The notes under the pieces are model-generated. The model was not told the origin of the DNA, did not search any database, and was given only the letters and a program-made list of their open reading frames with translations. Of a DNA stretch of 28,843 bases, positions 1-28,843 are shown in pieces. Positions within the stretch are counted from its first letter, which is position 1; every line of letters starts with the position of its first letter. The position numbers were made by a program, and so were the translations under genes. The stretch is from Pseudomonadota bacterium (GTDB lineage: Bacteria; Pseudomonadota; Gammaproteobacteria; Burkholderiales; Burkholderiaceae_C), in NCBI GenBank assembly GCA_039800165.1, contig JBDLRH010000030.1, forward strand, positions 1-28,843, read 5' to 3'.

Positions 1-1
1 G

Positions 2-499
2 AGGAAGATCTGCTTAATTCTAGGACTATCTATTTCTCTTTTGTTCTTCGCAAGTCATGCCATTGCACAAAAGAAGAACATTGGACATTGGCGAATTGAT
101 CTTACCTCTGATTATTCAGAGGCATTTACCTCAAATGAGACAGATTCGATGTTCGGAATGTGGTGCACTCAAAAATGTGTATTCTATATAAGCCCCAACA
201 AAATCTCATGTGAAGTTGGATCTAAGTATACGGTTCTGATGAATTCAGACCGGCATGCAGGATCGATCGAAACCAACTGCTTGAAAATTGGCGATCGGTT
301 TGTACGCATTTTTTCAGACTTCAACATTATTCAAGAAAGCGTGAATCAAGGAGGCAACATAGGATTCGCTTTTGCACTTGCAAACGGCGAATTTCATGTA
401 TCTCGGTTTAGTTTGCACGGTATACAGACAGCAATCAAAGAAGCCTTAACGCACGCTTCTAGTAGGAATCGCACGGGTGTGAGAGATTCACGCCTTTGA
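2..499 (+). CDS. Hypothetical secreted protein, 5' end outside the window
   Basis: The frame is open from nt 2, upstream of the track's TTG start at 41. It reads RKICLILGLSISLLFFASHAIA/QKK, a signal-peptide h-region plus an AxA cleavage motif, so the start lies left of the window. Stop is TGA at 497-499. The DNA is very AT-rich. No family recognised. Confidence 0.5.
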   Translation, partial: RKICLILGLSISLLFFASHAIAQKKNIGHWRIDLTSDYSEAFTSNETDSMFGMWCTQKCVFYISPNKISCEVGSKYTVLMNSDRHAGSIETNCLKIGDRFVRIFSDFNIIQESVNQGGNIGFAFALANGEFHVSRFSLHGIQTAIKEALTHASSRNRTGVRDSRL

Positions 500-616
500 T
501 TTTTATGGCATATTTATTTTGTATTGCACCCAGTTGATTCGTATTACTGGGATCCAGGTGGCGCTGCAAAGAACTGCGATTAATATCTGAACGCACTATC
601 TTTGAGAGGAGAAGCA

Positions 617-883
617 ATGCCCAAATCCACCACTTGCCTTCTTTTCAACAGAGTAGTCACCGTCGAAGAGGCACTGGACATACGCGACAGCAAGGACAAG
701 GCTGTGCGCAAGCAGAAGTTGAGCATGATCTGCGTGGACTGCCAAAAGCCAGTGCGCCCGCACAAGGCTGGCAAAACCAGCGGCGCACACTTCGAACACC
801 ACCAGCGCAACCCAGCCTGCCCACTCAGCGACAAGATCAAGAACCGCCAAAAGCGCCCAAGCGTGAAGTCCTCTATCCAGTGA
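617..883 (+). CDS. Small (88 aa) basic zinc-ribbon-like protein
   Basis: Shine-Dalgarno GAGAGGAG (604-611) lies 5 nt before ATG 617. The Cys/His pattern is CVDC...GAHFEHHQRNPAC (C-x2-C ... HF-x-H ... C). An intrinsic terminator follows. Confidence 0.6.
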   Translation: MPKSTTCLLFNRVVTVEEALDIRDSKDKAVRKQKLSMICVDCQKPVRPHKAGKTSGAHFEHHQRNPACPLSDKIKNRQKRPSVKSSIQ

Positions 884-914
884 CTGCAACGAAGCTCGCT
901 CGATCCAATAAAAA

Positions 915-938
915 AGCCAGCGCGAACGCTGGCTTTTT
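915..938. terminator. Bidirectional intrinsic terminator between convergent genes
   Basis: The stem-loop is GCCAGCG-CGAA-CGCTGGC (915-932). It is flanked by A5 (910-914) and T6 (933-938), so it reads as hairpin plus U-tract on either strand. Confidence 0.8.
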
Positions 939-945
939 TGTGTGC

Positions 946-964
946 GTGTCGTGTTAAACGACAC
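946..964. repeat. Copy a of a conserved palindrome (GTGTCGT-GTTAA-ACGACAC)
   Basis: Perfect 7-bp stem that overlaps the stop codon of the AAA+ gene. It has the same arms as the copies at 3754-3772 and 4484-4504. Confidence 0.75.
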
Positions 965-1637
965 CTTCCCCTTGGGGTGCTCGTCGCACCTGCAACACGA
1001 TGCTCACCATGGCATCGAGGATTCCTCTGGCTGAACCATGGCATGCGTCAATCACACTGACAAGGGTGCTGTCATCGATGCCACCAACGCCTGCGTCGCT
1101 GAGGATGCGACGACACAGCGGCAGCCAACGCTTGGCTGGCGCTGCATTGAAGGCAATGCAGTGGCAACGATCCAGCACCCCCTGCTCTACTTTGGCGTAG
1201 TGGTTCGTCGTCAGCACGAACACGCAGTTGGGCATGTTCATGGCTGACTTCAACGAAGCCATGGCGTCTTTGGTGAGGTTGTCCACCTCGTCCAAGACAA
1301 AGTAGTGGTACGAGGCAAAGGGAATCACCATCGCCTGCTGCTGAATGCTGCTGACGACGCCACATCCATTGTTGGGAGGTGCCACACGAACATAGCGTGG
1401 CGCAGCAGCGTCACCTGTTCTCGCCTTCTCCATGGCGTCAGGGATCAGTTTGGCAAGGGCACTCTTGCCAGTGCCAGGCACCCCATACAGCAGGATGCCG
1501 CACTTACCCTCACGCATGGGGAAGGGGCGCTCCCCTGACAGCAAGTCGATGACTAACTGCTTGGCAGCGTCGCTTTCGAACACGATGTCGTCCACGCTCT
1601 TGGGCTTGTATTCATTTTCAAAGTCGATTTTTTTCAT
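954..1637 (-). CDS. RFC/clamp-loader-type AAA+ ATPase, short form without a collar domain
   Basis: Motifs present are EYKPKSVDDIVF (RFC box II-like), Walker A GVPGTGKS, Walker B FVLDEVD, sensor-1 LTTN, DRC in the position of the clamp-loader SRC arginine finger, and sensor-2 GSARG. The protein ends about 25 aa after sensor-2. ATG 1637 has AAAGGA 5 nt upstream; ATG 1643 is an alternative start. Confidence 0.85.
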   Translation of the reverse strand: MKKIDFENEYKPKSVDDIVFESDAAKQLVIDLLSGERPFPMREGKCGILLYGVPGTGKSALAKLIPDAMEKARTGDAAAPRYVRVAPPNNGCGVVSSIQQQAMVIPFASYHYFVLDEVDNLTKDAMASLKSAMNMPNCVFVLTTNHYAKVEQGVLDRCHCIAFNAAPAKRWLPLCRRILSDAGVGGIDDSTLVSVIDACHGSARGILDAMVSIVLQVRRAPQGEGVV

Positions 1638-1659
1638 CTTCATCCTTTCAGGAGCAGTG

Positions 1660-1682
1660 GGGTGAGCCACAGGGGCTCACCC
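1660..1682 (-). other. Intercistronic stem-loop between the 290-aa gene and the AAA+ gene
   Basis: GGGTGAGCC (1660-1668) pairs perfectly with GGCTCACCC (1674-1682) around a 5-nt loop. There is no U-tract, so a processing, stability or attenuation role is only a guess. Confidence 0.45.
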
Positions 1683-1690
1683 AGCACCAC

Positions 1691-2563
1691 TTAGGCTGCC
1701 ACCTTCTCCTGCTCCCCCACAGCCTGCTGCGCTGCTGCATCGATTGCAGCCTGCTTGGCATTGCCGTCGTTGGCGGCTTGCTGCTCTTGCTTCTTCGCTT
1801 CAGCGCCAGCCTTCTCGCTAGCGTAGTGGCTCGCCAAGGCAGCAGTCACTGCTGTACCTGAGTTGGTGAAGGTGTGCACAACGACGCTGCCATCGCTTTG
1901 CCAGGTGCCCAGCAGCACCACAGGCTGATCAATATTCCCTGCATCCAAGGCAGCACTGAGCACAGGGCTGGTGACGACACCCAGTCGCTGCTGCCGCAGC
2001 GACTGCTTGCCCATTTCTGCCTTGCTCTTGGGCGTCATCGCGTTAGGGCTCTTCGCCAATCGAATCTCCTCCACGCCCCCATTGCTGCGAATGAAGTCAG
2101 GGATTTGCTCAACAGCGAGTTTCTGGCTCAAGGCTGTTCGCAGCACGATGCCGTAAGCACTGACGCGACGGCGATCAGCACCAAACACGCACTTGACGAT
2201 TTTCACAATCGTGTGCGAACTGGCGCTGAACGTGTAGCCCTTCGACTCGATGTACTCGTTCAAGCCCTCACGCAGGAGTTTTGCGTTGTTGCCGTCGTCG
2301 CTAAGTTGTTGGTACAGCCCATAGCACTTAGCAAGCAGCGCATAGAGTTGCTCGTTGCTGGTGCGATAGGCGTTGTTGAACCAAGCGTCCTTCTCTGCAA
2401 TCAGTTCTTCGATTAGCACGCCTGCTGTGCGCTTGGTAGCACTCAGCACAGCGCCAGATTCATCACGAACTGTGACGTTGGAGGCGCTGAAGGTGTCGTT
2501 TTCCACGACGCCATTAGCAGCAGCAGATTTGAACGAGGGGGCGAAAGTGGTAGTAGTTTCCAT
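1691..2563 (-). CDS. Hypothetical protein (290 aa) with an Ala/Gln/Lys-rich C-terminal tail, first gene of the AAA+ operon
   Basis: ATG at 2563 (METTTTF...) has GGAGA 5 nt upstream; the track's longer start lacks a Shine-Dalgarno sequence. The stop lies 53 nt upstream of the AAA+ start. No family recognised. The tail reads ...AGAEAKKQEQQAANDGNAKQAAIDAAAQQAVGEQEKVAA. Confidence 0.7.
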   Translation of the reverse strand: METTTTFAPSFKSAAANGVVENDTFSASNVTVRDESGAVLSATKRTAGVLIEELIAEKDAWFNNAYRTSNEQLYALLAKCYGLYQQLSDDGNNAKLLREGLNEYIESKGYTFSASSHTIVKIVKCVFGADRRRVSAYGIVLRTALSQKLAVEQIPDFIRSNGGVEEIRLAKSPNAMTPKSKAEMGKQSLRQQRLGVVTSPVLSAALDAGNIDQPVVLLGTWQSDGSVVVHTFTNSGTAVTAALASHYASEKAGAEAKKQEQQAANDGNAKQAAIDAAAQQAVGEQEKVAA

Positions 2564-2772
2564 GATTTCTCCTATTAAGAATGGAAGTGACGACTCGCTT
2601 ACCAAAGCCCAGTCGCCATCGACTTGACGCTGACTTGCACCATTGCCTGCCATTCGTTTCGTCGATGTGTGTATAGTGCTGGATTAGCCAGTAAGTGTGT
2701 TTTCACGCATACAATGTGCTAATTTCAGGAAACCAGCCCCCAAGTTCCAGCCAGGAACATGTGCTCAAGGGC

Positions 2773-3753
2773 ATGCCCAGGCTGCGCTACAGGCGCCCTG
2801 AGGACTCCTTGGCAGACGCCAGAACCAGCCTGCGCCGCTGGTGGTGGGAGTTCCTTCGCCTCAGCAAGGACTACTGGCTGGTGTGCCAGACATCCAAGGG
2901 CAAGCCCATGGCAGCCACTGAAAGCCAAGAACTGCGCAGGATTTATCGCGCCTTTGGCGACATCTATGCCTGCACCTTTGACGAGTGGTGGCTGGACAGG
3001 GGCTACAGGCTGTTCAGCGAAGTGGAGAAGTTCCCCAAAGTCCAAGAAGTGCCCAGGCGCCCCAATGAGCGTGAGCGGCAGGTGCCAGCGCCAGACAAGA
3101 TTTGGGTGGAAGTGCCCCTGAAACTCAGCAAGCGCACGATTCAGAAGCAACTGGGCAAACTGCTGGAGAAGCACGCCAGCGAAAGGCTGGCGAGGCGCAC
3201 AGAACTCACCAGCGCAGAGTTCAAGATCAACTCAGTGCCCTTTGGCACGCACACGCTGCACAAGGTGCATGACTTGCACGCCCTGCACAGGGAACTGATT
3301 GAAAAGCCCAAGTGGCTGAAGAAGCATCAGCCTGACAAACTTGACGGCGCCGCCAAGGCTGACTTGTTCCGCATTGGCAAACTGCTGCACATCAGCATCA
3401 GCAACGAGTCCTTGCTGGTGGAGCCAAGCGAAGCGCACAAGCGTATCAATCGTATGCGTGTTGCTGTGAGCAGAACGCTCAAGCGCAGCCACCAACTCAT
3501 CGCCAATGTGGAGCGTGGAATCTTCCCCAGTTATGCACCAGTGGGCGACACAGAAGTGCGCTTCACGCCACGCCAACTGGCACGCCACAAAGAACTGGAA
3601 AGCCAGTGGTGGGAACTGAACCTGATTTCAGAGTTGAGTGCTGAAAAACTCAACGCCGTCAAGCGCATCCACTACGAAGAGCCAGAGCGCACACGCCAGA
3701 ACGATCTCATGCTGGACAGGCGCGAGCGAGTCGTGATCATTCGCGATGCATGA
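2773..3753 (+). CDS. Hypothetical basic protein (about 327 aa) with the Trp-rich N-terminal motif RRWWWEFLRLSKDYW
   Basis: Long ORF with island-like codon usage, divergent from the AAA+ operon. The start is uncertain: ATG 2773, GTG 2761 (AGGA 4 nt upstream) or the track's GTG 2695. Stop is TGA 3751-3753, immediately followed by palindrome copy b. Confidence 0.7.
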   Translation: MPRLRYRRPEDSLADARTSLRRWWWEFLRLSKDYWLVCQTSKGKPMAATESQELRRIYRAFGDIYACTFDEWWLDRGYRLFSEVEKFPKVQEVPRRPNERERQVPAPDKIWVEVPLKLSKRTIQKQLGKLLEKHASERLARRTELTSAEFKINSVPFGTHTLHKVHDLHALHRELIEKPKWLKKHQPDKLDGAAKADLFRIGKLLHISISNESLLVEPSEAHKRINRMRVAVSRTLKRSHQLIANVERGIFPSYAPVGDTEVRFTPRQLARHKELESQWWELNLISELSAEKLNAVKRIHYEEPERTRQNDLMLDRRERVVIIRDA

Positions 3754-3772
3754 GTGTCGTGCAACACGACAC
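3754..3772. repeat. Copy b of the conserved palindrome (GTGTCGTG-CAA-CACGACAC)
   Basis: Perfect 8-bp stem between the convergent stops of the 327-aa gene (3753) and the recombinase gene (3786). Confidence 0.8.
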
Positions 3773-3785
3773 CCCATGTCGCCCT

Positions 3786-4352
3786 TCAGATCAGTTCCAC
3801 TGCGTTGCGCTTCATGTCGTCGTTGACATCAATGTATTTCTGCGTGACTGCGATGCTGCGATGCCCTGCAAGGCTTGCAAGCACACGCACCCCAATACCC
3901 TTACTCGCCAGCGTGGTGATGAAGGATCTGCGCCCTGAGTGGCTGCTGGCGCCTTCAATGCCTGCCTTGCGATAGAGCCAGAAGAAGTGCTGCGTCAGCA
4001 CATTAGCTGTGAAGGGCTTGCCCCCTGCAGTCATGAACAGGGGTAAGTTGCGATCGCGAACGCTGCGGCTGTCCACGTAGTGCTGCAACTCATCACGCAG
4101 TTTTTGGGGCAAGAACACAGTTCTGGCATAACTGCCCTTGGTTTGTGATGCGTCCAGGCGCACTTCTGCCTTGACTCTGCCGCTGCCATCAACAACATCT
4201 TCCACGCGAAGTGCTGCGATCTCCCCTACTCGCATGCCTGCCCAAAAACTCATCAGGATGATCAGGCGATTTCGCAGCGCATACCTGCGGCTGCTGACGT
4301 AGCGCAGCACAGCGTCTAACTCTGCTGGGGTGAAGGTTTTGGCTTGTCCCAC
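3786..4352 (-). CDS. Short tyrosine recombinase (188-198 aa), catalytic domain only
   Basis: Catalytic residues are all present: Arg I in WAGMRVGE, Lys in QTKGSYARTV, H-x-x-R in HSGRRSF, His in AGHRSI and Tyr in TQKYI. Only about 35-45 aa precede Arg I, so there is no SAM-like core-binding domain. AAGGAG lies 7 nt upstream of GTG 4352; the track start at 4382 is also GTG. Confidence 0.9.
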   Translation of the reverse strand: MGQAKTFTPAELDAVLRYVSSRRYALRNRLIILMSFWAGMRVGEIAALRVEDVVDGSGRVKAEVRLDASQTKGSYARTVFLPQKLRDELQHYVDSRSVRDRNLPLFMTAGGKPFTANVLTQHFFWLYRKAGIEGASSHSGRRSFITTLASKGIGVRVLASLAGHRSIAVTQKYIDVNDDMKRNAVELI

Positions 4353-4483
4353 TTGCTTGCTCCTTGCGTAATAAAAGCGCACAACAAGTGTGTTTTCTTA
4401 GACGCAGAAGAGCAACCGAAAAGACGGCGCTGAAATCTTCAATGAAATCAACGATGCCAAAGAAAACAGCGATTTTCTTTGGT

Positions 4484-4504
4484 GGTGTCGTGTCTCACGA
4501 CACC
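4484..4504. repeat. Copy c of the conserved palindrome (GGTGTCGTG-TCT-CACGACACC)
   Basis: Perfect 9-bp stem. It lies 10 nt downstream of the stop of ORF 4515-4970 and about 130 nt upstream of the recombinase start. The 16 nt to its right match 12 of 16 positions with the flank of copy b. Confidence 0.8.
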
Positions 4505-4514
4505 CTACAGCGCC

Positions 4515-4970
4515 CTACAAGCGCACAGCGCCCCCTGTCGCTACCCACCCCTGCAGAACCCAGAAAAATGCGTGTAAGACGCTAAAAACTGGGCGTTCGT
4601 ATAAATAACTTATACAAACAAGATCAAGGTTTCTCGCCGATTGAATTGAGATGCTAAGCCCGTTCTGATGTGAGACGGTAAAGTAGGCGCTGCTTGTTGC
4701 GTCGGGGGATTGCACTACCCTGCGGCTAGCAGGATGCATTAAACGACTCCATGACTGGAATAACGTTTGCAATAACTTGGATGGGTAGAAATGAGCCACG
4801 AACGGCTCAATCAAAGTGAGTGGGATGCCACGCTTGCCCAGTGCAAGTACCCCACAAAGCACAGACGATGCTGCTGCATAGGCTGTCTGTGCTTGCGTAA
4901 GGACACGCACGTCAAAGGATGATCGCAAAACCTGCCTTTCCAGTTCAGTCTGGTTGTGCCTATGCAGCAT
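4515..4970 (-). CDS. Possible hypothetical protein (151 aa), weak call
   Basis: The internal ATG at 4970 has GAGGG 5 nt upstream, and the stop is followed by palindrome copy c. Against this, the 3' third runs through AT-rich DNA with a GTATAA-N5-TTATAC inverted repeat (4599-4615) that looks regulatory, and the composition is odd. Confidence 0.3.
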   Translation of the reverse strand: MLHRHNQTELERQVLRSSFDVRVLTQAQTAYAAASSVLCGVLALGKRGIPLTLIEPFVAHFYPSKLLQTLFQSWSRLMHPASRRVVQSPDATSSAYFTVSHQNGLSISIQSARNLDLVCISYLYERPVFSVLHAFFWVLQGWVATGGAVRL

Positions 4971-5177
4971 GGAAACCCTCAGTGAATGTCGCCGCGCCTG
5001 CGAGGCGTGGCACATGGCTTCCTAGTGAATGACATCACTGAGTGATCCACCACACATCTCAGTTCTTGGTTTCTTCAATCAAGAAGAAGAAAAGCGCGAT
5101 GAAGATTTGCTCGAAGGCAAATCGAATCGCAGTTCGCGATGAGCGAACTTGAACAACACCTACAAGGGAGACAACAA

Positions 5178-5540
5178 ATGAGTTTTACAAGACAACTATT
5201 CGATCTGACTGCCATGGCTTTGCCCAACATCACAGCCAGAACCTTCAGCAGGTACTGCGGCAAGAGCGAGGGCTACTACGGCAGCATCAGCGCACAGAAC
5301 CTGGACATCTCCACCAACAGCCTGCTGTACCTGTCAGAAGTGCTTGAGCACAAGCGGGCAACCAGCCCCAATCGCTACATCACAGAACTGCAGGACATGA
5401 TCGCCAAGGAAGTGGCACGACGCATGAATACCTTGGCCACAGAGAACTTGGCGGTTCGCAAGATGATCATTCGCGCAGTGGCACATGCCTACGTGCAGCG
5501 CACAGACGAATACTCTGCGCCACCCATCGTGATCGCTTGA
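5178..5540 (+). CDS. Hypothetical protein (120 aa)
   Basis: AAGGGAGA lies 6-7 nt upstream of ATG 5178 (MSFTRQLFDL...). The coding frame is clean. No family confidently recognised. Confidence 0.65.
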   Translation: MSFTRQLFDLTAMALPNITARTFSRYCGKSEGYYGSISAQNLDISTNSLLYLSEVLEHKRATSPNRYITELQDMIAKEVARRMNTLATENLAVRKMIIRAVAHAYVQRTDEYSAPPIVIA

Positions 5541-5548
5541 GGTGGCAC

Positions 5549-5698
5549 ATGAGGCTCAGAGAAATTGCTCCCATCAAGCCCAAGACGCCAGAGCAACTGC
5601 GCCTTGATGCGCTCAAGCGTCAGAAGGTAGCCTTGCAGCGGCGCATTGACACAGAGCGCGGCACCCAACTGCTACGCAAGGCACAACAGCAGTCTTGA
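5549..5698 (+). CDS. Small ORF (49 aa, Arg/Lys/Gln-rich, helical-looking), absent from the ORF track
   Basis: ATG 5549 lies 8 nt after the stop of the previous gene, with GAGGTGG 4 nt upstream. It reads MRLREIAPIKPKTPEQLRLDALKRQKVALQRRIDTERGTQLLRKAQQQS and stops at TGA 5696-5698. Confidence 0.45.
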   Translation: MRLREIAPIKPKTPEQLRLDALKRQKVALQRRIDTERGTQLLRKAQQQS

Positions 5699-5869
5699 GC
5701 CCTCGTCGTCGCAGCACCAAAGAATTCGCCAGGATCGCGCATCGACTGCTTGTTGCGCTAGCCAACGCCCCTAAGAGTCCATTCAATTCGAACGGCTTCA
5801 GGTTGCTCTTCCACGCTGGGTGACTACAGACTTACCTGTGCTCACTCAACACATGGAAAGGACGAGCAC

Positions 5870-6310
5870 ATGGCTACCCTGGCAAATCTCAAACTCAGCG
5901 CAGCAGTCAAGCCCACGCACATCCCCGCTGTGCAGGTACGTCGCGACAAACTGGCAAAGCGACTGTGGGAACAAGCAGAACTAGCGCGAGCGCAGCAAGC
6001 AGGCACGCAGTTCGCACCCACGCGATTTCGAACCGTCGTGGAACACGCCACTGGTGTGCGCCGTCAAGTCGAGCAGCCCAAGCGAATCAAGCCCTGGTGG
6101 TTCACCACTGACGCAGGCAAGTTGGCGCTGCATGTGCGCTATGGCAGCAAAGTGCTGGAACTAGCCAAGGGCAAGTTCGCAGTGGAAGTTGCCAGCGACA
6201 AGGACTTGGTGCCCACGCTGGATGCCATCAAGGCTGCTGTGTTGGCTGGTGAGTTAGATGCTGCCATCGACACAGCGTCCACAAAACTTCGCGCTGCGTT
6301 TAACAAGTGA
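5870..6310 (+). CDS. Hypothetical protein (146 aa)
   Basis: GGAAAGGA lies upstream of ATG 5870. The frame is clean and contains ...KRIKPWWFTTDAGKLALHVRYGSKVLELAKGKFAVEV.... It is the last gene before the tRNA fragment. Confidence 0.7.
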   Translation: MATLANLKLSAAVKPTHIPAVQVRRDKLAKRLWEQAELARAQQAGTQFAPTRFRTVVEHATGVRRQVEQPKRIKPWWFTTDAGKLALHVRYGSKVLELAKGKFAVEVASDKDLVPTLDAIKAAVLAGELDAAIDTASTKLRAAFNK

Positions 6311-6465
6311 TGTCATCGCGCAGCATGCGGCTCATGCACGCTCACTCACGCTGCATAGCACGGTTTTTCGCTGGGCTGCAGCGTTGGTGTGCGTTCGATA
6401 CGCATCAGCAATTTTTGGCGACGCAAGTCGTTGAAATCGAAGAAGAAGTCTCGAAAGCGTCGGCG

Positions 6466-6510
6466 ATCATAATCCACAGGTCCGCGGTTCGAATCCGTGA
6501 AGCGCCACCA
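6466..6510 (+). tRNA. Orphan 3' fragment of a tRNA gene (att-site remnant), not a functional tRNA
   Basis: Readable elements are an anticodon-loop-like ATCATAA, stem strand TCCAC, variable loop AGGTC, T-arm CGCGG-TTCGAAT-CCGTG, acceptor 3' strand AAGCGCC, discriminator A and an encoded CCA. The complementary 5' acceptor strand GGCGCTT, the D-arm and the anticodon-stem 5' strand are all absent upstream. Confidence 0.75.
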
Positions 6511-6525
6511 AAAAATCCCTTTGCC

Positions 6526-6559
6526 AACAGCCACTTGCGAGCGATCGTAGGTGGCTGTT
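6526..6559 (+). terminator. Hairpin downstream of the tRNA fragment, possibly the original tRNA terminator
   Basis: AACAGCCAC (6526-6534) pairs with GTGGCTGTT (6551-6559) around a 16-nt loop, followed by TCGCTTC. The loop is long and the U-tract weak. Confidence 0.3.
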
Positions 6560-6612
6560 TCGCTTCTGGGGTGGCACCCGGGGGACACTAGCGGGAATGA
6601 CAGGATGCCAAC

Positions 6613-7752
6613 ATGATGCAGCTACGCTTCACCTTCGCCGCTTTGACCTTGCTGGCTCTCCCACTAGCCACAAGAGCAACCGAGATGCCGTATGGTTGGA
6701 ACGTTACCAACGGATTCCGAAGCCACGCTCGCGTTGCCTACGTCAGCCCACCTTCCGAGCCCGGTCAGGTAGCGCTGCCAACAGGCACCTCCAGTCCAGA
6801 AGCCAAGCGGCTACTTGACGACCTGTTCAAGCGCAACAACACGAAAGCGCTGCTGGTTGCGCAAGACGGGCAACTTCTCTATGAACGCTATAGCTTTGGC
6901 GTAGGGCGTCGCAACACCCCGCTGGGCTACTCAATGTCGAAGAGTCTTACAGCGCTGGCAGTAGGACATGCAGTTTGCGATGGTCACATCGCCAGCGTCG
7001 ATGACGTGATGAAAAAGTATGTTCCGGCACTCGCAGGCACCGCATGGGGAGAGGCAACGGTACGCGACATATTGAAGATGTCCAGTGGAGCCTACAGAAC
7101 CACTATGCAGTACAACGGCCACAAGTACCGAGAGTTTGAGCAGAGCATCGGTGCGGCTGTAGCCGAAGGGCGAATGAATACCGATTTCCTTGAATTGATG
7201 AAGCAAGCGGACGAAAAGGAGTTTCCTCCAGGCTCCGTCTTCAACTACAACAATTTCGACACGGTCGCGCTCGGCTTACTCGTTCAGTCTGCGTCCGGCA
7301 TGCCTTTTCCCGCGTACTTCGAGCGTTCCGTTTGGAAGTCTGCAGGTGCGGAGACGCGAGGGGCATGGTTCATGACGAACAAGGGCCAGACATCGACGTA
7401 TCAAGGATTTAGCGCATCACCTCATGACTGGATACGTATCGGCATGATGGTCTTGCGCGACCTCCGCGATCAAGACAAATGCATCGGCAAGTTCTTGAAG
7501 GATGCGACGTCAAGTCAGGCATCGTCTTGGGGTCCGGCATCCTCGTACGGATATCAAATCTGGGTACGCTGCGCATCCCAGACTGACTTTTGCTTCGTTG
7601 GCTTCGGTGGGCAGTACCTGCTTTTCAATGTTGCGACAAACACAGTTCTCTACCACCACGCTACAACGTTCTCATCTATCGTGTGGGGAACTCCTCGCGT
7701 GATGGACGAGTTGATCCCGCATCTCTCCAGCAGCACGAAGCCACGGCAATAG
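6613..7752 (+). CDS. Secreted serine hydrolase of the beta-lactamase / penicillin-binding-protein fold family
   Basis: It has an N-terminal signal peptide (MMQLRFTFAALTLLALPLATRA) and an S-x-x-K active-site motif (YSMSKSLTA) at the usual position. At 379 aa the length is typical of the family. Confidence 0.8.
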   Translation: MMQLRFTFAALTLLALPLATRATEMPYGWNVTNGFRSHARVAYVSPPSEPGQVALPTGTSSPEAKRLLDDLFKRNNTKALLVAQDGQLLYERYSFGVGRRNTPLGYSMSKSLTALAVGHAVCDGHIASVDDVMKKYVPALAGTAWGEATVRDILKMSSGAYRTTMQYNGHKYREFEQSIGAAVAEGRMNTDFLELMKQADEKEFPPGSVFNYNNFDTVALGLLVQSASGMPFPAYFERSVWKSAGAETRGAWFMTNKGQTSTYQGFSASPHDWIRIGMMVLRDLRDQDKCIGKFLKDATSSQASSWGPASSYGYQIWVRCASQTDFCFVGFGGQYLLFNVATNTVLYHHATTFSSIVWGTPRVMDELIPHLSSSTKPRQ

Positions 7753-7933
7753 CTCCAGGCGGAAGTGTGACTGGGTTAGCACGGCATCCGCACAGCGATC
7801 AAACCAATCGCCTGCGCGAAGCGCACGCCACCTGTCGGGCTGTTGCAGCAGAGGATTGGGATACTGCTTACGGTGGTCAAGCCGTCATCGGCTGAACTGT
7901 AGGTTTATCAGCGCCACAGTACGCCAATTGCGT

Positions 7934-8680
7934 TCATGCCAGTGCGTGCTTCTCGCCGAGCGCAGCGATGTACTCCGGCTTGCGCTCGGCAATCGTCTGC
8001 AGAAACTGCAGCGGCGCGGTGATGTGCACACGCATGTGCTCGCTGGCGGCCACGGCGTTGCCCTGGATGATGGCATCGACGATCAGGCGATGCTGGTCGA
8101 CGGCGATGCGGTGACTGCCCACCGTTTCGATGGCGAGATGGCGCACGCGGTTCATGCCGGTACGCGCCAGCCGGAGCGCTGGCCAGGCATGCGGATGCCC
8201 GGCCAGCCGCAAGATCTCGCGGTGCAGTTCCTCGTCGGCCTGCAGGTGGGTGGTGTAGTCGCCGGAGCGCGAAGCACGGGCCTGGCGCTGCATCAGCTTG
8301 AGCAGTGCCTTGCGCTGCGCCAGCGGGGCGGCGGCGGCCAGTTGCGCCGCGCGGCATTCGATTACCTCGCGCACGAAGATGGCATCGCGAATGCGAACGG
8401 GGTCGAGCAGCGCAACATAGGTGCCGCGCTGGGGTACCACCTGCACCAGGTGCTCGGCAGCCAGCTGCCGCAGCGCGTCGCGCACCGGCGCGCGGCTCAC
8501 CCCCAGCTCCTGCGACAGCGCTTGCTCTGACAGCGCCACCCCGGGCAGCAGGCGGCACTCCAGGATGGCATTGCGAATCAGGTCGTAGGCGCTGCGGGTG
8601 AACTGCCCGCGCGCGGCGCCATCGTCTGCCTCGGCGCTGACCAGGCCAAGCGATGGAAGCTGGGGGCGGGTTCGTGCCAT
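7934..8680 (-). CDS. GntR-family transcriptional regulator (FadR/FCD-type C-terminal domain)
   Basis: The winged-helix region reads ...LSEQALSQELGVSRAPVRDALRQLAAEHLVQVVPQRGTYV, followed by a helical C-terminal domain. It is divergent from the Bug/dehydratase operon. No clear Shine-Dalgarno precedes ATG 8680, so the start is slightly uncertain. Confidence 0.9.
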   Translation of the reverse strand: MARTRPQLPSLGLVSAEADDGAARGQFTRSAYDLIRNAILECRLLPGVALSEQALSQELGVSRAPVRDALRQLAAEHLVQVVPQRGTYVALLDPVRIRDAIFVREVIECRAAQLAAAAPLAQRKALLKLMQRQARASRSGDYTTHLQADEELHREILRLAGHPHAWPALRLARTGMNRVRHLAIETVGSHRIAVDQHRLIVDAIIQGNAVAASEHMRVHITAPLQFLQTIAERKPEYIAALGEKHALA

Positions 8681-8693
8681 GGTGCGTGGGGGC

Positions 8694-8725
8694 CCGCCCT
8701 CTCAGGGCATTCCCTGAGAGGGCGG
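8694..8725. repeat. Perfect 14-bp-stem GC-rich hairpin in the GntR/Bug divergent intergenic region
   Basis: CCGCCCTCTCAGGG-CATT-CCCTGAGAGGGCGG, located 13 nt upstream of the GntR start codon. Confidence 0.7.
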
Positions 8726-8737
8726 CATTTACTGAAA

Positions 8738-8761
8738 TACTAGCACTTACTAGAATACTAG
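8738..8761. promoter_or_regulatory. AT-rich block with three TACTAG repeats, candidate operator/promoter
   Basis: TACTAG occurs at 8738, 8748 and 8756 within aaaTACTAGcactTACTAGaaTACTAGataaag. This is the only AT-rich stretch between the divergent GntR and Bug genes. Confidence 0.4.
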
Positions 8762-8828
8762 ATAAAGGTCCCGCAACACGCCCTGCAAACCATCCGGCCC
8801 GATTCGCCGAACTAAAGAGGAGACAGCC

Positions 8829-9806
8829 ATGACCCAACGACGCCAACTGCTGCTGGCCGCCCCCGCCTGGGCCGCCATGCTGGGCGCCCCGCGCGCCTTC
8901 GCGCAGGCCGACTATCCCAGCAAGCCGATCAAGATCATCGTGCCCTTCCCGCCCGGCGGCACCAGCGACGTGATGGGCCGCATGGTGGCCGAGCCGCTGT
9001 CGAAGGTGCTGGGGCAACCGGTGGTGGTGGAGAACATCGGCGGCGCCGGCGGCGTGATCGGCACCGAGCGTGGCGCCAAGGCGCCGGCTGATGGCTACAC
9101 CATCATCCAGACCGGCGTAGGCCAGAACGCGGTGGCGCACGGGCTCGACCCGAACCTCAAGTACAACTCGGTCACCGACTTCATCCACGTGAGCCAGGTG
9201 CACCACGGGCCCAACGTGCTGGTGGTCAACTCGCAGCGGCCGTTCCGCACGGTCAAGGAGCTGGTGGCCTTTGCCAAGGCCAACCCGGGCAAGCTGGATT
9301 ACGGCTTCACGCACGCGGCGTCGGGCCACATGGCGATGGAGCTGTTCAAGCAGACCACCGGCATCTTCATGACCGGCATTCCGTACCGCGGCGGCGGGCC
9401 GATGATGGGCGCGATCCTGGCCAACGAGATTCCGCTGATGTTCATCAACCAGGACGTGGCGCTGCAGCATGTGCGCTCGGGCCGGCTGCGCCCGCTGGCG
9501 GTGACCAGCCTGCAGCGCAATGCGCTGTACCCCGACGTACCGACGATTGCCGAGTCGGGCTACCCCGGCTTCGAGGCGCTGTCGTGGTCGGGCCTGTCGC
9601 TGCCCAAGGGCACGCCCGCGCCGGTGGTGGCCAGGCTCGAGGCCGCCATCCGCGAGGTGATGACGTCGCCCGCCATCAAGCAGCGCATGGACTCGCAGGG
9701 CTTCGTGATCCCGCCGCAAGGGTCGCGGCCGTATGCCGAGTTCATCGGCAAGGAGCTCGAGCGCTGGTCGCAGGTGATCAAGACCGCCGGCATCAAGGCC
9801 GAATGA
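8829..9806 (+). CDS. Bug/TctC-family (tripartite tricarboxylate transporter) periplasmic substrate-binding protein
   Basis: Shine-Dalgarno AGAGGAGA upstream, a signal peptide ending AFAQA, and the family hallmark KPIKIIVPFPPGGTSDVMGR...VVVENIGGAGG. Confidence 0.92.
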   Translation: MTQRRQLLLAAPAWAAMLGAPRAFAQADYPSKPIKIIVPFPPGGTSDVMGRMVAEPLSKVLGQPVVVENIGGAGGVIGTERGAKAPADGYTIIQTGVGQNAVAHGLDPNLKYNSVTDFIHVSQVHHGPNVLVVNSQRPFRTVKELVAFAKANPGKLDYGFTHAASGHMAMELFKQTTGIFMTGIPYRGGGPMMGAILANEIPLMFINQDVALQHVRSGRLRPLAVTSLQRNALYPDVPTIAESGYPGFEALSWSGLSLPKGTPAPVVARLEAAIREVMTSPAIKQRMDSQGFVIPPQGSRPYAEFIGKELERWSQVIKTAGIKAE

Positions 9807-9822
9807 AAGGGCGCGCAACGCC

Positions 9823-11562
9823 ATGACCCGCAAGACCTACGAGCAGCTGCGCAGCGCGCGCTGGTTCGCCCCCGACGACCTGCGCAGCTTTGGCCACCGC
9901 TCGCGCGCGATGCAGATGGGCTACGACCATGCCGACTGGCAGGGCAAGCCGGTGATCGCCATCCTCAACACCTGGAGCGACATCAACAACTGCCACTCGC
10001 ACTTCAAGCAGCGGGTCGAAGAGGTCAAGCGCGGCGTGCTGCAGGCGGGCGGCTTTCCGCTCGAGCTGCCGGCGATTTCGCTGGCCGAGAACTTCGTCAA
10101 GCCCACCACCATGCTGTACCGCAACCTGCTGGCCATCGAGGCCGAGGAGTTGCTGCGCAGCCATCCGGTGGACGGCGCGGTGCTCATGGGCGGCTGCGAC
10201 AAGACCACGCCGGGCCTGCTGATGGGCGCGCTCAGCATGGGCATTCCATGCATCTACCTGCCCGCCGGCCCGATGCTGCGCGGCAACTGGAAAGGCAAGA
10301 CGCTGGGCTCGGGTGCCGACGCCTGGAAGTACTGGGACGAGCGCCGCGCCGGCAACATCACCACCGCGCAGTGGATGGAGATCGAAGGCGGCATCTCGCG
10401 CAGCGCCGGCACCTGCATGGTGATGGGCACCGCCGCCACGATGATGGGCATTGCCGAAGGCCTGGGCCTGACGCTGCCCGGCGCATCGAGCATCCCTGCG
10501 GTGGACGCCAACCACCAGCGCATGGCCACGCACTGCGGCCGCCGCATCGTCGACATGGTGTGGGACGACCTGACGCCCGCAAAGATCCTGAGCCGCAAGA
10601 GCTTTGAGAACGCGATCACGGTGGCCATGGCCGAAGGCTGCTCCACCAACGCGATCATCCATCTGGTGGCAATCTCGCGCCGCGCGGGGCTGCCGGTCAC
10701 GCTGGACGACTTTGACGCCTTCAGCCGCAAGGTGCCAGTAATCGCCAACATCCGCCCCAGCGGCAGCGAATACCTGATGGAAGACTTCTTCTACGCAGGC
10801 GGCATGCGCGCGCTGATGAAGACACTGGCCGACGGCGGGCTGCTGCACCTGGACGCCATGACCGTCACCGGCCAGACGGTCGCAGACAACCTGCAGGGTG
10901 CAGAGGTGCACAACGCCGACGTGATCCGCCCGCTGGCCAAGGCCATTTACCAGGAGGGTGCGCTGGCGGTGCTGCGCGGCAACCTGGCGCCCGACGGCTG
11001 CGTGATCAAGCCCAGTGCCTGCGCGCCGAAGTTCCAGAAGCACAGCGGGCCGGCGATGGTGTTTGATGACTACCCGAGCCTGAAGGCCGCCATCGACGAC
11101 CCGGACCTCGACGTCACCGAAGACCATGTGCTGATCCTGCGCAACGCCGGCCCGCAGGGCGGCCCCGGCATGCCGGAGTGGGGCATGCTGCCGATCCCGA
11201 CCAAGCTGGTGAAGCAGGGTGTGCGCGACATGCTGCGCATCAGCGACGCGCGCATGAGCGGCACCAGCTACGGCGCCTGCGTGCTGCATGTGTCGCCCGA
11301 GTCGTACATCGGCGGCAACCTGGCCCTGGTGCGCAACGGCGACATCATCACGGTGGACATTCCCGCGCGCAGCATCCGCATGGAGGTCAGCGACGAAGAA
11401 CTGGCACGCCGCCGCGCCGAATGGAAGCCGCCGCCGCCGCGCTTTGAGCGTGGCTACGGCCACATGTTCAGCAAGCATGTGCTGCAGGCCGATCAGGGCT
11501 GCGACTTCGACTACCTCGAAACCTCGTTCGGTGCGCCGGTCAGCGAGCCGGTCATCTACTGA
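9823..11562 (+). CDS. IlvD/Edd-family sugar-acid dehydratase (L-arabonate / D-xylonate dehydratase-like, 579 aa)
   Basis: The N-terminus LRSARWFAPDDLRSFGHRSRAMQMGY and the MGGCDKTTPG cluster-binding region are typical of the family. Length fits the aldonate-dehydratase branch rather than IlvD proper. Confidence 0.9.
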   Translation: MTRKTYEQLRSARWFAPDDLRSFGHRSRAMQMGYDHADWQGKPVIAILNTWSDINNCHSHFKQRVEEVKRGVLQAGGFPLELPAISLAENFVKPTTMLYRNLLAIEAEELLRSHPVDGAVLMGGCDKTTPGLLMGALSMGIPCIYLPAGPMLRGNWKGKTLGSGADAWKYWDERRAGNITTAQWMEIEGGISRSAGTCMVMGTAATMMGIAEGLGLTLPGASSIPAVDANHQRMATHCGRRIVDMVWDDLTPAKILSRKSFENAITVAMAEGCSTNAIIHLVAISRRAGLPVTLDDFDAFSRKVPVIANIRPSGSEYLMEDFFYAGGMRALMKTLADGGLLHLDAMTVTGQTVADNLQGAEVHNADVIRPLAKAIYQEGALAVLRGNLAPDGCVIKPSACAPKFQKHSGPAMVFDDYPSLKAAIDDPDLDVTEDHVLILRNAGPQGGPGMPEWGMLPIPTKLVKQGVRDMLRISDARMSGTSYGACVLHVSPESYIGGNLALVRNGDIITVDIPARSIRMEVSDEELARRRAEWKPPPPRFERGYGHMFSKHVLQADQGCDFDYLETSFGAPVSEPVIY

Positions 11563-11587
11563 ACCCGCGCGCTGCGTCGCCACCGCC

Positions 11588-12319
11588 ATGCCCCTGCCTA
11601 CCGCCACCCGCAACAAGCTCAAGGCCGTCAGCACCGCCACGCTGTGCACCGCACTCTTCAAGCGCGGCCTGCGCAACCAGTTCATCCAGGACGTGCGGCC
11701 GGTCAACCCCGACATCACCCGCGACGCGCCCAACATGGTGGGCGAGGCCTTCACGCTGCGCTACATCCCGGCGCGCGAAGACCTCAACCCGATCACCGTG
11801 TTCCAGGACCGCGGTCACCCGCAACGCGTGGCGGTGGAGCAGTGCCCGCCGGGTGCGGTGATGGTGATCGACAGCCGCAAGGACGCGCGTGCCGCATCGG
11901 CCGGCGGCATCCTGGTCAGCCGCCTGATGGTGCGCGGCTGCGCCGGCGTGGTGACCGACGGCGGCTTTCGCGATGCGCCCGAGATCGCGGCCCTGCCCTT
12001 TCCTGCGTACCACCATCGGCCCAGCGCGCCCACCAACCTGACGCTGCACCAGGCCATGGACATCAACGTGCCGATCGGCTGCGGCGATGTGGCGGTGTTC
12101 CCCGGCGACGTGGTGGTGGGCGACCGCGAGGGCGTCATCGTCATCCCGGCGCATCTGGCCGATGAGGTGGCCGAAGAGGCCACGCAGATGACGGTGTTCG
12201 AGGACTTCGTGCTCGACCAGGTGCAAAACGCCGGCCGCAGCATCCTGGGCCTGTACCCGCCCACCGATCCGCAGACGCTCGACCAGTTCGCCGCCTGGCG
12301 CCGGCAGCGCGGACGCTGA
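11588..12319 (+). CDS. RraA-fold protein, HMG/CHA-aldolase-like (243 aa)
   Basis: ATG 11588 is in frame with the track ORF, whose upstream part overlaps the dehydratase gene. The sequence ...GGILVSRLMVRGCAGVVTDGGFRD...GDVVVGDREGVIVIP is typical of the RraA / 4-hydroxy-4-methyl-2-oxoglutarate aldolase family. Confidence 0.85.
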   Translation: MPLPTATRNKLKAVSTATLCTALFKRGLRNQFIQDVRPVNPDITRDAPNMVGEAFTLRYIPAREDLNPITVFQDRGHPQRVAVEQCPPGAVMVIDSRKDARAASAGGILVSRLMVRGCAGVVTDGGFRDAPEIAALPFPAYHHRPSAPTNLTLHQAMDINVPIGCGDVAVFPGDVVVGDREGVIVIPAHLADEVAEEATQMTVFEDFVLDQVQNAGRSILGLYPPTDPQTLDQFAAWRRQRGR

Positions 12320-12321
12320 GC

Positions 12322-14283
12322 TCAGCCAGACACCGCGCGGCGCCCCGGCGCTGCAGGGCTGCCCTCGGCCGCTTGCGGTGGCTGGTCGTGCAGCGGCAGC
12401 GTGATCTCGAAGGTCACGCCCTGGCCGGGCTGGTTGCGCATCACGATGCTGCCGCCCAGCACGTCTTCGACCACGCGACGCGCGGAAAACAGCCCCAGGC
12501 CGGAACCGCCCGAGGCTCGTTGCGTTGTGAAGAAGGGTGTGAACGCGCGCGCCGCTGCCTCGGCGTTCATGCCGTTGCCGTTGTCTGCCACACGGATGAC
12601 CACCTGACCGGCAACAACGCTGGCCTCGATGCGCAGTTCACGGCTATCGCGTCCCTCAAAGGCATGCAGCGTGGCGTTGACCACCAGGTTGGTGATCACC
12701 TGCCCCAGCGAACCGGGTTCGGTGTAAATCGACAAGTCGCTCGGGCAGGTGACGTGCACCGCACAGCGGGCACGGTGCGTGATCGGCGACAGCGTGACCA
12801 GCAAGGAATCAAACAGCGGCTGCAGCCCGACCTTGCGCCATTCCACCCGCGACACGTTCGCGGTGGTGGCCTTCAGGCTCTTGACCAGCTCGCCCGCCTT
12901 GGCGAGGTTGCTGGCCACCAGCTCCGAGGTGCGATGCAACCTGCGCAGGCGTTCCAGCGACACCGACACGTCGTCAGGCGCTGCACCGCCCGCTGCAGGT
13001 GCTTCGATCAGCGGCAGCAAGGTGTCGCGGACCTTGGTCGAACCGGTCAGCGCGATGCCCACCGGGGTGTTGAGGTCGTGCGCAATGCCTGCGATGGCCA
13101 GGCTGACCGACTGCAGCTTGTTGGATTCCTGCAGGTCGCCTGCCAGGCGCCGCTGGTCTTCGCGCGCCTGCCAGATTTCCTGGATGTCCACCAGGCACAG
13201 CGCCAGCCTGGCGCCTTCGTGCGGGTTGTCGCGCAGCGCAAAGGCCAGGCAGCGCGTCCAGCGGGTGTGGCCGGGGCCACAGCGCACGCCTGCCTCCCAT
13301 TCCAGCGACCGGGCACTGCCGGCAGCAGCACGCAGCTGCCGGCCCAGTACACCCAGGGCATCCGCCGGCTCCAGACAGGCCACGGGCTGCCCGATGACGC
13401 GATCCGCCGCATGCCCGAACACCTCGCGCAGTGCATCGGTGACATCGACGATCCGGAAGTCGGGCGTGTCGGCATCCAGCACCACCACCGCGAACGGCGC
13501 GCGGTTGAGCAGGTCGGTCTTGGTCTGCAGCGCGTGCACCGATCGGTCGAGCTCCAGCGTGCGCTGCGTGAGGTCGTGGGTGCGCTGCTGTACCTCGCGC
13601 TCCAATCCGTCGTTGAGCGCCCGCAGCTCATCGACCTTGCGCTGGATTTCGCCGCTCATCGCTGAAAACGCCTGCACCAGCAAGCCCACTTCGTCGGTCG
13701 ATGGCGCGGGCAGCGCTGGCGCGTACTGCCCTTCACGGATGCTGCGGCTTGCGTCTACCAGGTGCTGCAGACGGCGTGTGACCGTACCGCTGAGCACCCA
13801 CAGCAGCGCGCTGAAGAACACCAGCGCCAGCGAACCGACACCGATGACATATCGCGCAATGCGTGCCTGGGCCTGATCCAGATCGGCACGCGACAGCGTG
13901 AAGGTGACCGCGCCGATGGCCTGGCCGGCCAGCGCCAGATCGGCACGGAAGTCCGCCAGCGCGCCCGCTGCCGCACCCGGGGTTGCCGCGGATGGCCTGC
14001 GCGCTGCAGCCACCAGCCGGCCTGCCGAGTCGTAAGCCTGCAGCTGCTGTAGCGCCGGGTCTTCCAGCGTCTCTTCAAGGATGGCCTGCACCGACGCGTA
14101 GTCGCGCTGCAGCAATGGCACTGACAGCGCCGCATTGAGCAGCGGCCGCAGTTGCAGCACCCGCGCCTGTTGCTGCGAATCAAAGTGATCGCGCAGGATG
14201 CCCAGCGTGTACCAGGTGACGAGACCCAGCGACAGCGCCAGCAGCAGCGTTCCGCTCAGGGCCAGCTTCAGGCGCAGGCTCAT
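12322..14283 (-). CDS. Membrane sensor histidine kinase (periplasmic domain, HAMP, PAS, HisKA, HATPase_c), no receiver domain
   Basis: It has two hydrophobic segments flanking a domain of about 130 aa. Further elements are a HAMP region (...TVTRRLQHLVDASRSIREGQY...), a PAS region (LLNRAPFAVVVLDADT...), H-box IAGIAHDLNTPVG, an N-box and the G-boxes VADNGNGM / GGSGLGL. Confidence 0.92.
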   Translation of the reverse strand: MSLRLKLALSGTLLLALSLGLVTWYTLGILRDHFDSQQQARVLQLRPLLNAALSVPLLQRDYASVQAILEETLEDPALQQLQAYDSAGRLVAAARRPSAATPGAAAGALADFRADLALAGQAIGAVTFTLSRADLDQAQARIARYVIGVGSLALVFFSALLWVLSGTVTRRLQHLVDASRSIREGQYAPALPAPSTDEVGLLVQAFSAMSGEIQRKVDELRALNDGLEREVQQRTHDLTQRTLELDRSVHALQTKTDLLNRAPFAVVVLDADTPDFRIVDVTDALREVFGHAADRVIGQPVACLEPADALGVLGRQLRAAAGSARSLEWEAGVRCGPGHTRWTRCLAFALRDNPHEGARLALCLVDIQEIWQAREDQRRLAGDLQESNKLQSVSLAIAGIAHDLNTPVGIALTGSTKVRDTLLPLIEAPAAGGAAPDDVSVSLERLRRLHRTSELVASNLAKAGELVKSLKATTANVSRVEWRKVGLQPLFDSLLVTLSPITHRARCAVHVTCPSDLSIYTEPGSLGQVITNLVVNATLHAFEGRDSRELRIEASVVAGQVVIRVADNGNGMNAEAAARAFTPFFTTQRASGGSGLGLFSARRVVEDVLGGSIVMRNQPGQGVTFEITLPLHDQPPQAAEGSPAAPGRRAVSG

Positions 14284-14301
14284 GCGCGGCCTCGGCGCCC
14301 G

Positions 14302-15177
14302 TCAGTTGTCGCCGAACAGGCTGCGCCGGGTGACGTCTACAAAGGCGTCCAGCGCAGCGAGTTCGCGGTCATCAACCCGACGCACATTGGTAAAGCCCGA
14401 CAACCCGAAGAAGCGCCAGCCCGCCTCGGCAGCAGGCAGCGCCAACATCGCGTCGCCCAGCTTTTGCCGGTCTGCCGCCGTCATGGTGGGGTGCGTCATC
14501 ACCAGGAAACCTGGCACCGTGGCGATCTCGCTGACCACGCGCAGTGCCTGGCGCAGCGCGTCGGGCTTGGCACGGAATTCACCCATGCTCATGATGGCGA
14601 ACGGGGCCTCACCGTTGAGGATGACTGCGCCCAGGCTGTCGTCGTTCGGCGTTCTCACCACCTGGAAGTCGCGGCCCTGCTGCAGCCCCTGGCCACCCAG
14701 CCAGCGCAAACCCACCAGCGCCACCAGCGACTGCGGATTGCCCAGCGCCAGCGACTTGCCGCGCAGCTGCGCGACCGCCGCTTCACGGTTGCTGGCGGCC
14801 GTGACAAGCAGCGCCGGAATGCCGGGTTCGTATTGGGCGATCGGCGTCCAGCGCGAGTCCACCTGCGCCATGCGGCCCAGATTGGGGGCGGTAACGATCA
14901 TGTCGTACTTGCCCTCACGCGTGGCTTGCGCAAACGCGCGGAAGTCGTTGGCGGTGACCACCTCCACCGGCCGCCCCAGCGTTTGCTGCAGGTATTCGCG
15001 CATGGGCTGGTAGTGCGTGAGGAGCACACGTGCGCTGATGTTGGGCAAGACCCCCAGCGTGAGTGGGCCCGCCGGGGCCTGCGCCCAGGCCGCACCGGCA
15101 CCCAGGGTGGCGGCCAGGCCCAGCGCACCCCCCAGCACAACATCGCGGCGGCGCTTCAAAAACGAGGGAAAAGACAT
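14302..15177 (-). CDS. PhnD-like (phosphonate-type ABC) periplasmic binding protein, co-transcribed with the kinase
   Basis: ATG 15177 (MSFPSFLKRRRDVVLGGALGLAATLGAGAAWAQA) gives a signal peptide. The mature part LTLGVLPNISARVLLTHYQPMREYL... matches PhnD-type binding proteins. The stop is 18 nt upstream of the kinase start. The track's 653-aa version extends antisense over the next gene. Confidence 0.85.
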   Translation of the reverse strand: MSFPSFLKRRRDVVLGGALGLAATLGAGAAWAQAPAGPLTLGVLPNISARVLLTHYQPMREYLQQTLGRPVEVVTANDFRAFAQATREGKYDMIVTAPNLGRMAQVDSRWTPIAQYEPGIPALLVTAASNREAAVAQLRGKSLALGNPQSLVALVGLRWLGGQGLQQGRDFQVVRTPNDDSLGAVILNGEAPFAIMSMGEFRAKPDALRQALRVVSEIATVPGFLVMTHPTMTAADRQKLGDAMLALPAAEAGWRFFGLSGFTNVRRVDDRELAALDAFVDVTRRSLFGDN

Positions 15178-15351
15178 GATGAACAACCGTTGTGGGGCCC
15201 AGGCCCGACAGGGCTGGGCGGGTGAAGAACTGCAGGGACGCCGATTATGAATCGCGCGCGTCGCCCACTTGACCGCATCGGGGTTTCTCCGGGGACGGCC
15301 AGCGCAGTCCTTCTGCATCATGCAGCGGCAGTCATCACCACAGGAGCCAGC

Positions 15352-16332
15352 ATGCGTCTTTCTCGCCGTCACTTCACCGTTGGCATGGCCTCGGCCACGC
15401 TGGGTGTGGGCACCGCCTCGTGGGCCCAGTCGTTCCCCAACAAGCCGCTCAAGATCGTTGTGCCCTTCCCGGCCGGCGGCACCACCGATGTGGTGGCGCG
15501 CCTGGTGGCGCAGCGCATGAGCGAATCGATGGGCCAGCCGGTCACCGTGGAAAACCGCGGCGGCGCGGGCGGTGCCATCGGTGCCGACGCGGTGGCCAAG
15601 GCCGCACCCGACGGCTACACGCTGCTGATGCACAACCTGACCTTCCCGATGACCTCGGTGGCGCAGACGCTGGCCGGCCGCTCGCCGTTCAACGTCGAGA
15701 CCGACCTGGTGGGCGTGTCGATCTCGGTGTACGTGCCCTTCATGTGGACCGCGCACCCCAGCGTGCCGGCCAAGGACCTGCGTGAGCTGGCCAACCTGCT
15801 GCGCACGCAGAAGCTGCCCTACAACTACGGCTCCACCGGCCCGGGCTCGGCCATGCATGTGCAGGGCGAGGCCCTCAAGAAGGAAGCGGGCATCGACATG
15901 CAGCACGTGCCCTTCCGCGGTGCGGCACCGCTCAAGCAGGAGCTGCTGGCCGGCCGCATCCAGGTGGGCGGCGACCAGCTGTCCACCTCGCTGGCCGAGA
16001 TCAAGGCCGGCACGCTCAAGGCGCTGGCCACCACGGCTTCGAAGCGGGTGCCCGAGCTGCCCGATGTGCCCACGGTGCGCGAACTGGGCTTCCCGAACCT
16101 GGAGCTCGAAGGCTGGAACGGCCTGTTCGCGCCGGCCCGCACGCCGCGCGACGTGCTGGAGCGTCTGCAACGCGAGGCCGCTGCCGCGGTGCGTCACCCG
16201 GATGTGGTGAAGCGCCTGGCCGACATGGGCGCCGACGCGGTGGGCTCCAACGGCGCGGCGCAAGACGAGATCTTCAAGCGGCAGATGAACCAGTTCCGGC
16301 CGATCATCCGCGAGATGAAGATCGAGAGCTGA
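15352..16332 (+). CDS. Bug/TctC-family periplasmic substrate-binding protein
   Basis: CAGGAG lies 5 nt upstream of ATG 15352. It starts MRLSRRHFTVGMASATLGVGTASWAQ (signal peptide) and carries KPLKIVVPFPAGGTTDVVAR...TVENRGGAGG. Confidence 0.92.
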   Translation: MRLSRRHFTVGMASATLGVGTASWAQSFPNKPLKIVVPFPAGGTTDVVARLVAQRMSESMGQPVTVENRGGAGGAIGADAVAKAAPDGYTLLMHNLTFPMTSVAQTLAGRSPFNVETDLVGVSISVYVPFMWTAHPSVPAKDLRELANLLRTQKLPYNYGSTGPGSAMHVQGEALKKEAGIDMQHVPFRGAAPLKQELLAGRIQVGGDQLSTSLAEIKAGTLKALATTASKRVPELPDVPTVRELGFPNLELEGWNGLFAPARTPRDVLERLQREAAAAVRHPDVVKRLADMGADAVGSNGAAQDEIFKRQMNQFRPIIREMKIES

Positions 16333-16343
16333 CCGACAGGCAA

Positions 16344-16370
16344 CGCAGCGCGCTCAGTGCGCGCGCTGCG
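16344..16370. terminator. GC-rich hairpin between convergent genes
   Basis: CGCAGCGCGC (16344-16353) pairs with GCGCGCTGCG (16361-16370). It overlaps the stop codon of the dehydrogenase gene and has no U-tract. Confidence 0.4.
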
Positions 16371-17235
16371 CGAGCCACCACACCGGGAACTGGCTGCAGT
16401 CGGCACCCGCCAGCCCCTGGTCGATGGCGCGTTCCAGGTTGGCCAGCGTGGCCTCGGCCAGCGGCATGGCGCAGCCGTTCTTCGCACCCTGCTCGACCAT
16501 GGTGCGCACGTCCTTGCGCATGGTGGCGATGTCCACCGTGACTGCGGCCTGGGGCGTGCCGGCCAGCGCGTCGGCGATCATGCCGCCGCGCACCTTGAGC
16601 ATGTTGGGCCCGCCCGATGACTCGCTCAGCACATCGATCATCAGCTTGGGGTCGATGTCGAGCGACTGCACCAATGACAGCGCCTCGCCCAGCGTCTGCC
16701 AGTACACCATCAGCGGCAGGTTGACCGCAAGCTTCATGCGCGCGCCGTTGCCGTGCGCGCCCACCGCCACCACCTTCTTGCACATCTGCTCGAGCAGCGG
16801 CATCGCCGTCTGCACATCGGCCGCGCTGCCGCCGGCAAAGCCGATCAGCTTGCCCTCCTTGGCCGGGCCGACGCTGCCGCCCACCGGGCATTCGAGGTAG
16901 CGCGCACCGGCCTGCTGCGCGCGCTGGCCCATCTGCGCCTGGAACTCGGGCGCCACGGTGCTCATCTCGATCAGCAGCGCCTGCGGCGCGCTGAACAAGC
17001 CGTCGGAGCCGCCGTACACCGACTCGATGGCAGCCGCATCGGTCAGCAGGCTGATGACTACATCGCACTGGCGCGCGAGGTCGGCCGGGCGCGCGGCCCG
17101 CGTGGCACCGGCAGCCACCAGCGCATCGGCGCGGGCGGCGTTGCGGTTCCACACCATCAGTTCATGGCCCAGGCCCATCAGGCGCTGCGCCACGGCCTGG
17201 CCCATCTTCCCGGTTCCCGCGATTCCGACTTTCAT
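16354..17235 (-). CDS. NAD(P)-dependent beta-hydroxyacid dehydrogenase (3-hydroxyisobutyrate / tartronate-semialdehyde reductase family)
   Basis: It has the N-terminal Rossmann motif MKVGIAGTGKMGQAVAQRL and the mid-protein G-x-G-x3-K-L-x2-N motif (GAHGNGARMKLAVN). At 293 aa the length fits the family. Confidence 0.9.
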   Translation of the reverse strand: MKVGIAGTGKMGQAVAQRLMGLGHELMVWNRNAARADALVAAGATRAARPADLARQCDVVISLLTDAAAIESVYGGSDGLFSAPQALLIEMSTVAPEFQAQMGQRAQQAGARYLECPVGGSVGPAKEGKLIGFAGGSAADVQTAMPLLEQMCKKVVAVGAHGNGARMKLAVNLPLMVYWQTLGEALSLVQSLDIDPKLMIDVLSESSGGPNMLKVRGGMIADALAGTPQAAVTVDIATMRKDVRTMVEQGAKNGCAMPLAEATLANLERAIDQGLAGADCSQFPVWWLAQRAH

Positions 17236-17353
17236 GCGACACGCTCTCTGGTTTCATCGTTGAGGACAGCGCACGCCACTGCAGCGGCGCCTGTGTGCAG
17301 ACGATGATACGGTGCCCGCCGCTGCGGGGCAGACGGCCCCGGGGGCACAGGCC

Positions 17354-18934
17354 TCAGGCGGCCACGGGTTCGAGCCGCTGGCGCAGCACGCGGTGGAGGA
17401 TCTTGCCGGTGGCCGTGCGCGGCATGTCTTCATCGGCGATGAACTCGAAGGCGGTCGGGCACTTGAAGCCTGCCAGCCGGGCGCGGCACCATTCGCGCAG
17501 CGCCTGCGCGTCGGCGTGCTGCCCCGCGTGCAGCACCACTACCGCCTGCACCGTCTCGCCCCACTTGTCGTGCGGCATGCCGATCACCGCCACATCCTTC
17601 ACTGCCGGATGCGCGCCGATCACCCCCTCCACCTCGGACGGGTAGACGTTCTCGCCGCCAGTGATGATCATGTTGCTCTTGCGGTCCACCAGCCAGATGT
17701 AGCCGTCGGCATCGCGACGCGCCATGTCGCCCACCGAGCACCACGCGCCGTCGAAGGCCTCTTGCGTCTTCAGCGGGTTCTTCCAGTAACCGTCAAACAC
17801 ATAGGCGGTGCGCGAGAACAGCTCGCCCACCTCGCCGTCGGGCAACTCGCAACGCTGCTCATCAAGCAGCCGGATCGCGCCGCTGCCCGCCCATTCGCGC
17901 CCGACCGAGCCCAGCTTGCTGATCTGCTCCTCGGGGCGCAGCAGCGTCACCCAGCCCGCCTCGGTGGAGCCGTACAGCTCGTACAGGCGGCCATTGCGGA
18001 AGAAGTCGAGGATGGCGAGCTTGGTGTCCTTGCGCGCAGGCGCGGAAGACACCAGCAGCTTGCCCACCGCGCTCACGTCATGGCGGCGCTTCACCTCGTC
18101 GGGCAATGCCAGCAGCATGATGTAGTGCGTGGGTACCAGCGAGGTGAAGGTCACCTTCTCGTTCGCCAGCGTGGCCAGCAACGCCTCGGGGTCGAAGCTG
18201 CGGCGGTCGTCGATGATGCAGGTGCCGCCGATGTGGATGAAGGTGGTGCCGAAGTACAACGAATTCGCGTGGCACAGCGGCATCACCAGCAGCGCGGTGT
18301 CGTCGCGGGTAAAGCCCATCTCAAGCGCGGTGGCCATCGCGATCAGCGTGCTGCCGCCATGGCGGCGGATGGCGCCCTTGGGCCGGCCGGTGGTGCCCGA
18401 GGTGTACATCAGTGCGCACATGTCGTGCTCGTCCACCGGCTCGAACGCAAAGCTGGCACTGGCCATGGCGATCAGGTACTCGTAGCCGCGCCAGCCAGAG
18501 GGCGGTGTCGGGTCCTCGGCACCGGATGCATCGTCCAGCGCGATGAAGCGGCCCGCCATCACCGGAACCTCGCTGCGGATGCTGTCGATGGTGGAGCAGA
18601 ACTCGGGGCCGGCGATCACGGCGCTGACCTCGGCGTGGCCGAGGATGTAGGCCATCTCGGGCGCGGTCAGGCGGAAGTTGAGCGGCACCACCACCAGGCC
18701 CGCGCGCGCCATCGCCACGTAGATCTCCATCCACTCGATGCGGTTGTAGGCCACGACGCCCACGCGGTCGCCCTTGGACAGGCCCAGTTCACGCAGGCCG
18801 GCGGCCAGCTGCGTGGCGCGGTCATGCCATTGCGCGTAGGTCAGGCTGCGGCGCGAGTCGCGCGCGCCTGGCTTGTTCGGGGTCCGGCGGGCGTGGGCGG
18901 CCACGGCGTCGGCGATGGTGAGCATCTGGGTCAT
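17354..18934 (-). CDS. AMP-dependent acyl-CoA synthetase/ligase (527 aa)
   Basis: The start is at ATG 18934 (MTQMLTIADAV...). The AMP-binding motif YTSGTTGRPKG and the C-terminal ...PRTATGKILHR are present. The track's upstream extension crosses the intergenic palindrome. Confidence 0.92.
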   Translation of the reverse strand: MTQMLTIADAVAAHARRTPNKPGARDSRRSLTYAQWHDRATQLAAGLRELGLSKGDRVGVVAYNRIEWMEIYVAMARAGLVVVPLNFRLTAPEMAYILGHAEVSAVIAGPEFCSTIDSIRSEVPVMAGRFIALDDASGAEDPTPPSGWRGYEYLIAMASASFAFEPVDEHDMCALMYTSGTTGRPKGAIRRHGGSTLIAMATALEMGFTRDDTALLVMPLCHANSLYFGTTFIHIGGTCIIDDRRSFDPEALLATLANEKVTFTSLVPTHYIMLLALPDEVKRRHDVSAVGKLLVSSAPARKDTKLAILDFFRNGRLYELYGSTEAGWVTLLRPEEQISKLGSVGREWAGSGAIRLLDEQRCELPDGEVGELFSRTAYVFDGYWKNPLKTQEAFDGAWCSVGDMARRDADGYIWLVDRKSNMIITGGENVYPSEVEGVIGAHPAVKDVAVIGMPHDKWGETVQAVVVLHAGQHADAQALREWCRARLAGFKCPTAFEFIADEDMPRTATGKILHRVLRQRLEPVAA

Positions 18935-19000
18935 GCGCGTCCTGGGCAGAAGGTGATGGGTTGCAGTGGGCCGGCACCAAAGCCAGCCCCGGGCTTGATT

Positions 19001-19020
19001 GAATTCTGAATTCAGAATTC
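19001..19020. promoter_or_regulatory. 20-bp perfect palindrome made of three GAATTC units, candidate operator
   Basis: GAATTCTGAATTCAGAATTC is its own reverse complement. It sits in the 160-bp divergent region between the acyl-CoA synthetase and the ThDP enzyme, and it is strikingly AT-rich for this DNA. Confidence 0.55.
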
Positions 19021-19094
19021 GAATATCATACGGCAATCGAGCCAGGCGTGCAGCCCATGCGTGCGCCGCTTCTTCACAACCACCCGGAGATGCC

Positions 19095-20831
19095 ATGACA
19101 CCGCCCCCGATCACCGACCAGAGCGGCGCCGCCGTCATCGCACGCTTTCTCAAGGCCCGCGGCGTCCAGCGCGTCTACGGCCTGTGCGGCGGGCACATCA
19201 TGCCGATCTGGATGCGGCTGGATGCCGAGGGCATCCGCATCGTGGACGTGCGCGACGAGCGTGCCGCGGTGTACATGGCGCATGCCGAAGCACAACTGAC
19301 CGGCCGCCTCGGCGTGGCGCTGGTCACCGCCGGGCCCGGCGTCACCAACGCGATGACCGGCATCGCCAATGCGCATGTGGCGCGCGCGCCGGTGCTGGTG
19401 CTCTCGGGCCTGCCGCCCACCGCACAGGAAAACCGCGGTGCGCTGCAAGACATCGTGCACACCGACCTGGTGCGCGGCATCACCCGCTATGCGCGCACCG
19501 TGCGCCACCCCGACCTGATTCCGCAAGAGCTGGCCGAGGCCGCCGCGCGCGCGCAAGGTATCGGCGGTGAGGCCGGGCCGGTGTACCTGGACTTTCCGGT
19601 GGACACGCTGCGCGGCGAAGTCTGCCGTGCGGTGCAGCTGCCCGAGTACTTCTCGCCCGCCGCCGCGCTGCCGCAGCCGCCGCATCCGGCACAGGTGCAG
19701 GCCGCCGTCGAGCTGCTGTGGTCGGCCAAGCGACCGCTGTTCATCTCGGGCCGCGGCGCGCAGGGCGCGGGCCCGGCCCTCAGTGCGCTGCTGTCGCGCC
19801 TGAACGCGGCCTACCTGGACACAGGCGAAAGCCGCGGCCTGGTCAGCGACGACCACCCCAGCGTGGTCGGTGCGATGCGCGGCACGGTGATGGGCCAGGC
19901 CGACCTGGTGATCACAGTGGGGCGGCGGCTGGACTTCCAGCTCGCCTACGGGTCGCCCGCGGTGTTCGGTGACGCGCGCTTTCTGCGCATCGCCGACTGC
20001 GCCGCCGAGCTGCGCGACAACCGCCACGGCGACCTCGGGATGCTGTGCAACCCGGCGCTGGCGCTGCAGGCCATTCTGGATGCCGCACCCGCACGCGCCC
20101 CGGCAGGCGACGCCGCATGGCTTGCCGGCCTGCGCGAGCAGCACCTCAAGCGCTCGGACAAGCTCGCGACCAGCATGCGTGAGGCCCCCGCAGGTACCGA
20201 CGGGCGGATGCACCCCAACCGCGTGCTCGCCGCGCTGCGCGAGGCGCTGCCTGCGGACGCAGTGGTGGTCGCAGACGGCGGCGACTTCCTGAGCTTTGCG
20301 CGCGTGGGCCTGCCCGCCACCACTTACCTCGACCCGGGCTCGCTGGGCTGCATCGGCGTGGGCACCGCATTTGGCATCGCCGCCAGCCTGGTCTATCCCG
20401 AGCGCACGGTGGTGGTGGCCACCGGCGACGGCGCGTTTGGCTTCAACGCGATGGAGATCGACACCGCCGTGCGCCACGGTGCGCCCATTTTGGTGGTGGT
20501 GGCCAACAACGGCTCGTGGGCGATCGAGGTGCGCGACCAGCAAGAGACGCACGGCAAGGTGGTGGGCACGCATCTGCAGTTCGCCGACCATGCCGCGATG
20601 GCGCGCGCCTTCAACCTGCACGCTGAACGCGTGGAGCAGCCCGAAGACCTGCCAGGGGCGATTACCCGCGCGCTGCAGCAGTTGGCCCAGGGCCGGCCCG
20701 CGCTGCTGGATGTGATCGTCACACCCGAGGCGGCATCATCCGATGCGAAATCCGGTCTGGCCTGGGTCCCTGACCTGCAACCGCTGGGCGCATGGAACGA
20801 GGCTGAGCAAAAGTGGCGTGCTGCAGCCTGA
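19095..20831 (+). CDS. Thiamine-diphosphate-dependent enzyme (acetolactate synthase / oxalyl-CoA decarboxylase / 2-hydroxyacyl-CoA lyase-like, 578 aa)
   Basis: GGAGA lies 4 nt upstream of ATG 19095. The N-terminus reads GAAVIARFLKARGVQRVYGLCGGH and the ThDP motif reads GDGAFGFNAMEIDTAVRHGAPILVVVANNGSW. Confidence 0.92.
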   Translation: MTPPPITDQSGAAVIARFLKARGVQRVYGLCGGHIMPIWMRLDAEGIRIVDVRDERAAVYMAHAEAQLTGRLGVALVTAGPGVTNAMTGIANAHVARAPVLVLSGLPPTAQENRGALQDIVHTDLVRGITRYARTVRHPDLIPQELAEAAARAQGIGGEAGPVYLDFPVDTLRGEVCRAVQLPEYFSPAAALPQPPHPAQVQAAVELLWSAKRPLFISGRGAQGAGPALSALLSRLNAAYLDTGESRGLVSDDHPSVVGAMRGTVMGQADLVITVGRRLDFQLAYGSPAVFGDARFLRIADCAAELRDNRHGDLGMLCNPALALQAILDAAPARAPAGDAAWLAGLREQHLKRSDKLATSMREAPAGTDGRMHPNRVLAALREALPADAVVVADGGDFLSFARVGLPATTYLDPGSLGCIGVGTAFGIAASLVYPERTVVVATGDGAFGFNAMEIDTAVRHGAPILVVVANNGSWAIEVRDQQETHGKVVGTHLQFADHAAMARAFNLHAERVEQPEDLPGAITRALQQLAQGRPALLDVIVTPEAASSDAKSGLAWVPDLQPLGAWNEAEQKWRAAA

Positions 20832-20861
20832 GGCACGCGCACCCACGTACCATCCACACCC

Positions 20862-21530
20862 ATGAAAGCGCTGCAGCTGCCCCCAACGCTGGTCGAGCAG
20901 GTTCACAAGGCCATCCTGTCGGACATTGCCTCGGGCAAGCTGCCGGCAGGCGCGCGCATCATCCAGGAGCAGATCGCGCAGGAGCTTGGCGTGTCGCGCC
21001 AGCCGGTGCAGCAGGCGCTGACGCTGCTGCGCAAAGAAGGTGTGCTGAGTAACGCCCCCGGCCGCGGCCTGCAGGTGGCACCGCTGGACCTGGCGCATGT
21101 GCAGCAGATGTATGACGTGCGTGCGGTGATCGAAGGCCTGGCGTTTCGCAAGGCGGCGGAAATGAGCGCCGCGCGCGCCAAGGACAAGGGCCCCGCGCTG
21201 ATCCGCGCCGGCCGCAAGGCCGCAGCCAGCGGATCGGTGAGCGCGATGATCGCCGCCGACATGGCGTTTCACGAGTTCATCTACGCGCTGTCGGGCAACC
21301 CGCTGGTGGCGCCGGCGATGCAGACGCACTGGACGCATGCGCAGCGCGTGATGGGCGAGGTGCTGATGCGCGACGACAAGCCGCGCGACATCTGGGACCA
21401 GCACGAAGCGTTGCTGGAGGCCGTGGCATCCGGCAAGGGCACCCAGGCCGAGCGCATGGCGCGCCAGCACATCATTGAGGCGGCCGACTTCATGATCGCG
21501 CGCCTCAAGGCCGAAGGGCAGGGCCGCTAA
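20862..21530 (+). CDS. GntR-family transcriptional regulator (FCD-type)
   Basis: The helix-turn-helix region reads ...IIQEQIAQELGVSRQPVQQALTLLRKEGVLSNAPGRGLQV, followed by a helical C-terminal domain. It lies directly downstream of the ThDP enzyme gene. Confidence 0.9.
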   Translation: MKALQLPPTLVEQVHKAILSDIASGKLPAGARIIQEQIAQELGVSRQPVQQALTLLRKEGVLSNAPGRGLQVAPLDLAHVQQMYDVRAVIEGLAFRKAAEMSAARAKDKGPALIRAGRKAAASGSVSAMIAADMAFHEFIYALSGNPLVAPAMQTHWTHAQRVMGEVLMRDDKPRDIWDQHEALLEAVASGKGTQAERMARQHIIEAADFMIARLKAEGQGR

Positions 21531-21539
21531 GCCCTGCCC
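21516..21539. terminator. Hairpin between the convergent GntR and cynS genes
   Basis: GGGCAGGGC (21516-21524) pairs with GCCCTGCCC (21531-21539). The loop contains the GntR stop codon. There is no U-tract. Confidence 0.4.
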
Positions 21540-21548
21540 TGGGCAGCG

Positions 21549-21992
21549 TCAGTACGTCTTGTACGGCAGGAACTTGCCCGACAGCACCACGTTCACGCGG
21601 TCGCCCTTCGGGTCGGGCTGGCGCTGGATGTCCATGCTGAAGTCGATGGCGCTCATGATGCCGTCGCCGAACTCTTCGTGGATGAGTTCCTTGATGGTGG
21701 TGCCGTACACGCTGACGATTTCGTACCAGCGGTAGATCAGCGGATCGGTGGGCACCGGCGTGGGCAGCGAGCCCTTGTAGGGCACCACCTGCAGCCACTT
21801 CTGCTCTTCGGCGGTCAGGCCGAAGATCTTGCCGATGGCCTTGGCCTGCGCGGGTGTGGCCGTCATCTGGCCCAGGCACAGCGCGGTGGTCCATTCCTTG
21901 GACTCGCCCACCTTCTTGGCCACGGCCTCCCACTTGATGCCCTTGGACACCTTCACGGTGATGATCTTCTCGGTCACGTCGTTGCGGTTCAT
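21549..21992 (-). CDS. cynS: Cyanase (cyanate hydratase)
   Basis: The 147-aa protein has the characteristic C-terminal half ...YRWYEIVSVYGTTIKELIHEEFGDGIMSAIDFSMDI...KGDRVNVVLSGKFLPYK. Confidence 0.95.
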   Translation of the reverse strand: MNRNDVTEKIITVKVSKGIKWEAVAKKVGESKEWTTALCLGQMTATPAQAKAIGKIFGLTAEEQKWLQVVPYKGSLPTPVPTDPLIYRWYEIVSVYGTTIKELIHEEFGDGIMSAIDFSMDIQRQPDPKGDRVNVVLSGKFLPYKTY

Positions 21993-22032
21993 GAATGCTC
22001 CTGAAAGGTTGAAATGAAAATCAGTGCCCTGC

Positions 22033-22830
22033 TCAGTGCCCCGCTTTTGCGCGGGTCACGAGGAAGTCGACGATGTGGTTGCGCAGCTCGTAGTAGCCGC
22101 CCAGGTGGTGCAGGCCGGCGCGGGTGCGGTCGCGCGGCAGCGGGTTGGTGACCGTCTCGGCAATGCCGCCAGGCACATAACCCGAAGGCGTCTCGCTGCC
22201 GTTGCTCATCAGCAGGATGCGGTCGGCCAGCAAGATGGCTTCGTCCACGTCGTGCGTGATCATGAAGACGGTCTGCTGCGTCTCGCGCACGATGCCCATC
22301 AGCTCGTCCTGGATGGTGCCGCGCGTGAGTGCGTCCAGCGCGCCGAACGGCTCGTCGAGCAGCAGCATCTTGGGCTGGATGGAGAACGCGCGCGCAATGC
22401 CCACCCGCTGCTTCATGCCGCCCGACAGCTGCGAGGGCTTCTTGTCGATGGCGTGCGACAGGCCCACCATGGCAACGAACTTCTCGACCTGCTCGTTCAC
22501 CTTGGCTGCGTTCCAGTCGGGCCAGCGCGACTCCACCGCAAAGGCGATGTTGCGTCGCACCGTCAGCCAAGGCATCAATGCGTGGCCCTGGAACACTACA
22601 CCGCGCTCCAGGCTCGGGCCTGCCACCTCGCGGCCGTCCATGAACACGTTGCCGCTGCTGGCCGTGTCCAGACCCGCCAGCACATTCAGGATGGTGGTCT
22701 TGCCGCAGCCCGAGTGGCCGATGATGCAGACGAATTCGCCGCGCTCGATGCCGAAGTCCACATCGGCGAACACCGGCTTGCCGGGCACAAACGTCTTGGC
22801 CAGGCCCTCGACCTTGAGGAAGGCATTCAT
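22033..22830 (-). CDS. cynD: ABC transporter ATP-binding protein, nitrate/cyanate/bicarbonate (NitT/TauT) family
   Basis: The start is at ATG 22830 (MNAFLKVEGLAKTF...). Walker A GHSGCGKTT, signature LSGGMKQRVGIARA and Walker B LLLDEPFGALD are present. The symbol rests on operon context with cynS. Confidence 0.9.
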   Translation of the reverse strand: MNAFLKVEGLAKTFVPGKPVFADVDFGIERGEFVCIIGHSGCGKTTILNVLAGLDTASSGNVFMDGREVAGPSLERGVVFQGHALMPWLTVRRNIAFAVESRWPDWNAAKVNEQVEKFVAMVGLSHAIDKKPSQLSGGMKQRVGIARAFSIQPKMLLLDEPFGALDALTRGTIQDELMGIVRETQQTVFMITHDVDEAILLADRILLMSNGSETPSGYVPGGIAETVTNPLPRDRTRAGLHHLGGYYELRNHIVDFLVTRAKAGH

Positions 22831-22891
22831 CGCACGCTCCTTGACAGCGGGAAGGGGAGCGGCAACGGGTGTAGCCGCGCGTTGCTGCGCA

Positions 22892-23794
22892 TCACTCCAC
22901 ATAGGTCACCAGCCTTTGCAGTCGGGCAAACATCAAATCGAGCAGCATGCCCACCACGCCGATCACCACGATGGCGAAGATCACGTTGGTGAGCGACAGG
23001 TTGTTCCACTCGTTCCACACGAAGTAGCCGATGCCGGTACCGCCCACCAGCATCTCGGCGGCCACGATCACCAGCCAGGCAATGCCCATGCTGATGCGCA
23101 TGCCGGTCAGGATGGTCGGTGCAGCCGCCGGCAGGATGACCCGCAGCGCCTTGCGCATCGGCGAGACCTCCAGCGTGCGCGCCACGTTCAGCCAGTCGCG
23201 CCGCACGCTGGCCACACCAAACGCGGTGTTGATCAGCATCGGCCACACCGAGCAGATGAAGATGACGAACACGCCCGAGATCGACGAGTCCTTGATGGTG
23301 TACAGCGCCAGCGGCATCCACGCCAGCGGGCTGATCGGCTTGAGCACCTGGATGAACGGGTCGAGCGCGCGGTACAGCAGCGGGCTCATGCCGATCACGA
23401 AACCCAGCGGCACCGCCACCAGGCAGGCGAACAGGAAGCCCAGGCCCACGCGGCCAAGCGAGTGCGCGAGCTGGATGGCGATGCCCTTGTCGTTCGGGCC
23501 GTTGTCATAGAACGGATTGGCCAGCTGCTGCGCGAAGGTGGAAGCCACCTGCCCGAGCGTCGGAAAGCCGCTGCTCTTGCCGCTGCCCGAGGCAGAGGCT
23601 GCGCCGACGTCCTTGCCCATGAGCTTGGCGTACTCGATCTGCTCGGGCGTCATGCCGGCGGTTGCGCCACCGGCACTGCCCGCACCACCGGAAGGCAGCG
23701 TGGCCGCGTACCAGATGCCCAGCAGCACTGCCAGGATCAGCAGCGACACGAGGCCGGCGCGCAGGTTCAATGAGGGATGAGCCTGTGTGGACAT
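22892..23794 (-). CDS. cynB: ABC transporter permease, NitT/TauT family
   Basis: Multi-span hydrophobic protein of 300 aa, lying between the binding-protein and ATPase genes. Confidence 0.88.
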   Translation of the reverse strand: MSTQAHPSLNLRAGLVSLLILAVLLGIWYAATLPSGGAGSAGGATAGMTPEQIEYAKLMGKDVGAASASGSGKSSGFPTLGQVASTFAQQLANPFYDNGPNDKGIAIQLAHSLGRVGLGFLFACLVAVPLGFVIGMSPLLYRALDPFIQVLKPISPLAWMPLALYTIKDSSISGVFVIFICSVWPMLINTAFGVASVRRDWLNVARTLEVSPMRKALRVILPAAAPTILTGMRISMGIAWLVIVAAEMLVGGTGIGYFVWNEWNNLSLTNVIFAIVVIGVVGMLLDLMFARLQRLVTYVE

Positions 23795-23800
23795 GGCACA

Positions 23801-25213
23801 TCAACCCATCTTGTGGATGGAGAAGCTCTTGACGTAGTTCTCGGGCTGGGCCGGATCGAACTCCTTGCCCATCACCTTGAACTTGCGGTACGCGCCCTCG
23901 GGCGGCTTGAAGCCGGCCTGCGCCATGTACTTCTTGGCGTCGGTCAGCATGAACACCTTCTCTGCGATCTGCCTGTAGTTGACGTCGCCCTTGATGTAGC
24001 CCCAGCGCTTCATCTGGGTGAGCATCCACACCGCCATGCTCTGCCACGGCACCGGGTCGAAGTTGGCACGGTCGGGCACGTTCTTCACGCCGCCCAGGCC
24101 GTCGGCAAACTTGCCGGTCAGCACCTGCGCGATCACCGTCTCGGGCTGGTTGAGGTACTGCGCCGGCGAGATCACCTTGGCGATCAGTTCGCGGTCTTTG
24201 GGCTGGCTGGCCATGAAGCTGGCGGTCAGCACCGCGCGGTACAGCGCCGCAAAGGTGTTGGGGTTCTGCTTGATGAACTCGTCACTCATGCCGAAGGCAC
24301 AGCACGGGTGGCCGTCCCAGATTTCCTTGGACAGGATGTGGATGAACCCCACCTCGTCGAACACCGCGCGCTGGTTGAACGGGTCCGGGCCCAGGAAGCC
24401 GTCGATGTTGCCCGCGCGCAGGTTGGCCACCATCTCGGGCGGCGGCGTCACGCGGATCTGCACATCGGTGTCGGGGTTGACGCCGTTTTCTGCCAGGTAG
24501 TAGCGCAGCAGGTAGTTATGCATGCTGTGCTCGAAGGGCACCGCGAACTTGAAGCCCTTCCACTGCTTGGGGTCGCGCTTGTCCTTGTGCTTCACATGCA
24601 GGGTGATCGCCTGGCCATTGGTGTTCTGGATGCTGGCCACGTTCATGCCCACCTGGTTGCTGCCCAGGCCCATGCTCATCGCAATCGGCATCGGCGACAG
24701 GAAGTGGCTGGCGTCGTGCTCCTTGTTGATCATCTTGTCGCGAATCAGCGCCCAGCCGGCCGTCTTCATCAGCTGCACGTTCAGGCCTTCCTTGCGATAA
24801 AAGCCCAGCGGGTCGGCCATGATCAGCGGGCTGGCGCAGGTGATCGCGATGAATCCGATCTTCAGGTCCTTCTTCTCGGGCGTGCCGCGGTCTTGCGCCA
24901 TGGCCTGCAGCGCGCTCACCGGCAGCACGGATGCAATGGCTGCGCGCGCCGTGCCAGCGCCCACCGCCTTCAGGAAGCCGCGACGCACGCTGTCCACCGG
25001 GAACAGCGCCTTCATCAGCGTGGCTTCGACGAAGTCGCGGCCGGTTTCCTCTTCGCTTTGCACCAGGGTGCGCGCAGCCTGCGCATGCTCGGTGGGCGCA
25101 TGGTCGCCGCCGCAGGCGCAGCGCATCAGCAGCGGCCGGTCGGCGTCGTAGGCGTCGTAGGTCTTGGCCACGGGCTCAGCGGTCACGCCGGGTGTGGAAG
25201 GCGGCTTGGTCAT
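23801..25213 (-). CDS. cynA: NrtA/CmpA-like periplasmic binding protein with a Tat signal (cyanate/nitrate type)
   Basis: GGAG lies 6 nt upstream of ATG 25213. The twin-arginine motif VRRGFLKAVGAG is present, and the mature part KIGFIAITCASPLIMA... is typical of NrtA-type proteins. The track's upstream extension is unsupported. Confidence 0.88.
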   Translation of the reverse strand: MTKPPSTPGVTAEPVAKTYDAYDADRPLLMRCACGGDHAPTEHAQAARTLVQSEEETGRDFVEATLMKALFPVDSVRRGFLKAVGAGTARAAIASVLPVSALQAMAQDRGTPEKKDLKIGFIAITCASPLIMADPLGFYRKEGLNVQLMKTAGWALIRDKMINKEHDASHFLSPMPIAMSMGLGSNQVGMNVASIQNTNGQAITLHVKHKDKRDPKQWKGFKFAVPFEHSMHNYLLRYYLAENGVNPDTDVQIRVTPPPEMVANLRAGNIDGFLGPDPFNQRAVFDEVGFIHILSKEIWDGHPCCAFGMSDEFIKQNPNTFAALYRAVLTASFMASQPKDRELIAKVISPAQYLNQPETVIAQVLTGKFADGLGGVKNVPDRANFDPVPWQSMAVWMLTQMKRWGYIKGDVNYRQIAEKVFMLTDAKKYMAQAGFKPPEGAYRKFKVMGKEFDPAQPENYVKSFSIHKMG

Positions 25214-25252
25214 GGTGGACTCCATCAAGGTGCGTTGGATGGTCCACCGAGG

Positions 25253-25268
25253 TGCAAGAGCTGTGCCA
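25253..25268 (-). promoter_or_regulatory. Sigma-54 (-24/-12) promoter of the cynABDS operon
   Basis: The minus strand reads TGGCACAGCTCTTGCA, which fits TGGCAC-N5-TTGCW exactly in both blocks and in spacing. It lies about 40 nt upstream of the cynA start. Confidence 0.7.
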
Positions 25269-25393
25269 CAACACGCCACAGCGCGCGATAACACGCTCCG
25301 GCGCGCCAACAGCCAGCCGCAGCACGCCCCAAGCCGCCAACGCACCAAGCAGGGGCCCGAACCGCCCGCAAGCCGTCGGAGTTCCTGACTGGG

Positions 25394-25654
25394 CTATCGG
25401 GTCTTGCGCCCCAGGTTGGGGCGCTCGGTCTCGCCCGACATGCTGCGCAGCACCTCCGCCACCGAAGCCGTGTCGTGTTCGCCGTGGCCCTGCGCCATGG
25501 CGGCGGTGTACAGGCTGGCGCAGGCGTCCAGCAGCGTCATCTCGGCACAGGCCACGTTGTGGATGGCCACCGGGTGGTTGGCTGCGTATTTCAGCTTGGT
25601 GCCGCTGCCTAGCACGCCCACACGCGGCGCCTTCAGGGTGAAGCAGCGCAACAC
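25394..25654 (-). pseudogene. Probable remnant of a beta-hydroxyacid dehydrogenase gene
   Basis: The 86-aa ORF reads VGVLGSGTKLKYAANHPVAIHNVACAE..LLDACASLYTAAMAQGHGEHDTASV. This resembles the G-x-G-x3-K-x3-N helix fused directly to the C-terminal ...Y......G.G..D.S.. segment of HIBADH-type enzymes (compare the intact gene at 16354-17235). There is no Rossmann domain. Confidence 0.35.
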
Positions 25655-25675
25655 CCGCGCGGCGCGCCGGCACGC

Positions 25676-26410
25676 CTACTGGGCAACTGCAGAAAGAAAC
25701 TGCCTGAGCTCCGGCGTCTGCGGATCACCGAACAGGCGATCGGCCGGGCCGACCTCGTGCACCCGACCCTGGTGCATGAACACCACGCGGTCGCTTACCT
25801 TGCGCGCAAAGCCCATCTCGTGCGTGACCATCAAGAGGGTCATGCCCTCGTCGGCCAGCGTCTCCACCACGCGCAGCACCTCGCCCACCAGCTCCGGGTC
25901 CAGCGCGCTGGTGATTTCGTCACACAGCAGCACCGCAGGCTCCATGGCCAGCGCGCGGGCAATCGCCACGCGTTGCTGCTGCCCGCCCGACAGCTGGTCG
26001 GGCATGGCGTCGAACTTCTCGCTCAGGCCCACGCGCTCCAGCAGGCGGCGCGCCTGCGCTTCGGCCTGTGCCTTGTCGTGCTGCTTCACGAGCGTGGGCG
26101 CCAACATCACGTTGCGGCCAGCGCTCAGGTGCGGAAACAGGTTGAAGCTCTGGAAGATCATGCCCACGCGCTGGCGCAAGGCGCGCATCGCGGCGGCGTC
26201 GCCGTGCTTCAGCGCCTGACCTTCCACCGTCAGGCTGCCGGCCTCAAAACTCTCCAGCCCGTTGATGCAGCGAAGCAGCGTGCTCTTGCCCGAGCCGCTC
26301 TTGCCGATGATGGCGATCACCTCGCCAGGCGCCACGTCCAGCGTGATGCCTTTGAGTACCTCGTTGCTGCCAAAGCGCTTGCGCAGGTCGCGGATCTCAA
26401 CGAGCGACAT
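25676..26410 (-). CDS. Polar amino-acid ABC transporter ATP-binding protein
   Basis: The start is at ATG 26410 (MSLVEIRDLRKRFG...). Walker A GKSGSGKST, signature LSGGQQQRVAIARAL and Walker B LLCDEITSALD are present. Confidence 0.93.
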   Translation of the reverse strand: MSLVEIRDLRKRFGSNEVLKGITLDVAPGEVIAIIGKSGSGKSTLLRCINGLESFEAGSLTVEGQALKHGDAAAMRALRQRVGMIFQSFNLFPHLSAGRNVMLAPTLVKQHDKAQAEAQARRLLERVGLSEKFDAMPDQLSGGQQQRVAIARALAMEPAVLLCDEITSALDPELVGEVLRVVETLADEGMTLLMVTHEMGFARKVSDRVVFMHQGRVHEVGPADRLFGDPQTPELRQFLSAVAQ

Positions 26411-27047
26411 GGAATTTCCTCTCAAGCCGGCGCGCGTACAGGCTGACCGGGAAGCACAGCGCAAAGTACAGCAGCGCCACGCAGCTGTAGACCACAAAGG
26501 GCCGGAAGGTGGCGTTGGTGATCATGGTGCCGGCCTTGGTGAGCTCGATGAAACCGATGACCGAGGCCAGCGCGGTGCCCTTGATCACCTGCACCAGAAA
26601 GCCCACCGTGGGCGGGATGGCGATGCGAAAGGCCTGCGGCAGGATGACGTAGCGCAGCTGCTCGCCAAAGCTGAGCGCCAGGCTCTGCGCTGCCTCCCAC
26701 TGCCCGCGCGGCACCGCCTGCACGCAGCCGCGCCAGATCTCGGTGAGGAAGGCGCTGCTGTACAGCGTGAGCGCGAGCGCCGCCGCCGTCCATGCCGAGG
26801 TCTGCACCCCCAGCAGCGCCACGCCAAAGTAAGCCAGGAACAGCTGCATCAGCAGCGGCGTGCCCTGGAACAGCTGAACATAGCCCGCCACCAGCAACTG
26901 CGCGGCGCGTGAGGGCGTGAGCCGCAGCACCAGCAGCGCCAGGCCCACCAGGCCACCGCCCACGAACGCAATCAGCGACAGCACCACCGTCCAGCGCGAG
27001 GCCAGCAGCAGGTTACGCAGGATGTCCCAGAGCGAAAAATCAACCAT
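26397..27047 (-). CDS. Amino-acid ABC transporter permease
   Basis: The start is at ATG 27047 (MVDFSLWDILRN...). The EAA-type loop GQWEAAQSLALSFGEQLRYVILPQA is present. It overlaps the ATPase start by 14 nt. Confidence 0.9.
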   Translation of the reverse strand: MVDFSLWDILRNLLLASRWTVVLSLIAFVGGGLVGLALLVLRLTPSRAAQLLVAGYVQLFQGTPLLMQLFLAYFGVALLGVQTSAWTAAALALTLYSSAFLTEIWRGCVQAVPRGQWEAAQSLALSFGEQLRYVILPQAFRIAIPPTVGFLVQVIKGTALASVIGFIELTKAGTMITNATFRPFVVYSCVALLYFALCFPVSLYARRLERKFHVAR

Positions 27048-27079
27048 GCAATGAACGCCTTGCCTTCGCTGCGCCGCCT

Positions 27080-27742
27080 TCAGCGCCCGCCAAACAGGAA
27101 GCGCGGGCCCAGCCAGTTCAGCAGGCGCCGCACCGCGACGGACAGCACCAGGTACAGCGCGGTGGCGATCAGGAAGGCTTCGAACGCGCGGAAGTTGCGG
27201 CTCTGGATCAGGTTGGCGGCAAAGCTCAGCTCTTCGGTGGAGATCTGCCCGCACACCGCAGAGCCCAGCATCACGATGATGATCTGGCTGACGAGCGCCG
27301 GCCACACGCGGCGCAGGGCCGGCGGCAGCACCACATGCATGAAGGTCTGGCGCGGCGACAACGCCAGGCTTTGCGCGGCCTCGATCTGCCCGCGCGGCGG
27401 GGCCTCGATGCCGGCGCGGAGGATCTCGGTGGCATACGCGCCGAGGTTGATCACCATCGCAAGCACCGAGGCTGCTTCAGGCGAGAGCTTCACGCCCGCC
27501 GCCGGCAGCCCGAAGAACACGAAGAACAGCTGGACGATGAAGGGCGTGTTGCGGATCAGCTCCACATAGGTGCCGGCCAGCGCGCGCAGCACCGCGCCGC
27601 CGTGCACCCGCGCCCAGGCGCACATCACGCCCACCACCATGCCGATCACCGCCGAGATGGCGGTGAGGCCGAGCGTCCAGGCGACGCCCTTGAGCAGCAG
27701 CGGCCACTGCGCAAGCACCGCGCCAAAGTCGAGCGTGATCAC
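27080..27742 (-). CDS. Amino-acid ABC transporter permease
   Basis: A 220-aa multi-span protein with the loop GQIEAAQSLALSPRQTFMHVVLPPA. Confidence 0.9.
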   Translation of the reverse strand: MITLDFGAVLAQWPLLLKGVAWTLGLTAISAVIGMVVGVMCAWARVHGGAVLRALAGTYVELIRNTPFIVQLFFVFFGLPAAGVKLSPEAASVLAMVINLGAYATEILRAGIEAPPRGQIEAAQSLALSPRQTFMHVVLPPALRRVWPALVSQIIIVMLGSAVCGQISTEELSFAANLIQSRNFRAFEAFLIATALYLVLSVAVRRLLNWLGPRFLFGGR

Positions 27743-27792
27743 GCGGCGCGGTCTGGGCTGGGTTGCAGGCTAACGAAAGCGTCAGCGCAGCA

Positions 27793-28587
27793 TCACTGCG
27801 GCAAGTCGCCAGCCGGACGGCCGAGCCACTTGACGGCCATGCGGTCGAGGTCGCCGCTGCGCTTGGCCTCGGCAATGATCTCGTTGACCTTCAGGCGCAG
27901 CTTGTCCTCGCCCTTGCCCACGCCAATGAAGTTGGGGCTGTCCTTGAGCAGCAGCTTGTATTCGGTGTTGAGCTGCGGGTTGCGCGCCATCATGTTGCCC
28001 GCCACCGACGCACCGGTGGCCACCAGCTGCACCTGGCCCGACACGAAGGCCGAGACGGTGGCGTTGTTGTCCTCGAAACGCTTGATGTCGGTGCCGGCCG
28101 GCGCCACCTTGGTGAGCTCCTGGTCTTCGATGGCGCCGCGCGTGACCGAGATGCTCTTGCCTGCGAGGTCGGAAAACGACTTGACGTTGAGCGACTTGGC
28201 GCCAAACACCGCCTGGAAGAAAGGCGAATAGGCGGCGGTGAAGTCGATCACCTTCTCGCGGTCCGGGTTCTTGCCCAGGGTGGAGATCACCAAGTCGGCC
28301 TTCTTGGTCTGCAGGTAGGGGATGCGGTTGGCGCTGGTCACTGGCGTGAGTTCGATCGCCACACCGAGCTTGGCTGCGATGTAGTTGGCCATGTCGATGT
28401 CCAGGCCCTGGGGCTTGAGATCGGTGCCGACCATGCCGTAGGGCGGAAAGTCGGTGGGGATGGCGATGGTGATCTTGCGCGCCTTGAGCACGTTGTCCAG
28501 CGCATCCTGCGCGTGGGCCAGGCCCAGGGTGGACAGTGCGGCCACGCCCAGCAGGGCACGGGCAACGAGACGACGGGTGTAGGACAT
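27793..28587 (-). CDS. Amino-acid ABC transporter periplasmic binding protein (family 3)
   Basis: CAGGAGA lies upstream of ATG 28587 (MSYTRRLVARALLGVAALSTLGLAHAQ, a signal peptide). The mature part KITIAIPTDFPPYGMV...GLDIDMANYIA is typical of the family. Confidence 0.9.
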   Translation of the reverse strand: MSYTRRLVARALLGVAALSTLGLAHAQDALDNVLKARKITIAIPTDFPPYGMVGTDLKPQGLDIDMANYIAAKLGVAIELTPVTSANRIPYLQTKKADLVISTLGKNPDREKVIDFTAAYSPFFQAVFGAKSLNVKSFSDLAGKSISVTRGAIEDQELTKVAPAGTDIKRFEDNNATVSAFVSGQVQLVATGASVAGNMMARNPQLNTEYKLLLKDSPNFIGVGKGEDKLRLKVNEIIAEAKRSGDLDRMAVKWLGRPAGDLPQ

Positions 28588-28783
28588 GGGGGTCTCCTGA
28601 AAATGACGGGTGCCTTGGCTATGCAGGGTTTGTGCCTGCGCTGACTGCCCTCCCGCGCACCAGTTTAGTGCAGCGCCACCCCGGTCCGGGGCCCCGCAGA
28701 TCGGCCCGGTTATCGCGCGGGCCCAAAGGGCGAGCTTGACGCGCATCAATCACGCACACCTTGTGCGCCTGTGAAATGCAGTC

Positions 28784-28843
28784 ATGCCCGCGCCGCTGCT
28801 GCACACCCGCGACCTCGGCAAGACCTACACCCTGGGCGCGCAG
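28784..28843 (+). CDS. Start of an ABC-type ATP-binding protein, truncated by the window edge
   Basis: ATG 28784 opens MPAPLLHTRDLGKTYTLGAQ, which looks like the usual N-terminus of an ABC ATPase. Only 20 codons are visible. Confidence 0.35.
   Translation, partial: MPAPLLHTRDLGKTYTLGAQ

Follow-up and report, generated by a model that had tools for sequence, protein, structure and literature searches.

Gene content of the locus

The window, which is the whole stretch of DNA that was analysed (28,843 nt), carries part of an 8.7-kb island inserted in a tRNA-Met gene. The right end of the island is a 42-nt copy of the tRNA-Met 3' end (attR, 6469–6510, plus strand). The tRNA-Met gene and a 487-aa integrase lie just left of the window and are seen in the identical contig L051. 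The GC content of the island is 43–60%, compared with 67% in the host. The integrase beside the tRNA, the tRNA repeat at the far end and the foreign base composition identify a tRNA-integrating island, as an earlier note on this DNA had proposed in placing the block on a mobile element. The tRNA is the only known RNA gene in the island.

The block contains three genes. The ATPase gene (954–1637, minus strand) is the second cistron behind the gene for a 290-aa protein, here called the partner (1691–2563, minus strand), which has an AGGAGA ribosome-binding site. The third gene (2716–3753, plus strand) is divergent from this pair. The promoters presumably lie in the stretch that separates the partner gene from the third gene (2564–2715), where no consensus sigma-70 promoter was found. 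The small recombinase gene (3786–4382, minus strand) follows, and is kept next to the trio in 36 loci. Judged by this layout, the trio belongs to a conserved four-gene unit that includes the recombinase. The membership of the recombinase had been missed in the earlier note.

Further island genes in the window encode small proteins. A DUF7830 (CoiA_N-like) protein is encoded at 602–883 (plus strand; Pfam 4.6e-08) and is followed by a canonical bidirectional terminator (911–940). A DUF6626-like protein (5139–5540, plus strand; Pfam 0.0019, below the curated cut-off) is a backbone gene in the closest relatives, with homologues in islands L005, L006 and L009. The DUF6641 protein (5870–6310, plus strand; Pfam 1.1e-13) is a backbone gene kept in about 25 related islands. 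Among the larger open reading frames of the window, none was found to encode a clamp, polymerase, helicase or primase, in line with the earlier note, and no clamp or polymerase gene was found in the annotated related loci.

The clamp-loader-type ATPase

The 227-aa ATPase is a member of the clamp-loader clade of AAA+ proteins and is collar-less. Its open reading frame is a 100% match to a deposited MAG protein, and translation could alternatively start at an ATG two codons earlier (1643). The matches to PHROG, NCBIfam and PDB entries cover domains I and II only. Residues 10–222 align to positions 4–208 of the 314 in phrog_168 (6.6e-21), and residues 6–209 align to positions 8–204 of the RFC small subunit 2chg (1.6e-12). 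The NCBIfam RFC small subunit model matches at 4e-14, with 52 bits against an equivalog cut-off of 303. Both domains align with those of clamp loaders and carry the RFC boxes, the two Walker motifs and both sensors. The motif-by-motif likeness to RFC small subunits and T4 gp44 seen by the earlier note is confirmed. In 28 relatives, Walker A K58, Walker B D116/E117, sensor-1 T143/N145, R157 and sensor-2 R204 are invariant. R157 belongs to the arginine-finger motif, in which DRC replaces SRC. These residues agree with the view that the enzyme looks catalytically intact.

The C-terminus of the ATPase lies 23 aa beyond the GSAR of sensor 2, close to the 25 or so first estimated. The collar domain (domain III) is absent, and the alignments end at about position 204–208 of profiles or chains that are 314–322 long. 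The relatives are also short. All but two of the 120 listed are 221–262 aa, mostly 221–245 aa, and the two exceptions are 338 aa. The known members of the clamp-loader clade of AAA+ proteins are pentamers held together by a collar, and their task is to load sliding clamps. Without the domain III collar, the known pentamer cannot form.

Two other assignments were rejected. DnaC-like PHROGs match the ATPase at 3e-3 to 7e-3 over the P-loop only, compared with 6.6e-21 for the clamp-loader profile, which speaks against the DnaC/IstB helicase-loader clade. The stretch ahead of the RFC box is about 10 aa and has no helicase- or transposase-binding domain. RarA/MgsA proteins, the JGI name for some of the relatives, total about 440 aa, and behind their AAA+ module they have the C-terminal tetramerisation domain of MgsA. 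At 227 aa, and with no such domain in the Pfam scan, the ATPase does not fit this layout. The protein is an orphan, collar-less and apparently active AAA+ ATPase of the clamp-loader type.

The partner and third proteins

The partner is predicted to begin with a disordered N-terminus, followed by a helical core and a small beta hairpin, and to end in a long C-terminal helix rich in Ala, Gln and Lys. It has no match among Pfam, NCBIfam, PHROG or PADLOC families, and its AF2 model (pLDDT 70) has no Foldseek match in PDB or BFVD below E = 0.07. This is congruent with the earlier statement that the 290-aa protein could not be placed. Its family is large (1086 clusters at 50% identity). Among loci with room, the partner is directly upstream of the ATPase in 44 of the 44 sampled from the partner side, and the two are adjacent in 27 of the 27 sampled from the ATPase side. 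The earlier note had asked for conserved co-occurrence of the two proteins, and co-occurrence in this survey is strong. From these loci, the 290-aa protein is taken to be the obligate partner of the ATPase.

A GC hairpin with a 9-bp stem and a 5-nt loop (1660–1682, minus strand) lies between the two cistrons, directly 3' of the partner stop codon. The perfect stem that the earlier note reported is present, and its structure is conserved. A GC-rich hairpin occurs at the equivalent position in most of the 44 loci examined, where the sequences differ and a T-run often follows. The hairpin is probably an attenuator that would put the partner above the ATPase in abundance. A conserved hairpin or terminator at this position fits a stoichiometric binder and a catalytic ATPase.

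The third protein is about 345 aa, basic, Trp-rich and predicted to be all-helical. Its start is probably the GTG at 2716 (345 aa), because the relatives conserve EHxLKG upstream of the first ATG; this falls within the 327–352 aa given in the earlier note, and the divergent layout is as described there. The protein is present in most related islands, and its gene is always divergent from the partner gene. All 188 relatives found are unnamed. No Pfam, NCBIfam, PHROG or PADLOC family was found for it, and its AF2 model (pLDDT 78, pTM 0.73) matches nothing in PDB below E = 0.07 by Foldseek. A resemblance of the RRWWWEFLRL motif to a DUF6499/FseA-type regulator domain was considered and dropped, as it has no Pfam support (33 members, E ≤ 10). 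Profile searches of PDB sequences gave nothing for the partner or the third protein, and the two are unrelated to one another when compared. Neither matches a known replication, partition or transfer family; a match of that kind is what the earlier note had named as contrary to its reading.

The small recombinase is a 198-aa, Xer-like tyrosine recombinase (Pfam Phage_integrase, 4.8e-24) that contains the catalytic domain only. It aligns to residues 99–273 of 4a8e, a 292-aa archaeal XerA-like protein, and the N-terminal core-binding domain is missing.

The island palindrome

Three perfect copies of the palindrome GTGTCGTnnnnnACGACAC are present in the window. The first (946–964) overlaps the ATPase stop codon, the second (3754–3772) lies where the third gene and the small recombinase gene converge, and the third (4485–4503) is upstream of the small recombinase gene. 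A degenerate copy with one mismatch (2493–2511) lies in the 5' part of the partner gene and encodes VVENDT. In total, GTGTCGTnnnnnACGACAC has four matches in the window against 0.09 expected. The earlier note had described the copies at 946–964 and 3754–3772 as a bracket around the 2.8-kb block; both are perfect, but the palindrome is not merely a bracket, since it recurs across the island and throughout the family. Its role as a module junction site and the copy embedded in the partner gene had been missed.

In related islands the palindromes are 17–21 bp, near-perfect and share the core TGTCGTKTWAMACGACA, with a sequence that is kept across genera. An island has three to nine copies, most of which lie at module junctions and at the 3' ends of genes. 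A copy lies just past the ATPase gene in about 19 related loci and at the junction of the third gene and the recombinase gene in about 17. In TGTCGT-type islands, a palindrome lies within the partner 5' coding region. Across 14 relatives, the arms of this intragenic copy (GTCGT/ACGAC) are invariant and keep one reading frame, whereas the residues encoded at the centre differ, which argues for constraint at the DNA level. A different palindrome is found in the L002 island, with two copies just upstream of the partner gene. The nearest-neighbour concordance between palindrome variant and protein is 39/47 for the partner, 14/29 for the integrase and 12/25 for DUF6641. The co-variation margins among the four module proteins are small, and too small to decide which protein binds the palindrome.

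The palindromes are not intrinsic terminators. They are without T-runs, their sequence is kept across genera and copies occur inside coding regions; the canonical terminator at 911–940 directly beside one copy also counts against this assignment. They are not genome-wide REP or uptake sequences, as none is present in about 31 kb of flanking chromosome (window and L051).

In four pairwise comparisons of islands, the breakpoints of insertions, replacements and inversions appear to coincide with palindromes. L048 contains a 1.09-kb insertion that is bounded by two palindromes and absent from L042. L024 and L048 share the same site, integrase and DUF6641, and the interior is replaced from a palindrome onward. 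Further palindrome-junction cases are L014 with L058 and L070 with L071. Three gene orders are related to one another by inversion of a three-gene or four-gene block exactly between the three palindrome positions of the window. In L026 and L022 the sites are asymmetric, and the copies on the two sides of the trio point in opposite directions. Within 15 bp of palindromes, alignment end-points show an enrichment of about 10-fold, a figure uncontrolled for intergenic position. No recent event between near-identical sequences was seen at palindromes in the compared islands. As read from these alignments, the islands are built from modules joined at one conserved palindrome.

Distribution of the island family

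Related islands occur in Limnohabitans, Polynucleobacter, Methylophilaceae and others. Common to them, with not all in every island, are the pair, a large integrase, a recombinase of about 200 aa without a DNA-binding domain, the third protein and DUF6641. The integrases are divergent and tRNA-specific, and the islands are found at tRNA-Met, Phe, Arg, Lys and Thr. The minimal island (L002, 5.2 kb) contains an integrase, the partner, the ATPase and a few small open reading frames; islands of this type have the pair and their own palindromes and no small recombinase. The pair is in every related island examined, including L002, and is therefore backbone and not cargo.

A plasmid or phage origin was rejected. 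The block has no nucleotide match in PLSDB or GenBank phage records, and the ATPase finds only dnaX or gp44 genes there, at 23–27% identity. Relatives of the partner are absent from plasmids, 50,697 phage records and IMG/VR, an absence that is weak evidence. A phage satellite of the PICI, P4 or PLE type is not supported, with no capsid or terminase domain found. No circular (excised) contigs were found. L004 was considered as a circle and rejected, as its 17-nt terminal overlap lies within the att repeat and is explicable as an assembly break.

In the literature searched, including that on Limnohabitans and Polynucleobacter islands, no mention was found of the island family, of clamp-loader-like island ATPases or of DUF6641. 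Text searches found no AAA, ATPase, clamp or palindrome in the tycheposon preprint, and no AAA or palindrome in the Methylophilaceae island paper.

Interpretation of the pair

We infer that the partner and the ATPase are a two-component DNA machine and the conserved core of a tRNA-integrating island family. The preferred but tentative reading is that they may form an initiator-plus-loader module for replication or maintenance of the island. The partner would be made in excess and would bind the palindrome. It would recruit the ATPase, which would oligomerise on DNA in an ATP-dependent manner, and the complex would start replication of the excised circle, or otherwise maintain it, with parts of the host replisome. 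The logic would be like that of lambda O/P or DnaA/DnaC, with a loader from the clamp-loader clade; the initiator site would be inside its own gene and the AAA+ loader gene would be next. Sequence features that appear to support this reading are the identity and integrity of the ATPase, with its trans-acting arginine finger intact, and the strict adjacency and backbone status of the pair. The palindrome in or just upstream of the partner gene, with a variant that tracks the partner best, would also support it, as would the conserved attenuator and the lack of a defence-system match. Against it, known initiators, helicases, primases and clamps have no match among the proteins here, neither an AT-rich nor an iteron-type origin was identified and no circular or extrachromosomal contig was recovered. 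Known helicase loaders come from another AAA+ clade and have a helicase-binding domain, which is missing from this ATPase. Three to nine palindromes, mostly at gene 3' ends and junctions, are unusual for an origin and fit recombination sites better.

A close rival we regard as possible but somewhat less likely. The pair would be an ATP-driven regulator of site-specific recombination, with the palindromes as crossover sites. Because the recombinase has no core-binding domain, the partner or the third protein would supply site recognition, and the AAA+ protein would assemble on DNA beside it and license or direct strand exchange, much as TnsC, MuB and IstB act on transposases or FtsK acts on XerD. 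The catalytic-domain-only recombinase beside the trio in 36 loci favours this reading, as do the module junctions that coincide with palindromes at the base-pair level in the four comparisons, the block inversions, the oppositely oriented asymmetric copies in L026 and L022 and the enrichment of alignment end-points. However, L002-type islands have the pair and palindromes without the small recombinase, the enrichment is uncontrolled for intergenic position, and a crossover at the intragenic copy would disrupt the partner gene. The shared 17–21-bp palindromes could also be the sole homology for ordinary recombination between divergent islands. To our knowledge, no tyrosine recombinase uses an AAA+ partner. 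A more elaborate and rather improbable version is an undescribed cassette-shuffling platform, in which the truncated tyrosine recombinase would act at 17–21-bp palindromes around every module, and the collar-less RFC-like ATPase and its partner would recognise and activate these sites. By analogy with clamp loaders, which read single-strand/double-strand junctions, the sites might possibly be read as hairpin or cruciform junctions.

The remaining readings are less probable still. In B. subtilis, parS is located within spo0J, and RK2 has KorB operators at many places along its length; the perfect palindromes scattered over the island, one of them inside the binder gene, resemble this layout. 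On this basis the partner could be a centromere-binding protein like ParB or KorB and the ATPase a motor or loader for positioning or compacting the excised element; the long C-terminal helix of the partner and the binder excess implied by the attenuator are consistent with such a partition or DNA-organising system. We consider it unlikely. Only the layout of scattered palindromes is like that of ParABS-type systems. Neither an NTPase of the ParA, ParM or TubZ type nor a ParB, HTH or RHH signature was detected, the binder-first gene order is atypical of partition operons and an integrated 5–9-kb island has little need for partition. That the pair is defence or exclusion cargo, a nucleic-acid-sensing AAA+ protein with an effector partner, is very unlikely. 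tRNA-gene islands often carry defence genes and the partner proteins are without known family, but the PADLOC 2023 models give only weak, P-loop-level matches for the ATPase and none for the partner, third protein or recombinase, and no component has a match over most of its length. The searches revealed no effector domain of the nuclease, protease, TIR, SIR2 or membrane kind. The pair goes with a cis-acting DNA site, and its universal presence and fixed position, even in the minimal island, are backbone behaviour. The earlier note had offered replication or maintenance and defence as guesses; backbone status and the lack of a PADLOC match beyond the P-loop favour the former as the putative function. 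The least probable reading, which we hardly credit, is that the ATPase is a true clamp-loader subunit that either becomes part of the host complex or serves the island by loading the host beta clamp. It matches RFC small subunits, DnaX and gp44 best and keeps an SRC-type arginine finger, but the collar that holds all known pentamers is absent across the family, no island has a clamp or polymerase gene and identity is only 23–27%.

Gene-exchange mechanisms in Limnohabitans, Polynucleobacter and Methylophilaceae are poorly understood. The islands are common in these taxa, which gives them ecological reach, and their palindrome-bounded modular layout suggests a possible gene-shuffling mechanism. 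In the literature, partly in PMC10872708, all three taxa count as abundant members of freshwater plankton. A collar-less clamp-loader-clade family locked to a partner of more than 1000 clusters appears to serve a mobile element and not the replisome. The pair would stand either for a new kind of module for replication initiation or for the first case of tyrosine recombination regulated by an AAA+ protein. If the cassette platform were real, no earlier tyrosine-recombinase system would have been under AAA+ control, and the clamp-loader fold would have a novel use.

Comparison with known systems

The clamp loaders (archaeal and eukaryotic RFC, DnaX/HolB and T4 gp44) share the RFC box, Walker A and B, sensor 1, arginine finger and sensor 2 with the ATPase. 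Unlike it, they have a collar and are associated with a clamp and polymerase, whereas the ATPase is always paired with an unrelated 290-aa protein. Lambda O/P, SPP1 G38P/G39P and DnaA/DnaC resemble the pair in the order of binder then ATPase, in the mobile-element setting and in a cis site in or beside the binder gene. They differ in that the partner has no sequence or fold similarity to initiators and the ATPase is not of the DnaC or initiator clade.

TnsC, MuB, IstB and TniB are functionally comparable, as small, collar-less AAA+ proteins of mobile elements. They form polymers on DNA and link a recombinase with a site-binding protein. Their partners are DDE transposases, in contrast to the tyrosine recombinases here, and the sequence match is limited to the P-loop. 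Tycheposons and other tRNA-targeting islands of streamlined planktonic bacteria are also comparable. The tycheposon preprint names a primase/helicase as the hallmark of tycheposons, in which they differ.

The islands are not integrons. With the integron-integrase model, the score of 46.7 bits falls short of the cut-off (265), and the islands have their own truncated recombinase in place of an IntI-type integrase and attI. The sites are 17–21-bp palindromes, compared with 57–141-bp attC in integrons and 28-bp XerC/XerD sites in the pdif modules of Acinetobacter plasmids. With these two systems the islands nevertheless share modules of one or two genes, bounded by short conserved repeats that look like recombination sites. 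The modules can face either way and move from one element to another, here by putative recombination.

The ATPase

The AAA+ ATPase (954-1637, minus strand, 227 aa) is identical to a deposited MAG protein and matches clamp-loader families only. The match to PHROG 168 ("clamp loader of DNA polymerase") has an E-value of 6.6e-21 and aligns residues 10-222 to profile positions 4-208 of 314. The NCBIfam matches are the RFC small subunit (4e-14) and the DnaX N-terminal region (1e-12), both far under their equivalog cut-offs. The best PDB match of the ATPase family profile is the archaeal RFC small subunit 2chg (1.6e-12, residues 6-209 to 8-204), followed by human and yeast RFC2-5 and T4 gp44. These matches agree with the earlier note, which had aligned the protein with RFC small subunits and T4 gp44.

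The Walker A lysine, the Walker B DE, the sensor-1 T/N, R157 (part of a DRC motif of the SRC type) and the sensor-2 arginine are invariant in 28 relatives, and the catalytic motifs, previously described as intact, appear so across the family. The C-terminus lies 23 residues past sensor 2. The 120 relatives among the matches listed are 221-262 aa long (most are 221-245 aa), except for two of 338 aa. Because nearly all relatives are equally short, the absence of a collar, also reported previously, is a family trait and not a truncation. The protein is established as an RFC-type ATPase without a collar, and its motifs predict that it is active and oligomerises through an arginine finger.

Conserved gene order

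The partner, a 290-aa protein with a good ribosome-binding site (1691-2563, minus strand), is encoded directly upstream of the ATPase. A collection clustered at 90% contains 898 ATPase relatives and 869 partner relatives, and many contig sizes are common to both lists. An exhaustive profile search (E <= 1e-3) yields 1086 partner clusters at 50% identity, none of which carries a functional name or Pfam domain. The partner profile, run against a genome set with one representative per species, gave 46 loci. These are mostly from freshwater Betaproteobacteria (Limnohabitans, Polynucleobacter, Methylophilaceae, Rhodoferax, Hydrogenophaga and Sapientia), with a few from Methylophaga, Aestuariivirga and one Arenimonas MAG. 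Candidate island-bearing isolates are Limnohabitans sp. DCL3 and MMS-10A-178, Polynucleobacter sphagniphilus MWH-Weng1-1, P. aenigmaticus, P. meluiroseus, Sapientia aquatica SA-152 and Hydrogenophaga defluvii CCUG 53903.

Co-occurrence of the pair, which the earlier note had proposed to survey, was counted from HMM scans of six-frame ORFs. In each of the 44 loci where the sequence was long enough, the ATPase is directly 3' of the partner, and the partner is directly upstream of the ATPase in 27 of 27 metagenomic loci sampled from the ATPase side. In all loci with room for it except three, the gene for a basic third protein is transcribed away from the partner gene. A small recombinase of approximately 200 aa adjoins in 36 loci; 34 loci encode a large integrase of one family (~417 aa), and approximately 25 encode DUF6641. 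The integrases of related islands adjoin tRNA-Met, Phe, Arg, Lys or Thr genes. A minimal island, in locus L002 (5.2 kb), is flanked by a 39-nt tRNA-Phe repeat and contains the pair, an integrase and a few small ORFs, and nothing more. Since the pair is present throughout and is retained in this island, no other part of the backbone is as constant. The ATPase and partner are therefore established as the backbone of tRNA-integrating islands, with the partner obligate.

Several loci have unusual arrangements. Compared with L002 8555-13787, contig L004 (5211 bp) consists of the 5194-bp minimal island plus a 17-nt terminal overlap that falls within the att repeat of 39 nt. The contig may represent the circular, excised form of the island, or the assembly may simply have broken at this repeat. 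In L019, L071 and L016/L039 (one Polynucleobacter meluiroseus contig), two oppositely oriented copies of the trio (ATPase, partner and third protein) lie within ~12 kb around an integrase and a tRNA gene, an arrangement that suggests tandem or nested islands of one family. In the metagenomic island L053, a WYL/WCX-domain gene (7912-8874) follows the ATPase where others have the integrase.

The host island

A JGI contig identical to the window (offset +7240) extends it leftward. The added sequence includes a tRNA-Met gene and, after it, the gene for a divergent tyrosine integrase of 487 aa whose N-terminal domain is SAM-like. The 3' end of the tRNA is repeated over 42 nt at 6469-6510. The 8.7-kb interval has a GC content of 43-60%, compared to 67% in the host. 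On the basis of the tRNA gene, integrase, repeat and deviating GC, the block sits in a small tRNA-integrated island, as the earlier note had proposed in calling it mobile. Outside the island, the window consists of ordinary chromosomal sequence, with genes for histidine kinases, ABC transporters, cyanase and a TPP enzyme. The island also encodes a 93-aa cysteine-rich DUF7830/CoiA_N-like protein (602-883) and, in a stretch of ~43% GC, a 152-aa ORF with no family match (41-499); counterparts of these two genes were not found in the related islands examined. Just beyond attR, a beta-lactamase-fold gene (6613-7752; 13853-14992 in the JGI contig) has ~55% GC compared to 67%, which suggests an older insertion or island remnant beside the present island.

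Partner, third protein and small recombinase

The third protein probably starts at GTG 2716 (345 aa), since an EHxLKG motif upstream of the first ATG is kept in relatives; its divergence from the pair is as first described (327-352 aa). Neither it nor the partner has a match in Pfam, NCBIfam, PHROGs or PADLOC, and the proteins are unrelated to one another. In its AF2 model (pLDDT 70), the partner is disordered at the N-terminus and helical in the core (47-207), and it also has a beta hairpin and a long helix at the C-terminus. The model of the third protein is all-helical (pLDDT 78, pTM 0.73). The structure search suggested previously was run on both models and found no structural neighbours. 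The small recombinase (3786-4382, minus strand) aligns to residues 99-273 of an archaeal XerA-like protein, and has the catalytic domain but no N-terminal core-binding domain.

The 9-bp hairpin reported between the two cistrons is present at 1660-1682. Most loci have a GC-rich hairpin immediately 3' of the partner stop codon, with unrelated sequences and often a T-run. This implies attenuation, which would yield more partner than ATPase.

An island-wide palindrome

The palindrome GTGTCGTnnnnnACGACAC was previously described as bracketing the 2.8-kb block. Perfect copies are indeed found at 946-964 and 3754-3772, but it is not confined to this bracket: a third perfect copy is at 4485-4503, a one-mismatch copy is at 2493-2511, and it recurs across related islands. 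The window contains four copies versus 0.09 expected by chance, and none occur in the ~31 kb of chromosome flanking the island. The consensus across related islands is RG-TGTCGTKTWAMACGACA-CY, with variants in loop length and arms, and 151 strict copies occur in 732 kb of loci with a median spacing of 1.5 kb. The distance to an ORF 3' end is at most 40 nt for 41% of copies, compared to 14% of random positions. As in the window, recurrent sites are after the ATPase gene, between the third-protein and recombinase genes, and upstream of the recombinase gene. The palindromes are preferentially located at module ends. In the window, the ATPase stop codon (TAA, 954-956) lies in the loop of the first copy and its last two codons (Val-Val) form an arm, while the third-gene stop codon abuts the copy at 3754-3772. 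A role as terminators is ruled out, as T-runs are absent and a canonical bidirectional intrinsic terminator (AAAAAGCCAGCG-cgaa-CGCTGGCTTTTTT, 911-940, between the DUF7830 and ATPase genes) stands beside one copy.

Most loci have one copy inside the 5' part of the partner gene. The arms GTCGT/ACGAC are in a constant reading frame there and the encoded residues differ (VVQND, VVKND, VVLND, VVSHD, VGQND). The variable, disordered N-terminus contains a lone conserved peptide because these arms are kept, a pattern that indicates constraint on DNA and not on protein. Palindrome class co-varies most with the partner (39/47) and least with the integrase (14/29) and DUF6641 (12/25). Values for the ATPase, recombinase and third protein are intermediate; the margins among these three and the partner are small. 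The analyses establish that the palindrome is a cis site linked to the partner gene. L002 has its own distinct 21-bp imperfect palindrome, AGCGTAAA-n5-TTGACGCT, at 8807-8827, 8938-8958 and 12211-12231. One copy follows the integrase gene, and the other two stand head-to-head ahead of the partner gene.

Modular junctions

Three gene orders are found, which differ by inversion of a four-gene or three-gene block relative to the integrase/DUF6641 flanks, and the inversions fall between palindrome positions. A 1.09-kb segment between two palindromes in L048 (12867-13976; also L024 15448-16557) is missing from the otherwise collinear L042, which matches its flanks. It encodes a 341-aa tyrosine recombinase and looks like a self-contained mobile cassette. 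L024 and L048 share a chromosomal site, an integrase (90% identical) and DUF6641 (93%). Past the palindrome that follows the integrase, the two islands diverge, with unrelated interiors in a different order. Base-level comparison places two more junctions at palindromes (L014 versus L058, L070 versus L071). Alignment end-points are ~10-fold enriched near palindromes, with intergenic position not controlled for. L026 and L022 have asymmetric sites (TGTCGT...CCGACA) in either orientation, and oppositely oriented copies flank the trio, as in pdif modules. From these comparisons, we infer that recombination may take place at the palindromes.

Possible roles of the pair

The partner would read the palindrome and bring the ATPase onto DNA. 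Downstream of this, the pair may replicate or maintain the excised island as initiator and loader, respectively, a reading that we favour tentatively and by analogy. This reading is based chiefly on L002, which has no second recombinase and keeps the pair together with its own palindromes by the partner gene. The gene logic is like that of initiator-then-loader modules, in which the initiator gene comes first and contains the site. Control of site-specific recombination at the palindromes by the pair is possible, if somewhat less probable; module junctions coincide with palindromes, and the small recombinase has no DNA-binding domain of its own.

A partition-like organisation is unlikely. Defence cargo is more unlikely again; the defence check proposed earlier, run with PADLOC, gives no match for the partner or third protein. 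A genuine clamp-loader role is the most improbable of these readings. The ATPase is a member of the clamp-loader clade, yet it has neither the defining collar nor the association with a clamp, and for this reason it is not filed as a clamp loader.

Comparison with known systems

The islands, the ATPase-partner pair and the palindrome are not described in the literature searched. The nearest published descriptions are tycheposons and a tRNA-Met island of Methylophilaceae. Text searches gave no mention of AAA, ATPase, clamp or palindrome in the tycheposon preprint, and none of AAA or palindrome in the Methylophilaceae paper. We rate the pair as a genomic-island backbone module that uses a known ATPase fold in an architecture that is new; the chance that the system is more unusual than this is real. 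The island layout is similar to that of pdif modules and integron cassettes, but the sites and proteins differ. As a system, its closest analogues are initiator/loader modules and AAA+ transposition regulators, to which the likeness is functional only.

Follow-up and report, generated by a model that had tools for sequence, protein, structure and literature searches.

The OB operators of the IncP-1 plasmids are short perfect dyads present in many copies across one mobile element, where they are found in promoters as well as inside and between genes; their reader, the ParB-family protein KorB, is encoded by the element itself and coordinates the expression of its backbone. Roadblock operators located in reading frames, such as cre (bound by CcpA), the PurR operator at purB, and lac O2, belong to host regulons and have LacI-family binders. 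The classical tyrosine recombinases (lambda Int, Cre, Flp, and XerCD) require identical overlap regions, and AAA+ ATPases partner the transposases of IS21, Tn7, and Mu. In PAISt, a genomic island of Streptomyces turgidiscabies, internal copies of a palindromic att site can give rise to modular excision, and the integrase there uses the 8-bp palindrome itself as its att site (PMC4057263).

The island described here is tycheposon-like and located at a tRNA-Met gene. It carries five copies of a short palindromic dyad, four of them in the window (the whole stretch of 28,843 nucleotides that was analysed) and one on the adjoining contig C24. The copies and the neighbouring features are listed in Table 1.

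Table 1. Positions of the dyad copies and of other island features, given in the window unless contig C24 is named.
Feature	Position	Strand	Description
Site P1	946-964	none	GTGTCGT-GTTAA-ACGACAC, 7-bp stem; as dyad GTGTCG-TGTTAAA-CGACAC
Site P2	2492-2512	none	GGTGTCGT-TTTCC-ACGACGCC, one arm mismatch; weaker than the other window copies
Site P3	3754-3772	none	GTGTCGTG-CAA-CACGACAC, 8-bp stem; as dyad GTGTCG-TGCAACA-CGACAC
Site P4	4484-4504	none	GGTGTCGTG-TCT-CACGACACC, 9-bp stem; as dyad GGTGTCG-TGTCTCA-CGACACC
Fifth copy	C24: 15537-15553		CTGTCGT-TTCAC-ACGACAG; within the island's integrase gene, at its 5' end
Intrinsic terminator	907-932	-	GCCAGCG-UUCG-CGCUGGC + U6; follows P1 closely on the AAA+ transcript
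AAA+ ATPase	954-1670	-	Clamp-loader-like, 238 aa, without collar domain; PF00004; phrog_168 (6.6e-21)
p291	1691-2563	-	290 aa, uncharacterised family, at least 638 relatives
352-aa protein	2695-3753	+	Basic, Trp-rich, motif RWWWEFLRLSKDYW; hallmark gene of the island family
Short tyrosine recombinase	3786-4382	-	198 aa, catalytic domain only; PF00589 (4.8e-24)
Second hairpin	4457-4482	none	CCAAAGAAAA-cagcga-TTTTCTTTGG; abuts P4; conserved in relatives
lox-like dyad	4595-4619	none	GTTCGTATAA-ATAAC-TTATACAAAC; 214 bp upstream of the short recombinase start
DUF6641 gene	5870-6310	+	Last core gene of the island
tRNA-Met (CAT) 3' fragment	6466-6512	+	47-nt direct repeat of the 3' end of the intact tRNA on C24

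The matches of the AAA+ ATPase to RFC and to the N-terminal part of DnaX are far under the family cut-offs. For p291, no Pfam, PDB, or fold match was obtained and no DNA-binding domain was recognised, the best fold being a TetR protein at a probability of 0.18; Pfam and fold searches with the 352-aa protein were also without a match. The solved structures closest to the short recombinase are XerC-like and XerA. The lox-like dyad is kept at a steady distance from the start of the recombinase gene (214-268 bp) in 13 relatives, palindrome-less islands included, and is a candidate for either the cognate site of this recombinase or a control element of its gene. The tRNA-Met fragment marks the right end of the island as an att repeat, and the intact tRNA-Met gene lies 200 bp from the copy on C24.

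The original prediction described three palindromes at gene 3' ends (P1, P3, and P4; its copies a, b, and c), whose coordinates and perfect stems were reproduced here, and 100 dinucleotide-preserving shuffles of the window yielded no palindrome match. However, it missed P2, a fourth copy with one mismatch that lies within its own range. P1 overlaps the stop codon of the AAA+ gene, P2 is located 51-71 nt into the reading frame of p291, where it codes for the peptide VVENDT, P3 separates the convergent stops of the 352-aa and short recombinase genes, and P4 lies ~100 bp upstream of the short recombinase start within a conserved non-coding stretch. The 7-bp centres of the window copies are all different (TGTTAAA, TTTTCCA, TGCAACA, and TGTCTCA). 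The right flanks of P3 and P4 do match as described (77% over 35 nt), and this similarity is not general among the related islands. The ACAGCGCCC repeat, placed at 4506 and 4525, is present at 4507 and 4525, but 25 of 100 shuffles also contain at least two matches by chance. Elsewhere in the 3.06-Mb genome, the 7-bp-stem pattern has a single unrelated chance match (C95:8888); all five copies belong to the island, so the motif is not a REP family; REP/BIME elements, with their tens to hundreds of genome-wide extragenic copies, are thereby ruled out. The proposed genome scan gave the same picture in five other whole genomes, where the 41 matches fall in island clusters except for four isolated outliers (controls, 1-2 matches per genome). 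The sites are confined to islands.

About 100 related islands from Limnohabitans, Polynucleobacter, Zwartia, and lake metagenomes carry the same dyad in 2-8 copies each, and the dyad is a hallmark of a large, widespread, and uncharacterised genomic-island family of freshwater Burkholderiales. It spans 17-21 bp (RSTGTCG-N7-CGACASY; with the centre, the consensus is RSTGTCG-TGTAACA-CGACASY), and its form in Polynucleobacter-type islands is TGTCGTGTT-N-AACACGACA. A non-redundant collection holds 121 sites of the N7 type and 82 of the N9 type. Conservation of the arm bases is 90-100%, and in the most frequent forms the palindrome continues right through the centre, a pattern typical of the site of a dimeric DNA-binding protein and not of a stem-loop selected for its structure. 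At least 26 different centres occur among the 121 sites, varying also within one island, and the outer bases are conserved by position across islands.

The positions in the islands are fixed: behind the AAA+ gene and the 352-aa gene, near the start of p291 (within its first 50-110 nt), ahead of the short recombinase gene, and beside DUF6641 and the integrase gene. Many relatives have a site at the P1 position. P2 is without exception in the 5' coding region of p291, in any flavour, and is kept in frame, encoding VVxNDT, VVVFDTT (Polynucleobacter-type), or VQTLDG (type II clade). The P3 position is occupied, empty, or filled by a cargo insert, and P4, intact among close relatives of the p291 type, is in those of the p336 type a relic that has 3-6 mismatches between conserved flanks. 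P4 and P5 are located 100-140 bp upstream of gene starts (short recombinase and DUF6641), and many islands have a site ~35 bp from the integrase stop. Positions and sequence are shared across islands whose hallmark protein has only 41-77% identity. Moreover, the sites of one island switch flavour together between lineages. AGCGTCG...CGACGCT is found at three positions in L010 and L037, and a divergent clade (L013, L073-76, L105, L017, L020, and L024) has GCGTCC-nGTWACn-GGACGC (GCGTCC-N7-GGACGC) at the same positions, occupying P1, P2, P3, and the places beside DUF6641 and the integrase.

It is highly improbable that the palindromes act in RNA as 3' stem-loops, terminating or stabilising transcripts in the manner of terminators or REP elements. 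Three window copies are at or just beyond stop codons, and the folding energies of the palindrome hairpins lie between -9.5 and -17 kcal/mol, with z-scores near -2 to -3. Only in Polynucleobacter-type islands does a copy, the one behind the AAA+ gene, resemble an intrinsic terminator, with an 11-15-bp stem followed by T5-T7; of 27 copies at this place overall, 7 have at least six T in the next 10 nt. However, no window copy is followed by a U-tract, as had been noted for the three copies first described, and the canonical terminator reported behind P1 on the minus-strand transcript is indeed there, 9 nt away (8 had been given). The region 900-975 folds at -29.7 kcal/mol (z-score -5.0), and this terminator can act in both directions because it is flanked by A6 and T6. 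The judgement that a simple terminator reading is incomplete is further borne out by the arm sequence, which is itself conserved over large divergence, and not merely its pairing, with no compensatory drift except the concerted flavour switches, and by sites that lie in 5' coding regions or upstream of genes. Furthermore, many convergent gene pairs with only 7-19 bp between their stops have no site, and sites decay after the loss of p291 while the flanking genes persist.

At least two sites within 4 kb of the hallmark gene are present in 39 of 48 p291 islands, compared to 2 of 10 p336 islands, in which the AAA+ and p291 genes are replaced by an unrelated 336-aa gene while both recombinases, the 352-aa gene, p133, and DUF6641 are retained; the islands are related rather than independent, and one of the sites lies within p291 itself. 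Islands with p291 that do not have the AAA+ gene retain the sites (L080-82, L089, L092, and L100), and p291 is the sole core gene whose presence tracks them. This distribution makes p291 the leading candidate for the site-reading protein.

The sites coincide with module borders. The order of core modules differs between clades, and the sites always delimit the modules. When empty and occupied positions are compared, inserts of 0.9, 1.1, and 2.6 kb prove to be bracketed by sites, one on either side. Of the 342 unique breakpoints in homology between islands, 64 are no more than 20 bp away from a site, an 8-fold enrichment over the 2.3% expected. One Limnohabitans genome has arrays of eight same-orientation sites between cargo blocks, the array unit consisting of a site, a 100-nt conserved element, and cargo. 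Such junctions could be explained if the palindromes were core sites of the 198-aa recombinase or the ~450-aa integrase, used for modular excision, inversion, or cassette capture in the manner of the internal att copies of PAISt, pdif modules, or integron attC, which we regard as unlikely. The layout of 6-7-bp inverted arms around a 7-bp spacer, seen in both flavours, is that of tyrosine-recombinase sites, P3 and P4 flank the recombinase gene as direct repeats, and L007 has a hybrid site (GTGTCG-TTTTTAG-CGACGC). The sites near the integrase stop and the precedent of PAISt point in the same direction. However, an overlap shared between sites was not found, the centres differing within the window and across the collection, and p336-type islands keep the short recombinase and the integrase while their sites are absent or decayed. 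The att site of the integrase is the tRNA-Met 3' end, and the short recombinase has the conserved lox-like dyad as its own candidate site. P2 and the integrase copy lie within reading frames, the per-position conservation of outer bases argues against frequent exchange between positions, the tandem sites spaced 45-50 bp in several islands are hard to reconcile with cassette junctions, and indels occur in site-less islands too. The proposal of crossover sites for the adjacent short recombinase is thus weakened and not supported, whereas the part of the cassette-like idea that stands is the coincidence of cargo inserts and homology breakpoints with the sites.

The same evidence could be taken to indicate a new integron-like cassette-exchange system run by the p291/AAA+ module, possibly with the 352-aa protein, in which the sites would be the junctions; we consider this distinctly improbable. 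The association of sites with p291 in combination with the junction evidence, the Limnohabitans arrays, and the clade-specific module order bounded by sites would fit such a system, as would the partnering of transposases by AAA+ ATPases. In opposition to this, no nuclease, recombinase, or transposase fold or motif was found in p291 or the 352-aa protein, the only conserved fold in the 125-nt element around the array copies is the palindrome stem, and exchange is deduced from mosaics seen in comparisons, for which homologous recombination between conserved anchors could equally account. Put more generally, it is unlikely that the dyads are the junctions of a cassette- or module-exchange platform of unknown type in tRNA-targeting freshwater islands, run by p291 and the AAA+ ATPase (with or without the 352-aa protein) and not by a known recombinase. 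If it were so, gain, loss, and shuffling of core as well as cargo genes would proceed in units bounded by sites, including in-frame exchange inside p291, and the platform would reside in abundant freshwater bacteria.

We favour, with a probability of about 0.5 and on the basis of comparative sequence data, the view that an island protein, probably p291, uses the palindromes as operators or boundary sites, which would double as junctions of module exchange. Binding by an island protein appears most likely, ahead of sites serving the neighbouring recombinase or plain terminators, and the operator role seems to be the best fit among the three roles in the original prediction. A dimeric island-encoded protein would read the site as double-stranded DNA, and p291, encoded beside the clamp-loader-like AAA+ ATPase, could be this reader. 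The bound sites might be operators or roadblocks that coordinate and insulate the transcription of the island modules. Regulation would fit the sites in the first 50-110 nt of the p291 and integrase frames and those ~100-140 bp ahead of the genes for the short recombinase and DUF6641; other sites follow directly on the AAA+ and 352-aa stops. The tandem arrangement of sites at a spacing of 45-50 bp in several islands also speaks for this reading. Since every module is flanked by sites that are conserved between diverged islands, they may also be exchange points for modules and cargo genes. As in a multi-copy operator, the dyad is conserved in sequence, present in several copies, and restricted to the element. 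Its copies switch flavour in concert and are associated with p291, in which, however, no DNA-binding domain was recognised. The varying centres within an island are expected if operator centres are uncontacted. On the other hand, a tyrosine-recombinase core site would have the same geometry (6-7-bp arms around a 7-bp spacer, the centre being GTWAC-like), the 3'-end copies P1 and P3 are in odd locations for operators, and the operator model accounts only indirectly for cargo bracketing, breakpoint enrichment, and the eight-site arrays.

Among known systems, KorB/OB is similar in that a dyad is repeated over one mobile element, inside and between genes, the binder here being putative; it differs in that the partner here is a clamp-loader-like AAA+ ATPase and not of the ParA type, and that the element is an integrated island. 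Searches with Pfam, NCBIfam, PDB sequences, and folds gave no similarity of p291 to ParB or KorB, and no island protein matched the ParB family in Pfam, NCBIfam, or PHROGs. As with roadblock operators, P2 and the copy in the integrase gene are found within coding sequence, tens of nucleotides from its start, but the sites here are island-specific and have a candidate rather than an established binder. Short inverted repeats that bracket cargo genes or modules, and arrays of site plus gene, are shared with integron attC sites and with the pdif modules of Acinetobacter (XerC/XerD sites). Unlike attC, the sites have no R and L boxes (GTTRRRY), no extrahelical-base architecture, and no IntI-type integrase, integron-integrase models scoring far below their cut-offs; unlike pdif, they are without the 11-6-11 Xer layout, and they also flank and invade core genes. 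PAISt is likewise a genomic island with internal copies of a short palindrome, whose modules can be excised or exchanged, whereas the att site here is an end of tRNA-Met, and the presence of the palindromes does not follow that of the recombinases. The text of the tycheposon preprint contains the words palindrome and hairpin 0 times and inverted repeat once (bioRxiv 10.1101/2020.12.28.424599). The likeness to tycheposons is one of island context and comprises insertion at tRNA-Met, an integrase at one end with a small conserved module at the opposite end, cargo that varies, and accretion in tandem (bioRxiv 10.1101/2020.12.28.424599; PMC10872708).

The palindromes of the window belong to a conserved set of dyad sites that evolve together and delimit the modules of an island, and the presence of this set tracks one uncharacterised protein family. 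The G+C content is 41-59% from position 1 to about 7900, compared to 63-73% for the remaining window. The window carries a fragment of tRNA-Met, and contig C24 of the same assembly carries an intact tRNA-Met (about 15258-15334), followed by an integrase gene (region C24:15258-16797) and AT-rich DNA as far as the contig end; therefore, the island spans the break between the two contigs, and its edges are the tRNA-Met repeats. The integrase is roughly 440 aa long and shows 59% identity to those of related islands. A beta-lactamase-family gene lies just beyond the tRNA-Met repeat of the window (6613-7752). In addition, a second, distantly related island remnant is present in the genome (C37:118662-121066), whose integrase-like gene, DUF6641 gene and short recombinase gene show identities of 26%, 36% and 52%, respectively; no homologue of p291, the AAA+ ATPase or the 352-aa protein was detected in it, and no site of either flavour described below was seen.

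Features of the island in the window and fixed places of the dyad sites in related islands
Feature	Window position	Strand	Sequence or remark	Place in related islands
P1 (copy a)	946-964		GTGTCGT-GTTAA-ACGACAC	within about 10-45 bp of AAA+ stop
Clamp-loader-like AAA+ ATPase	954-1670	minus		
290-aa protein (p291)	1691-2563	minus		
P2 (fourth copy)	2492-2512		GGTGTCGT-TTTCC-ACGACGCC; one arm mismatch; from repeat search	inside first 50-110 nt of p291 reading frame
352-aa Trp-rich basic protein (hallmark)	2695-3753	plus		
P3 (copy b)	3754-3772		GTGTCGTG-CAA-CACGACAC	between stops of 352-aa gene and recombinase
198-aa tyrosine recombinase (short recombinase)	3786-4382	minus	catalytic domain only	
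About 750 bp without conserved reading frame	4383-5138		frame-shifted tblastn matches	no gene called here in L003 and L006
P4 (copy c)	4484-4504		GGTGTCGTG-TCT-CACGACACC	about 100 bp upstream of recombinase
Lox-like dyad	4595-4619		GTTCGTATAA-ATAAC-TTATACAAAC; 214 bp upstream of short recombinase start	
133-aa protein	5139-5540	plus		
P5				100-140 bp upstream of DUF6641; Polynucleobacter-type, directly after DUF6641 stop
DUF6641 protein	5870-6310	plus		
tRNA-Met, 3′ 47 nt	6466-6512			
P6				about 35 bp after integrase stop

The original prediction recognised three palindromes (P1, P3 and P4), all of which were recovered to the nucleotide, and with P2 the window carries four; shuffled versions of the window gave zero matches to the pattern. 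The proposed genome-wide scan (3.06 Mb in 176 contigs, 68% G+C) returned only one other copy with a 7-bp stem, an unrelated match on contig C95, and lowering the stem to 6 bp added one site, C24:15537-15553 (CTGTCGT-TTCAC-ACGACAG). This fifth palindrome falls within the integrase reading frame, about 50 nt from its start, and encodes the peptide TVVSHDS; another integrase clade carries a different palindrome, AACAGCGT-TAAAT-ACGCTGTT, at the same spot. The palindromes are thus not REPs. Nor are they simple terminators: as had been claimed, a U-tract is missing at all window copies, and on the minus-strand transcript a textbook terminator, a hairpin with U6 (907-932), comes after P1. The match between the right flanks of P3 and P4 was also borne out (77% over 35 nt), and this similarity was not seen in other islands. 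The two occurrences of ACAGCGCCC are real, but the same is expected by chance in a quarter of shuffles. Rfam holds no family for the palindromes, giving only sub-threshold chance matches around the terminator (884-1000).

The hallmark protein has 187 relatives in a large protein collection and p291 at least 638; none of either is named or has a Pfam domain. Contigs for three hallmark relatives, 17 loci from species genomes and 80 loci from metagenomes were covered (loci are given L numbers). The named hosts are Limnohabitans, Polynucleobacter and Zwartia, together with Comamonadaceae, Rhodocyclaceae and Bordetella-like MAGs, and islands of this family are frequent in Limnohabitans, Polynucleobacter and lake metagenomes. 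The recurring core comprises the AAA+ gene, p291, a divergent promoter region, the 352-aa gene, the short recombinase, a non-coding stretch, a 120-133-aa gene, DUF6641 and an integrase of 413-465 aa, and the cargo between or beside these genes differs among islands. A gene block related to the beta-lactamase-family gene of the window is common to two islands (L006:6740-8004 and L055:10923-12188) at 93.6% identity, against only about 85% for their cores, and this suggests a recent transfer of cargo; the ends of this block are not at palindromes. No relatives of the hallmark protein were found on viral contigs, and a plasmid search gave just three weak Bradyrhizobium matches. The literature searched gave no mention of DUF6641 and nothing on the palindromes. 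The island family is both widespread and undescribed.

Related islands contain 2-8 dyad copies each. In five whole genomes, 41 matches were all located in island clusters except four isolated ones, and a reversed control pattern gave 1-2 matches per genome. After removal of redundant loci, the sites fell into two length classes: 121 have the form GTCG-N7-CGAC, with the consensus RSTGTCG-TGTAACA-CGACASY, and 82 sites of the form GTCG-N9-CGAC in Polynucleobacter-type islands, with the consensus TGTCGTGTT-N-AACACGACA (both type I). The arm positions are conserved at 90-100%, and in the most frequent forms the palindrome runs on through the centre. The positions of the sites within the island are fixed among relatives, as listed in the table; the polarity of type I sites relative to neighbouring genes is inconsistent. 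Other flavours occupy the same positions. The form AGCGTCG...CGACGCT is found at P2, P3 and P5 in L010 and L037 and is retained at P3 in L003, and a divergent clade (L013, L073-76, L105, L017, L019, L020 and L024; hallmark-protein identity 37-52%) carries GCGTCC-nGTWACn-GGACGC at those positions used elsewhere by type I sites, which are absent there or, as in L073 and L105, peripheral only. P2 lies within the p291 frame in every flavour and encodes VVxNDT, VVVFDTT or VQTLDG, so it is the DNA rather than the peptide that is conserved; the p291 N-terminus around it is otherwise poorly conserved. The sites of any one island all have a single specificity, as would be expected from one cognate protein. 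Single copies of ATCGTCC-CGTTACT-GGACGAT occur just past DUF6641, even in islands without the main sites. Moreover, tandem groups of two to four sites, 45-50 bp apart and separated by unrelated sequence, occur in some islands (L061:219-480 and 3360-3480; L067:2293-2360 and 5768-5890; L044:4064-4130; L068:5418-5485).

It could be argued that the palindromes act as RNA hairpins, since the hairpins are of moderate stability and P1 of the Polynucleobacter type, with a stem of 11-15 bp followed by T5-T7, is a real intrinsic terminator of the AAA+ gene. This reading is very improbable, because it explains neither the sequence conservation of the sites nor the copies in coding regions and upstream of genes, many convergent gene pairs lack any site, and the sites decay once p291 is lost. 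Terminator function may have been acquired secondarily by some of the copies.

The association with p291 emerges from 12 loci in which an unrelated 334-339-aa gene, p336, stands upstream of the 352-aa gene in place of the AAA+/p291 pair, with the short recombinase, integrase, 352-aa gene, 120-aa gene and DUF6641 retained. At least two sites no more than 4 kb from the hallmark gene are found in 39 of 48 non-redundant p291 islands versus 2 of 10 p336 islands (nominal Fisher p = 4e-4, overstated because the islands are related). Ranked by hallmark-protein identity, p336 and p291 islands intermingle, and there are recent swap pairs (L003/L037 and L049/L059, with 88% and 91.5% DNA identity, respectively); therefore, several independent replacements lie behind this count. 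Among recently swapped p336 islands, L003 has kept P3 and L049 has a P3 with one mismatch. The p336 islands of the L034 group have none. The orthologous P4, identified by its conserved flanks, has 0-1 mismatch in close p291-type relatives versus relics with 3-6 mismatches in p336 islands. Sites are also kept in islands with p291 but without the AAA+ gene. Collectively, p291 is the sole core gene whose presence tracks the sites.

The sites may also be places where island modules change. When only HSPs of at least 80% identity were considered, as weaker ones end where similarity decays, homology blocks between islands were seen to begin and end at sites: of the 342 internal breakpoints that are unique, 64 are no more than 20 bp away from a site, compared to 2.3% expected and a maximum of 5.6% in 500 randomisations. 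Adjacent modules of one island pair can have different identity levels; between L015 and L021, identity switches at a site from 82.5% in the core to 95.4% in the integrase module. In three empty-versus-occupied comparisons, the insert has a site on either side: 1.1 kb in L015 (empty in L016), 2.6 kb in L099 (empty in L022), and a 0.9-kb dienelactone-hydrolase gene at P3 in L006 and L007 (empty in the window and L003), with a similar hydrolase insert at P3 in L050, L070 and L093. The site of L007 is a hybrid, whose left arm and left flank are as in L006 and whose spacer, right arm and right flank are as in L003. Furthermore, the sites of one Limnohabitans genome form two clusters of 7-9, and its contig 1 cluster contains eight same-facing sites embedded in a repeated 125-nt element that lies between cargo blocks. 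All of these would fit a junction role. Against site-specific recombination, the insert junctions lie near sites and not exactly within them, indels occur in site-less islands too, tandem sites can be just 45-50 bp apart, and the outer-base flavour is particular to each position across islands. We consider true recombination sites unlikely as a whole, a known recombinase being a doubtful agent and new machinery a still more doubtful one. Ordinary recombination could also use the conserved 17-21-bp dyads, present at each module border, as anchors or breakage points.

The roughly 125-nt element of Limnohabitans sp. MMS-10A-178 (L027:4277-18500 and L028) ends in the palindrome (...CTGCGTAnAAATCGTTGAGTCAGGTTTnnTTTCnGCGGGnCTACCGTGCTCGTGGCTTGATGTGGAGATCAGG-TGTCGTTTTACACGACA-GTTGGTGG) and is present in at least 11 same-orientation copies between cargo blocks, in this genome only among the compared loci. 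It has no Rfam family, its consensus folding gives only the dyad stem, and a promoter scan of the array elements gave no consistent sigma-70 promoter.

The integrase was rejected as the enzyme of the sites, given that it uses the tRNA-Met end as its att site; in one genome, near-identical integrases serve a site-rich and a site-less island. For the short recombinase, a different dyad, GTTCGTATAA-ATAAS-TTATACGAAC, lies upstream of its gene also in site-less islands. In 13 relatives, among them islands without GTGTCG palindromes, this lox-like dyad keeps a constant distance of 214-268 bp upstream of the recombinase start. It may serve either as the target of this recombinase or in the control of the recombinase gene. 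A hairpin, CCAAAGAAAA-N6-TTTTCTTTGG (4457-4482), directly adjoins P4; it and the downstream motif CCCTACAAGCG are kept in relatives, even where the intervening palindrome has decayed.

The sites may best be regarded as operators or boundary elements recognised by a protein of the island, probably p291, and module exchange at them would be a consequence, a reading to which we assign a probability of about 0.5 from the comparative sequence data. We infer that p291 binds DNA. Its best-conserved motif, VKCVFGxDRRRVSAYSxALRxAL, maps to two neighbouring helices in a confident model. No match to p291 was found in Pfam, NCBIfam, PHROG, or PDB sequences or folds, and a profile search of PDB sequences with its alignment was empty. 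The AlphaFold models of the 352-aa protein and p291, both confident (pLDDT 75 and 81, respectively), have no significant PDB match, nor does p291 have one in a viral structure library, and both proteins may represent new folds. The dyad is the first clue to the role of these proteins, being a specific candidate DNA target at every module border that tracks one protein family, and it can be used as a cheap marker to find and delimit such islands in metagenomes. If the sites are operators, they would reveal a new family of DNA-binding proteins and a control circuit that spans the island and extends into the integrase gene.

If they are junctions, streamlined freshwater bacteria would have a new route for swapping cargo such as hydrolases, beta-lactamase-like genes and acetyltransferases. 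The adjacent short recombinase, which the original prediction named in one of three possible roles for the palindromes, is probably not the enzyme that uses them, as the sites vanish in p336 islands although recombinases persist. Moreover, classical tyrosine recombinases require matching overlap regions, but the 7-bp centres of the window copies all differ and the centres vary family-wide.
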